A stretch of 64,000 nucleotides of DNA from an uncultured delta proteobacterium (GCA_963832165.1 CAWHTE010000003.1:224001-288000), one strand, 5' to 3'; counted from the first letter of the stretch, positions 1 to 64,000 are shown. Notes: generated from the letters alone by a model not told the origin. Translations and numbers: made by a program.

Positions 1-552
1 TTCCTGCATGCGGGGCCGGGATTCGGCGGCTCGTGCTTTCCCAAGGACACGCGCTCGATCGCGCTGTTCGCGCGCGAGCGGGGCAACCCGCTCGCGATCG
101 TCGACGCCGTGGTCGACGTGAACGATCGTCAGCAGCAGCGCATGGTGGAGAAGATCTGCGCCGTTCTCGACGGAGACGTGCGCGGCAAGCAGATCGGCGT
201 GCTCGGACTCTCGTTCAAGCCCGAGACCGACGACACGCGCGACTCGCCCGCGATCGCGATCGTGCGCGCCCTGCAGGCGCGCGGCGCGCGCGTTCAGGCC
301 TACGATCCGCAGGCGATGGACGCCGTGCGCAAGGAGCTGCCCGAGCTCACGCTGTGCAGCGACGCCTACGAGGCGTGCCGCGGTGCAGAAGCGCTCGTGA
401 TCGTGACGGAGTGGAACCAGTTCCGGATGCTCGACCTCGAGCGGATCAAGGGACTGCTCGCTCGGCCGGTGGTCGTCGACCTGCGCAACATCTACGACCC
501 GGCGCCGATGCGCGCAGCGGGCTTCGAGTACGTATGCGTCGGGCGCGCTTGA
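1..552 (+). CDS. ugd: UDP-glucose/GDP-mannose 6-dehydrogenase, C-terminal part (5' end outside window)
   Basis: Frame 1 from base 1 reads FLHAGPGFGGSCFPKD (catalytic Cys motif) and continues in frame to GLSFKPETDDTRDSP and VIVTEW. Confidence 0.93.
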   Translation, partial: FLHAGPGFGGSCFPKDTRSIALFARERGNPLAIVDAVVDVNDRQQQRMVEKICAVLDGDVRGKQIGVLGLSFKPETDDTRDSPAIAIVRALQARGARVQAYDPQAMDAVRKELPELTLCSDAYEACRGAEALVIVTEWNQFRMLDLERIKGLLARPVVVDLRNIYDPAPMRAAGFEYVCVGRA

Positions 553-553
553 C

Positions 554-1633
554 GTGCCGACTCCCCGCATCCATGCGGTGATCCTCGCGGGCGGTGCGGG
601 CGAGCGCTTCTGGCCCGCCTCGCGCGCCGCGCTGCCGAAGCCGTTCCTGCGCGTGCTCGGCAAGCACACGCTGCTCGACGCGACCGCGGCGCGCGCGCGG
701 CGCATCGCCACGCACGAGCGCGTCTGGGTGGTGTGCGGAGACGAGCACGAGCGGCCGATCCGCGCGGCGACGCACCTGCCGCGCCAGCGCGTGCTCGTGG
801 AGCCACAGCGCCGCAATACCGCGGCCGCGATCGCGTTCGCTGCCCACCGCATCGCGGCCGAAGACCCCGATGCAGTGATGCTGGTGCTGCCCGCGGACCA
901 CCACATTCCCGACCTGCGCGCGTTTGCGGCCTCCGTGCGCAGCGCTGCGCACGCGGCGCATACCGCGCGCGTGCTCGTGACGCTGGGCATTGCGCCGACG
1001 CGACCCGAGACCGGGTACGGCTACATCCAGCGCGGCGCGGCGGTCGGATCCGAGCATCCGGGGCTCTACCGCGTGCGGCGCTTCGTCGAGAAGCCCGACT
1101 CAGCGCGCGCGCGGCGCTATGTGCGTCGCGGCGGGTACTACTGGAACGCGGGGATCTTCGTGTGGTCCGCGCGCGAGATCCTCGCCGACATCGCGCGCTA
1201 CATGCCCGAGCTCGACGCCGCGTTCGAGCCGTTGCGCGCGCGCGTGCGGCCTTCGCGCGCGGCGGTACTGCGCGCCTATCGCAGCGCGCCCTCGGCGCCG
1301 ATCGACACCGGCGTGATGGAGCGCAGCCGCCGCGTCTGGACGCTTCCGGTCTCGTGGCACTGGAGCGACGTCGGAACCTGGGAATCGCTCGCGCAGGAGC
1401 TCGGCGTGGCGCCGGGCCGGTCGCGGCGCGTGGCGGGCGAGCTGGCATTCGACGATCGAGGAGGCAATCTGGTGTGGGGCCAGGCAGGTCGTCCGATCGC
1501 CCTGCTCGGGATCGAAGGTGTGGCGGTCGTCGATACTGGCGACGCGCTATTGGTGGCCCGATTGGATCGCAGCAACGATGTCCGCGGAGTCGTGAAGGCG
1601 CTAAAGGCCCATCGCCGGTCGGACGTGACGTAG
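554..1633 (+). CDS. manC: Mannose-1-phosphate guanylyltransferase
   Basis: ILAGGAGERFWPASR..PKPF, EPQRRNTA, ETGYGYI, FVEKP, WNAGIF, WSDVGTW motifs. Confidence 0.93.
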   Translation: MPTPRIHAVILAGGAGERFWPASRAALPKPFLRVLGKHTLLDATAARARRIATHERVWVVCGDEHERPIRAATHLPRQRVLVEPQRRNTAAAIAFAAHRIAAEDPDAVMLVLPADHHIPDLRAFAASVRSAAHAAHTARVLVTLGIAPTRPETGYGYIQRGAAVGSEHPGLYRVRRFVEKPDSARARRYVRRGGYYWNAGIFVWSAREILADIARYMPELDAAFEPLRARVRPSRAAVLRAYRSAPSAPIDTGVMERSRRVWTLPVSWHWSDVGTWESLAQELGVAPGRSRRVAGELAFDDRGGNLVWGQAGRPIALLGIEGVAVVDTGDALLVARLDRSNDVRGVVKALKAHRRSDVT

Positions 1634-1643
1634 GGATATCACC

Positions 1644-2306
1644 ATGGCGCGTCATACCAAGGAAGCGCTCGAGTCGCTCCAGGCGATTCCGCTCTTTTCG
1701 GGCGTCAAGGGCGAGGACCTCGAGCGCATCGCCGATCTGCTGATCGAGCGGCGCTTTCCCAAGCACAAGACGATCGTCGAGGAGGGACTCCCCGGCGACT
1801 ACATGTACGTGATCTGCGAGGGTCGCGTGCAGGTCTCGAAGCTCTCGGACGACGGGCGCGAGAAGATCCTCGAGTTCTTCGAGAAGGGCGCGTTCTTCGG
1901 CGAGATGTCGCTGCTCGACGATTCGCCGCGCTCGGCCTCCGTGCGCGCGCTCACCGACACGCGGATCCTCGCGTTGTCGCGCAGCGACTTCCTCGCGGTG
2001 ATGCGGCGATCGCCCGACGTGGCGATGGCGGTAGTCCAGGAGCTGGCTCGCCGGCTGCGCTCGACCGACCAGCACGCGAGCTCGCTCTCGTTCCAGCGCG
2101 TGAAGGAGCGCACGCAGGGGCTGCTCCAGCGCCTCGCCAAGGACGAGTCCGGGCGCGACGGGCACCGGATCACCCCGGTGGTCACGCACCAGCAGATCGC
2201 CGACATGGTCGGCACCTCGCGCGAGACGGTCACCCGGGCGCTCAAGGGCCTCAAGCAAGAGGGCTGGCTCACCCAGGAGGGCAAGCGGTACGTCGTTCCG
2301 GTGTAG
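1644..2306 (+). CDS. Crp/Fnr-family transcriptional regulator
   Basis: cNMP-binding motif FFGEMSLL..RSASVRA; HTH THQQIADMVGTSRETVTRAL. Confidence 0.93.
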   Translation: MARHTKEALESLQAIPLFSGVKGEDLERIADLLIERRFPKHKTIVEEGLPGDYMYVICEGRVQVSKLSDDGREKILEFFEKGAFFGEMSLLDDSPRSASVRALTDTRILALSRSDFLAVMRRSPDVAMAVVQELARRLRSTDQHASSLSFQRVKERTQGLLQRLAKDESGRDGHRITPVVTHQQIADMVGTSRETVTRALKGLKQEGWLTQEGKRYVVPV

Positions 2307-2385
2307 GGCTCGCAGCGCGCCCCGACCGCCCCGGCGATCCGTCCCCCGCTCCAGCCGTGTCCGCCTGCGCACCGATCAGCCTCGC

Positions 2386-3516
2386 ATGGGCGAGGCGGAA
2401 ACGGAGTTCGCGGCGCAGGTCTGGGAGCACTCGAACTCGGGTGTGTGCGCCGTCGACGCGGCCGGATCGCTCGTGATGATCAATGGTGCGGCGCGGCGGA
2501 TCCTCGGCGGTCTGAGCGCGCACGCCCGCGCCGGGATGCCGTGCGAGGAGGCACTCGCCGACTACCCGGTGCTCTGGCGTCTCTTGCGCGAGGCGCTCGC
2601 GGGGCGCCCCGCGCTCTCGCGCGCGGAGCTGGCCGCCGAGCGCACCGACGGCGAGCGCCGCGTGCTCGGCTTCTCGCTGACCGCGTTGCCCGACGGCACG
2701 GGCGCGATCCGCGGAGCGGCCCTGGTGTTTCGCGACCTCGCGCCGATCGAGCGCAGCGGCGAGCGCGAGCGGCTGCAGCAGCGCCTGGCCGCGCTCGGCG
2801 AGATGGCCGCGGGGCTTGCGCACGAGCTGCGCAATCCGCTCGCGGGCATGGAGGTGCTCGCGGGGCTGCTCCAGCGCCGTCTGCACGGCGATTCGGATGC
2901 GCTCGGTCTCGTCGTCGACCTGCGCGGACAGATCCGCCAGCTCTCCGAGACCGTGACCGCGAGCCTCGATTATCTGCGCCCCGTGGCGCTGTGCCGCGAG
3001 CCGGTCGACATCGTCGAGCTCGTCGAGGAGGGGCTCGTGCTCGGCCTCGCGCGCGCGCCGCGCCCCGACCGCGTCGATCGCCGCTACGCGGCGCCGCTCG
3101 CGGTCCTCGAGGTCGACCGCCAGCTGCTCGGCGTCGCGCTCGTGAACCTGATCGTGAACGCGTGCGAGGCGATGGCGGAAGCGCGTGGCCGCGAGTGCCG
3201 CCTCGAGATCGCGATCGGCGTGGGTCCGGCACCCGAGCTCACGCGCCCGGTGCGCGTCGGCGACGAGTCGGCCCCGAGCCCGAACGCATCGCGCGAGCTG
3301 CGCATCGCGATCGGCGACACCGGCCCCGGGATCTCCGAGGAGATCCGCGACCGGATCTTCGATCCGTTCTTCACCACGCGCGAGAGCGGCACCGGAATCG
3401 GACTCGCGAACGTGCAGAAGATCGTGCACGCGCACGGCGGATCGCTCTCGCTGCAGTCGTCGGAGCTCGGCAGCGAGTTCTGTATCCATCTGCCGCTGGT
3501 TGCGGAGCTCGCGTGA
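2386..3516 (+). CDS. Cytoplasmic PAS-domain sensor histidine kinase (NtrB-like)
   Basis: N-terminal PAS-like region; H-box [34 protein letters not shown] boxes; no obvious transmembrane segment. Confidence 0.9.
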
Positions 3517-5097
3517 GCGCCCCGCCTGCTGGTCTTCGCTCGCCGTCGGGCTCGCTGCGCGAAACTTGCGCCCGGATCCTCGTCGTCGAAGACCACAAGC
3601 CGCTGCGGCGCGGAATGGCGATGGCGCTGCGCGAGGCCTGGGGGCACGCGGACGAGGAGGAGTCGGGCGATGCCGCCGTGCGGCGGCTCTCGGATCCGGA
3701 TCGCGAGCCCTACGACGTCGTCGTGACCGACCTGCGGCTGCCGGGCGCTGATGGACTCGCGGTGCTCGAGGCCGCGCGCGCGCGCGACGAGCGCACGCGC
3801 GTGCTCGTGCTGACCGCGTTCGGCACCGTCGATACCGCTGTGAACGCGATGCGCGCGGGCGCGTTCGACTTCCTCGAGAAGCCGCTCGATCTCGACCAGC
3901 TCGATCTGCGCGTCGGGCGCGCGCTCGAGCACCGGCGGCTGCTCGCCGAGGTGACCGAGCTGCGCGCGGAGCGGGCGGAGCGGCGCACCGCAGCCGCGAT
4001 CGTGGCCGAGAGCCCCTCGATGCGCGCCGCGGTCGAGCTCGCGCGCCGCGTTGCTCCGAAGCGCTCGAACGTGCTCCTGACCGGAGAGACGGGCACGGGC
4101 AAGGAGCTGTTCGCGGGGCTGATCCACGAGGCGTCGCCGCGCGGAAGCGGACCGCTCGTGAAGGTGAACTGTGCGGCGCTGCCCGAGACGCTGCTCGAGT
4201 CGGAGCTGTTCGGACACGAGCGCGGCTCGTTCACGGGCGCGGACCGCCGGCGGATCGGTCGTTTCGAGGAGGCGAGCGGCGGCACGCTCTTCCTCGACGA
4301 GGTGGGCGAGATGTCGCCCGCGATCCAGGCCAAGCTGTTGCGCGTGCTGCAGGACCAGGAGTTCCAGCGCGTCGGCGGAACCCAGACGCTGCGCACCGAT
4401 TCGCGCCTCGTCGCCGCGACCAACGTCGATCTCGAGAGCGAGGTGCGGCGCGGCGCCTTTCGCGAGGACCTCTACTTCCGACTCGATGTGATCCGGATCC
4501 ATCTGCCGCCGCTGCGAGAGCGGCCCGAGGACGTGATCGAGCTCGCCCGGCGCTTCCAGAGCGAGTTCACGGCCGGGCCCGGCACTCCGCACGGGTTCGA
4601 CTCCGATGCGTTGGAGCGACTGCGCGGCGCACCGCTGGCCCGGGAACGTGCGCGAGCTGCGCAACGCGATCGAGCGCGCGCAGCTGCTCGCTCCGGGACC
4701 GCGCATCCGCGCCCGCGACCTCGACCTCACCGAGCGCGATCTGCTCGACGACCCGGAGTCGTGGCGGCCCGAGCTGCCCCCGCCGGGGTGGAGCCTGCGC
4801 GATTGGGAGCGCGCGCTGGTCGAAGAGGCGCTCCAGCGCACGGGATTCGTGCAGAAGGATGCCTGCGAGCTGCTCGGGATCAGCCGCCGCAAGCTCAACT
4901 ACATGGTCCGCTCGATGGGCATCACGCACACCCGGTGGCGAAAAAACCACCCCGATCGCATGGCTGAGGACTGCAAGGAGGGCGACTCGGAAGAGTCGCC
5001 CGAACGCGCAGCGAGCCGCGCGTGGCCTGAGGATCGCAAGGAGGCCGCCTCGGCAGAGGCGGCTGAACGCGCAGCGAGCCGAAGGCGAGCGAAGTAG
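3513..5097 (+). CDS. Sigma-54-dependent response regulator (REC-AAA+-HTH), apparent +1 frameshift near 4626
   Basis: GTG overlaps kinase stop; ILVVEDH/VTDLRLP receiver; [29 protein letters not shown] and HTH ([12 protein letters not shown]) lie in the +1 frame (ORF 4606..5097). Confidence 0.88.
3531..3571 (-). repeat. Dispersed mini-hairpin repeat copy, within N-terminus of the sigma-54 regulator
   Basis: Reverse complement GCGCAAGTTTCGCGCAGCGAGCCCGACGGCGAGCGAAGACC nearly identical to the copy at 46382-46421. Confidence 0.85.
4964..5094 (+). repeat. Two tandem hairpin units (63-bp period) ending in the core repeat
   Basis: Units 4964-5018 and 5027-5081 with covarying 9-bp stems; core CGCGCAGCGAGCCGAAGGCGAGCGAAG at 5068-5094. 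Confidence 0.85.
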
Positions 5098-5212
5098 GAG
5101 CCGGGACTTGATTCCGCCAGCGGTTGATTGAACCCTAGCGGCCCATTCGGTTTCCGACCTCGGCTCGGGAGACCCCTGCTTCCGGCCCCGGGGCCCTACA
5201 TGGAGCGTCCAA

Positions 5213-7660
5213 ATGCGTGTCCGCTCGTTCTGGATCGTCGCCCTGTGCGGCGTCGTCTTGCTGGCCGGCTGTCGCTCGAACGAGCAGGCCATCGCCGAGC
5301 ATCTCAAGCGCGGCGAGGACTACCAGAAGGAGAAGAAGTACGCCGAGGCGGTCATCGAGTACAAGAACGTGCTCCAGATCGACCCGAACCACGCGAACGC
5401 CCACTACGAGCTGGCCAAGTCCTTCCTCCAGCTCGGCCAGGCGAAGGAGGGCTTCTGGGAGCTGCGCGAGACCGTGCGCCTCGATCCGAAGAATCACGAG
5501 GCCGCGGTGCAATTCGGGCAGATCTCGATCTACGCGGGCGAGCTCGAGGAGGCGCTCAAGCGCGCCGACGCGGTGATCGCCGACGATCCGAACAACGAGA
5601 AGGCCTGGCTCGTGAAGGGGCAGGCGCACGATGGGCTCAAGCAGCCGGCCGAGGCGCTCGCGGCGTTCCAGAAGGCGGCCGAGGTCGCGCCGACGAACGA
5701 AGCGGCGCTGCTCGTGCTCGCGAACTATCACCGGCGCATGGGCGATCGCGCGACGGCGGGCGCCCAGTTCGAGGCTGCGGCCAAGAACGTTCCGACGATG
5801 CAGACGTACCTCGCGCTCGCGTCGTTCTACTCCGAAGACCGCGACCGCGACGCCGACTCCGAGGCCGCCTATCGCAAGGCGCTCGAGCTCGCCAAGCCCG
5901 AGGAGGTCGCGCGCCCGTACGCGCTGCTCGGGAACTTCCTGGTCGCGCGCGACCGATTCGATGACGGCGTGGCGGTGCTCGAGAAGGGCATCGAGACGTC
6001 TTCGGATCCGCTCGACCTGATCTACATGCTCGCGCGCATGTACTACCAGAAGGGCGACAAGGCGAAGGCCGACGAGCTGATGGTGCGCGCGACCGAGAAG
6101 TCGCCCGACAATCCGCGCCCGTTCCTGGTGCTGTCGAGCTACAAGGGCCGCCAGGGCGACCTCGAGGGCGCGCTCGCTGCCGCCGAGAAGGCGATCGAGC
6201 TCGATCCGAAGGATCAGAACGCACAGCTGCGCAAGTCGGAGGTGCTGCTCGAGCTCGGCTACCGGGACCAGACGCCGGATCGGATCGCCGAGGGCCGCAA
6301 GCTCGTCGAAGCGGTGCTCGCGGCCGAGCCGTCGAACCCGGGCGGGCTGTTCGTGAAGGCCAAGATGGACATGGCCGACAACAAGTTCGACGACGCCATC
6401 CAGTCGCTGCGCTCCGCGATCGACGTGCGTCCCGACTGGGCCGAGGCCCACTTCCTGCTCGGCACCGCGCTGCGGCTCACGGGTCAGCGCTCGGCAGCGC
6501 GCACCGAGCTCGCACGCGCGCTCGAGATCGATTCTTCGCTGCTCGAGGCGCGCCGCGTCCTGGCCGAGGTGCACTCGGATCTCGGCGAGCACGAGTACGC
6601 CGTGGAGGAAGGGAAGCGCTATCTGCAGCACAAGCCCGATGCGCACGAAACGCGCGTGCGCGTGGCGCAGAGCCTCGTGCTGCTCGGGCGCCTCGACGAG
6701 GCGCTCGTAGAGGTGAACGCGATTCCCGAGGACGCGCGCGACGAGTCGGTCGACTTCGCGCTCGGCCGCATCTACACCGCGAAGGGCGAGAACGACAAGG
6801 CGCGCGCACTGCTGCTCAAGGCGCTCGAGAAGCGGCCCAATCACCCCGACATCCTGCGCGGTCTGCTCCAGATCGAAGAGAAGATGGGCAAGACCGAAGA
6901 GTCGCTCGCGCGGATCCAGAAGGCCGTGACCGACAAGCCCGACGACCCGAAGCTGCAGCAGCTCGCGGGCGTCGTGGCGCTGGCGCAGGGACGCGTCGAG
7001 GACGCGACGAAGGCCCTCGAGCGCGCGATCGAGATCGCTCCCGACGACATGTCGAGCTATCAGCAGCTCGCCGATCTGTACGTGCGCACGGGGCGCACCT
7101 CGCAGACGATCGAGGTCTACGAGAAGGCGCTCGAGCGCAAGCCCGAGCAGCCGCGCATCCACCACTTCCTGGGTGTGCTCTACGAGTACGGCGGAAAGCC
7201 CGAGCTCGCGGTCAAGCACTACGAGGAGGCGATCAAGCAGTCGCCCGATCTCGCGGAGTCGAAGAACAACCTCGCCTATCTCTACGCCGAGTCGGGCAAG
7301 AACCTCGACCGCGCGCTCGATCTCGCTCAGGACGCGAAGGCGCTCTTGCCGGACGACCCCAACACGGCCGACACGCTGGGCTGGGTGCTGTTCCGGCGCG
7401 GCGTGCCCTCGGCCGCGATCGGTTACCTCAAGGAGGCCGAAGCGGGCGTGAAGCCCGAAGACGCCACGCTCGGGATCATCCGGCACCACCTCGCGCAGGC
7501 CTACGAGGCGAGCGGCGACAAGGAGAACGCGCGGACCACGCTCGATCGCGCGATCGCCGCACAGGAGTCGTTCGTAGAGGCGCAGAAGGCCCGCGGGGTG
7601 CCTGTGGGCGCCGACCCGTCCTGGTACCAGGACGCGCGCAAGATGCGCGAGCGCCTCTAG
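5213..7660 (+). CDS. Long TPR-repeat lipoprotein (PrsT-like)
   Basis: Signal peptide with lipobox LLAGC; TPR repeats throughout; C-terminal NNLAYLY..DTLGWV motif. Confidence 0.85.
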   Translation: MRVRSFWIVALCGVVLLAGCRSNEQAIAEHLKRGEDYQKEKKYAEAVIEYKNVLQIDPNHANAHYELAKSFLQLGQAKEGFWELRETVRLDPKNHEAAVQFGQISIYAGELEEALKRADAVIADDPNNEKAWLVKGQAHDGLKQPAEALAAFQKAAEVAPTNEAALLVLANYHRRMGDRATAGAQFEAAAKNVPTMQTYLALASFYSEDRDRDADSEAAYRKALELAKPEEVARPYALLGNFLVARDRFDDGVAVLEKGIETSSDPLDLIYMLARMYYQKGDKAKADELMVRATEKSPDNPRPFLVLSSYKGRQGDLEGALAAAEKAIELDPKDQNAQLRKSEVLLELGYRDQTPDRIAEGRKLVEAVLAAEPSNPGGLFVKAKMDMADNKFDDAIQSLRSAIDVRPDWAEAHFLLGTALRLTGQRSAARTELARALEIDSSLLEARRVLAEVHSDLGEHEYAVEEGKRYLQHKPDAHETRVRVAQSLVLLGRLDEALVEVNAIPEDARDESVDFALGRIYTAKGENDKARALLLKALEKRPNHPDILRGLLQIEEKMGKTEESLARIQKAVTDKPDDPKLQQLAGVVALAQGRVEDATKALERAIEIAPDDMSSYQQLADLYVRTGRTSQTIEVYEKALERKPEQPRIHHFLGVLYEYGGKPELAVKHYEEAIKQSPDLAESKNNLAYLYAESGKNLDRALDLAQDAKALLPDDPNTADTLGWVLFRRGVPSAAIGYLKEAEAGVKPEDATLGIIRHHLAQAYEASGDKENARTTLDRAIAAQESFVEAQKARGVPVGADPSWYQDARKMRERL

Positions 7661-7795
7661 GTCTCTGCGCCGCCGACGCGTTCCGGCGGGCCCGCGTGAT
7701 CGCGCCGCACCTATGGGGTCAAGCCCCCTGGGCAGGTGTCCGATAACGGGCCGGTGCGCGCCGCTGCGCGGAGCGCGCGAGGCGGAGGGTTCGCG

Positions 7796-9074
7796 ATGAT
7801 TTCCTGGAAGCGGACGCTGGGTTGGACGCTGTGCTCGCTGGTGGCGTCTGCCGCCGTTTGGGCCGAGGAGCCCGCCGCGCCCGCACCCGCGGATCCCGCC
7901 GCTGTGCCGGCACCCGCGGATCCCGCGGCCGCGCCCCAAGAGCCCGCCGCAGCCGCGACCGCCGAGCCCGCGGCTCCCGCGCCGGAACAGGCCGCCGCTA
8001 TGGACTCCGCGAGCGAGTGCCGCGCCGGCCGCCGCCGCGCCCGAAGCGCCGGCTCCTGCTCCGGAGCTCGGACCGGTCGGCTACGACTCGCAGGGCCATC
8101 AGGGTCGCATCCACACGGTGGTGAAGGGCGACACGCTCTGGCACATCTCCAACGCCTATCTCGCCACGCCCTGGGTGTGGCCTTCGATCTGGAACGACAA
8201 CGGGGATATCGCGAATCCGCACCGGATCTACCCGGGCGATCGCATCTGGATCACGCCCTCCGAGATGCGGCGGCTCTCTCCGGAAGAGGCCGACCAGATG
8301 CTCTCGAACGTCCCCGCGGCTCCCGCTCCGACCGCCGCGATCGAGGACGGCGTGCCGGGTGTCGAGCCGGCTCCGGCCGTACCCGCGCGCAGCGTGCGCG
8401 TGAGCTCGCGCGAGACCGCGGGCCTGATCTCTCCCGAGATGTACGAGGCGTCCGCGAGCGTGGTGAGCCGCGTTCCCGAGCGCATGCTCCTGAGCCAGGA
8501 AGACGGCCTCCACATCGGCCTCGGCGAGGAGGAGGTCAAAGTCGGCGACGAGTTCACGCTGTTCCGGACTCACGAGAAGGTGCTCGATCCCGACACGGGC
8601 GCGCTGCTCGGCTACCACGTCGACTTCCTGGGCTGGGCGAAGGTCGAGAAGACGTCCCCGGAGACGTCGATGGCGCGGATCCGCATGTCGACGGGCGAGA
8701 TCGAAGAGGGCGACCGCGTGATGCCGCGCGAGCCTCTGCCGCCCGTGATCGACGTGAAGGCCACGCCCGCAGGCGTCGACGGCAAGATCACGTTCTTCCC
8801 GCAGCGCCGCGTGCTGCTCGGGATGCAGGACTTCGTCTACCTGAACCGCGGGACGCTCGACGGGCTCGAGGTGGGCAGTCCGCTCGAGGTGTACCGCGCC
8901 GGCTATCCCGCGAACGAGACGACGCGCGACGAGAAGGTCGCAGTGCCGGATCGCGTGATCGCGAAGATGCTCGTGGTGCGCACCGAGGAGCAGACCGCGG
9001 TGGCGATGGTGATGTCGACCGAGACCGAGATCGAGCTCGGCGACCACTTCCGCGGCGACTCACAGCCCCACTAG
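7796..9074 (+). CDS. Secreted LysM peptidoglycan-binding protein, apparent +1 frameshift near 8018
   Basis: Signal peptide MISWKR..AVWA, Pro/Ala-rich linker, then in +1 frame HTVVKGDTLWHIS..WPSIW..NPHRIYPGD; LysM genes commonly precede dprA. Confidence 0.82.
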
Positions 9075-9089
9075 CTGGCACCCCCAGAC

Positions 9090-10295
9090 GTGCCATCCTC
9101 GGGACGCCCCGGTCCCGCGGAGTCGGCCGTGGCGGACGATCGCGTCGAGGCGGAGCGAGCGAGCGCGAAGGCCCGGCTGGCAAGGAGGCCGACGCAGTCG
9201 GCCGACGCGCAGCGAGGCGAAGCCGAGCGAAGGCAGGAGCCCGAGCGCGAGCGATCAGCGAGCGCGAAGGCCCAGCTAGATTGGATGGCGCTCCAGTTCG
9301 CGGGCGCACTGCGCCCGCGCGAATGCAGCGACGCGCTGCGCGCGGGTCGGCGTGCACACGAGGTGCTCGCGCGCCTTCCGGAGTCGTCGCTGCCCGGCGA
9401 CGACTGGCTGCGCCGCGCAGACGCCGAGCTCGCGCGGCTCGGTGCGGTGCTCGTGCCGTGGGGCTCGCGCGATTACCCGGCGCGGCTCGCCGAGCTGTCG
9501 GATGCGCCGCCCGTGCTCGCGGTGCGCGGCGATCCCGCGGTGCTCGCGCAGACCGCGGTCGCGATCGTGGGCAGCCGCGCGGCCACGGCCTACGGCCTCG
9601 AGGTGGCGCGGTGCGTCGCCGGGGAGCTCGCGGAAGCGGGCGTGGTGGTCGTGTCGGGGCTCGCGTTCGGGATCGACGCAGCGGCCCACGAGGCCGCGCT
9701 CGCGGCGGGCGGTCGCACCGTCGCGGTACAGGCCTGCGGCCTCGACCGCGTGTACCCCGCGGCGCACCGCGGACTCGCGAAGCGCATCGCGCACGGCGGC
9801 GCGGTCGCGACCGAGTTCGCCGTCGGTGTCTCACCGCAACCCGGATTCTTCCCGCTGCGCAATCGCCTGATCAGTGGGCTCGCGCGCGCGCTGATCGTGG
9901 TCGAGGCCCGCGAGCGCAGCGGATCGCTCGTGACGGCGCGCCATGCGGCCGATCAGGGCGTCGACGTGTTCGCGGTACCGGGTCCGATCACGCACGCCAG
10001 TCACGTCGGCTGCAATCGCCTGTTGCGCGATGGCGCCGCCCCGCTGCTCGAGACCGGCGACGTGCTGTCCGCGCTCGGGTGGTCCGCGCAGCCGCGCCCT
10101 GTTCGCGCTCCAGCAGCGCTCTCCGCTCCCGCGCGCGATCTGCTCGCGGCGCTGCGCAGTGCGCCCGCGAGCAGCGACGAGCTGGCCCGGCGACAGGGCG
10201 CCGCTGCCGCCGCGCTCGCCCCACCGCTGCTCGAGCTCGAGCTCGCGGGCGCGATCGCACGCGATCGCGATGGCCGCTGGCGGGCACTCCATTAG
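9090..10295 (+). CDS. dprA: DNA processing protein DprA (start uncertain; N-terminus overlaps repeat sequence)
   Basis: VAIVGSR, VSGLAFGIDAAAH, FPLRNRLISGL, VVEARERSGSLVTA, VFAVPG. Confidence 0.93.
   Translation: MPSSGRPGPAESAVADDRVEAERASAKARLARRPTQSADAQRGEAERRQEPERERSASAKAQLDWMALQFAGALRPRECSDALRAGRRAHEVLARLPESSLPGDDWLRRADAELARLGAVLVPWGSRDYPARLAELSDAPPVLAVRGDPAVLAQTAVAIVGSRAATAYGLEVARCVAGELAEAGVVVVSGLAFGIDAAAHEAALAAGGRTVAVQACGLDRVYPAAHRGLAKRIAHGGAVATEFAVGVSPQPGFFPLRNRLISGLARALIVVEARERSGSLVTARHAADQGVDVFAVPGPITHASHVGCNRLLRDGAAPLLETGDVLSALGWSAQPRPVRAPAALSAPARDLLAALRSAPASSDELARRQGAAAAALAPPLLELELAGAIARDRDGRWRALH
9180..9232 (+). repeat. Dispersed mini-hairpin repeat copy in dprA 5' region
   Basis: GCAAGGAG-GCCGAC(GCA)GTCGGC-CGACGCGCAGCGAGGCGAAGCCGAGCGAAG; same architecture as the 4964-5094 units. 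Confidence 0.8.
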
Positions 10296-10303
10296 CTACC
10301 TTC

Positions 10304-11647
10304 GTGCCCCCTCACTCGGAGCCACGCTTGCACGTCGTCGTCATCGGGGCGGGGCTCGCGGGCTGCGAGGCGGCCTGGCAGGCAGCTCGCCGCGGCCTGG
10401 ATGTCACGCTCGTGGACATGAAGCCCGCGGAGCGCTCGCCCGCGCATCGCGCCGACCTGTTCGCGGAGCTCGTGTGCAGCAACTCGCTGCGCTCGAATCG
10501 CCCGACCAGCGCCGTGGGCCTGCTCAAGGAGGAGATGCGACGGCTCGACTCGCTCGTGATCGCGGCGGCGGACGAGTCGGCGGTGCCTGCGGGCCAGGCG
10601 CTCGCGGTGGATCGCGATGCGTTCGCGCGGCGGATCACCGAGACGCTCGCGTCCCATCCGCGCATCACCGTGCGCCAGGCGCGCGTCGACCGCATTCCGG
10701 ACGAGCGCCCGGTCGTGCTCGCGACCGGACCGCTCACGGCGGGTGGTCTGGCGGCGGACCTCCAGCGCGTGCTCGGCGAGGAGTACCTCTACTTCTACGA
10801 TGCGCTGTCGCCGATCGTGTACGCCGACTCGATCGACATGGAGATCGCGTTCCGCGCGTCACGCTACGACGACGGGCCGGGCGACTACCTGAACCTGCCG
10901 CTCGACCGGGAGCGCTACGAGGCATTCGTGGCCGCGCTGCTCGCGGCCGACACCGTGCCGCTGCACGCGTTCGAGGCCGCGCTCTACTTCGAGGGCTGCC
11001 TGCCCGTCGAGGAGATGGCGCGCCGCGGACGCGACACGCTCGCATACGGCCCGATGAAGCCCGTGGGTCTGGTCGATCCGCGCACGGGGCGGCGCCCGCA
11101 TGCCGTGGTGCAGCTGCGCCAGGAGGACAAGCAGGGTGTGCTCTACAGCCTGGTCGGATTCCAGACCAAGCTGCGCGTGGGCGAGCAGCAGCGGATCTTC
11201 CGCACGCTGCCGGGCGCGGAGCAGGCAGTCTTCGCGCGCTTCGGCTCCGTCCACCGCAACACCTACCTGAACGCGCCTCGCCACATCGGTCCGACGCTCG
11301 AGCTGCGCGAGCGCCCGGGCGTCTACATCGCGGGTCAGATCGCGGGCGTCGAGGGGTATGTCGAGTCGGCCGCGCTCGGCCTGCTCGCGGGCATCCAGGT
11401 GGCGTTCGCGCAGCGTGGAGCCGCGGCGCCGTGCCCCGACCCCGCGACCGCGCACGGCGCACTGCTGCGCTTCCTCGCCGAGGCGGATCCGAGCCGCTTC
11501 CAGCCCATGAATGTGAACTTCGGCCTGTTCCCCGCGCTCGAGAGCGGCGTGCGCGTCCGGCGTGACCAGCGCCACGAGCGGCTCGCACAGCGCGCGCTCG
11601 AGGCGATCGCCGACTACGCCGCGCTGACGTCGCCCGGGGCGCCATGA
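10304..11647 (+). CDS. trmFO: Folate-dependent tRNA (m5U54) methyltransferase TrmFO
   Basis: [59 protein letters not shown]-terminal part of ORF 7736..11647, GTG start inferred. Confidence 0.94.
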
Positions 11648-12591
11648 GCGCAAAGAGCCGCAGCGCGGCGCTGCGCGAGCTCGAAGCCTACGCCGCCCAT
11701 CTGCGCGACGAGCGCAACCTGTCGGCCCACACCTGTCGCGCCTACCTCGCGGACATGCGCCAGTTCGCCGCTTTCCTCGATGGAGCCGCGCTGCCGAGCG
11801 CCGCGACGGGCGAGCACGTGCGCGACTTTCTCGCGTCGCTGCACGCCCATCGCCACCCCGCGACGTTGGGCCGCAAGCTCGCCTCGCTGCGCACCTTCTT
11901 CCGATTCGCGCTGCGCACGGGCCGGTGCGCCAAGGATCCCTCGGCGGGGATCCCCGCGCCGCGCACTCCCAAACGCCTGCCGCGGCCGCTCGCGGTCGAC
12001 GACTGCGTGGCGCTGATCGAGCGCGCTCCCGCACCCGCCCGAGGCGACACCAAAGGCGAGGAGCGCGAGCGGCGCGATCGCGCGCTGGTCGAGCTGCTCT
12101 ACGGCGCGGGGCTGCGCGTGTCCGAGCTTTCGCAGCTCGACGTGCGCGATCTCGACCTCGAGAGCGGCGACGTGCGCGTGCTGGGCAAGGGCGGCGTCGA
12201 GCGCGTGGTCCCGCTGCCGAGCGAGGCGCGCCGCGCGCTCGCGGCCTACCTCGACGCGCGCGCGGCGGGCCGCGCGGCCCGGCTGCCGCTGTTCACGGCG
12301 CTGCGCGCGCGCGGCGGCGCGTGGCAGCGGCTCGGCGTGCGCGACGTCCGGCGCGTGCTGCGCGGCCGCGCGCGCGCCGTGGGCATCTCCGATCGGGTGC
12401 ACCCGCACCGGCTGCGCCACAGCTATGCCACGCACCTGCTCGACATGGGAGCCGACCTGCGCGAGATCCAGGAGCTGCTCGGCCACGCGAGCCTCGCCAC
12501 CACCGAGAAGTACACCGCGGTGTCGATGGACCGGCTCGCCGAGGTGTACGATCGAGCCCACCCGCGCGCGAAGAGGAGTCCCCAGAGATGA
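11644..12591 (+). CDS. xerC: Tyrosine recombinase XerC
   Basis: Catalytic R (GLRVSEL), K (GKGG), HxLRH, LGH, Y (TEKY); position between trmFO and hslV. Confidence 0.9.
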
Positions 12592-13105
12592 CGACCGTGA
12601 TCGCCGTCGCTCGCGAAGGCCGTGTCGCACTCGCGTCGGACGGCCAGGTCACGCTCGGGAACGCGGTCGTCAAGGCCGGCGCGCAGAAGGTGCGTGCCTC
12701 TGCGAACGGCAAGGCGCTGATCGGGTTCGCGGGCGGAGCGGCCGACGCGCTCGCGCTCTCCGAGCGACTCGATGCGAAGCTCGACGCGCATCCAGGCAAC
12801 GTGCGGCGCGCCGTGGTCGAGCTCGCCAAGGAATGGCGCACCGATCGCGTACTGCGGCGGCTCGAGGCGATGATCGTGGTCGGAAGTCCGGACGGCGTGC
12901 TCGTGGTGTCCGGCAACGGCGACATCATCGAGCCCGACGACGGCATCGCCGCGATCGGCTCGGGAGGATCGTACGCGCTCGCGGCCGCGCGCGCGCTGCT
13001 CCAGAACACCCCGCTCGACGCGGCCGAGATCGCGGAGCGCGCGCTGAAGATCGCGGCCGAGATCTGCATCTACACCAACGACCGTGTTACCGTGAAACAG
13101 CTCCC

Positions 13106-13109
<4 letters not shown>
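12588..13109 (+). CDS. hslV: ATP-dependent protease subunit HslV
   Basis: N-terminal MTTVIAV, DGQVTLG, GFAG, AIGSGG, EICIYTN. Confidence 0.96.
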
Positions 13110-14482
<1,373 letters not shown>

Positions 14483-14487
14483 TCGAA

Positions 14488-14522
14488 GCAAGTTTCGCGC
14501 AGCGAGCCGAAGGCGAGCGAAG
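14488..14522 (+). repeat. Dispersed mini-hairpin repeat copy (intergenic)
   Basis: GCAAGTTTCGCGCAGCGAGCCGAAGGCGAGCGAAG, identical to 46384-46418. Confidence 0.88.
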
Positions 14523-14543
14523 TCCATAAGAAGTGAGGTAACC

Positions 14544-15872
14544 GTGGCACCGGCGCAACGCGTCCTGGTGGTCGACGACGAGCAGTACTACCGCGACACG
14601 ATTCGCGACGCGCTCGCTATGGACGGGATCGCCTGCGACGTGGCGGGCGGGCCGGCCGAGCTGCTCAAGGCGATCGAGGACCCGCGCGTCGCGTGCGTGG
14701 TGCTCGACGTGAAGCTCGTGGCGCCCGACGCGGTCGGGCTGATCGAGACGCTGCTCGAGCAGCGCCCCGCGCTGCGCGTGATTGCGCTCGCGACCCAGGA
14801 CGATCAGGAGATCGTGGTCGCGGCGCTGCAGAGCGGTGCGTGCGACTACCTCGCGAAGCCGATCCACGACGAGGAGCTCGGTCTCGCGGTGAGCCGTGCG
14901 CTGCGCGGCCACGCGATCGAGTCGCACTTCGACTCGCTGTGCGAGCGCCTGTGGAGACTCTCCGAGCACAGCGACGCGCTCGACCGCGCTGCGCGCACGG
15001 GGACGGACCGCGACGCGTTCGCCGCGCGTGCGGTCGCCGCGGCGATCGAGGTGCTCGACGCCACGCGCGCCTCGCTGCTCTGGACCTCGGGCGACGGCGC
15101 GCCGACCGTGCTGGCGGCCGAGGGCGCGCCGATCGCACGCGAGGACGAGGCCGAGATGAGCGCAGCGCTCGAGCTCGGCGCCGACGCGCGCGGGGTGCTG
15201 TGTGTGAGCGAGTGCCGCGGCGGCGGCGCGTTCGGCGCCGAAGACCAGGCGCTGCTGCGCGCGCTCGCGCGCGTCGCCGAGCGCTGGCTCACGCCGCGCG
15301 ATGCGGCTCCGGCCACCGGCGAGGCGGGGGAGGGCGAGGCCGAGCTCTTGCGCGCGGTGGCCGAGGGGATGACGCGCGAGACCGTGCCCGAGCGCCTGCT
15401 CGCGGCGTCGCTGCGCCCGATCGCGCGCGCGACCTCGGCCCGCGTCGCATCGCTGTACCTGATCGACAACGCGACCGGCCGCCTCGTGCGCGAGGCGCAG
15501 TGCGAGGGCACCGATGTCGACCGCGCCGCGCTGCCGCGCGACGTGGGGCTCACGGGCGGCAGCCTGCAATCGGGCGCGATCGTGGCCACCGATCGCCCCG
15601 ACCGCGATGCGCGCTTCGACGCCGAGGTCGACACGCCCGAGAGCGGGAGGCCCGGCCCGCTGCTCGTGATTCCGCTGCGCGTGCGCGACCGCGTGCTCGG
15701 CGTGGCGCGCGTGTTCCCGGGTGATCAGGTCGGCGCGTCGGCCCGGCTCGCGGAGCTGATCGCGGCCCCGCTCTCCGCAGCAACGCGCAATGTCCTCTTG
15801 TACCGTAGCCTGCTCGAATCGGTCGATGACGTCGCGCGCGCGCGGCGCGAGTCGGAGAACAGGCGCGGATGA
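14544..15872 (+). CDS. Response regulator receiver plus GAF-like domains, no recognisable output domain
   Basis: VLVVDDE, VVLDV, DYLAKP receiver; ASLYLID...LLVIPLRVRDRVLGV GAF-like C-terminus. Confidence 0.75.
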   Translation: MAPAQRVLVVDDEQYYRDTIRDALAMDGIACDVAGGPAELLKAIEDPRVACVVLDVKLVAPDAVGLIETLLEQRPALRVIALATQDDQEIVVAALQSGACDYLAKPIHDEELGLAVSRALRGHAIESHFDSLCERLWRLSEHSDALDRAARTGTDRDAFAARAVAAAIEVLDATRASLLWTSGDGAPTVLAAEGAPIAREDEAEMSAALELGADARGVLCVSECRGGGAFGAEDQALLRALARVAERWLTPRDAAPATGEAGEGEAELLRAVAEGMTRETVPERLLAASLRPIARATSARVASLYLIDNATGRLVREAQCEGTDVDRAALPRDVGLTGGSLQSGAIVATDRPDRDARFDAEVDTPESGRPGPLLVIPLRVRDRVLGVARVFPGDQVGASARLAELIAAPLSAATRNVLLYRSLLESVDDVARARRESENRRG

Positions 15873-16720
15873 AGGATCTGATCGACAAGGCCGAAGTGCT
15901 CGTCGAGGCGATGCCCTACATCCGGCGCTTCGCGAACTCGACGATCGTGCTGAAGTACGGCGGCAGCGCGATGACCGATCCCGCTCTGCGCGCGTCGTTT
16001 GCGCGTGACGTCGTGCTGCTCAAGTACATCGGCCTGCGGCCCGTGATCGTGCACGGCGGCGGCCCCCAGATCGGCCGCACGCTCGAGAGGCTGGGCGTCC
16101 AGTCCACCTTCGTCGACGGCCTGCGCGTCACCGACGATCAGACGATGGACGTGGTCGAGATGGTGCTCGGCGGCACCGTGAACCGCGAGATCGTGGCGCT
16201 GGTCCAGCAGGCCGGCGGCCGCGCGATCGGGCTCACCGGCAACGACGGCGACATGATCCGGGTGACGCGCCGGACTTCTCCGGACCGCGACCTCGGCCGC
16301 GTCGGTCAGGTGCGCGGCGTCGATCCCTCTCCGATCACGGCGGTGACCGAAGCCGGGTACGTGCCCGTGATCGCGCCGATCGGCGTCGACGACGACGGCG
16401 TCACGCACAACGTGAATGCCGACGAGGCGGCCGGCGCGGTCGCCGAGGCATTGAATGCCGAGAAGCTGATCCTGTTGACCGACGTGGAGGGAGTGCTCGA
16501 CCAGAGCGGCGCGCTGATCGCGCAGCTCACGATCTCCGACGCGCGCAAGCTGATCGCCGAGGGCACGATCCGCGGCGGGATGATCCCGAAGATCGAGTGC
16601 TGCATCAGCGCGCTCGAGAGGGGCGTCGGACGCACGCACATCGTCGACGGCCGGATCCAGCACGCGATCCTGCTCGAGATCTTCACCGACACGGGCGTCG
16701 GTACGCTGTTGGGGCGTTAG
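15869..16720 (+). CDS. argB: Acetylglutamate kinase
   Basis: VLKYGGSAM, VHGGGPQI, GLRVTD, NVNADE, GGMIPK. Confidence 0.96.
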   Translation: MKDLIDKAEVLVEAMPYIRRFANSTIVLKYGGSAMTDPALRASFARDVVLLKYIGLRPVIVHGGGPQIGRTLERLGVQSTFVDGLRVTDDQTMDVVEMVLGGTVNREIVALVQQAGGRAIGLTGNDGDMIRVTRRTSPDRDLGRVGQVRGVDPSPITAVTEAGYVPVIAPIGVDDDGVTHNVNADEAAGAVAEALNAEKLILLTDVEGVLDQSGALIAQLTISDARKLIAEGTIRGGMIPKIECCISALERGVGRTHIVDGRIQHAILLEIFTDTGVGTLLGR

Positions 16721-17647
16721 GTGCCCAAGGACTTCATCAGCCTCGCAGACTGGAGCGCCGACGAGCTGCGCGCGATGCTCGCGCGCGCGGCCGAGCTCAA
16801 GGCGCTGAACCAGCGCGGGCAGCGCCCGCAGACGCTGGAGGGCCGCTCGCTCGCGATGTTCTTCGAGAAGCCGTCGCTGCGCACGCACGTGACGTTCGAG
16901 GCGGGAATGACCCAGCTCGGCGGCCACGCGATCTGGCTGCGGCCCGAGCAGGTGGGGATCGGCACGCGCGAGAGCGCGGCCGATGTGGCGAACAACCTGT
17001 CGCGCTGGGTCGACGCGCTGGTCGCTCGCACCTACTCCCATCATCTGGTCGAGGAGCTCGGCGCGGTGGCGTCGATTCCCGTGATCAACGGCCTGACCGA
17101 TCTGCTTCACCCGTGTCAGGTAATGGCAGACCTGCAGACGGTCGCGGAGCGGCGCCCGCTCGAGCGGTCTGCGATCGCCTACGTGGGCGACGGCAACAAC
17201 ATGGCCAACTCGCTGCTGCAGGGTGCGGCGGTGCTCGGGCTCGAGCTGCGGCTCGCGACGCCGGAGTCGCACAAGCCCGCGCGGACCGTGCGCAAGCGCG
17301 CCGAGGAGCTCGCGGCGGCGAGCGGCGCGCGGATCACGTGGAGCGAGGATCCCGTGGCGGCCGTGCGCGGCGCCGACTTCGTCTACACCGACGTCTGGAC
17401 GAGCATGGGCCAGGAGGCCGAGCACCAGATTCGCCTCGCGCTCTTCCAGCCGTATCAGATCAACGCGGAGCTCATGCGCCACGCGCCCGAGGCATGGGTG
17501 ATGCACTGCCTGCCCGCCCACCGCGGCGAAGAGATCACCGACGAGGTGCTCGACGGCGAGCGCAGCATCGTGTTCGACCAGGCCGAGAACCGGCTGCACG
17601 CGCAGAAGGCGATCCTCGAGCGCCTGCTGCTGCCGCGGCGAAGCTGA
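16721..17647 (+). CDS. argF: Ornithine carbamoyltransferase
   Basis: FEKPSLRT, HPCQ, DVWTSMG, HCLPAHRG, QAENRLH. Confidence 0.94.
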   Translation: MPKDFISLADWSADELRAMLARAAELKALNQRGQRPQTLEGRSLAMFFEKPSLRTHVTFEAGMTQLGGHAIWLRPEQVGIGTRESAADVANNLSRWVDALVARTYSHHLVEELGAVASIPVINGLTDLLHPCQVMADLQTVAERRPLERSAIAYVGDGNNMANSLLQGAAVLGLELRLATPESHKPARTVRKRAEELAAASGARITWSEDPVAAVRGADFVYTDVWTSMGQEAEHQIRLALFQPYQINAELMRHAPEAWVMHCLPAHRGEEITDEVLDGERSIVFDQAENRLHAQKAILERLLLPRRS

Positions 17648-17775
17648 TCGCAGGATCAGGAATTCCCTGGGAAGGCGGGCCCCCGGGCGGCGCAGGTGCG
17701 CGCTCAGGCTTCGGCCTTTACACACCGAAGAAGACCCCGGTGCGGGCTCGATCCCGATCCGGGGCCGGGGGGTGC

Positions 17776-19044
17776 ATGCATTCCAGTGCGGGCGGAACCG
17801 ACGCAGTGCGGCGCTGCCCGCGCCTGGCTCCGGACTGGGAGGAACAGGCCAGCGCACTGAGTCCCGCGGAGGGTTTCTTGCTGTCGCGAATCGACGGGCA
17901 CACGCCGTGGGCCGTGCTGCGCGAGATCGGGGGGCTCCCGCCCGCCCAGGTCGACGCGGCGCTCGCGCGCTGGGTCGAATCCGGGCTCGTGCTGTTCGAG
18001 CCCGAGAAGCCGGCCCCGGCGCCCGCGCTGGACGCGACCGAGGCCGACGCGATCGATCCCTCGCTCGAGATCGAGGTCGCCCTGCAGCGCGAGATCCTCG
18101 CGTTCGAGGCGCGGCTCGCGCACGCGACCCACCACGAGATCCTCGGCGTCGCGCCCGGCGGCGATCCGCGCGAGATCAAGCGCTCCTACTTCCGGCTCTC
18201 CAAGCGCTTCCACCCCGATCGCTACTTCCGGCGCCGGATCGGCGACTACGCCACGCGCCTCGATCGGATCTTCCGTTACGTGGCGCTCGCGTACGAGCTC
18301 TTGTCGGATCCCGCGAGCCGCGCGGAGATCGAGAGCGCGATGGAGGCAGCGCCCGCCGCGGCCGCGGCGGTCGCGCCCGAAGCCGCGCCCGCGCCCGAAT
18401 CCGTGTCTGCGCCCGAAGCCGCGCCCGCGCCCGAATCCGTGTCTGCGCCGGCCGGCTATCGCACGCCGTCGCGCATGGAGAACCTCGAACGGCTGCGCAA
18501 GAGCTTCAAGCTGCCCCCGAGCGTGCTGGCCGAGCGGCGCATCCGGGCGCGCCAGTTCCACGACTCCGCTCGCGCGGCCGCGCACGAGAAGCGCTGGCTC
18601 GAGGCCGCCGCGGGCGCGCGGCTCGCGATCGCGTTCGACCCGATGACGCCCGAGTACCGGCAGCACTTCGCGTCGATCCAGGCCGATGTCCACGCGGTGC
18701 GCGCCACGGAGCTGCTCGAGCAGGCCGACGGTGCGGGCGCGAAGGCCGACGCGTTCCGGCTGCTCGAGGAGGCGGTCCACTACCGGCCCGCCGATGCGGC
18801 GCTCCAGGCGCGCGCGGCGGTGCTCGCGCTCGAGACCGGCGACCTCGAGCGCGCGCGCGAGTTCGCCGAGGGCGCGCGCGAGCTCGAGCCCGCGGTGGCG
18901 GGTCACGCAGTGACACTCTCGCGTGTCTATCGTCGGCTCGGGGACACGAGCGCAGCGCGCGCGGCGCTCGAGGCGGCCGCCGCGATTGCCCCGGCAGATC
19001 CGGACGTACTCGCGGAGCAGAAGCTCTTGCGCGGTGCGCGGTGA
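17776..19044 (+). CDS. J-domain protein with C-terminal TPR-like repeats
   Basis: HHEILGV..EIKRSYFRLSKRFHPD J-domain; helical repeats at C-terminus; directly upstream of a DnaK paralog. Confidence 0.82.
   Translation: MHSSAGGTDAVRRCPRLAPDWEEQASALSPAEGFLLSRIDGHTPWAVLREIGGLPPAQVDAALARWVESGLVLFEPEKPAPAPALDATEADAIDPSLEIEVALQREILAFEARLAHATHHEILGVAPGGDPREIKRSYFRLSKRFHPDRYFRRRIGDYATRLDRIFRYVALAYELLSDPASRAEIESAMEAAPAAAAAVAPEAAPAPESVSAPEAAPAPESVSAPAGYRTPSRMENLERLRKSFKLPPSVLAERRIRARQFHDSARAAAHEKRWLEAAAGARLAIAFDPMTPEYRQHFASIQADVHAVRATELLEQADGAGAKADAFRLLEEAVHYRPADAALQARAAVLALETGDLERAREFAEGARELEPAVAGHAVTLSRVYRRLGDTSAARAALEAAAAIAPADPDVLAEQKLLRGAR
18373..18449 (+). repeat. Perfect 36-bp in-frame tandem duplication (APEAAPAPESVS x2)
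   Basis: GCGCCCGAAGCCGCGCCCGCGCCCGAATCCGTGTCT at 18373 and 18409. Confidence 0.9.
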
Positions 19045-19063
19045 GGCGGAGCGGAGGATCTCG

Positions 19064-20635
19064 ATGGGGCGTGTGATTGGCATCGATCTGGGGACCACGA
19101 ACTCGTGCGTGGCCGTGATGGAGGACGACCAGCCGATCGTGATCCCGAACATGGGCGGCTACAAGACCAGCCCCTCGATGTTCGCAATCTCTCCGGACGG
19201 CAAGCGCCTCGTGGGACATCTCGCGAAGCGCCAGGCGATCACCAATGCGCGCAGCACCATCTACGCGTCGAAGCGCATGATCGGGCGCCGCTTCGATTCG
19301 CCGGAGCTGCAGAAGGCGGTCGAGATCAGCCCGTACGAGATCGTCGAGGGCCCGAACGGAGACGCGCGGATCCTGATCGGAGAGCGAGCGTTCAGCTGCT
19401 CGGAGATCAGCGGCATCATCCTGCGCGAGATGAAGCGGATCGCCGAGGAGTATCTCGGCGAGCCCGTGTCCGAGGCCGTGGTCACGGTTCCGGCGTACTT
19501 CAACGACACGCAGCGCCAGTGCACCAAGGACGCCGGCAAGATCGCCGGCCTCGAGGTGCTGCGGATCATCAACGAGCCCACTGCCGCGGCGCTCGCCTAC
19601 GGCCTCGGAGCTGCCGCCGAGCAGAAGATCGCCGTCTACGACCTGGGCGGAGGCACCTTCGACATCTCGATCCTCGAGCTCGCCGACGGCGTCGTCGAGG
19701 TGCTCGCGACCGCTGGCAACACCCTGCTCGGAGGCGAGGACTTCGACCGGCGCATCGTGGAACACGTGCTCTCCGAGTACGAGAAGCAGGAGGGGCTCGA
19801 CCTGCGCGGCGACCTGATGGCGCTCCAGCGGCTCAAGGACGCCTCGGAGAAGGCGAAGTGCGATCTCTCCTCGCTCTCGGTCGCCGAGATCAACCTGCCG
19901 TTCATCGCCAACGGCGCAGGCGGGGCGCGCCATCTCAACATCGAGATCACGCGCGAGACGTTCGACGAGCTGATCGGCGACATCGTCGATCAGACGATGC
20001 GCAGCGTCGCCGCGTGCGTCGAGGATGCCGGCGTCGCTCCCACCGACATCGACCATGTCGTGCTCGTGGGCGGGCAGACGCGGACGCCGCTGGTCCAGAA
20101 GGCGGTGACGCGGTTCTTCGGCAAGCCGCCGCATCGCGGCGTAAACCCCGACGAGGTGGTCGCGCTCGGCGCGGCGGTGCAGGGCAGCATGTTGGGCTCG
20201 CAAGAGCGCATGATGCTGCTGCTCGACGTGACGCCGCTCGCGCTCGGAATCGCCACCTTCGACGGCCGCTTCGCGTCGCTGATCGAGCGCAACACGACGG
20301 TGCCCGTGCGCAAGGCGCACACCTTCACGACCTCGCGCGACGACCAGCGCGCGGTGAAGATCCGCGTGCTCCAGGGCCAGAGCGAGCGCGCCGACCAGAA
20401 CCACCTGCTCGGCGAGTTCGTGCTCGGCGACATCGCGCCCGCGCCCAAGGGCGTGCCGGAGATCGAGGTCTGCTTCGACATCGATTCGAACGGCATCGTG
20501 AACGTGTCGGCGCGCGACCGCGCCACGGCACGCGAGCAGTCGATCACCGTCAACGCGAGCGGGACGCTCTCCGAGGACGAGATCCAGGAGATCATCGCGA
20601 CCCACGAGGGCGTGGAGCCGGCCGCCGATGAGTGA
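19064..20635 (+). CDS. dnaK: DnaK/Hsp70-family chaperone lacking the C-terminal helical lid
   Basis: [41 protein letters not shown]; ends shortly after LSEDEI (523 aa). Confidence 0.9.
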
Positions 20636-21163
20636 TCGCTCCCGGTCGCTGGTGGACTTCGTCCAGGCGCCCGTGTTGGTCGGAGATCCCGATGGCCGCG
20701 TCGTCTACGTGAACCCGGCCTTCGAGATCGACTTTCTGGTCCCGTTCGAAGAGATCTCGGGTCAGCCCGTGGCGACCCTGTTCGAGGGCGGCGGCCGAGA
20801 AGCCGTGCTGCGCGCGGTGTCGCGAGTGTGCGGCCCGCAGAGCGTGTGCGACGTGGAGCGCTTCGCGCTGCGCGTGAAGGATCGTGGCTACCGCGCGGTC
20901 GCGTCGTCGGTGAAGGCAGACGGCGGGCGCGTCGGGGTGATCCTGCTCTTGTTTCCGGACCTCGTGGGCGAGCTGCGAGTCTTCAACTTCGAACGCACGG
21001 TCCAGGAGCCGATCGACGAGCTCACGGCTTGTCTCGCGCGCCTCGCCGAGCATGCCTCGGGTCCCGACGCGCAGGCGCAACGGATTGCGATTGCCGACGC
21101 GGTGCGAAGCGTGGAGCGGATCCGCAAGGTTGCGGAATCCGTCACCGCGAGCTTGAAGGGCCG

Positions 21164-21167
<4 letters not shown>
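20628..21167 (+). CDS. Small PAS-domain protein
   Basis: [22 protein letters not shown] signature; overlaps dnaK stop. Confidence 0.7.
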
Positions 21168-22363
<1,196 letters not shown>

Positions 22364-22394
22364 GGACTCCTCCGAAGCGCCGACGGTAGCAGGC

Positions 22395-23777
22395 CTAATC
22401 TTTGGTCGTCAGGAAGCGCAGCAGCCAGGGCAGGCACAGCTTCATCATGTCGACGTCGGGATCGAGCTCGCGGCCGAGCGAGAAGACGTAGGAGAGCGTC
22501 TTCGCGTAGAGCAGGAGATCGACCGGGAGTCGCAGGCCGCGCGTCTCGCGCAAGAGCGCCACCGCCTCGTCCTTGAGCGAGAGCACCTGCGCGCCGCCCG
22601 CCGCGAGTCCGCCCGAGCTCTGGATGCGCTCGAACATCGACGACACCGCACCCGCGACGTCCTCGCGGTGGCCCGGCACGATCGCGCCGATCCGCTCCAT
22701 GCCGTCGAGGAACGCGGGCAGATCGCGCTGGAGCAGCGCGTAGATGCCGAGCTGCAGCTCACGGCGCAACGCGGGGTCGAGACGCCGCGACAGCCCGAAG
22801 TCGACGAAGAGCAGGCGCGGCTCGGACGCGGCCCCGGGCTCGTCGACGACGAACAGATTTCCAGGATGGGGATCGGCGTGGAACAAGCCGTCGGAGAACA
22901 CCTGTGCGCAGTAGGCACGCGCGAGGATCTCGAGCACGGCGCGTGGTGCGACGCCGAGCCGCGCGAGACCGGCGCGGTCATCGATGCTCACCGCCGGGTG
23001 GTGGTGGACCGTGAGCACGCGGCGCGTGGAGTGACTCGCGACCACCTCCGGCACGAGAACAGACGCGTCGCCCGCGAGGTTCGCGGCGATCTCCGCGGCC
23101 ACGCGCGCCTCGCGCTCGAAGTCGAGCTCCTCGCGGAGCCCGTTGCCGAACTCCTGGAACAACGCGTCGGCGTTTCCGCTGCCGCGGCGCGCACTGCCCC
23201 AGCCGAGCAGCCAGCGCGTGATCCGCAGATCGGTCTCGAGCGACGCCTCGAGCCACGGATACTGCACCTTCACGACCACGGCCTCGCCGCCCGGCAGGCG
23301 CGCGCGGTGCGCCTGCGCGATCGATGCGGCGCCGAGCGGCTGCGCGTCGAACTCTGCGAACGCGATCTCGAGGGAGGTGCCGAGCTCGCTCTCCACCACG
23401 GCGCGGATCCGCTCGAACGGCAGCGCGGGTACGCGGTCGCGCAGCGACGCGAGCGCGGACCGGACGTCCTCGGACAGCACGTCGTAGCGCAGCGCGCCAA
23501 ACTGGCCGAGCTTCGCGAACGGGCCCTTCAGCCGTCCGAGCGCGCCGACCACGCGGTGCACCGCGTGCCGCTCGGCTGCGCGCGCGAAGCGCGCCGCGCG
23601 CGCACCGGGGAGCCGCCGCGCCGCGCGGCCGATCGCGAGCTCGAGGCCCGCGATCGCCGCCGCGCTCGCGAGCACGAGCACCTGCGGCGCGCCGCTCGGG
23701 CGCAACCGCTCGACACCGCGCAGCAGCCGCGCCGGATGCTGCGCCGGCGCGAGCACCGGAGCTCGAGTGACGGTCAC
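22395..23777 (-). CDS. ABC1/AarF/UbiB-family atypical kinase
   Basis: [32 protein letters not shown]. Confidence 0.92.
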
Positions 23778-23802
23778 ACGGTCAGGGTATCGGGTCCTCG
23801 AC

Positions 23803-24827
23803 TCACCGGCCGAGCAGCCCGGGCGGGACGATGCCGCTCGGTCGCGGGTTCCACACGTCGAGGAATTCGATCACCACCACTGCTGCGTTGTCCGCGGCCA
23901 GCTGCTGATAGATCAAGAACTGGACCGGGAAACCGATCAGCGCCGACGCGAAGATCGGATCGCCGCCGCCATCCGAGACGGCGCGGAACGCGATGAACGG
24001 GATGTTGTTGGCGGCCGCGATGCGCGCGACGGCCGCCGTCTCCATGTCGACCACGACGGGATCGCCCGTGGGCGGGGGCGGTGCAGCGAAGTAGGTGAGC
24101 ATGTCCAGGTAGAACTGCGGATCGAGGAATGGCTGGACACCCGACACCAGGCCCAGGAGGTCCGGCACGGTCGAGCGGGGCACCACACGCTTCGCAGCCG
24201 AGGATGTTCGGACCCGACGTGACGCACGGAACGGCGCGGCCGTTGAACGGGTCCGCGGACTGAGCCAGGCCGCCGATGATCACCTGCGGGTCGGTCTCGA
24301 CGCGCACGGGCGTGTAGGGCAGTGCGGAGTCGAGGCCCGATGCAGGCGACGTCCTCGACGGGCAGGTACGCGTTGAGCGGAACGTCGGTGAGCGTCGACG
24401 CGACGGCAAACAGGTTGGGGTCCACGGGGTAGACGCTCGACTCGACCGACCAGCGATCGGGGACCACGACGTCGCCGATGTTCGGGCCGCCCGCGACGCC
24501 CGAGAACACGATCGCCTTCACGGTGATGCCGTGACTCTTGAGCCAGCCCAGTGCCGCCGTCGTGGTGTTCTTGGCGTCCGTGAGTCCGACGCCGGTCAGG
24601 CCGAGCACGACGCGGTGAGCGGCGATCGTGCCCGCGAAGAACCGCCGCCCGTTGAAGACGCCGATCTGGTCCTCGGGCCCGTCGACGCCCGCGGCCTCGA
24701 GCAGCACGGACTGCTCGGGCGAATACGCGGAGAGGATCAGCACGCGGTCATCGGCCGCCGCGGGTTGCGCCCACGCGACCGTCGCCATGGCCGTGCAAAG
24801 CAGAGCGCACCCGTTTATCACCTTCAT
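23803..24827 (-). CDS. Secreted MTA/SAH nucleosidase / purine phosphorylase-fold protein, two apparent +1 frameshifts (~24337, ~24185)
   Basis: Signal peptide; ILSAYSPE, TGVG, FSGVAGG..IGDVVVP, then VDMETAAVA and FRAVSD in later frames (ORFs 23937..24848, 23774..24409, 23803..24186). Confidence 0.72.
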
Positions 24828-25149
24828 CCCGATTCCTCCGGTCCGCATGGGCGAACCTGACGGCCCGTCAGATCAGGCATCTTCGGCGCGGGCACCCCCC
24901 GGTGTCAACGGCGCGATGCTTCGGGATACGAACTAGGCCGATTCCGCGGTGTGCTTGCCTGGGGCCGGGCGTTGATTCGCCGCGTCGGCGTTGTGGCTCC
25001 GTCGGCGTGCACGACGGTGCACCGGAGCACAACGGTTGCCGGCTCGGAGACGCATATGCTCCAGGATCACCAACGCCTCCGGCGGCGAATTCAAGCGCCC
25101 GGCCTAGGCCATTGGGAGGTGCACGCTTCCAGGGCGTACGAGTTCGAGT

Positions 25150-25341
25150 GCCGGGGTGGTTGGCTTGCTGCGGCGAAATAAAGCGGAGCCGGCCACGGGC
25201 CGTCGCAGGGCTCGTGGCACCTTGGGTTGGACCGGCAACCTGAAAGCCTGAAGCCATCGCTGGCTTCGGACCCTTCGGGCGAGAGAGAACGTCACCCCCA
25301 GGCCGGCGAGCCATGAGCCGCAGCAAGCCAACCACCCCGGC
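25150..25341 (+). ncRNA. Candidate structured non-coding RNA of unknown family
   Basis: Perfect 25-bp terminal inverted repeat, several internal stems with G-U pairs on the + strand, C(UUCG)G tetraloop; intergenic. Confidence 0.6.
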
Positions 25342-25386
25342 CGCACGAAACGATGAGGAGATCAACCGCTCCGCACGACAACGACG

Positions 25387-27012
<1,626 letters not shown>

Positions 27013-27134
27013 GGGGGACCCCTGGTGGTCGCTGCGCAACAGCGGCGAGTAAGCTACCGCAAGTCTCAAGCTGGCAGCGCGGTATGCCGATTCGACCGAA
27101 ATCGAATCGCACGGGAGAATTCGGAGCCCGCTCG

Positions 27135-28533
27135 ATGACGGCAGCGGTTTCGAAGAGTCGCGTCCTCTGTGTCGACGACAGTCGGCTCACGCGGGAACAG
27201 GTGCGCGATGCGCTCGGCGATCGCGTCGATCTCGAGTGCGTGGAGAGCGGCGAGGCCGCGATCCAGGCGCTCGAGCGCAGACCCGCCGACCTGGTGCTGT
27301 CCGATCTCCAGATGCAGGGCATGTCGGGCCTCGCACTGCTCGATCGCGCGCGCCGGATCGCGCCCGGAGTGCCTTTCGTGTTGCTGACTGCGCACGCCAC
27401 GATCGACAGCGCGGTCGAGGCGCTGCGCCACGGCGCGACCGACTATCTGCAGAAGCCGATCCAGCCCGAGCATCTCGTCTCGGTGGTCGAGCGCGTCCTC
27501 GCCCACCAGCGCTTGCTGCGCGACAACGAGCGGCTGCGCAGCTCGGTGCGCACGCTCGAGTCGTGCCGGAGCCTCATGCACTGTCTCGACCCGGGCGAGG
27601 TGTACGCGGTCGCGCTCGATCTCCTGCTTCCCGCGCTCGGACGCAACCTGGGTCTCGCGCTGTTCCGGCGCACCGAGATGCCGGGCTCCGACGGCATCGC
27701 GTTCCGCGGCTTCGACGAGGTCGCTGCGACCGAGCTGCAGCGCCGCCTCGCGCAGGCGAAGGCCGACAGATCGCTCTTCGACACGCACGAGCCGCTCATC
27801 ACGCGCGGCGGCCCGATCGGGGAGGCGCTCGAGGAGCTCGGTGCCGGCGGCGGATCGGCGCTGCTCGTTCCGCTGCGCGGCGCGGAGACCGAAGAGGGCC
27901 TGCTCTGGGTACCCGAGCAGGGCCGCCCGACCACCGCGCTCGAGCTCGAGCACGCGCGGCTGATCGCGGCGCACGCCGAGCTCGCGCTCGCCAACGCCGA
28001 GCGATACCACCAGGCGAAGGAAAAGGCGTTCATCGACGACACCACCGAGGTGTACAACGCGCGCTACCTGCTCCAGGCGACCGACCGCGAGATCCACCGC
28101 GCCGCGCGATCGGGCAAGGAGCTGTCGGTGCTCTTCCTCGACCTCGACCGCTTCAAGCGCGTGAACGACCAGTACGGGCACCTCGTGGGATCGAACGTGC
28201 TGCGGCGGCTGTCCGAGGTGCTGCTCGACTGCGTGCGCCAGGTCGACACGCTCGCGCGCTATGGCGGCGACGAGTTCACGATCCTGCTCGTCGACACCGG
28301 GCTCAGCTGGCGGCGTGCACGTCGCGGAGCGCATCCGGCGCACCGTCGCCGAGACGATCTTCGAGGGCGCCGGCGGCGAGCCGATCCGGCTCACGATCAG
28401 CATCGGCATCGCGACGTTCCCCGACCACAGCCGCGACCGCGAAGGGTTGCTCGACATCGCCGACAAGGCGATGTACCGGGCCAAGTCGAAGGGGCGCAAC
28501 TGCGTCTGCTCGGCATCGGATCTCGAGTTCTAA
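27135..28533 (+). CDS. Response-regulator diguanylate cyclase (REC-linker-GGDEF), apparent +1 frameshift near 28308
   Basis: LCVDDS/LSDLQM receiver; DLDRFKRVND, RQVD I-site, RYGGDEF; C-terminal ISIGIA..ADKAMYRAKSKGRN in +1 frame. Confidence 0.88.
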
Positions 28534-28552
28534 CGAAGCAAGGCGAGGTTCG

Positions 28553-29371
28553 ATGAGCGTGCGGCGCTATGCGAGGGGATGGTTGGGGTTCGTTCTCGTC
28601 GCGTTCGCGTCGGCGGGGGCCGCGGCCGTGGACGTCGAAGGCTGCGAGAAGCCCAACGTCTCGGTATTCGACGAGAAGTCCCAGAAGTGGGTCTGTGCCG
28701 ATGCGCCGGACCTCGAGTGCGACGGCGATTCGCAGCTCGCCTATTCGGGCGGGTGGCACTGCGCCGAAGAGGCCGTCGAGGAGGCGGGCGACGATCCGGG
28801 GCACCCCGACATCATGTGCGCGTCCGGATCTCCGAGCTTCGACGAGGACGCGCGCCAGTGGGTCTGCCGCGAGGAATCGTGTGACGTGTGCCGGACCACG
28901 CAGCAGCGCTGTAAAGACGCCGCCAAGGAAGCCTTCGACGAGTGCATCGCCAGCGCGAAGCAGCGAGCGCAGGCCGTGTGCCTCGGGACCGACGAGACGG
29001 AAGGCGTGAACCGACTGGGTGAGAAGGTCGAGCTCGACAAGGAAACGTTGTGCGAAGTCGTCAACGTGCAGGACCCCGTAAGCGGAGAAATGGTCGAGAA
29101 GCTCGACAACTGCCAGGGCCCGAAGCTCGACGAGTGCGTGGAGGGCTTCATGAACTACGAGCCCGCCAAGACCACCTCGAGCAACTGGGAGGCGCAGGGC
29201 GGTCTCGAATTCGGGGGCGACAAGTCGCCCGTGAAGGGAAGTCTCGGCGCGTCGGGAGGCCACAGCTGGGGCTACAGCTGGGAAATGACCCAGGGCGCCC
29301 GAAAGTTCTGCTCCGCGTCGATGGATGAAGCGCTCAAGACGTGTTCGACATGCCGGAAGGAATGCAGGTAG
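28553..29371 (+). CDS. Secreted cysteine-rich hypothetical protein (272 aa, 18 Cys)
   Basis: ATG after GAGG; signal peptide ending AGAAA; balanced composition unlike the Arg/Ala/Pro-rich shadow ORFs. Confidence 0.8.
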   Translation: MSVRRYARGWLGFVLVAFASAGAAAVDVEGCEKPNVSVFDEKSQKWVCADAPDLECDGDSQLAYSGGWHCAEEAVEEAGDDPGHPDIMCASGSPSFDEDARQWVCREESCDVCRTTQQRCKDAAKEAFDECIASAKQRAQAVCLGTDETEGVNRLGEKVELDKETLCEVVNVQDPVSGEMVEKLDNCQGPKLDECVEGFMNYEPAKTTSSNWEAQGGLEFGGDKSPVKGSLGASGGHSWGYSWEMTQGARKFCSASMDEALKTCSTCRKECR

Positions 29372-29381
29372 TGACCGCGGC

Positions 29382-30188
29382 TCAGCGCGCGAAGGCCTGA
29401 TCGATGCGCTCGAAACGGCGCCGGATGAACTCGCGGCTCTCGGGGTGCGGGAACAGGTAGAGCTGGTTGCGCTTGATGCCGTCCACGACGAGCTGACCCA
29501 CCGCCGCGACGTCGATCAGGCTTCCGGCCAGCTGCGACTCGTCGACCTCCGGGAAGCTCTGCTGCTCGGGCCCGCCGTAGTCGCTCTGGCGATTGCGCCC
29601 CGAGGCGTCGATGTTCGTCTTGACTCGCATCGGGCACAGCACCGAGGCTCCGACGCCGTGCACGCGCAGCTCGCGGTGCAGCACCTCCATCAGCGCCACC
29701 ACGCCGTACTTCGCCACGCAGTAGGGTCCGAGGCCGACGTTGGGGACCATGCCCGCGAACGAGGCGGTCGCGGCGATGTGGCCTCCCTCGCCCTGCAGCG
29801 CGATGCGCTGCGCGAAGGATTCGACGCCGTGGATCACGCCCCACAAGTCGACGTCGATGACCCAGCGCCAGTCCTCGTGGGTCATGTCCACGACCGGGCC
29901 ACTCACGGCAACGCCCGCGTTGAGGAAGACGATGTGCACGGCGCCCATCTTCTCGAAAGCGGCGTCGGCGAGCGCCTGCACGGACGCGCGGTCGCTCACG
30001 TCGCACAGCACGCCCTCGGCTCGGGCGCCCTGCGCGCGCAGCTCCGCGACCGCGGCGTCGAGTGCTCCGCGCTCGATGTCGGCGAGCACGAGGCGCACGC
30101 CCTCGCGCGCCATCGCCTCTGCGGTCGCGAAGCCGATCCCGCTGGCGCCGCCCGTGATCACCGCCACGCGGTTGACTAGCTGTTCCAT
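29382..30188 (-). CDS. Short-chain dehydrogenase/reductase
   Basis: ITGGASGIG, NAGV, YCVAK (YxxxK). Confidence 0.93.
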   Translation of the reverse strand: MEQLVNRVAVITGGASGIGFATAEAMAREGVRLVLADIERGALDAAVAELRAQGARAEGVLCDVSDRASVQALADAAFEKMGAVHIVFLNAGVAVSGPVVDMTHEDWRWVIDVDLWGVIHGVESFAQRIALQGEGGHIAATASFAGMVPNVGLGPYCVAKYGVVALMEVLHRELRVHGVGASVLCPMRVKTNIDASGRNRQSDYGGPEQQSFPEVDESQLAGSLIDVAAVGQLVVDGIKRNQLYLFPHPESREFIRRRFERIDQAFAR

Positions 30189-30342
30189 CGCGCATCTCCT
30201 CCCCTCGAGCCCTTAGCTCGCTAGGAGCCTAGGAGTAGCCCGGCGTCGGTCAACAAAGCTCGCAGCGTCGCTCGCTAGCGCCAACGCCGCGATTTCGCTT
30301 CCATTCGTACCCCGCCTCGTTCCGCGGGAGCGGAGGAATCGC

Positions 30343-32151
30343 GTGAGCTCGGCGACCGGCGGCCTCGATACCCAGTCCGGGCTGCGGCGCACGCACCGCG
30401 CGGGGGAGATCACGGCCACGCGCGTCGGCGACGAGGTCGTGCTCGGCGGCTGGGTGCAGCGGCGCCGCGACCATGGCGGCGTGATCTTCGTCGATCTGCG
30501 CGACCGCGAGGGGCTCGTGCAGATCGTGTTCAAGCCCGACACCTCGCCGGCGTGCCACGAGAAGGCCGCGGCGCTGCGCTCCGAGTACGTGATCCTCGTG
30601 CGCGGACGCGTGCAGCGTCGCTCGCCCGAGACCGTGAACCCGAAGCTGCCCACGGGCGAGGTCGAAGTGCTCGCGGACGAGCTCCGGATCCTCAACAGCG
30701 CCACGCCTCCGCCGTTCGCGATCGAAGCCGAGACCGACGCCGACGAGTCCACGCGGCTCGAGCACCGCGTGCACGACCTGCGTCGGCCGCCGCTTCAGCG
30801 CGCGCTGCGACTGCGCCACGAGCTCTGTCAGGCCGTGCGCGCGTCGCTGTGCGCGCAGGGCTTCCTCGAGATCGAGACGCCGATCCTCACCAAGAGCACG
30901 CCCGAGGGCGCGCGCGATTTCCTGGTGCCGAGCCGGCTCCAGCCCGGGTCGTTCTACGCGCTGCCGCAGTCGCCGCAGATCATGAAGCAGCTGCTCATGG
31001 TCGCGGGCTTCGACCGCTACTTCCAGATCGCCCGCTGCTTCCGCGACGAGGACCAGCGCGCCGACCGCCAGCTCGAGTTCACGCAGGTCGATCTCGAGCT
31101 CGCGTTCGCGACCGTCGAGGAAGTGCTCGACGTGCTCGAGGCGGTGACTGCGGCGGGCTGCGCGGTGGCCGGGCTCGATCTGCCGCGCCCGTTTCCGCGC
31201 ATCACCTATCGCGAGGCGATCGACCGCTACGGCGTCGACCGCCCCGACACGCGCGTTCTGCTCGAGCTCGTCGATCTCACCGAGGTGTTCGAGGCGAGCG
31301 AGTTCCGCGCGTTCCGTCAGGTGGTCGACGCGGGCGGCATCGTGAAGTGCCTGCCCGTGCACGACGCGGGCGAGATCTCACGCGGGCAGATCGACAAGCT
31401 CGAAGCATTGGTGAAGAAGGAGCTCGGCGGAAAAGGATTGGCGTGGGTCCGCGTCGAGGCCGGCGGAGGCTGGCAGTCGCCGATCGCGAAGTTCCTCTCC
31501 GACGCGGAGCGCGATGCGATCACGCAGCGCACCGAAGCGCGGCCCGGCAGCGTGCTGTTCTTCCAGGCCGACGAGAGCGCGCGCGCCAACGCGATCCTCG
31601 CGCGCCTGCGCGTCGATCTCGGCGAGCGGCTCGGGCGCGTCGACGGCCGGAAGCACGACGTCTTGTTCGTGGTCGACTTCCCGCTCTTCGAGCGCGACGA
31701 GAAGGGCGGGCTCACCTACGTGCACCAGCCGTTCGTGGCGCCGCTCGACGAGGATCTTCCGCTGCTCGAGAGCGATCCCGCGGCGGTGCGCGGCACCCAC
31801 TACGACGTGGTGATGAACGGCATCGAGCTCGGCTCGGGCAGCCTGCGCAACCACCGCGCGGACGTGCAGCGCCGCATCTTCGAGCTGATGGGTTATGCGA
31901 AGAGCGAGACCGAGCAGCGCTTCGGCTTCATGCTCGAGGCGCTCGAGTCGGGCGCGCCGCCGCACGGCGGCTTCGCGTTCGGCTTCGACCGCTGGGCGAT
32001 GGTGCTCGCGGGCGCACCGAGCCTGCGCGACGTGATCGCGTTCCCGAAGACCCAGCGCGGTCAGGATCTCTTGATGGACGCTCCGTCGCCCGTGGCCGGC
32101 GAGCAGCTCGAGGAGCTCGCGATCCGCGTCTCGCCCGTCGAGAAGTCCTGA
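30343..32151 (+). CDS. aspS: Aspartate--tRNA ligase
   Basis: RRDHGGVIFVDLRD, STPEGARDF, FRDED..DRQ, GAPPHGG, VIAFPKT. Confidence 0.96.
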   Translation: MSSATGGLDTQSGLRRTHRAGEITATRVGDEVVLGGWVQRRRDHGGVIFVDLRDREGLVQIVFKPDTSPACHEKAAALRSEYVILVRGRVQRRSPETVNPKLPTGEVEVLADELRILNSATPPPFAIEAETDADESTRLEHRVHDLRRPPLQRALRLRHELCQAVRASLCAQGFLEIETPILTKSTPEGARDFLVPSRLQPGSFYALPQSPQIMKQLLMVAGFDRYFQIARCFRDEDQRADRQLEFTQVDLELAFATVEEVLDVLEAVTAAGCAVAGLDLPRPFPRITYREAIDRYGVDRPDTRVLLELVDLTEVFEASEFRAFRQVVDAGGIVKCLPVHDAGEISRGQIDKLEALVKKELGGKGLAWVRVEAGGGWQSPIAKFLSDAERDAITQRTEARPGSVLFFQADESARANAILARLRVDLGERLGRVDGRKHDVLFVVDFPLFERDEKGGLTYVHQPFVAPLDEDLPLLESDPAAVRGTHYDVVMNGIELGSGSLRNHRADVQRRIFELMGYAKSETEQRFGFMLEALESGAPPHGGFAFGFDRWAMVLAGAPSLRDVIAFPKTQRGQDLLMDAPSPVAGEQLEELAIRVSPVEKS

Positions 32152-32168
32152 ATTAAGATCGCCTCCCC

Positions 32169-33404
<1,236 letters not shown>

Positions 33405-33407
33405 TAG

Positions 33408-35556
<2,149 letters not shown>

Positions 35557-35557
<1 letters not shown>

Positions 35558-36435
35558 TGGCGATCCTCTGCGACAAGAACACGCGCCTGCTCGTGCAGGG
35601 CATGGGCCGCATGGGCCAGTTCCACGCGAAGCTCTCGATCGAGTACGGCACGCAGGTGGTCGGCGGCGTCGCGCCGGGCAAGGGCGGCCAGAAGATCGAC
35701 GGCATCCCCGTGTTCGACACGGTCGACGCCGCCGTGCGCGCGACCGGCGCGAACGCGTCGGTGATCTTCGTGCCGCCGCCGGGCGCGGCCGACGCGATCC
35801 TCGAGGCCGCCGACGCCGGCGTAGCACTCGCCGCGTGCATCACCGAGGGCATTCCCGTGCTCGACATGGCGCGCGCGAAGGCGAGCCTGCGCGGCTCTTC
35901 GATGCGACTCGTCGGCCCGAACTGTCCCGGTGTGGTGACGCCCGGGCAGTGCCGGATCGGCATCATGCCCGCGCAGATCACGCGGCCGGGTCCGGTCGGC
36001 GTGGTGTCGCGCTCGGGCACGCTCACCTACGAAGCGGTCGATCAGCTGTCGCGGCTCGGGATCGGGCAGTCCACCTGCGTCGGCATCGGCGGCGATCCCG
36101 TGATCGGCACGAGCTTCGTCGACGCACTCGCGCTGTTCGAGGCCGACCCGGAGACGCGCGCCGTCGTGATGATCGGCGAGATCGGCGGCAACGCCGAGGA
36201 GACCGCCGCGCTCTTCGTGAAGGAGCACATGACCAAGCCCGTGGTCGCGTTCATCGCAGGGCAGAACGCGCCGCCGGGCAAGCGCATGGGCCACGCCGGC
36301 GCGATCATCGCGGGCGGCAAGGGGCGCGCGAGCGACAAGATCGCCGCACTCGAAGCCGCGGGCGTCGCGGTGTCGCGCTCGCCGGCCGCGATCGGCGAAA
36401 CGCTCGCGAAGCGCGTTCCGTCGCTGGCGGGGTGA
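35557..36435 (+). CDS. sucD: Succinyl-CoA ligase alpha subunit
   Basis: [29 protein letters not shown]. Confidence 0.97.
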
Positions 36436-37673
36436 CGACGGCGGAGCGGCGCCGGCTCGGCACTGCTGCGCTCGCCTTCGCGGCGCTCGCGCTCGGGGTC
36501 GCATGTCTCGAGCTCGTCTCGGCCTGGATCCTGCCCGGGCTCGAGGAGCGCGCTGCACCCGGTGCGTTGCGAGCGATCGAGCCGCAGCGCACGCGCTTCG
36601 AGGAGCTCTACTTCGCCGCGAAGATCCTGCACCCGTATCTCGGCTACGCGGCCAATCCCGACGACCCGCGCGTGAACGACTACGGTTGGTTCGGCGGCGA
36701 TCCGCTCGCGCCGCGCGAGCCCGGCGAGGTGGTCGTGGCGATCTTCGGCGGATCGCTCGCGATGAGCTTTCAGGTGACCGGCGAGCAGTTCTCCCAGGCG
36801 CTCGCTGCGCGCGCGTTCCCGGGCGCCCGCGTGCGCATCGTTCACGCGGCGCTCGACGGCTACAAGCAGCCCCAGCAGCTGATCCAGCTCGCGTTCCTGT
36901 TCGGACTCGGCGCGCGCTTCGACGCGGTGATCAACCTAGACGGCTTCAACGAGGTGGCGCTTCCCTTTGCGGAGAACGTCCCGGCCGGCGTCTACCCGTT
37001 CTACCCCCGCAACTGGCACCTGTTCTCGAAGCAGGGTTTCTCGGCGGAGCTCGCGCACGCGGTCGTGCGCGTCGACGACCTGGCGCAGCGGCGCGAGCGC
37101 TGGCGATCGCGCCTGCAGGGCGGCCCGCTCGCGAACAGCCGTCTCATCCGCGTGCTCGGTCTGCACCTGGATCAACGGCTCTATCGGGACTGGCAGCAGG
37201 CGATCACGGGCGTCGAGGCTTCGCTCGGGAAGGGGCACAGCGATTTCCACGATCTCGGTCCTCGCGTCGCGTATGGCTCCGAGTCGGAGCTGTTCGCGGA
37301 TCTCGTGCGCGTCTGGCGCAACGGGTCGGAGCAGATGGCGCACCTGTGTGCGCGAAACGGTGCCGCCTACTATCACTTCCTGCAGCCCAATCAGTACGTT
37401 CCCGGCGCGAAGGTGTGGAGTGCGGCCGAGCAGCGAACCATGGCGGGACCGAAGTTTTCGTTTCGCCACGCCGTCGAGGTGGGCTATCCGCTGCTGCGCG
37501 CTGCGGGCGCCGAGCTCGCTGCAGCGGGGGTCTCCTTCACGGATCTCACCGATCTGTTTCGCTCCGAGCGCGACACGATCTACATCGACCGCTGCTGCCA
37601 CATGAACGAGCGCGGGTACCAGCGCATGAACGACGAGATCGCCGCGGTGATCGCGCGCGCGCCGCGAGGCTGA
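36432..37673 (+). CDS. Membrane-anchored SGNH/GDSL-like hypothetical protein
   Basis: N-terminal TM; IFGGSLA, LDGFNE, DRCCH..GY resembling SGNH blocks; GTG overlaps sucD stop. Confidence 0.65.
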
Positions 37674-37674
37674 A

Positions 37675-38268
37675 ATGGAGCTGCTGCTGATCCGCCACGC
37701 ACTGCCCGAGCGCGTCGAGACGAAGGACGGCAGCCCGGCCGATCCGCCGCTGTCCGCGATCGGCCGCGCGCAGGCCGAGCGCATGGCGCGCTGGGTGGCC
37801 GCCGAGAAGGTAGGCGCGGTCTACGCGAGCCCGATGCGCCGCGCGCGCCAGACCGCCGACGCGCTCGCGGGCCTGCTGGGCGCGCCGGTCGAGATCGACG
37901 CGGGGCTCGTCGAGATGGACCACCTCTCCGACGTCTACGTGCCGCTCGAGCAGCTCAAGGCGCAGGACTATCCGCGCTGGCAGGAGATGGTGCAGCGCGG
38001 CGGGCTGTACGCGGGTGTCGATCTCACCGCGTTCCGGCGCAACGTGGTCGCGTCGATCGAGCGCGCGATCGCGGTGCACCGGGGCGGCCGCATCGCCGTC
38101 GTGTGTCACGGCGGCGTGATCAACGCATGGGCCGGACACGTGCTCGGCATCGCCGACCCGTTCTTCCTCGACGTCGCCTACACGGGCGTCTCGCGCTTCC
38201 TCGCCGCGTCGACGGGCGAGCGCAGTGTGCGCAGCCTGAACGAGACGGCACACCTGCGCGAAGGGTGA
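37675..38268 (+). CDS. Histidine phosphatase (phosphoglycerate mutase) family protein
   Basis: LIRHA, SPMRRARQTA, VCHGG. Confidence 0.9.
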   Translation: MELLLIRHALPERVETKDGSPADPPLSAIGRAQAERMARWVAAEKVGAVYASPMRRARQTADALAGLLGAPVEIDAGLVEMDHLSDVYVPLEQLKAQDYPRWQEMVQRGGLYAGVDLTAFRRNVVASIERAIAVHRGGRIAVVCHGGVINAWAGHVLGIADPFFLDVAYTGVSRFLAASTGERSVRSLNETAHLREG

Positions 38269-38278
38269 GCCGCGCGCA

Positions 38279-39232
38279 TCACCCCGCGCGCTGGCTCTCG
38301 CGAAGCGAGGCGAGGTCGCGGATGTAGAGCAGGCCGAGCGGCAGGCGAGCGCAGATCAGCGCGACGGGGAAGCACAGCGCGAACGCGAGGATCGCCGCCT
38401 CCGATCCGTGCGGCGCGAACAGGTAGAGCATCGCGGCCTGCTGCGTGCCCAGCCCGGCGGGTGTGATCGGCAGAGCGGCGACGACCAGTACGATCGGCGT
38501 GGCGGCCATCGCGAACAGCAGCGGGGCCGCGGCGTGGAACGCCCAGGTGCCGAGCCAGAAGTAGAGCACGAAGCCGGTGAAGTAGCAGGCGCGCACGGCG
38601 ACGAGCACGGCCAGGTCGCGCAGGGTCGCCTGCCGGTGCGTCGAGAAGATTCCGGCAGCGCGGAAGCGCTGCAGCCAGCTCCAGCCCGGTCGCGACGTCA
38701 TGAGCACGACGAGCATCGCGATCGCAAATCCGTCCGCGATCGCGGCCGCGCGCTGGATCTGCGCGATCGCCGGCGAGTCGGGCAGCGTCGACGCGCCCAC
38801 GAGCGCGAGCGTTGCGAGCACGAGCAGGTCGATGATTCCGTAGAAGAGCATCGTGCTCGTCGACTGCAGGGCGCCGATTCCCTTCGAACGCCGCAGGTGG
38901 AGGATGATCGCGGCGGTCCCGAGGTTCCAGTTGATCGGCGTGGCGAGATAGGTGAGTCCGCGCAGCGCGCGGGCTTCCTTCCAGCTGACGGGAGCGTTGA
39001 AGCGCGTGAACAGGTAGGCGAAAGCGCGCGACTCGAGCAACCACCACGCGGTGACCGCGAGAGCGGTCACGAGCACGAACTCGACCAGGCGCGCCTGCCC
39101 GGCGGCGGTCCACGCGTCGGCGAGCGGGACGCGGTCGAACAGGAACCACAAGATCGCCGCGGCGATCGCCCACGGCGCCGCCTTGCGCGCTGCCTTGGCG
39201 ACGCGTGAGCCCGTTAGTCGCTCACGGTCCAG
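38279..39232 (-). CDS. Multi-pass membrane protein, YbhN/lysylphosphatidylglycerol-synthase TM (flippase-like) family; start uncertain (CTG assumed)
   Basis: Multiple TM segments; LPITPAGLG motif; no ATG/GTG/TTG between the korB stop and the first TM. Confidence 0.7.
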   Translation of the reverse strand: MDRERLTGSRVAKAARKAAPWAIAAAILWFLFDRVPLADAWTAAGQARLVEFVLVTALAVTAWWLLESRAFAYLFTRFNAPVSWKEARALRGLTYLATPINWNLGTAAIILHLRRSKGIGALQSTSTMLFYGIIDLLVLATLALVGASTLPDSPAIAQIQRAAAIADGFAIAMLVVLMTSRPGWSWLQRFRAAGIFSTHRQATLRDLAVLVAVRACYFTGFVLYFWLGTWAFHAAAPLLFAMAATPIVLVVAALPITPAGLGTQQAAMLYLFAPHGSEAAILAFALCFPVALICARLPLGLLYIRDLASLRESQRAG

Positions 39233-40242
39233 GTGTCGCCCGAGTTCAGCAGCGCAGCGAGGTCGCCCCGGCCGCGCTTGGCGATCGCGGACTGCACCTG
39301 CTGATCGAGCAGCTGGTCGTAGGTAGGCTTCTCGACGGCGCGGAACACGCCGATCGGCAGCGGGAAGTCGGGCCGCTGCAGGCTCGCGAGCGCGAAGGCG
39401 TAGGCAGGGCTCTCGTGCCGCTCGTGGTGGATCGCGATGCCCTTGTTGATCGGGTCCTCGCCCGCGCCCAGGTGGACGATCGACGGGATGCCGTTCTCGA
39501 TCCGGATCCCGCGACGCTGATCGTCTGCGCCCCACACCAGCGGCTGGCCATCCTCGAGATCGAGCGCGGCCTCGATGCGCTGCTTGCGGTCCTCCACCTC
39601 GATCCACTCGTCGTCGTTGTAGACCGGGCAGTTCTGCAGGATCTCGATGAACGCGGTGCCTTTGTGATCGTGGGCGCGGCGCAGCATCTCCTGGAGGTGC
39701 GAGGCGTGCACGTCGATCGTGCGCGCCACGAACGTGGCGCCCGCGCCGAGCGCGAACGCGATCGGATCGATCGGGTGGTCGATCGCGCCGTCAGGCGTCG
39801 ACTTCGTCTTCATCCCGACCCGCGAGGTCGGCGAGTACTGGCCCTTGGTGAGGCCGTAGACGCGGTTGTTGAACAGGAGGATCTGCAGGTCGACGTTGCG
39901 GCGGATCGTGTGGAGCAGATGGTTGCCGCCGATCGAGAGGCCGTCGCCGTCCCCCGTCACCACCCACACCGAGAGCTCGGGCCGGCTGGCCTTGATCCCC
40001 GTGGCGAACGCGGGTGCGCGGCCGTGGATCGTGTGCATGCCGTAGGTGTTCATGTAGTAGGGGAAGCGGCTCGAGCAGCCGATGCCCGACACGAACACGA
40101 AGTTCTCGCGCGGGATCCCGAGCTCGGGCATCACGCGCTGCACGTTGGCGAGGACCGAGTAGTCGCCGCAGCCCGGGCACCAGCGGACGTCCTGATCGGT
40201 TTGGAAGTCCTTGGGGGTGAGGGCCGGAGTCGCCTCTGCCAT
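39214..40242 (-). CDS. korB: 2-oxoacid:ferredoxin oxidoreductase beta subunit
   Basis: WCPGCGD, SGIGCSSR, HTIHGR, GDGD TPP motif, YGLTKGQYSPT. Confidence 0.94.
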   Translation of the reverse strand: MAEATPALTPKDFQTDQDVRWCPGCGDYSVLANVQRVMPELGIPRENFVFVSGIGCSSRFPYYMNTYGMHTIHGRAPAFATGIKASRPELSVWVVTGDGDGLSIGGNHLLHTIRRNVDLQILLFNNRVYGLTKGQYSPTSRVGMKTKSTPDGAIDHPIDPIAFALGAGATFVARTIDVHASHLQEMLRRAHDHKGTAFIEILQNCPVYNDDEWIEVEDRKQRIEAALDLEDGQPLVWGADDQRRGIRIENGIPSIVHLGAGEDPINKGIAIHHERHESPAYAFALASLQRPDFPLPIGVFRAVEKPTYDQLLDQQVQSAIAKRGRGDLAALLNSGDTWTVSD

Positions 40243-42086
40243 CAGTTTCGAGCCTCGCGAGTGCGCAGGAGCTCGTCGATACGGGCGCGGAGCTCCTGCA
40301 CTTTGAAGGGTTGTCCCTGGATCTTCGAGAACGAGTGCGCGGGCACCAGGAACTCCGCGCGCAAAAGCATCGCGAGCTGTCCCGCGTTGAGCTCGGGCAC
40401 GAGCACCTGATCGAACGAGCGCAGCACCTCGCCGAGATTGCTCGGGAACGGGTTCAGGTGGCGCAGATGGATCGCCGACACCGCGAGCCCGTCGGCGCGC
40501 GCCGACTCCACGGCCGACAGGATCGCGCCGTGCGTGCCGCCCCAGCCGACCACGAGCAGATCGCCGCGGTCGTCGCCGGTCACCTCGACCGGCGGCAGCT
40601 CGGCGGCGATCCGCGCGATCTTCTCGTCGCGCAACGCGATCATGCGCGCGTTGTTGATCGGGTCGTACGAGACGTTGCCCGTGTTCTCCTGCTTCGAGAG
40701 CCCGCCGATCCGGTGCTCGAGCCCGGGCGTGCCCGGGATCGCCCACGGCCGCGCGAGCGTCTCGGCATCGCGGAGATAGGGCAGGAAGCCCTCCGGATCG
40801 GTGCGGTAGTGCACGGGTGAGCGGACGAGGCTGTCGAGATCGGGGATCAGCCAGGGCTCGGCGCTGTTGGCGAGATAGGAGTCGGAGAGCACGATGACCG
40901 GCGTCATGTAACGCACGGCGATCCGGAACGCCTCGATCATCGTGTAGAAGCAGTCGCCCGGCGTGCACGGCGCGAGCACGGGGACCGGGCTCTCGCTGTT
41001 GCGCCCGTGCAGCGCGAGCAGCAGATCGCCCTGCTCGATCTTCGTGGGCATGCCGGTCGACGGGCCGGACCTCTGGATGTCGACCACTACGAGCGGGAGC
41101 TCGGTCATCACGGCGAGGCCGAGCGCTTCCTGCTTGAGCACCATGCCCGGGCCGCTCGTCGTGGTGACGGCGAGGTGCCCCGCGAACGACGCGCCGATCG
41201 ACGCGCTGATCGCCGCGATCTCGTCCTCGGCCTGGAACGTCTTCACGCCGAAGTTCCGGAAGCGCGCGACCTCGTGCAGTACGTCGCTCGCGGGCGTGAT
41301 CGGATAGGCGCCCAGGAACACGGGCCGCTCCATCTGCACGCCCGCGGCCACGATCCCCCACGCGAGGGCGGTATTGCCCGTGATGTTGCGGTAGGTACCC
41401 GGTTGGATCTTCGCGCGCGGGATGATGTACGAACGCTTGAACAGCTCGGTGGTCTCGCCGAACGCGTACCCGGCCTTGAGCACGCGGATGTTCGCCTCGA
41501 GCACCTCGCCGCGGAAACGCGACTCGAGCCAGCGCAGCGTCGACTCGATCGGCCTGTTGTAGAGCCAGTACATGAGGCCCAGCGCGAAGAAGTTCTTCGA
41601 GCGGTCGCCCTCGCGCGAGCCGATCGAGAGATCCTTGATCGCCTCGCGATTGAGCGCGGTGATCGGGATCTCGACCAGCTGGTAGCGATCGCGCAGCACG
41701 AGCAGCGGGTCTTCGTCCGACTCGTAGCCCGCGCGCAGCAGCGACTTCTTGTTGAACGCGTCGCTGTTGATGATCACCGTGCCACCGCGGCGCACGTCGT
41801 CGATGTTGGCGCGCAGCGCGGCGGGGTTGAACGCGACGAGCACGTCGGGCTGGTCGGCCGGGGTGCGCACGTCGGTCGCGGAGAAGTGGATCTGGAAGCC
41901 CGAGACGCCCGCGAGCGTTCCAGCCGGGGCACGGATCTCGGCGGGGAAGTCGGGCAGCGTGGAGAGGTCGTTGCCCGCGAGCGCGGTGGACTCGGTGAAC
42001 TTGGTGCCGGTGAGCTGGATGCCGTCACCGGAGTCGCCGCAGAAACGAATTGCCACCCGTTCGATCTGCTCGGTGGGCTTCCCCAT
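40242..42086 (-). CDS. korA: 2-oxoacid:ferredoxin oxidoreductase alpha subunit (gamma-alpha fused)
   Basis: GDSGDGIQ, FPAEIR, YPITPAS, QAEDEI, TSGPG, PELNAGQL. Confidence 0.94.
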   Translation of the reverse strand: MGKPTEQIERVAIRFCGDSGDGIQLTGTKFTESTALAGNDLSTLPDFPAEIRAPAGTLAGVSGFQIHFSATDVRTPADQPDVLVAFNPAALRANIDDVRRGGTVIINSDAFNKKSLLRAGYESDEDPLLVLRDRYQLVEIPITALNREAIKDLSIGSREGDRSKNFFALGLMYWLYNRPIESTLRWLESRFRGEVLEANIRVLKAGYAFGETTELFKRSYIIPRAKIQPGTYRNITGNTALAWGIVAAGVQMERPVFLGAYPITPASDVLHEVARFRNFGVKTFQAEDEIAAISASIGASFAGHLAVTTTSGPGMVLKQEALGLAVMTELPLVVVDIQRSGPSTGMPTKIEQGDLLLALHGRNSESPVPVLAPCTPGDCFYTMIEAFRIAVRYMTPVIVLSDSYLANSAEPWLIPDLDSLVRSPVHYRTDPEGFLPYLRDAETLARPWAIPGTPGLEHRIGGLSKQENTGNVSYDPINNARMIALRDEKIARIAAELPPVEVTGDDRGDLLVVGWGGTHGAILSAVESARADGLAVSAIHLRHLNPFPSNLGEVLRSFDQVLVPELNAGQLAMLLRAEFLVPAHSFSKIQGQPFKVQELRARIDELLRTREARN

Positions 42087-42369
42087 TGTTTCGCTCACCA
42101 CCCCCTTTGGAATGCCCGTGTGGGCCGTGTCGAGTCGGGCGCCGCGAACGGATGGCATCGCGCGCCAGCGCCCGGGTGTACGCTCGGTGTCCCGGATTGC
42201 ACTCGGGACGAATGGAGTGTATCGGGCGCAGAATCGGGCGAAACCCCACAGCCCGATCGGCCGCCGATTCGGGTCGCTCCCAAAAGGCCACTGGCGCCAG
42301 CAACTTCCCAGGGAAGCCTGCATGCGGATGAGGCTCAAGTTACGGCGCTCCGGGCCCGATAGGCCCGGC

Positions 42370-42798
42370 ATGATTGCTCCCGCAGCGGGCCCGCACAGCG
42401 CGACGCTGGAGGGCCTTCACGCCCTGTACGTGTCGCTGAACAGCCCGGTCGTCAGCGTGGATCGGCTGCCGGTCGGCCCCGCGGCGGCCGCGATCGCGGT
42501 GCACGGCACGGGTACCACGCTCTTGATCCGCTCCACGCGCACCGGGACGGTGGTGTTCTTCGCGGCTTCGCCGCGCTTCGGGCTCGAGGCCGCGCTGTCG
42601 CACGCGGAAGGGCTCGGCTTCTTGTTCGACGACGAGGCGAATCTCGCGAGCGGCGAGCGCTCGGCCTGGCCGGCCTGGCTCGCGGAGATCTTCGCGGCGG
42701 AGCCCACCGCGGAACGGGAACTCGAAGATCGCTCGGCATGGCTCAGCAAATTCCGCTGGGCCGCCGGGAGGCCGACGCAGTCGGCCGGCCGCCCGTAG
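42370..42798 (+). CDS. Hypothetical protein
   Basis: Plausible ORF upstream of tgl-like gene (LYVSLNSPVV, AEGLGFLFD, WLSKFR); start uncertain. Confidence 0.55.
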   Translation: MIAPAAGPHSATLEGLHALYVSLNSPVVSVDRLPVGPAAAAIAVHGTGTTLLIRSTRTGTVVFFAASPRFGLEAALSHAEGLGFLFDDEANLASGERSAWPAWLAEIFAAEPTAERELEDRSAWLSKFRWAAGRPTQSAGRP

Positions 42799-42817
42799 CG
42801 CGGCACAGGAGGGGACG

Positions 42818-43606
42818 ATGTGGAAATTCGGAGCGCGTTGGCTGTTGGTGTGGCTCGCTTCGGGCCTCGCGGCGTCGGGACTGGGCTGCGCGTCGCTTTC
42901 GGGCGGCGAGACGTCGGACCAGAACGCACGCAAGGCGGCCTCGCACATCGAGGTCGGCAGCGACCACCTCGCGAACGGCCGCAGCGCGCTCGCGCTGCGC
43001 GAATATCTCGCGGCCGAGAAGCTCGACCCGAAGAACGCTCGCGTGCACTACGCGCTAGCCGACGGCTATCTCGCGCGCGGCAAGACCGCCGATGCGGATC
43101 GGCACGCGCGCCGCGCGGTCGAGCTGTTCCCGGACTACCACGACGCGCGGCTCTTCCTGTCGGCGCTGCTCTTGATCCAGAAGCGCTACGACGAGACGAT
43201 CACCGAGTGCGATCGCCTAATCGACGATCCGACCTACGAGTCGCCCTGGCGCGCGCTCACGAACCGCGCGTGGGCGGAGTACAAGCTCGGCCGCGCGCCG
43301 CAGGCGCGCGAGTCGCTCTCGCTCGCGCGCGAGTACCGGCAGGACTATTGGCCCGCGATGCTCGCGCTCGCGATCGTCGAGGGCGAGACCGGCCGCCGGG
43401 CCGAGGCGATCCGTCTGTACCAGGACATCATCAAGCAGAGTCCCGGCCCCGCGGTGGAGTCCGAGGTGAACTACCGGATCGCCGAGGTCTACGTGGCGAT
43501 GGGCAAGCGCCGCGAGGCGATGGGTCACCTGACCACGTCGGTGGCGCGTGCCCCCGAGAGCCAGTGGGCGAAGAAGTCGCAGGCGTACTTGAAGCGCCTG
43601 CACTAG
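42818..43606 (+). CDS. TPR lipoprotein, Tgl/PilF(PilW)-like pilus secretin-assembly factor
   Basis: Signal peptide with GLGC lipobox; TPRs; DPTY..P..ALTN motif; followed by RodZ-like HTH. Confidence 0.75.
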   Translation: MWKFGARWLLVWLASGLAASGLGCASLSGGETSDQNARKAASHIEVGSDHLANGRSALALREYLAAEKLDPKNARVHYALADGYLARGKTADADRHARRAVELFPDYHDARLFLSALLLIQKRYDETITECDRLIDDPTYESPWRALTNRAWAEYKLGRAPQARESLSLAREYRQDYWPAMLALAIVEGETGRRAEAIRLYQDIIKQSPGPAVESEVNYRIAEVYVAMGKRREAMGHLTTSVARAPESQWAKKSQAYLKRLH

Positions 43607-43618
43607 CTCCACGCTCGG

Positions 43619-44194
43619 GTGTACCCTCGCGGCGTGGCGGATCGATCCGAGCGCGGTGAGGAGGGCGGCGCCCAGGCGCCCGCCGCACCCGATCGGAGCT
43701 CGATCGGCCGCTACCTCGCCTCGCAGCGCAAGCTGCGCGGCATCTCGCTCGACGAACTCGCGGCTCGCACCAAGATCCCGCGCCGAAATCTCGAGCGCCT
43801 CGAGTCGGGCGCCTACGACACCCAGTCGGACGGATTCGTGCGCGGGTTCGTGCGCACGGTCGCGGAGGCACTCGGGCTCGATTCGCACGAGGCCTTGATG
43901 CGGATGGCGGGCGAGCCCGCGGGCGAGGACGAAGAGCAGATCTTGCGACGCCGCGTGCGCGTGGCGGTGCTCGGCGTCGTGGTGGGCGGAATTCTGCTGC
44001 TGCTGTTCGGGTTCGGCCTGCGGCTCGCCACGCGCTGGATCGTGGAGCCCACGGGCGGGCCGCCCGATCACGTGTTCCGGCGCGACGCGGTGCGCTCGCT
44101 CGCCGAGCAGAACGCGCGGGCGCCCGTGGATCGCGCGCGCCGCGGCGATGATTCGGGCGGCTCCGAGCGCGCCGATGATTCCGCGGATCGCTGA
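43619..44194 (+). CDS. RodZ-like HTH protein with single TM, short C-terminus
   Basis: IGRYLASQRKLRGISLDELAARTKI..LESG..FVRGFVRTVAEALGLD then TM. Confidence 0.8.
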   Translation: MYPRGVADRSERGEEGGAQAPAAPDRSSIGRYLASQRKLRGISLDELAARTKIPRRNLERLESGAYDTQSDGFVRGFVRTVAEALGLDSHEALMRMAGEPAGEDEEQILRRRVRVAVLGVVVGGILLLLFGFGLRLATRWIVEPTGGPPDHVFRRDAVRSLAEQNARAPVDRARRGDDSGGSERADDSADR

Positions 44195-44196
44195 CC

Positions 44197-44982
44197 TTGC
44201 CCGTCCCCGCTGCCGAGAACACCCACGCGGTGATCCTGCGCTCGGTCGACGTCGCCGAGTCGGACCGCATCCTGCACCTGCTCGTGCCCGAACACGGCCG
44301 CATCACCGTGGTGGCCAAGGGCGCGCGCCGCAGCACGAAGCGCTTCTCGGGCACGCTCGACCTGTTCAATCACCTGCGCGTGTCGCTGCACCGGCGCCGG
44401 GGCAGCGCGATCCACCGGCTCGATCAGGCGACGCTGGTGCGGCACTACGCGCCGCTGCGCAGCGACGCCGCGCGCTTCGCGCTCGCGTGCTACCTGCTCG
44501 AGCTGCTCGATCGGCTCGCTCCCGAGGGCGGACCGCGACGCGACATGCAGCGCTTGTTTCGCTTTGCGCTCGACTCGTTCGAGGCCGTCTCGACGCACCG
44601 CCCCGACGCCGCGTTGCGCACGATCCTGGAGCTGCGCGCGCTCGACGCGCTCGGGATGCGCCCCGAGCTGCGGCGCTGCATCGGCTGCGGCCGCGAGCTC
44701 GCGGGGGAGCAAAAGGTGGGCTTCCACGTCGCCGACGGCGGACCCGTGTGCGGCGCGTGCGCGGGGCGGCGCACCGGCGTCGTTCCTGTGCACCTCGGAA
44801 CGCTGCGCGCGCTCGATCGCGCGCTCGAGCTCGACGTGAATCACCTCGATCGCCTGATCCTGCCCGCGCGCGCGATCGAGGAGGCGCGTCAGGTGGTGGG
44901 CCGCTTCCAGCGCTTCCACGTCGGCGTCGAGCTGCGCAGCCAGCGATTCCTGGATCGCATGGGCGTCGGAGGCCCCGTATAA
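44197..44982 (+). CDS. recO: DNA repair protein RecO
   Basis: ESDRILHLL..GRITVVAKGARRS, CxxC..CxxC zinc finger. Confidence 0.92.
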   Translation: MPVPAAENTHAVILRSVDVAESDRILHLLVPEHGRITVVAKGARRSTKRFSGTLDLFNHLRVSLHRRRGSAIHRLDQATLVRHYAPLRSDAARFALACYLLELLDRLAPEGGPRRDMQRLFRFALDSFEAVSTHRPDAALRTILELRALDALGMRPELRRCIGCGRELAGEQKVGFHVADGGPVCGACAGRRTGVVPVHLGTLRALDRALELDVNHLDRLILPARAIEEARQVVGRFQRFHVGVELRSQRFLDRMGVGGPV

Positions 44983-44983
44983 T
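44978..44983 (+). promoter_or_regulatory. Possible sigma-70 -10 element upstream of glyRS
   Basis: Perfect TATAAT shortly upstream of the RBS and ATG in a GC-rich context; no good -35. Confidence 0.35.
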
Positions 44984-45007
44984 GCGCACCCGCACGCACG
45001 AGGAGTC

Positions 45008-46350
45008 ATGTCGAGCGAAGAGCCCGCGAAGCGCCGCCGCCTCGAGCGGATGGACGACCTCGTCTCGCTGTGCGCGCGCCGCGGGTTCATCTTCCCGTCC
45101 AGCGAGATCTATGGCGGGATCAACGGCTTCTGGGACTACGGTCCGCTCGGTACCGAGCTCAAGCAGAACCTGAAGGCGCTCTGGTGGCAGCGCGTCGTGC
45201 GCGAGCGGCCCGACGTCGAGGGCATCGACAGCGCGATCATCGCGCACCCGCGCACCTGGGAGGCATCGGGCCACGTCGAGCACTTCAGCGACCCGATGGT
45301 GGACTGCCGCGCCTGCAAGAAGCGCTTCCGCGCCGATCAGCTCGACGACGCGCCCCCGTGCAGCGCGCGCCAGGGCACCTCGCAGCACGACTTCACCGAG
45401 CCGCGCAACTTCAACCTGATGCTGTCGACCCAGATCGGAGCGTCGGAGGAGGGCGCTCAGATCGCCTATCTGCGCGCCGAGACCTGTCAGCCGATCTTCA
45501 ACGACTTCAAGCGCGTGCGCGAGGCGGGGCGCCAGAAGATCCCGTTCGGCATCGCGCAGATCGGCAAGGCGTTCCGCAACGAGATCAATCCGCGCAACTT
45601 CACCTTCCGCTCGCGCGAGTTCGAGCAGGCCGAGCTCGAGTTCTTCGTGCACCCGAGCGAGCGCGAGAAGTGGTTCGAGCACTGGCAGGCCGAGCGCCTC
45701 GCGTTCCACCGCGAGCTCGGCTTCGCCGACGAGCGCCTGCGCACGCGCGCGCACGCGCCCGACGAGCTCGCCCACTACGCGCGTGCCGCGGTCGACGTCG
45801 AGTATCTGTTCCCGTTCGGGTGGCAGGAGATCGAGGGCATCCACGACCGCGGCGATTGGGACCTGTCGCGCCACAGCCAGTACTCGGGCAAGGACCTCGG
45901 CATCACGGATCCCGACACCAAGGAGCATTACATGCCGATGGTGATCGAGACGTCGGTGGGCGTGGACCGCACCTGCCTCGCGCTGCTGTGCGACGCCTAT
46001 GCCGAGGAGGAGCTCGGGCCCGACGACACGCGCGTGGTGATGCGCTTCCCCGCCGCGCTGGCGCCGGTCTCGGTGGCGGTGCTGCCGCTCTCGAAGAAGC
46101 TCGCGGAGCCCGCGCTCGCGCTCGAGCGCGAGCTGCGGCGGCGCTTCAACGTCTTCTACGACGACGCGGGCAACATCGGCCGGCGCTACCGCCGCCAGGA
46201 TGAGGCGGGAACGCCTTTCTGTGTCACGATCGATTTCGAGACCGGCGGGGACGGGCAGGTGACGGTGCGCGAGCGCGATTCGATGAGCCAGGAGCGGATC
46301 GGCATCGCGAGCGTGGGCTCCTACGTGGCCGAGCGGCTGGGCCGCCCGGC

Positions 46351-46354
<4 letters not shown>
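45008..46354 (+). CDS. glyQS: Glycine--tRNA ligase, homodimeric (alpha2) type
   Basis: [45 protein letters not shown] anticodon domain. Confidence 0.95.
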
Positions 46355-49104
<2,750 letters not shown>

Positions 49105-49108
<4 letters not shown>

Positions 49109-49569
49109 GGCGCATCGCGGCCGCGCTGCTCGTCGCGCTCGCCACGGCGTGCGCGGGAGATCCGCCGCCGCTGGCCACCCCGAGCGCGGTGGCCGTCTCA
49201 CCCGAGCTCGCGTTCGGGCTGCGCCGCCGCGCGGAAGGCTTCTATCTCCGGCTCGCCCACCGCCGGTTCGACACGCTCGAGACCTACAACGATTTCATCA
49301 TGCGCGACCACTTTGCGTCGCTCGATCTGTTCTTCGACTACTACGCCGACCTCGCGGAAGATCTCGCGGACGCAGACTTCGAACGCAGCCGCCCGACCGA
49401 CGTCGACGTGCTCGAATTCGCGTTCGAGGATCCGAAGACGGCGCACGTGCTCGTGCGCTTCCACGGCAACGACGGCCGCCCGCTGCGCCCCGGCAGCGTG
49501 GAGCTCGTGCGCACCGATCGCTGGGAGTGGTCGGAGGGCACCTGGTGGGTCCGCCCCGGCAAGCTTTGA
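49105..49569 (+). CDS. Hypothetical lipoprotein
   Basis: GTG overlaps ppdK stop; signal peptide ending LATAC. Confidence 0.7.
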
Positions 49570-49752
49570 TCGGGACCCCAAGGTGCGAAGCGGGTTGCGG
49601 TCCCCCGGGTAACGGCCGTTCACACAAGTGGAAACGATTCTCCTCGGACTCCGAGCCTAACGTCAGGCGGGGCCGGGAGATCTCGATGGTTTCACGAGCT
49701 TGGGCTGGCGCTTAGCAGGCCCTTTGCACATGGGCCCGAACCCGGCCAAACC

Positions 49753-49768
49753 TGGCACGACCGATGCA
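49753..49768 (+). promoter_or_regulatory. Sigma-54 (-24/-12) promoter upstream of the ECF sigma pair
   Basis: TGGCAC-GACCG-ATGCA with correct GG-N10-GC spacing. Confidence 0.7.
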
Positions 49769-49998
49769 GTTACCCAGGCCGGACCTCACGGTCCAACTCT
49801 TGAAAAGTCCACTGTCTTCGCGCAAGTGCCCTAGGAGGATCCGAAGAGCCCCCACCCAGATCGGGAAGCCTTACCGATTCCGATCCCAAAACGGTGCAAC
49901 CCTCGCTCTCCCTCGAGTGGGGTTGGCAAACGAAAGACCGCAGGCTCTTTCCCCCCCGAAGGCCCGCTGCCGAAGACGCACGGAGAAGCGTCTTGTCG

Positions 49999-50577
49999 AT
50001 GTCGCACGAACACCCTTGGTCCAGTGACTCCGAGCTCGTTGCCCAGATCCTCGCCGGCAACAGAGATGCGTTCGAGTTGCTCTATGAAGCCTACTTCCCG
50101 CGCGTCTATCGCTTTGCGATGAAGCGCCTGCGCGACACCGCCGAGGCCGAGGACGTCGCCCAGGAAGTGTTCTTCACCGTGTTCAACGTGCTCGACAGCT
50201 ACGAGGGGCAGGCGCCCCTGATCGTCTGGGTGTTCGGAATCACCCGCAATACGGTGAACCGACGCTTCCGGCGCAAGCGCCTCCCGATCGAGTCGCTCGA
50301 CGCGCCCGAGGCCGCCGAGGTGGCGGGCGCGACCCCGTCGCAGGACCGCACGCTGGACGCGCGCCGGATGTTGCGATTGTGCGAAGCGGCGATCGAGCGC
50401 GATCTCACTCCGCTGCAGCGCCGGATCTTCCACCTGAAGCACCTGCGCCGTCAGTCGATCCGCACGATCGCGAAGGCGCTCGGCAAATCCGAAGACGCGA
50501 TCAAGGCGAACCTGTATCGGATGCGCACGGCGCTCGCGCAGAGCGCGCCCGGCCTCGAGTCGCTGATCGCGCAGTAG
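49999..50577 (+). CDS. ECF sigma-70 factor
   Basis: DSELVAQILAGNRDAFELLY, AEDVAQEVF, WVFGITRN, region 4 IAKALGKSEDAIKANLYR; alternative TTG at 49993. Confidence 0.9.
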   Translation: MSHEHPWSSDSELVAQILAGNRDAFELLYEAYFPRVYRFAMKRLRDTAEAEDVAQEVFFTVFNVLDSYEGQAPLIVWVFGITRNTVNRRFRRKRLPIESLDAPEAAEVAGATPSQDRTLDARRMLRLCEAAIERDLTPLQRRIFHLKHLRRQSIRTIAKALGKSEDAIKANLYRMRTALAQSAPGLESLIAQ

Positions 50578-50717
50578 GCATTCGCCTGCGGCGAATTACC
50601 TACGTTCGAGCTGTTTTTTTGCCACCTATCTGGAATCGGGGCCACCTCCCAGAAGAAGGGCGCGTTTCCCTGGCGCGCCCCGGCTTGGACTGGGAAGGGA
50701 CGACGCGAGGAGTCCGC

Positions 50718-51317
50718 GTGCGCCCCGCACCCGCTCGTACTGCACCTGCCGCCCGATCCGATGCCGAACTGGTCGATGCCATTCGCGCCGGGGAGCAATC
50801 GGCCTTCACCGCGCTCTACGAGCGCTATTTCGATCGCGTCTACCACTTCGCCTACGCGCGCCTGCGGAATCCCGCCGACGCGGAAGAGGTGGCGCAGGAG
50901 ACCTTCGTCGCGGTGTTTCGATCGATCGACGCCTTCGTGGGCCGGTCGGCGCTGTTGTCGTGGATCTACGGCATCGCGAAGAACACCGTCAACAACCACC
51001 TGCGGCGCTGTCGGGCCCAGGAGCTGCGAATCGAGCGGGCCGAGGCGGAGCTCGTGCGCAATGCGCACAGCTTCGAAGCCTGCTCTCCGGAAGAGCACGT
51101 GAACTATCGGCGCTGCGCCGACGCAGCGCTGAAGAGCCTCGAGCAGGTTTCGGGGTGGCAGGCCGAGGTGTTCGCGCTGCGCCACTTCGAGAACCTTCCG
51201 ATCCAGGACATCGCGGACCGGATGTCGCGTTCGAACGACGCGATCCGCTCCAGCCTCTTCCGCGTCAAGCGGCTGATCGTCGAGGCGGTCGGCTCCGAGT
51301 ACGCATGTCCTGACTGA
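50718..51317 (+). CDS. ECF sigma-70 factor (paralog of upstream ECF)
   Basis: DAELVDAIRAGEQSAFTALY, AEEVAQETF, WIYGIAKN, IADRMSRSNDAIRSSLFR; GTG after GAGGAG. Confidence 0.9.
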   Translation: MRPAPARTAPAARSDAELVDAIRAGEQSAFTALYERYFDRVYHFAYARLRNPADAEEVAQETFVAVFRSIDAFVGRSALLSWIYGIAKNTVNNHLRRCRAQELRIERAEAELVRNAHSFEACSPEEHVNYRRCADAALKSLEQVSGWQAEVFALRHFENLPIQDIADRMSRSNDAIRSSLFRVKRLIVEAVGSEYACPD

Positions 51318-51412
51318 GGGATTGCCGAGGGGTGATCGGTTTGGGGGGCGGTTTGCAAGTGAGGCGGCGGCGGAGAACACGCCGGGTCGAACGAGACGCA
51401 GGGATCAGGCAG

Positions 51413-51601
51413 ATGCAGGAAAAGCTGAAGATGGGGGACGACGGCGTCCTGAGCGATTTCTCGATCGACGAGCTGCGCGAGTTTCTCGAAGCGGATCTCG
51501 TCGACGTGAAGGTCGACCCCGAGTTCAAGGAGCGCCTGCGCAAGGAGCTCTGGGATCTCGTGCAGGAGCGCGCTCGAGGCCAGCGCGGCGGAGCGAACTA
51601 G
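51413..51601 (+). CDS. Small soluble hypothetical protein (possible anti-sigma or sigma partner)
   Basis: 62 aa, charged helical DELREFLEAD..DPEFKERLRKELW, directly after the ECF genes. Confidence 0.65.
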   Translation: MQEKLKMGDDGVLSDFSIDELREFLEADLVDVKVDPEFKERLRKELWDLVQERARGQRGGAN

Positions 51602-52209
51602 CTCCGGCCCGGTCCGTTCACAGCGTTCGATTTGGGCGGCGCGGGTGCGTCCGACAGCGGTCGCAGCGCCAGCCGGCCGACGTAGTGGCGGAACGTATCG
51701 AGGGTGAGTCGCGCATCTGCCATCGCGCGGTGCGGCACGGCCCCGTTGATCAAGCCCGCGTTGAGCGCGGCCTGGCGCAGCGAGAGCGCCGCGACGGGTT
51801 CGCCCGCGACCAGCGACCAGGTGTAGAAGAGCGTCGCGAGGTCGATCACGTGATAGTCGAACGGATAGGCGCGCGCGCACGAGCGGTAGGCGCGCTCGAG
51901 GAACGCGACGTCCATGCGCACGTTCTGGCCCGCGGGCACGACCGTCTTCCCGGGCGGCAAGAGCGCATCCATCGAGGCCAGCACCTCGCGCAGGTGCGGC
52001 GCACCCTGCCAGTCCTCGATCCGATAGCCGCTGATCTCGGCGGCTTCAGGCGTGATCCGGTGCGGCCTCGCGGCAATCTTCCACTCACCCGCGACGAGCT
52101 CGTCGAGCCGATAGTCGGTGAGGATCAGCGCGACCTCGGTGATGTCGTGCTGCTCCGGGTCGAGGCCCCCGAACTCACAGTCCATGAACGCGAACGCGAA
52201 GTCGGCCAG
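51598..52209 (-). CDS. DEDDh 3'-5' exonuclease (DnaQ/oligoribonuclease-like); CTG start inferred
   Basis: FAFMDCEFGGL (ExoI), GQNVRMD (ExoII), HRAMADA (ExoIII); alternative ATG at 52185 would truncate the ExoI strand. Confidence 0.82.
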   Translation of the reverse strand: MADFAFAFMDCEFGGLDPEQHDITEVALILTDYRLDELVAGEWKIAARPHRITPEAAEISGYRIEDWQGAPHLREVLASMDALLPPGKTVVPAGQNVRMDVAFLERAYRSCARAYPFDYHVIDLATLFYTWSLVAGEPVAALSLRQAALNAGLINGAVPHRAMADARLTLDTFRHYVGRLALRPLSDAPAPPKSNAVNGPGRS

Positions 52210-52211
52210 AG

Positions 52212-52272
52212 GGCGCTCCCAACGGGAATCGCTTCGAGCGGCGCGAAGCGCTGGCGCTCCCAACGGGAATCG
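52212..52272. repeat. 20-bp direct repeat duplicating the tRNA-Glu 3' end
   Basis: GGCGCTCCCAACGGGAATCG at 52212-52231 and 52253-52272. Confidence 0.9.
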
Positions 52273-52327
52273 AACCCGTGTCTCAGCCTTGAGAGGGCTG
52301 CGTCCTAGACCGCTAGACGATGGGAGC
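52252..52327 (-). tRNA. tRNA-Glu (CTC)
   Basis: GCTCCCA/TGGGAGC acceptor stem, CAGCC-CTCTCAA-GGCTG anticodon arm, GGTTCGATTCC, encoded CCA; 76 nt. Confidence 0.96.
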
Positions 52328-52374
52328 GCTCGCGTTCGGGCCGCCGAAGCTAGCACCCCGTGCGGGCGGCGCGA

Positions 52375-52410
52375 GACGAGAATTGTCACCGCGCGGACGC
52401 GATTCGTCAC
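52375..52410 (+). promoter_or_regulatory. Candidate enhancer (bEBP/PilR-type) sites for pilA
   Basis: Two GAC-N7-GTCAC dyads 21 bp apart, ~125-160 bp upstream of the sigma-54 promoter. Confidence 0.5.
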
Positions 52411-52534
52411 TGCGTGCCGGCTTGCGCGCGACGACTGCGCCCGAGCTGCGGTGTGAAACAACGGGGCGATCGGCCACGGGCGCGCTCAGGTTGGTGCCCG
52501 GCGTTGCCGATGCATGAGCCGGTTCACCGAACGC

Positions 52535-52550
52535 TGGCATGACCCTTGCT
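52535..52550 (+). promoter_or_regulatory. Sigma-54 promoter of pilA
   Basis: TGGCAT-GACCC-TTGCT matches the -24/-12 consensus. Confidence 0.85.
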
Positions 52551-52679
52551 CTATAGCGCTGGCGTACGGGAAGGACCGAGTCAAAAGGCCTGCGTCGAGG
52601 TTCGACGTCGCCCCGGGAAGGGGACGGGAAGGGATTTCCCGAGGACGCGCTCGGTTCGAAGATCCGACAGGGAGATCCC

Positions 52680-53228
52680 ATGAAGAAGCTCCACGTTCGC
52701 AAGGGTGGCTTCACGCTCATCGAGTTGATGATCGTGGTTGCCATCATCGGAATCCTCGCGGCGATCGCGATTCCGAACTTCCTCCGCTTCCAGCTCAAGG
52801 CGAAGTCGAGTGAAGGCAAGACCAACCTCGCCGCGATCCGGACCGCCGAGCAGTCCTACTACTCGGAGTTCGGCCGCTACGTCTCGTCGACGGGCCTCGC
52901 GCCGGCGGCGTACCCGGGCAGCTCGAAGACCGGCTTCACGCCGGCGAGCGCGCCCGGCTTCAACACGATCGGCTGGTCGCCCGAGGGCCAGGTGTACTTC
53001 AACTACGGCGTGGGCACGGACGTCCTCGGCACCGGTTTCTTCACGACCGCGATGGCCGACATCAACGCGAACACCACGCCGCAGGCGTGGGGCTACCACA
53101 AGCGCGGTGGTGGCGGCGCGGCGATCACGCCGCAGTCCGGCCACACCTGCGCGCTCGGCGCCGCCGGTCTCCAGCAGGACGACCAGGTTGGCCCGTGCGG
53201 CAGCACGTTCGGTCAGAGCGAGTTCTAG
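52680..53228 (+). CDS. pilA: Type IVa major pilin
   Basis: KGG|FTLIELMIVVAIIGILAAIAIPNF class III signal; C-terminal Cys pair; own sigma-54 promoter and 3' hairpin. Confidence 0.92.
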   Translation: MKKLHVRKGGFTLIELMIVVAIIGILAAIAIPNFLRFQLKAKSSEGKTNLAAIRTAEQSYYSEFGRYVSSTGLAPAAYPGSSKTGFTPASAPGFNTIGWSPEGQVYFNYGVGTDVLGTGFFTTAMADINANTTPQAWGYHKRGGGGAAITPQSGHTCALGAAGLQQDDQVGPCGSTFGQSEF

Positions 53229-53255
53229 ACCTGGTCTAGGACTGGTTGAACGAAG

Positions 53256-53288
53256 GGTGGAGGGCCGGGCGTGGCCCGGCCCTCCACC
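53256..53288 (+). terminator. Strong hairpin after pilA (terminator or mRNA stabiliser)
   Basis: Perfect 15-bp stem GGTGGAGGGCCGGGC/GCCCGGCCCTCCACC; no long U-tract. Confidence 0.7.
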
Positions 53289-53349
53289 GATTCGCCTCCT
53301 CGAAGAATTCTCGCGAGCCCAGGGCTCGCGTCCACTCGCAAACCTCGAA

Positions 53350-53997
53350 ATGCAGGGCCAGAAGATGCGCAACTTGAAGCGATCTCGGACCCGAGGCGGG
53401 TTCACGCTCACCGAGCTCATGATCACCTGCGCGTTGGTCGGTACGCTCGCGGCGATCGCGATTCCGAACTTCATGACGTATCAGGCGCGCAGCCGCCGCA
53501 GCGAGGGCTATACCAACGTCGCGGGCATCGCGCGCGCCTACAAGGCGTACCACGCCGAGAAGGGCCGGTTCCCCGACATGGTCGTGGAGACCACCGCGCT
53601 GGGCTCGCCCGAGGCGAGCCTTCCGGACCCCACGGCGCACGGCTTTGCGGCTCCGAACACGCAGAAGCTCCCCTGGGATGCGCCGACCGAGGCATTCTTC
53701 AGCATCGTCGGCTGGCGGCCCGAGGGCAGCGTGTTCTACAGCTACGACGTCGAGTCTGCGTGCGGTGGCGGGCTCTGCAACGATCAGTCGTGCTTCACGG
53801 TGACCGCTCACGGCGACGTGGACGGCAATGGCAGCCTCGGCGCGGTGATGTTCGTTCATCCGTTGACGAACGCGACGGGCAATCCGATCGCGTCCTGCAA
53901 CTCCGGCATTGGCAACTTCCCCCCGCCCGTGTCGGCCGAAACCGGTCAGGCCGTCTATGACGAGCCGGCGATCCGGCTCGCGAGCGATCTGTACTAG
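53350..53997 (+). CDS. Second type IV pilin-like protein
   Basis: RGG|FTLTELMITCALVGTLAAIAIPNF; shares GWxPEGxV motif with PilA; alternative start 53365. Confidence 0.88.
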   Translation: MQGQKMRNLKRSRTRGGFTLTELMITCALVGTLAAIAIPNFMTYQARSRRSEGYTNVAGIARAYKAYHAEKGRFPDMVVETTALGSPEASLPDPTAHGFAAPNTQKLPWDAPTEAFFSIVGWRPEGSVFYSYDVESACGGGLCNDQSCFTVTAHGDVDGNGSLGAVMFVHPLTNATGNPIASCNSGIGNFPPPVSAETGQAVYDEPAIRLASDLY

Positions 53998-54016
53998 CCC
54001 GACAGCGGGGGGGAGC

Positions 54017-54976
54017 TTGACCAGTTTGGGTTTGCGGAGGGGAGCCGCCCGATGGCTCTCGTGCGCGCTCGTCGCGGGCGTCACCGCACTCGTGCACGCG
54101 GGCATGGACACGTCGTCGGCCGCCGCGAGCGGCCGCCTGCACGTGCCGAGCCCGGAGCGCGCACGCGCGCTCGCGCTCGGCTTCGAGCCCGTGATCGCGG
54201 ACTACTACTGGATCCAGGCGCTCCAGCTGGTCGGCGGAGAAGAGCGGCCCACACAGCGCAACCGGACGATCGAAGCGCTGTTGGACGTGGTGACCGGACT
54301 CGACCCGTGGGTCGATCATCCCTACCGCTTCGCCGCGCTATGGCTCACCGACACCGAGAGCGAGGTGAAGCACGCCAATCGCCTGCTCGAAAAGGGCATC
54401 GCCTATCACCCGCTCAATTGGCGGAACCGCTTCTATCTCGGTTACAACCAGTTCTTCTATCTCGAGGACAACGCGAGCGCCGCAGACACACTCGAGAATG
54501 CGATGCGCTTCCCCGACGCGCCCGACTACCTGGGCTCGCTCGTGGCGCGCCTGCGCGCCTCGAACGACAGCCTCGACACGGCGGTGTTGTTCCTCCAGCA
54601 GCTGATCGCGCAGACCGAGGACGAGTACGAGCGCGCGGAATACCTGGAATCGTTCGCCGAGATCGAGACCGAGCGGCGCGCCCGCATGCTCGATCGCGCG
54701 CGCGCCGAGTTCGGACGCCGGCACGGCCGCGACATCCGCTCGCCCGCCGAGCTCTGGAGCGGACCCCTGCGCGTGCTCGGCGGCGAGCCGCCCGCGCATC
54801 CGGAGATCGCGGGGCAGCGCTGGCGGATCGATGCCGCGACCGGCGAGATCGTGTCCTCGTTCTACGGGCGCCGCTATCGCGTCCACACGAACCCCACCGA
54901 CGAGGCGGTGCGACAGCGCTGGCGCGCTCAGTCCGACGAGGCCGCACCTGCCGCCGCCCGGGAGGGCGACGCGTGA
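54017..54976 (+). CDS. PilG-like (myxobacterial) membrane-anchored TPR-like protein
   Basis: N-terminal TM, ADYYWIQALQ, VTGLDP motifs; lies between pilins and ABC genes; start uncertain. Confidence 0.7.
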   Translation: MTSLGLRRGAARWLSCALVAGVTALVHAGMDTSSAAASGRLHVPSPERARALALGFEPVIADYYWIQALQLVGGEERPTQRNRTIEALLDVVTGLDPWVDHPYRFAALWLTDTESEVKHANRLLEKGIAYHPLNWRNRFYLGYNQFFYLEDNASAADTLENAMRFPDAPDYLGSLVARLRASNDSLDTAVLFLQQLIAQTEDEYERAEYLESFAEIETERRARMLDRARAEFGRRHGRDIRSPAELWSGPLRVLGGEPPAHPEIAGQRWRIDAATGEIVSSFYGRRYRVHTNPTDEAVRQRWRAQSDEAAPAAAREGDA

Positions 54977-55917
54977 GCGCGAACCGCGCCGAGATCGTGC
55001 GCGTCGATGCCGTGGTGAAGGATGTGCGGCCCGGCTTCGGCCTGCGCCGCAAGCGCGTGCTGCACGACATCACGTTCTGCGTGCGCGAGGGAGAGATCTT
55101 CGGCTTCGTCGGCCCGAACGGCGCGGGCAAGACCACGACGCTCAAGATCCTGATGGGCCTGATCCGCGCGACGTCGGGCACGGCGCGCGTGCTCGGCCAC
55201 GACGTCGGCGAGACCGCGTTCCGGCGCCACGTCGGCTTCCTGCCCGAGAATCCCTACTTCTACGACTATCTCACCGGGCGCGAGACGCTCGACTTCTACG
55301 CGAAGCTGTGCGGCCTGTCGCGCGAGCGGCGACACGCGCGCGCGGACGAGCTGCTGAGCCAGGTGGGGCTCGAGCACGCGGCGGGCGCGCGCGTGCGCAC
55401 CTACAGCAAGGGCATGCAGCAGCGGCTCGGGATCGCGCAGGCGCTCGTCCACGATCCCGACGTCGTGTTCCTCGACGAGCCGATGAGCGGTCTCGACCCG
55501 ATCGGACGCAAAGAGGTGCGCGATCTGATCCTGCGCCTGCGCGATCGGGGCAAGACCGTATTCATGAACACGCACATCCTGCACGACGTGGAGCTCGTGT
55601 GCGACCGCGTCGCGATCATCGCGGGCGGACGGATCCGCTACGAGGGCGCGATCCAGGACTTCATCGAGGCCGGTGAGCGCTTGACCGATCTCCTCGTCGC
55701 GAGCCTGCCCGCGCATATCGGGGCGTTGCTCGAGGAGCGTTTCAGCGCGCAACTGCGCGGCGTGGGGGATCGCATCGAGGTGCGCGTGCCCGAGAAGCAC
55801 GTCGACCCCGCGCTCGCGGTGCTGCTCGAGGCCGGCGCGAGCGTCGTGTCGGTGTCGCCGAATCGCGCCTCGCTCGAGCAGATCTTCATGAACGCCGTCG
55901 AGGAGAGCCACCGATGA
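54973..55917 (+). CDS. pilH: ABC transporter ATP-binding protein (myxobacterial PilH-like)
   Basis: [27 protein letters not shown]; pil cluster context. Confidence 0.85.
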
Positions 55918-56696
55918 TCCCCCGCGGTCTGGTCTGCATCTGGACGATCGCCACGAACACCGTGCGCGAGTCGGTGCGCAGCAAGCTCCTGTACGGGCTG
56001 CTGTTCTTCGCCGTGCTGCTGATCGGAGCGGGCGCCGTGGTCGCGTCCCTCTCGTACGTCGAGCAGGAGCGGATCCTGCAAGACATCGGGTTGGGCTCCG
56101 TGCGGTTGTTCGGTGTCGCGATCGCGATCCTCGTCGGCATCAACCTGATCCACCGCGAGGTCGAACGCCGCACGGTCTACACGATCCTGTCGAAGCCGCT
56201 GTCGCGCGGTGAGTTCCTGGTCGGCAAGTTCCTCGGGCTCACGCTCACGATCTGGCTGCAGATGGCGATCATGGGCGCCGCGTTCGTGGGCGTCTCGCTC
56301 GCCACGGGGGCGCCGCTCGGCGTGCCCCACCTCGCGTTCTTCTTCCTGACCGGCGTCGAGCTCGCACTCGTGGTCGGGATCGCGACGTTCTTCTCGGCGT
56401 TCACCACGCCCGTGCTCGCGGCGTTCTTCACCACAGGTGTCTGGGGCGTCGGTCATCTGTCGCGCCAGCTGCGCGATCTCGGCGCGAGCGGTCAATCGAG
56501 CCCGTTCGAGTGGGTGACCTGGGCGCTCCACCGCGTGCTGCCCGATCTCGAGAGCTTCAACCTCGCCTCCGAGGCCGCCCACCTGCTGCCCGTGACCGCG
56601 TCCGACTGGGTGCTGCCGACACTCTACGGCGTGGGCTACGTCACGCTCGTGCTGTTCGCGGCGGTCGCCGTATTCGAGCGCCGCGACCTGCGCTGA
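55914..56696 (+). CDS. pilI: ABC transporter permease (myxobacterial PilI-like)
   Basis: Multi-TM; REVERRTVYTILSKPLSR..GKFLG; FERRDL C-terminus. Confidence 0.82.
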   Translation: MIPRGLVCIWTIATNTVRESVRSKLLYGLLFFAVLLIGAGAVVASLSYVEQERILQDIGLGSVRLFGVAIAILVGINLIHREVERRTVYTILSKPLSRGEFLVGKFLGLTLTIWLQMAIMGAAFVGVSLATGAPLGVPHLAFFFLTGVELALVVGIATFFSAFTTPVLAAFFTTGVWGVGHLSRQLRDLGASGQSSPFEWVTWALHRVLPDLESFNLASEAAHLLPVTASDWVLPTLYGVGYVTLVLFAAVAVFERRDLR

Positions 56697-56736
56697 GCAA
56701 GCTTCGCGCAGCGAGCGAAGGCGAGCGAAGACCATC
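56697..56736 (+). repeat. Dispersed mini-hairpin repeat copy (intergenic pilI-pilD)
   Basis: GCAAGCTTCGCGCAGCGAGCGAAGGCGAGCGAAGACCATC. Confidence 0.85.
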
Positions 56737-56764
56737 AGGTGAGCCTTTGCTAACGTCGGCGCTC

Positions 56765-57649
56765 ATGGACGTGGTGCTCACCGTGCCCGACCGCGTTTGG
56801 GCCGGCGTCGCCTTCGCGTTCGGACTCTGCGTCGGCTCGTTCCTGAACGTGGTGATCCACCGGCTGCCGCTCGACCAGTCGATCGTGCATCCGAGCTCGC
56901 ACTGTCCAAACTGCCAGACGCCGCTGCGCTGGTACGACAACGTGCCGCTGCTCGCGTACCTGTGGCTGCGCGGGCGCTGCCGCGGCTGTGGTCAGCGCAT
57001 CTCGCTGCGCTATCCGGCTGTCGAGCTGCTCACGGGTGTGCTGTTCGCGGTGATCGTGCTGCGCTTCGGCGCCACGCCGATGGCCGTCGTGGGCTGCGCG
57101 TTCGCGGCCGCGCTCGTGGCGACCGCGGCGATCGATCTCGATCACCAGATCATCCCCGACGAGATCTCGCTGGGAGGACTCGCGCTCGCGCTCGTCGTCG
57201 TGCCCGTCACCGACTGGTGGGCCGGCGCTGCGTTCGGCGCGGCGATCGTGCGCTCGCTCTCCGGCGCGGCGATCGGCGGCGGCATGCTCTGGATCGTCGG
57301 CTTTGCACACGCGCGCGTGTCGTCGATGCTCGGGCGTGGGTTCGATCATTGGCCGGGTGAAGGCGAGCCGCTGCCGCGCTTCGGTTCGCTCGACTACTGG
57401 ACCTGGTTCCCCGGTGTCGGATTCGGCGATGTGAAGCTGCTCGCAATGATCGGCGCCGTACTCGGACCTATCGGCGTGCTCGAGACGATCGTTCTCGCAT
57501 CGGTGGTCGGGCTCGCGGTCGGCGTGCTCGTGACCGTCTCGCGCCGCGCCTGGAACACGCCGTTCGGGTTCGGACCCTCGATCGCGGTCGGCGCGCTGCT
57601 CGCGCTGCTCGCGCCGGATCCCTTCGCCTGGCTGCCCGGGCTGCGCTGA
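56765..57649 (+). CDS. pilD: Prepilin peptidase
   Basis: GSFLNVVIHRLP, CPNC..CRGC, IDLDHQIIPD, GFGDVKL, PFGFGP. Confidence 0.93.
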   Translation: MDVVLTVPDRVWAGVAFAFGLCVGSFLNVVIHRLPLDQSIVHPSSHCPNCQTPLRWYDNVPLLAYLWLRGRCRGCGQRISLRYPAVELLTGVLFAVIVLRFGATPMAVVGCAFAAALVATAAIDLDHQIIPDEISLGGLALALVVVPVTDWWAGAAFGAAIVRSLSGAAIGGGMLWIVGFAHARVSSMLGRGFDHWPGEGEPLPRFGSLDYWTWFPGVGFGDVKLLAMIGAVLGPIGVLETIVLASVVGLAVGVLVTVSRRAWNTPFGFGPSIAVGALLALLAPDPFAWLPGLR

Positions 57650-57664
57650 GCGCGTCTCGCCCGC

Positions 57665-57694
57665 TTGTGAAATAGGCGGGCTCCGCGGTAAGGT
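57665..57694 (+). promoter_or_regulatory. Possible sigma-70 promoter for tRNA-Gln
   Basis: TTGTGA-N18-TAAGGT just upstream of the tRNA. Confidence 0.4.
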
Positions 57695-57710
57695 CCTGGA
57701 AAGGCAGCGT

Positions 57711-57784
57711 TCCCCGGTCGTCTAACGGCAGGACAGCAGGCTCTGAACCTGTGAATCGAGGTTCAAATCCTCGCCGGGGATCCA
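57711..57784 (+). tRNA. tRNA-Gln (CTG)
   Basis: TCCCCGG/CCGGGGA acceptor stem, GCAGG-CTCTGAA-CCTGT anticodon arm, GGTTCAAATCC, CCA. Confidence 0.95.
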
Positions 57785-57868
57785 CCGAGTCGCCTCCAGA
57801 CCCCCTCACAGGCCCTCACAGGATGGCTTCACTCGTGGCCTCCCCAGGGGGCCGAACGGGTTTGCTCC

Positions 57869-58447
57869 ATGAAGCTCGAGGTCGAACGACTGACGGGCGA
57901 GCCGCGGCCCTTTGCATACGAAGAAAGCGGCAACTGGTGGTGCACGCGCATGCCGCGCGACGCCGCACTGCCGCGCGACGTGGTCGAGCCGTTTCGCGTG
58001 ACCGGAACCGCGTACCGCGGGGGCGATTCGGAGGAGATCATCCTCGAGGGGAGGATCGCGGGAGCGTTCGAGCTGGAATGCGCGCGCTGCCTCGCGCGCT
58101 ATCGTCACGGGCTTTCCGAACCCTTCCGATTCGTCCTCGAGCCAGCGGGCGTGCGAACGCCCGCGGAGCCCGAGGCCGCGCGGTCGCTCGTCCGGGACGG
58201 GATGTGCCTCGCGGATGAGGTCGAGTTGGGTTGGTACCGGGGGACCGAGATACAGCTGGATTCGGTGTGTCTCGAATTGATCTCGCTGGCGCTTCCGGTG
58301 AAGCCTTTGTGCCGTGATGACTGCGCTGGTTTGTGCTCGCGGTGCGGGGCCGATCGCAACGAGACACCGTGCGGCTGCAGCGAGGCCGCTCCGAAATCAC
58401 CATTCGCCGTGCTCGCCGCGTTGCGCGGCGAAAGAGGAGCTGACTGA
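57869..58447 (+). CDS. yceD: YceD/DUF177 family protein
   Basis: [24 protein letters not shown]; upstream of rpmF. Confidence 0.88.
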
Positions 58448-58629
58448 TGGCGGTGCCGAAGGCCAAAACGACCAAATCGCGGCGGAACATGCGCCGGTCC
58501 CACCACGCACTCGCGCAGCCGCCGCGCAGCAACTGTCCGCAGTGCGGAGAGGCGAAGGCGCCGCATCGGGTGTGCCCGAACTGCGGCACCTACCGCGGCC
58601 GCGAAATCGTGCGTACCGACGAGGACTGA
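58447..58629 (+). CDS. rpmF: 50S ribosomal protein L32 (Zn-binding type)
   Basis: [22 protein letters not shown]. Confidence 0.96.
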
Positions 58630-58635
58630 TCTCGC

Positions 58636-59583
58636 GTGTTGGCTCTGCTCTTTCCGGGTCAGGGTTCCCAGGCAGTGGGAATGGGTCGCGACGTCTACGA
58701 GACGAGCGACGCCGCCCGCGCCGTGTTCGCGGCAGCGGATTCCGCGCTGGGGTTCCCGCTCTCTCGGCTCTGCTTCGAGGGACCCGAGGACGAGCTCGTG
58801 CGCACGGAGGTGCAGCAGCCCGCGATCCTGACCACGAGCATCGCGTTCCTGCGCGCGCTCGAAGAGCGCGGTGGTGAGCTCGAGCCCGCGTTCTATGCGG
58901 GCCACAGCCTGGGCGAATACACGGCGCTCGTGGCCGCGGGCGCGCTCGAATTCGGTGACGCCGTACGGCTCGTGCAGCTGCGCGGGCGCTTCATGCAGGA
59001 GGCCGTACCGGAGGGGCGCGGCGCGATGGCCGCGATCCTCGGGCTCGATCCCGACGCGGTCGCCGGAGCGTGCGGGGTCGCGTCGGCACAGACCGGTCGC
59101 GTCGTGGCGCCGGCGAATTTCAATGGACCCGCCCAGACCGTGATCTCGGGCGATGCCGTGGCGGTGGAGGCGGCCTGCGCGCGCGCGCGCGAGCGCGGCG
59201 CGAAGCGCGCGGTTCCGCTCGACGTGTCGGCTCCGTTCCATTGCTCGCTGATGCGGCCCGCGGCCGAGAAGCTCGCGCTCGAGCTCGCGCGGGTGCGCTT
59301 CGAGGTCCCCGTCGCGCCCGTGGTCACCAACGTCGAGGCCGAGGACTGCGCCGATCCGTCGCGGTTCCCGGCGCTGCTCGAGCAGCAGGTCACCGCGCCG
59401 GTCCGCTTCACGGAAATGATTCAGTTCCTGAGCAATTCGGGCGTCGATCGCGTGCTCGAGATCGGGCCGGGCCGCGTACTGGTCGGTCTGGTCGCCCGGG
59501 TTTCACGCGATCTGGCGCGCGCCAGTCTCGGGATTGCGAAAGAGCTCGATAGCGCGGCAGATTTCGCCGCGGGAGAGCGCTAG
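58636..59583 (+). CDS. fabD: Malonyl-CoA:ACP transacylase
   Basis: FPGQGSQ, GHSLGEY, SAPFH. Confidence 0.96.
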   Translation: MLALLFPGQGSQAVGMGRDVYETSDAARAVFAAADSALGFPLSRLCFEGPEDELVRTEVQQPAILTTSIAFLRALEERGGELEPAFYAGHSLGEYTALVAAGALEFGDAVRLVQLRGRFMQEAVPEGRGAMAAILGLDPDAVAGACGVASAQTGRVVAPANFNGPAQTVISGDAVAVEAACARARERGAKRAVPLDVSAPFHCSLMRPAAEKLALELARVRFEVPVAPVVTNVEAEDCADPSRFPALLEQQVTAPVRFTEMIQFLSNSGVDRVLEIGPGRVLVGLVARVSRDLARASLGIAKELDSAADFAAGER

Positions 59584-59616
59584 GTACACGGCGACGTTCG
59601 CCAGGGGAGGGATTGA

Positions 59617-59856
59617 ATGGTGGCGCTGGATACGAGGGTCTCCGAACTGATCGTCGAGCAGCTCGGGGTCAGCATGGAGGAGATCAGGCCCGAAGCCTCC
59701 TTCATCGACGATCTGGGCGCCGACTCGCTCGACATCGTCGAGCTGGTGATGGCGATGGAAGAGGAATTCGACATCGAGATTCCCGATGAGGATGCCGAGC
59801 GCATCCAGACGATCGGCGATGCCACCGCCTATCTCAAGGAGAAGCTCGGCGCGTGA
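59617..59856 (+). CDS. acpP: Acyl carrier protein
   Basis: [21 protein letters not shown]. Confidence 0.96.
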
Positions 59857-61103
59857 AGTCTTCCTCCGCGCGCCGGCGCGTGGTGGTCACGGGAATCGGT
59901 TGCGTGACACCGCTGGGGATCGGTGTCGACGATACGTGGACTGCGGCGATCGCGGGCAAGAGCGGCGTGCGGCGGATTGCGCGCTTCGATGCCGGCGAGT
60001 TCGCGTCGCAGATCGCCGGCGAGGTCCCGGGCGAGCTCGACCTGTCCGACCTGCCCGCGAAGGAGGCGCGGCGTCTCGATCGCACGATCCAGCTCGCGCT
60101 GGTCGCGGCGCGCGAGGCGCTCGAGGGCTCGAAGCTCTCGATCGACGCGTCCAACTGCGAGCGCTTCGGTGTGTCGGTCGGCTCGGGCATCGGCGGCCTC
60201 GAGACGATCGAGGAGGGCGTCGACGTGCTCGCGCGATCGGGGCCGCGCCGCGTGCCGCCGTTCGTGATCCCGATGACGATCTGCAACATGACGAGCGGCT
60301 ACATCGCGATCCGCCACGGGCTCAAGGGATTGAACCTCTGCCACGTGAGCGCGTGCTCGACCGGCGCGCATTCGATCGGCGAAGCCGCGCGCGCGATCGA
60401 ACGCGGCGACGTGGACGTGATGGTGGCCGGTGGAACGGAGGCCCCGATCACGCGGATCGGCGTGGCGAGCTTCGCCGCGATGCGCGCGCTCTCCACGCAG
60501 AACGACGACCCCGCGAGCGCGAGCCGCCCGTTCGACCGTGGCCGCGACGGCTTCGTGATGTCCGAGGGGGCGGCCGTGCTCGTGCTCGAGGCCGAGGAGC
60601 ACGCCCGCGCGCGCGGGGCACCGATCCGCGCGCGACTGCTCGGCTACGCGGGTACCGCAGACGCCGCGCACATCGCGCAGCCGACCGAGAACGCCGAGGG
60701 GGCGCAGCGCTGCATGCGGCTCGCGATCGAGGACGCCGACCTCACCGTTTCCGACGTCGATCACGTGAACGCGCACGCCACGAGCACTCCGGCCGGCGAT
60801 CCGAGTGAGGCCCGCGCGATCCGCGCCGTGTTCGGCAAGCACGCCGATCGCCTCCCGGTATCCGCGACCAAATCGATGACGGGACACCTGCTCGGTGCGG
60901 CGGGTGCCGTCGAGGCGCTCCTCTGCATCCGCGCAATCGAGACGGGAATCGTGCCGCCGACGATCAACCTCGACAGCGTCGATGACGATTGCGAGCTCGA
61001 TCACGTCGCGAACGAGTCGCGCCGGACCGAGGTCCGGGTCGCGCTCTCGAACTCGTTTGGCTTCGGCGGCACGAACGCCTGCCTGGTGTTCGGGCGCGAA
61101 TAA
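59853..61103 (+). CDS. fabF: 3-oxoacyl-ACP synthase II
   Basis: [29 protein letters not shown]. Confidence 0.96.
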
Positions 61104-61181
61104 GCCCGTCCGCGCGCAGTGATAAGGGGGGCGCGTCTCTCCTCGTCGTGGCACACTGCCCGCCTCCATCCGAGGCACCCC

Positions 61182-62885
61182 ATGGGCGACGCGATCGTCA
61201 TCGCCAGCGACCACCGCGGCACGAAGCTCAAGGCGGCGCTGCGCGAGCGGCTCGAAGCGCAGGGTCATAGCGTCACCGACGTCGGCTCGTTCGGCGACGA
61301 CTCCGTCGACTATCCCGACTACGCCGCGGCCGCTGCGCGCGCGGTGTCGCGCGGCGACGTGCCGCGCGGGATCGTGATCTGCGGCAGCGGGCTCGGCGTC
61401 AGCTACACCGCGAACCGCTTCCCGGGCGTGCGCGCGGCCTGGGTGCAGGACGTCGAGGCGGTGCGCATGGCGCGCGAGCACAACGACGCCAATATGCTCG
61501 CACTGCCGGGCGATCGGCTCGACGTCGAGCGCGCCTGGCCGCTCGTCTCCACCTGGCTCGAGACGCCGTTCGAGGGCGGGCGCCACGCGCGGCGCGTCGA
61601 GAAGATCGACACGCTGTCGTCGGGTGCGGGCTCGATGCGCGCGCTTGAGCAGGCCGATCCCGACATCGCCGATTGCATCCGGCGCGAGGCGCGCCGCCAG
61701 GCGACCGGCATCGAGCTGATCGCTTCGGAGAACTTCGTCTCGGAAGCGGTGCTCGAGGCCGCGGGCTCGGTGTGCACGAACAAGTACGCGGAGGGCTATC
61801 CGGGCCGGCGCTACTACGGCGGCTGCGAAGTCGTCGACGAGATCGAATCGCTCGCGATCGCGCGCGCGCTCGAGCTGTTCGGCGCCGATCACGCCAACGT
61901 TCAGCCGCACGCGGGCTCGCAGGCGAACGAGGCCGTGTACCGCGCCGTCTGCGAAGTGGGCGACACCGTGCTCGCGATGAACCTCGACCACGGCGGCCAC
62001 CTCACGCACGGCAGCCCCGTGAACTTCTCGGGCAAGCTGTACAAGATCGTCCCGTACGGCGTGCGACGCGACACCGAGCAGATCGACTACGAAGAACTGC
62101 GCCGCCTAGCGCTCGAGCACCGCCCCAAGATGATCCAGTGCGGCACCACCGCCTACTCGCGCCAGCTCGACTTCGCGGCGTTCCGCTCGATCGCCGACGA
62201 GGTGGGAGCGGTGCTGTTCGCCGATATCGCGCACATCGCGGGGCTGGTCGTGAGCGGACTCCACCCGAGCCCGATCGGCTGCGCGCAGATCGTCACGACC
62301 ACCACGCACAAGACGCTGCGCGGGCCGCGCGGCGGCCTGATTCTGTGCGACAACGAGTGGGCGAAGAAGATCGACAGCGCGGTGTTCCCGGGCGGGCAGG
62401 GCGGACCGCTCATGCACATCATCGCAGCCAAGGCGGTCGCGTTCCGCGAGGCGGCGAAGCCGGCGTTCCGCGACTACTGCGCGGCGGTGATCGCCAATGC
62501 GAAGGCGCTCGCGGCGGGTGTTTCGCGCGCGGGCTTCAAGGTCGTGTCGGGCGGAACCGACACGCACCTGTTCCTGCTCTCGCTCGTCGATCGCGACACC
62601 ACGGGCAAGGGCGCCGAAGCGGCACTCGGCCGCGCCGGCATCACCGCGAACAAGAACATGGTTCCGTTCGATCCGCGCAAGCCGGCCGTGACTTCGGGCG
62701 TGCGCATCGGCACGCCTGCAGTGACGACGCGCGGAATGCGCGCGCCCGAGATGGAGCAGATCGCCGGATGGATTGCGCGCGTGCTCGAGCGTCCTGGCGA
62801 CGTGGAGGAGCTCGACGCGATTCGCGTCGAGGTGGAGGCGCTGTGCCGGCGGTTCCCGCTCTACGCCGGGCATTGGAGCGAGTGA
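61182..62885 (+). CDS. glyA: Ribose-5-phosphate isomerase B - serine hydroxymethyltransferase fusion
   Basis: RpiB motifs [30 protein letters not shown] continue without a stop into Gly[30 protein letters not shown]. Confidence 0.9.
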
Positions 62886-62931
62886 CTCTCGCAGGATCTC
62901 CAGTGCCGAGAGCCGGCCAGGTCTCCTAACC

Positions 62932-63387
62932 GTGCGTTGTCCCTACTGTGCGGACTCGTCCAACCGGGTGATCGACTCGCGGCTCGGCCGCGACGGCACC
63001 GAGATCCGCCGCCGCCGCGAATGCATCGAGTGCGGGCGGCGCTTCACGACGCGCGAGCGCGTCGAGGAGGTGCTGCCGAAGGTCGTGAAGCGCGACGAGC
63101 GCCGCGAAGACTTCTGGCGCGAGAAGATCCTCGTTGCCGTGCGCAAGGCATGCGAGAAGCGCCCCGTCTCCGCGGACGCGCTCGATCGCCTGGTCGATCG
63201 CGTCGAGCGCGGCGCACAAGAGCTCGGACTGAAGGAGGTGAGTACGCGCGCGATCGGCGAGCGCGTGCTCGCGGAGCTCGTCGAGCTCGACACGCTCGCG
63301 GCGGCGCGCTTCGCCTCGGTGTTCCGGAACTTCGAGAACGCCGACGACTACGCCGCGTTCTTCCGCGATCTCGAGAAGGCGCGGTGA
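62932..63387 (+). CDS. nrdR: Transcriptional repressor NrdR
   Basis: CPYC..VIDSR..IRRRRECIECGRRFTT, ATP-cone, RFASV. Confidence 0.95.
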   Translation: MRCPYCADSSNRVIDSRLGRDGTEIRRRRECIECGRRFTTRERVEEVLPKVVKRDERREDFWREKILVAVRKACEKRPVSADALDRLVDRVERGAQELGLKEVSTRAIGERVLAELVELDTLAAARFASVFRNFENADDYAAFFRDLEKAR

Positions 63388-64000
63388 CGCCCGAGCACGC
63401 GATGCGGCTCGCGCTCGCGGAGGCGCGCCGCGCGAGCGGCCGCACGTTTCCGAATCCGCCGGTCGGCGCCGTGGTGTTCCGCGGCGAGCGCGTGCTCGGC
63501 CGCGGCCACACGCGCCCGGTCGGCGGAGCGCACGCCGAGGTTCTCGCGATCGAAGCGGCGACGCGCCGCCACGGCGCGCGCGCGTTGCGCGGTGCGTCGC
63601 TCGCGGTGACGCTCGAGCCGTGCTCGCACGTGGGCCGCACCCCGCCGTGTGCGGATCGCGTGATCGACGCGGGGCTCGCGCGCGTCTGGATCGGACACCG
63701 CGACCCGCACCCCGCGGTGGCGGGGCGAGGCGTCGCGCGCCTGCGCCGCGCCGGCGTGCGCGTGGAGATCGGCACACTCGAGCGTGAGTGCCGCGAGCAG
63801 CACCGCGGCTTCCTGTGCGTGCTCGCGTCGGGGCGGCCGTTCGTAGCCCTCAAGCTCGCCGCCACGCTCGACGGGCGAATCGCCACGGCGGCGGGTGAAT
63901 CGCGCTGGATCACGGGTCCAGAGGCGCGTGCGGCCGGACACCGGCTGCGGCGCCGTGTCGACGCCATCTGGGTCGGCGCGCAGACCGCGCTCGCGGACGA
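63384..64000 (+). CDS. ribD: Riboflavin biosynthesis deaminase/reductase RibD (3' truncated by window)
   Basis: PNPPVGAVV, HAE, TLEPCSHVGRTPPC, LKLAATLDGRIA..SRWITG. Confidence 0.93.
   Translation, partial: MTPEHAMRLALAEARRASGRTFPNPPVGAVVFRGERVLGRGHTRPVGGAHAEVLAIEAATRRHGARALRGASLAVTLEPCSHVGRTPPCADRVIDAGLARVWIGHRDPHPAVAGRGVARLRRAGVRVEIGTLERECREQHRGFLCVLASGRPFVALKLAATLDGRIATAAGESRWITGPEARAAGHRLRRRVDAIWVGAQTALAD

What the first reader, a model, noticed from the sequence alone, without database searches (positions are those of the whole stretch)
25150..25341. Unassigned 192-nt structured element closed by a perfect 25-bp inverted repeat (candidate novel ncRNA)
Seen: GCCGGGGTGGTTGGCTTGCTGCGGC (25150-25174) is exactly complementary to 25317-25341. 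Inside are stems 25188-94/25301-07, 25193-201/25209-17 and 25248-56/25261-69, a CCC-UUCG-GGG hairpin (25271-79) and an A-rich segment (GAAATAAAG). 25184-93 can alternatively pair with 25259-68, so two folds are possible. G-U pairs and the UUCG loop work on the + strand, opposite to both flanking genes, suggesting a stand-alone transcript. I could not match it to tmRNA, RNase P, SRP or a common riboswitch. Inferred alternatives: an atypical 6S RNA (size and closing stem fit, branched interior does not), an orphan retron-like msr/msd (long a1/a2-like arms with a G right after the 5' arm, but no RT in the window), or a new family.
Basis: partly seen in the sequence, partly recalled or inferred. 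Interest (0 to 1): 0.8.

Follow-up and report, generated by a model that had tools for sequence, protein, structure and literature searches.

The report
Multicopy hairpin repeat, not lone RNA
The 192-base hairpin is real, but it is one of eleven near-identical copies of a dispersed repeat that belongs to an uncatalogued family of structured intergenic hairpin elements found in many genomes of one order of Myxococcota.

Summary
The perfect 25-bp inverted repeat (25150-25174 / 25317-25341) is there and folds far better than shuffles. It is not a stand-alone RNA gene. The genome holds 11 copies at 96-100% identity, each the right-hand module of a ~410-nt composite repeat (window ~24940-25349), plus older relics. 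Relatives carry a shorter (~125 nt) version. It has a 24-35 bp closing stem of free but complementary sequence, an invariant asymmetric core (5' GAARUMAAGCGSAG / 3' CGAGCCAUKM), helix P2 and an apical insert of variable length. A covariance model finds it in 57 of 151 genomes of the same order, often in many copies, and in none of about 127 other genomes of the phylum. Rfam has no match. Stems covary strongly, and G.U outnumbers A.C 157:22 on the + strand. No target-site duplications, no parent IS, no RT and no TnpB were found, and there is no association with two HUH transposase families. Elements sit at gene 3' ends, avoid promoter regions, lie antisense to flanking genes (14:2) and form only head-to-head pairs (25:0). 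Best reading: a new REP/MITE-like, strand-specific hairpin repeat family whose propagating factor is unknown. 6S RNA and retron readings are not supported. Transcription is untested.

The parts
24940..25349 (+). Whole composite repeat unit as shared by the genome's copies (ragged ends)
   Evidence: Alignment of 11 copies with flanks. BLAST of the left part. 8 copies match positions 2-410 at 94-96%, and 3 copies match only from position 143 on.
24963..25104 (+). Left module ('hairpin-1'): long hairpin GGCCGGGCG...CGCCCGGCC. It has two sequence variants in the genome (A in 8 copies, B in 3) with compensated stems. Its 3' part (25075-25097) resembles the 5' arm plus core of the 192-nt module.
   Evidence: Direct repeat D1 25075-25097 / 25163-25185 at 78%. 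A generic long-hairpin match was found here (mir-B6, E 1.4, far below gathering).
25105..25149 (+). Spacer conserved between copies (..TTCACGCTTCCAGGGCGTACGAGTTCGAGT). A GAGTTC hexamer is expanded in 3 copies.
   Evidence: 10 matches with at most 5 mismatches.
25150..25174 (+). P1, 5' arm of the closing stem
   Evidence: In the family, P1 is 24-35 bp, with free sequence but complementary arms.
25175..25188 (+). Conserved 5' core GAAATAAAGCGGAG (family consensus GAARUMAAGCGSAG). On the - strand it reads as a U-rich tract, CUCCGCUUUAUUUC.
   Evidence: Column frequencies in alignment A5 are 80 of 80 at most positions. The CM hits in the order were found without the pattern and show the same core.
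25188..25194 (+). P2, 5' strand (GCCGGCC)
   Evidence: Pairs with 25301-25307. 5 of 7 pairs of this helix have changes on both sides.
25195..25300 (+). Apical region, variable in length and sequence in the family. It is about 40 nt longer here than in typical members.
   Evidence: Element lengths run from 53-55 nt to 166 nt between the 12-nt arm ends.
25301..25307 (+). P2, 3' strand (GGCCGGC)
25307..25316 (+). Conserved 3' core CGAGCCATGA (family consensus CGAGCCAUKM)
25317..25341 (+). P1, 3' arm of the closing stem
25342..25356 (+). Right tail CGCACGAAACGATGA, shared to different lengths by the copies (ragged end)
25390..27069 (-). Upstream gene in the sense of transcription (AMP-binding enzyme). 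Its stop lies about 48 nt from the element's 3' arm, and the element is antisense to it.
23940..24827 (-). Downstream gene (PNP_UDP_1 family). Its start lies about 113 nt from the left end of the composite.

Best explanation
The element is a copy of a dispersed, non-coding hairpin repeat. SHOWN: it is not a unique gene. It is present 11 times at 96-100% identity in this genome, as the right module of a ~410-nt composite, and it belongs to a family restricted, in the genomes searched, to one order of Myxococcota. The family plan is a long closing stem whose sequence is free but whose arms stay complementary, an invariant asymmetric internal-loop core, a short covarying helix P2, and an apical region that can be almost absent or exceed 100 nt. 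Copies lie in 3' intergenic space, mostly between convergent genes and almost never in divergent (promoter) regions. They are oriented antisense to the flanking genes, with the element's 3' end toward the nearby stop codon, and two copies together are always head to head. Wobble pairs favour one strand, which is the window's + strand. INFERRED: the family persists and spreads as a non-autonomous element, REP/REPIN- or MITE-like. Its functional form is a single strand (ssDNA or RNA) of defined polarity, folded into the hairpin. The conserved core is the docking site of a trans-acting protein that is still unknown, and the stem only has to pair. Only lineages that keep the hairpin propagate, which would explain compensated but very different stems. 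In this genome the high identity, the ragged ends on both sides and the A/B mosaic of the left module suggest a recent burst, or homogenisation by gene conversion between copies. The orientation rule reflects either oriented insertion behind gene ends or selection. The - strand of the core reads as a GC-rich stem followed by UUKAYUUC, so it could act as a terminator for the upstream gene.
For: Copy number: 11 full copies at 96-100% identity plus one diverged copy and two truncated ones. Conservation extends to ~410 nt. Family: CM R1, built from 7 sequences, hits 57 of 151 genomes of the order and 29 of 65 genera, with many copies per genome (at most 23 candidates were scored per genome). In the phylum sample it hits 7 of 23 same-order genomes and 0 of about 127 others. 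Structure: 91.8% of cells are paired against 64.1% in shuffles (0 of 500), the covariation score is 0.473 against 0.103, and slid controls give 0.05-0.10. All 11 P1 pairs and 5 of 7 P2 pairs change on both sides. Strand: in 24-nt arms of 161 of 163 unique elements, symmetric scoring gives WC 3452, G.U-type 157, A.C-type 22 and transversions 217. By helix, P1 is 30:9, H4 13:7, H5 19:2 and P2 14:12. Context: of 82 elements with both neighbours called, 55 are convergent, 24 co-directional and 3 divergent. Single elements between co-directional genes are 14 antisense to 2 sense, and 24 of 30 flanking ORFs were confirmed by Pfam. The window copy is antisense. Adjacent pairs in unselected loci are 25 head-to-head, 0 tail-to-tail and 2 tandem. 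Presence and absence at orthologous sites: G001, G002 and G004 carry an element where this genome's flanks lie 5-65 nt apart. Non-coding: lengths are not multiples of three and interiors are unrelated.
Against: No mobilising enzyme was found. The genome has no multicopy IS with these ends, no RVT_1 and no TnpB domain. A 230-aa HUH/Y1 family has 12 loci here and occurs in 40 of 151 genomes, but it overlaps the 57 element-positive genomes in 15 where 15.1 are expected, and the copy-rich genomes lack it. The classical RAYT is in 2 of 151 genomes. No gene family recurs beside the elements. There are no target-site duplications beyond chance: lengths 0/1/2/3 were seen 80/25/21/4 times against 92.9/17.9/14.1/4.0 expected, n=130. 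No clean empty site with exact ends could be defined. Orientation does not follow GC skew in this genome (5 same, 6 opposite), which gives no support for IS200/IS605-type lagging-strand targeting. Stems that differ greatly between copies of one MAG yet stay paired could equally mean selection at each locus, that is, a host function. Copies are related by descent, so the counts are not independent. The pattern scan fixed parts of the core, and the gene calls rest on a GC-frame heuristic. MAGs often miss repeats, so 57 of 151 is a lower bound and absences are soft.
Confidence: 0.6

Rival explanations
1. It is a family of functional RNAs kept by the host at each locus. The + strand would be made as a small antisense or stand-alone RNA, or the element would act in cis in transcripts as a terminator, insulator or stability hairpin between genes: in one direction through the long P1 hairpin, in the other through the core stem plus U-rich tract. 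Multicopy status would then be a by-product of duplication.
For: Covariation is strong and the G.U over A.C excess lies on one strand (157:22). Stems of different copies within one MAG differ greatly but stay paired. Elements are placed 17-70 nt behind stop codons, avoid promoter regions (3 of 82), and follow a strict orientation rule (14:2:0). On the - strand the core reads CUSCGC followed by UUKAYUUC, with 4-6 U in 153 of 158 elements.
Against: There is no promoter-like site at the window copy and no conserved promoter upstream in the family. The strand favoured by wobble pairs is antisense to the transcripts that certainly cross the element. In partial - strand transcripts, the base before the U tract is paired in the MFE in only 88 of 158, and pairs with the expected core partner in 4. 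Distribution is patchy within genera and families, and 11 near-identical copies look like a burst, not eleven ancient genes.
Confidence: 0.25
2. It is an ordinary MITE: a deletion derivative of a DDE-type insertion sequence, moved as double-stranded DNA by a transposase that binds the terminal inverted repeats.
For: It has perfect 25-bp terminal inverted repeats, small size, no coding capacity, many copies and an intergenic location.
Against: The terminal repeats are the least conserved part of the family, while the subterminal core, which is asymmetric, is invariant. There are no target-site duplications. No parent IS or other multicopy IS is present in the genome. The strand asymmetry of wobble pairs is not expected for dsDNA recognition. 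In this genome the repeat unit runs beyond the inverted repeat on both sides, with ragged ends.
Confidence: 0.08
3. It is an atypical 6S RNA or an orphan retron msr/msd.
For: It has a long closing stem and a size near 190 nt. A G follows the 5' arm directly (25175). Myxobacteria are known for retrons (my recollection, not from a call).
Against: There is no RF00013 match in the window or the genome. There are 11 copies. Family members of 53-55 nt exist, and there is no large central bubble. No RVT_1 was found in the genome and no RT lies next to any of 143 loci.
Confidence: 0.02

Closest known systems
REP / REPIN elements with RAYT transposases (PMC3116915 and PMC3337134: search listing and abstracts only)
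   Same: Both are extragenic and hairpin-forming, with high copy number, lineage-restricted long-lived families, inverted doublets and no target-site duplications. Both are thought to act as single-stranded hairpins.
   Different: REPs are 20-40 nt with a GTAG or CGTC tag, whereas this unit is ~125 nt (192 nt here) with an asymmetric conserved core and a variable apical insert. It shows no association with RAYT (2 of 151) or with a second HUH family. This genome has a separate classical GTAG-type REP of its own.
ERIC and Correia/NEMIS small palindromic repeats of enterobacteria and Neisseria (recalled; no paper read)
   Same: Both are ~125-155-nt imperfect palindromes in intergenic space, with length variants from internal insertions or deletions and orientation-dependent effects when transcribed.
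   Different: Those families have conserved terminal repeats and a TA duplication. Here the termini are free in sequence, the subterminal core is conserved, and no duplication is seen.
Lineage-specific multicopy hairpin motifs catalogued in Rfam from comparative genomics (such as the Rhizobiales-2 or Solibacter-1 type motifs; names recalled)
   Same: Both are covarying hairpins, present in many copies, restricted to one lineage and of unknown function.
   Different: No Rfam 15 model matches the window copy or typical members. The only sub-threshold hits are generic long hairpins on the 53-nt form.
Integron attC sites (recalled)
   Same: Both have a conserved base region with unpaired bases, a variable terminal structure of 3 to more than 100 nt, and strand-specific folding of one strand.
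   Different: attC has its conserved R boxes at the very base, lies in cassette arrays next to an integrase, and has no long free-sequence stem below. These elements are scattered behind ordinary genes.
6S RNA (RF00013) and retron msr/msd
   Same: The window copy shares the long closing stem and the size.
   Different: See the membership tests: no model match, many copies, no RT, and very short family members.

Membership tests
6S RNA (RF00013) | Match to the covariance model, with closing stem, large central bubble and terminal stem | tested here: not met
   No hit at gathering score or at E<=10. There is no RF00013 hit anywhere in the genome. The MFE has a branched interior and no central bubble.
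6S RNA (RF00013) | One or two copies per genome | tested here: not met
   11 copies at 96-100% identity.
Retron msr/msd | Reverse transcriptase gene directly downstream | tested here: not met
   The downstream sequence is the 3' end of an AMP-binding enzyme gene on the other strand. No RVT_1 match was found in the genome, which is 89% complete. No RT occurs among the neighbours of 143 loci.
Retron msr/msd | a1/a2 inverted repeats with a G next to the 5' arm | tested here: met
   25-bp arms, with G at 25175. This feature alone is not specific.
MITE | Small, non-coding, many copies | tested here: met
MITE | Terminal inverted repeats conserved within the family and shared with a parent IS | tested here: not met
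   Arms differ freely between copies while the core is fixed. No parent IS exists in the genome.
MITE | Target-site duplication | tested here: not met
   Flank comparison of 130 unique elements gives the chance distribution. None is visible at the 11 copies.
REP/REPIN-RAYT | Extragenic hairpins, often as inverted doublets | tested here: met
   All 11 copies are intergenic. There are 25 head-to-head pairs.
REP/REPIN-RAYT | 20-40-nt unit with a GTAG or CGTC tag | tested here: not met
   The unit is 53-166 nt between arm ends. The core GAARUMAAGCGSAG holds GTAG only in some members.
REP/REPIN-RAYT | Co-occurrence with a cognate RAYT/HUH gene | tested here: not met
   RAYT is in 2 of 151 genomes. 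The HUH-230 family overlaps in 15 genomes against 15.1 expected.
Intrinsic terminator (- strand reading) | GC-rich hairpin directly followed by a U tract, co-oriented with the upstream gene | tested here: inconclusive
   A U-rich 8-mer with 4-6 U occurs in 153 of 158 elements, and orientation fits 14:2. The expected closing helix is the MFE partner in only 4 of 158 partial transcripts. The simple scan finds no such site at the window copy.
IS200/IS605-type ssDNA element (incl. TnpB omega-RNA) | TnpA/TnpB present, with strand bias relative to replication | tested here: not met
   No TnpB domain. HUH genes are not associated and their flanks carry other hairpins. Orientation against GC skew is 5:6 (n=11, low power).

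The most novel reading that the evidence does not exclude
The family is a new class of non-autonomous element. It would be copied through a folded single strand of fixed polarity by an enzyme that is not a RAYT, an IS200-type HUH protein, a reverse transcriptase or TnpB. The enzyme would read only the asymmetric core and insert the hairpin in one orientation just behind gene ends. There the opposite strand supplies a terminator-like stem plus U tract, making it a self-spreading 'gene-end cassette'.
Probability: 0.2. Interest if true: 0.7.

Novelty: new variant of a known kind. Interest (0 to 1): 0.45.

Why it matters
It removes a tempting false lead: this is not a unique novel ncRNA, an odd 6S RNA or an orphan retron. 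In its place stands a concrete, testable object. The family is order-wide and uncatalogued, with a sharply defined conserved core, heavy covariation, a strand preference and an unusually strict placement rule (gene 3' ends, antisense, head-to-head only). No known kind of mobilising gene is attached to it. It gives annotators of Myxococcota MAGs a repeat to mask or model, because it seeds spurious ORFs such as 25104-25346 on the - strand. It also offers a handle for asking how transposase-less hairpin repeats persist and whether they double as gene-end signals in high-GC bacteria.

Tried and rejected
Rfam: nothing relevant for the window copy or for eight typical loci. Only sub-threshold miRNA-precursor and mraW hits appeared, on the 53-nt form.

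Coding: the - strand ORF 25104-25346 and a conserved 'ATGGCTCG' start were considered and rejected. Element lengths are not in frame, interiors are unrelated, and third-position GC is low (my reading).

Enclosed genes: the genes between 1.1-1.4 kb head-to-head pairs are ordinary secreted proteins by my reading of their translations, not transposases.

Spacers: the spacers of pairs are not tRNA-like and are not conserved.

Sigma-54 and sigma-70 promoter readings of the conserved 5' flank did not hold by eye, and the scan found none at the window copy.

Empty site for the window copy: the orthologous intergenic regions in G004, G005 and G006 are too diverged for exact ends.

Sequencing runs: 20 of 24 listed runs hold small shares of the stretch. 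Soil DNA contigs carry the repeat. X2 covers 24955-25165 and 25179-25339, and an X1 contig joins the left module to the flank of another copy. RNA-library contigs of X20 lay only on 24956-25054, at about 92% identity, and none lay on the 192-nt module. This says nothing either way about transcription.

Viral contigs: 1 pattern match in IMG/VR, taken as chance.

K-turn, GNRA-receptor, group II domain 5, attC and Xer/dif readings of the core were considered from memory and dropped, because the majority variant (UUC rather than UGA) or the architecture does not fit.

Literature: three full-text searches and term look-ups in PMC6006769 and PMC3733652 found no description of such a repeat in myxobacteria. 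The motif strings hit only unrelated primers.

Earlier findings of this scan: nothing was returned.

Full report
**Observation**

The sequence is as described. Arms 25150-25174 and 25317-25341 are 25 nt long, 100% complementary and 142 nt apart. The + strand folds at -121.8 kcal/mol (z = -9.38, 0 of 200 shuffles as good). The - strand folds at -117.8 kcal/mol (z = -7.69). Both neighbours are on the - strand: an AMP-binding enzyme at 25390-27069 and a PNP_UDP_1 protein at 23940-24827. Rfam 15 gives only two tRNAs elsewhere in the window at gathering score. Around the element at E<=10 it gives nothing meaningful. The two weak rows are a generic hairpin match on 24963-25104 and a structure-less lncRNA model.

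**It is a repeat**

A search of the window's own genome (5.54 Mb, 11 contigs, 89% complete) returns 11 full-length copies at 96-100% identity, on six contigs and both strands. It also returns relics:
- a diverged shorter copy at C4:168439-168572;
- truncated 5' pieces at C7:751287-751395 and C5:38877-38928.

Aligning the copies with their flanks shows that conservation does not stop at the inverted repeat. It runs about 210 nt to the left and 8-15 nt to the right (CGCACGAAACGAT...). The left extension consists of a second long hairpin at 24963-25104 and a 45-nt spacer. Both ends are ragged.

Eight copies share the whole ~410 nt at 94-96%. Three copies share it only from position 143 (window 25082) onward and carry a different left hairpin. 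That variant has a different interior and compensated stem, but the same ends. All 11 copies are intergenic. No direct repeat flanks the 192-nt module.

**A family in relatives**

DNA search in 40 relatives found only short matches (6 of 41 genomes including this one). Reading those loci showed the same architecture with different stems.

An alignment of seven versions (A2) and its RNAalifold consensus gave covariance model R1 (127 positions, 27 pairs). R1 hits:
- 57 of 151 genomes sampled from the same order;
- 29 of 65 genera;
- by family: f1 15/35, f10 15/34, f12 17/33, f7 3/17, f4 1/14, f6 2/2, f8 2/3, f5 1/1.

In a sample of the phylum, hits at E<=1e-4 fall only in same-order genomes: 7 of 23 plus this genome. 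None fall in the other ~127 genomes.

Most are from MAGs labelled Myxococcota, Myxococcales or Deltaproteobacteria. A few hits under other labels have non-complementary arms and are chance matches (L062, L104, L165). The same pattern occurs once in 2.9 million viral contigs. Rfam has no model for typical members either.

**Anatomy of the family**

- P1 is a closing stem, usually 24-35 bp. Its sequence differs widely between copies, even within one MAG, but the two arms stay complementary.
- The 5' core is G-A-A-R-U-M-A-A-G-C-G-S-A-G and the 3' core is C-G-A-G-C-C-A-U-K-M. Most positions are 80 of 80 in A5. Part of that invariance was imposed by the pattern used to collect loci. However, the 30 loci found by the model alone show it too.
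- GAA pairs with UUC (63 of 80), or faces UGA.
- GCGC(A)G pairs with CGAGC, with one G.A and a bulged A.
- P2 follows.
- The apical part ranges from a triloop (53-55-nt elements L045, L052) to more than 100 nt.

The window copy, at 166 nt between the 12-nt arm ends, is the longest class. One subfamily (29 unique members) also has conserved flanks outside the hairpin: 5' (T)CAGCACCCARGCGAG and 3' CGNCTTGTGAG.

**Structure statistics**

On 81 model-aligned sequences (80 distinct):

| Measure | Observed | Control |
|---|---|---|
| Cells forming a standard pair | 91.8% | 64.1% after shuffling (0 of 500 reach it) |
| Covariation score | 0.473 | 0.103 shuffled |
| Covariation score, partner slid by 1-3 columns | (0.473) | 0.05-0.10 |

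All 11 P1 pairs and 5 of 7 P2 pairs show changes on both sides. The alignment is fitted to the model and the copies are related. Two ends bound by one protein would also co-vary. So this does not by itself prove an RNA.

More telling is the polarity test. I aligned each 24-nt 5' arm to the reverse complement of its 3' arm with symmetric scoring, using the 161 of 163 unique elements that had at least 14 WC pairs. The counts are 3452 WC, 157 G.U-type, 22 A.C-type and 217 transversions. By helix the G.U to A.C counts are P1 30:9, H4 13:7, H5 19:2 and P2 14:12. A single strand of the element's own polarity, the window's + strand, is therefore what has to fold. This cannot separate RNA from ssDNA.

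**Placement**

Genes were called with a GC-frame heuristic, and 24 of 30 tested ORFs were confirmed by Pfam on the predicted strand. Of 82 elements with both neighbours called, 55 lie between convergent genes, 24 between co-directional genes and 3 between divergent genes.

Among single elements between co-directional genes, leaving out loci that hold pairs, 14 are antisense to the genes and 2 are sense. The window copy is one of the 14. In convergent regions a single element is nearer to the gene it opposes in 14 of 22 cases. The median distance is 36.5 nt to that gene against 68.5 nt to the other.

Where two elements are adjacent, in loci not chosen for that, 25 pairs are head to head (5' ends facing, spacers 39-304 nt), none is tail to tail and 2 are tandem. 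The spacers are neither conserved nor tRNA-like. So each element sits just behind a gene's stop, with its 3' end toward that gene.

**Search for the engine**

- The genome has no multicopy IS. Self-comparison finds mostly two-copy segments.
- No autonomous element carries the core motifs.
- No RVT_1 match was found.
- No TnpB domain was found.
- The genome has 12 Y1_Tnp-like loci: eleven paralogues of a ~230-aa HUH protein and one classical RAYT.
- The paralogues' flanks carry other hairpins.
- Across the same 151 genomes, that HUH family is in 40 and overlaps the 57 element-positive genomes in 15, where 15.1 are expected. The copy-rich genomes G016, G029, G039, G084, G112, G150 and G108 lack it.
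- The RAYT is in 2 of 151 genomes.
- Flanking ORFs of 143 loci cluster into no recurrent family beyond SDRs and orthologous loci.
- Genes enclosed by widely spaced pairs are ordinary secreted proteins.
- Target-site duplications are at chance level.
- Orientation against local GC skew in this genome is 5 same to 6 opposite.

**Presence and absence**

Three loci that carry an element in same-genus genomes have orthologous flanks in this genome lying 5, 56 and 65 nt apart, against 276, 334 and 134 nt in the carriers. The alignments show three things:
- In G001 the element lies between two co-directional genes and is again antisense. It carries a partial second copy of the 3' core.
- In G004 a truncated relative of this genome's subfamily lies directly after a hairpin plus T tract.
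- At the G002 site this genome holds a short relic resembling the 3' core.

Exact ends could not be read at this divergence (~80-88% in the flanks). The window copy's own site is also too diverged in G004, G005 and G006.

**Terminator idea**

Read on the - strand, the 5' core becomes CUSCGC followed by UUKAYUUC, with 4-6 U in 153 of 158 elements. That is a GC-rich stem base followed by a U-rich tract, co-oriented with the upstream gene in the favoured orientation.

Folding - strand transcripts up to that tract gives weak support. The last bases are paired in 88 of 158, and with the expected core partner in only 4. The simple scan sees no such terminator at the window copy. I keep this as an inference that would explain the orientation rule, not as a finding.

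**Transcription**

Public runs hold only small shares of the stretch. Soil DNA contigs carry the repeat. The two RNA-library runs gave no contig on the 192-nt module. That is no evidence either way.

**Verdict**

The thing is a member of a dispersed, order-restricted hairpin repeat family, not a lone ncRNA, a 6S RNA or a retron.

Shown:
- copy number and family distribution;
- the conserved core and compensated stems;
- the strand polarity of wobble pairs;
- placement and orientation rules;
- lack of duplications and of the usual mobilising genes.

Inferred:
- propagation as a non-autonomous element through a folded single strand, read at the core by an unknown factor;
- recent burst or gene conversion in this genome;
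- a possible terminator role of the opposite strand.

In three full-text searches I found no description of the family. I cannot exclude one in journals outside the library.

Noticed in passing
genome-wide, e.g. G000:C11:536517, C6:51731; remnant possibly at window 24932-24942: A separate classical REP-like repeat, GTAGGGCGGATTAGCCCGAAGGGCGTAATCCGCC, has 18 exact and 56 near (at most 2 mismatches) copies of its first 17 nt. It lies directly left of several copies of the composite repeat, at the same junction.
   Followed up: partly
G000:C4:535324-535848 (-): A single classical RAYT-type HUH gene (175 aa). Only 2 of 151 sampled genomes of the order have it, so it is probably a recent arrival together with the GTAG REPs.
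   Followed up: partly
G000: C11:917879-918553, C11:62776-63444, C11:229610-230278, C3:43936-44604, C6:7437-8003 and six more: Eleven paralogues of a ~230-aa HUH/Y1 (IS200-like) protein at 54-87% identity. Each has a conserved TTGAC...TATATT-like upstream box and its own flanking GGGAAGG...CCCTCC hairpins. The family is in 40 of 151 genomes of the order, and many copies elsewhere carry one in-frame stop.
   Followed up: partly
window 24963-25104; solo copies at G000:C8:~24150-24466 (-), C4:329822-330037, C4:306937: The left hairpin module exists in two variants with different interiors but compensated stems. It also occurs without the 192-nt module. At C4:329822 the 192-nt module is reduced to a short hairpin made of the outer arm parts.
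   Followed up: partly
window 25139-25149 and the same place in copies C3:443311, C11:884965, C11:536767: The hexamer GAGTTC just before the 5' arm is expanded by one unit in three copies. A soil contig shows the same 5-nt insertion.
   Followed up: no
whole genome G000: No 6S RNA (RF00013) match was found in the genome. Either the model or filter misses the local 6S, or it lies in the missing 11%.
   Followed up: no
L179 (G016:C223:3396-3827): Three tandem copies of the family element have a 153-nt period. The 3' arm of each is cut short and followed by the same 14 nt.
   Followed up: no
window 52255-52327 (-) and 57711-57781 (+): Two tRNA genes, the only Rfam gathering-score matches in the window.
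   Followed up: no
L094, L118 (pattern-scan loci): Family-like elements with well-paired arms also occur in low-GC, AT-rich contexts: a groundwater 'Deltaproteobacteria' MAG and a 'Gammaproteobacteria'-labelled MAG. The family may therefore be wider than the high-GC order sampled, or the bins may be mislabelled.
   Followed up: no
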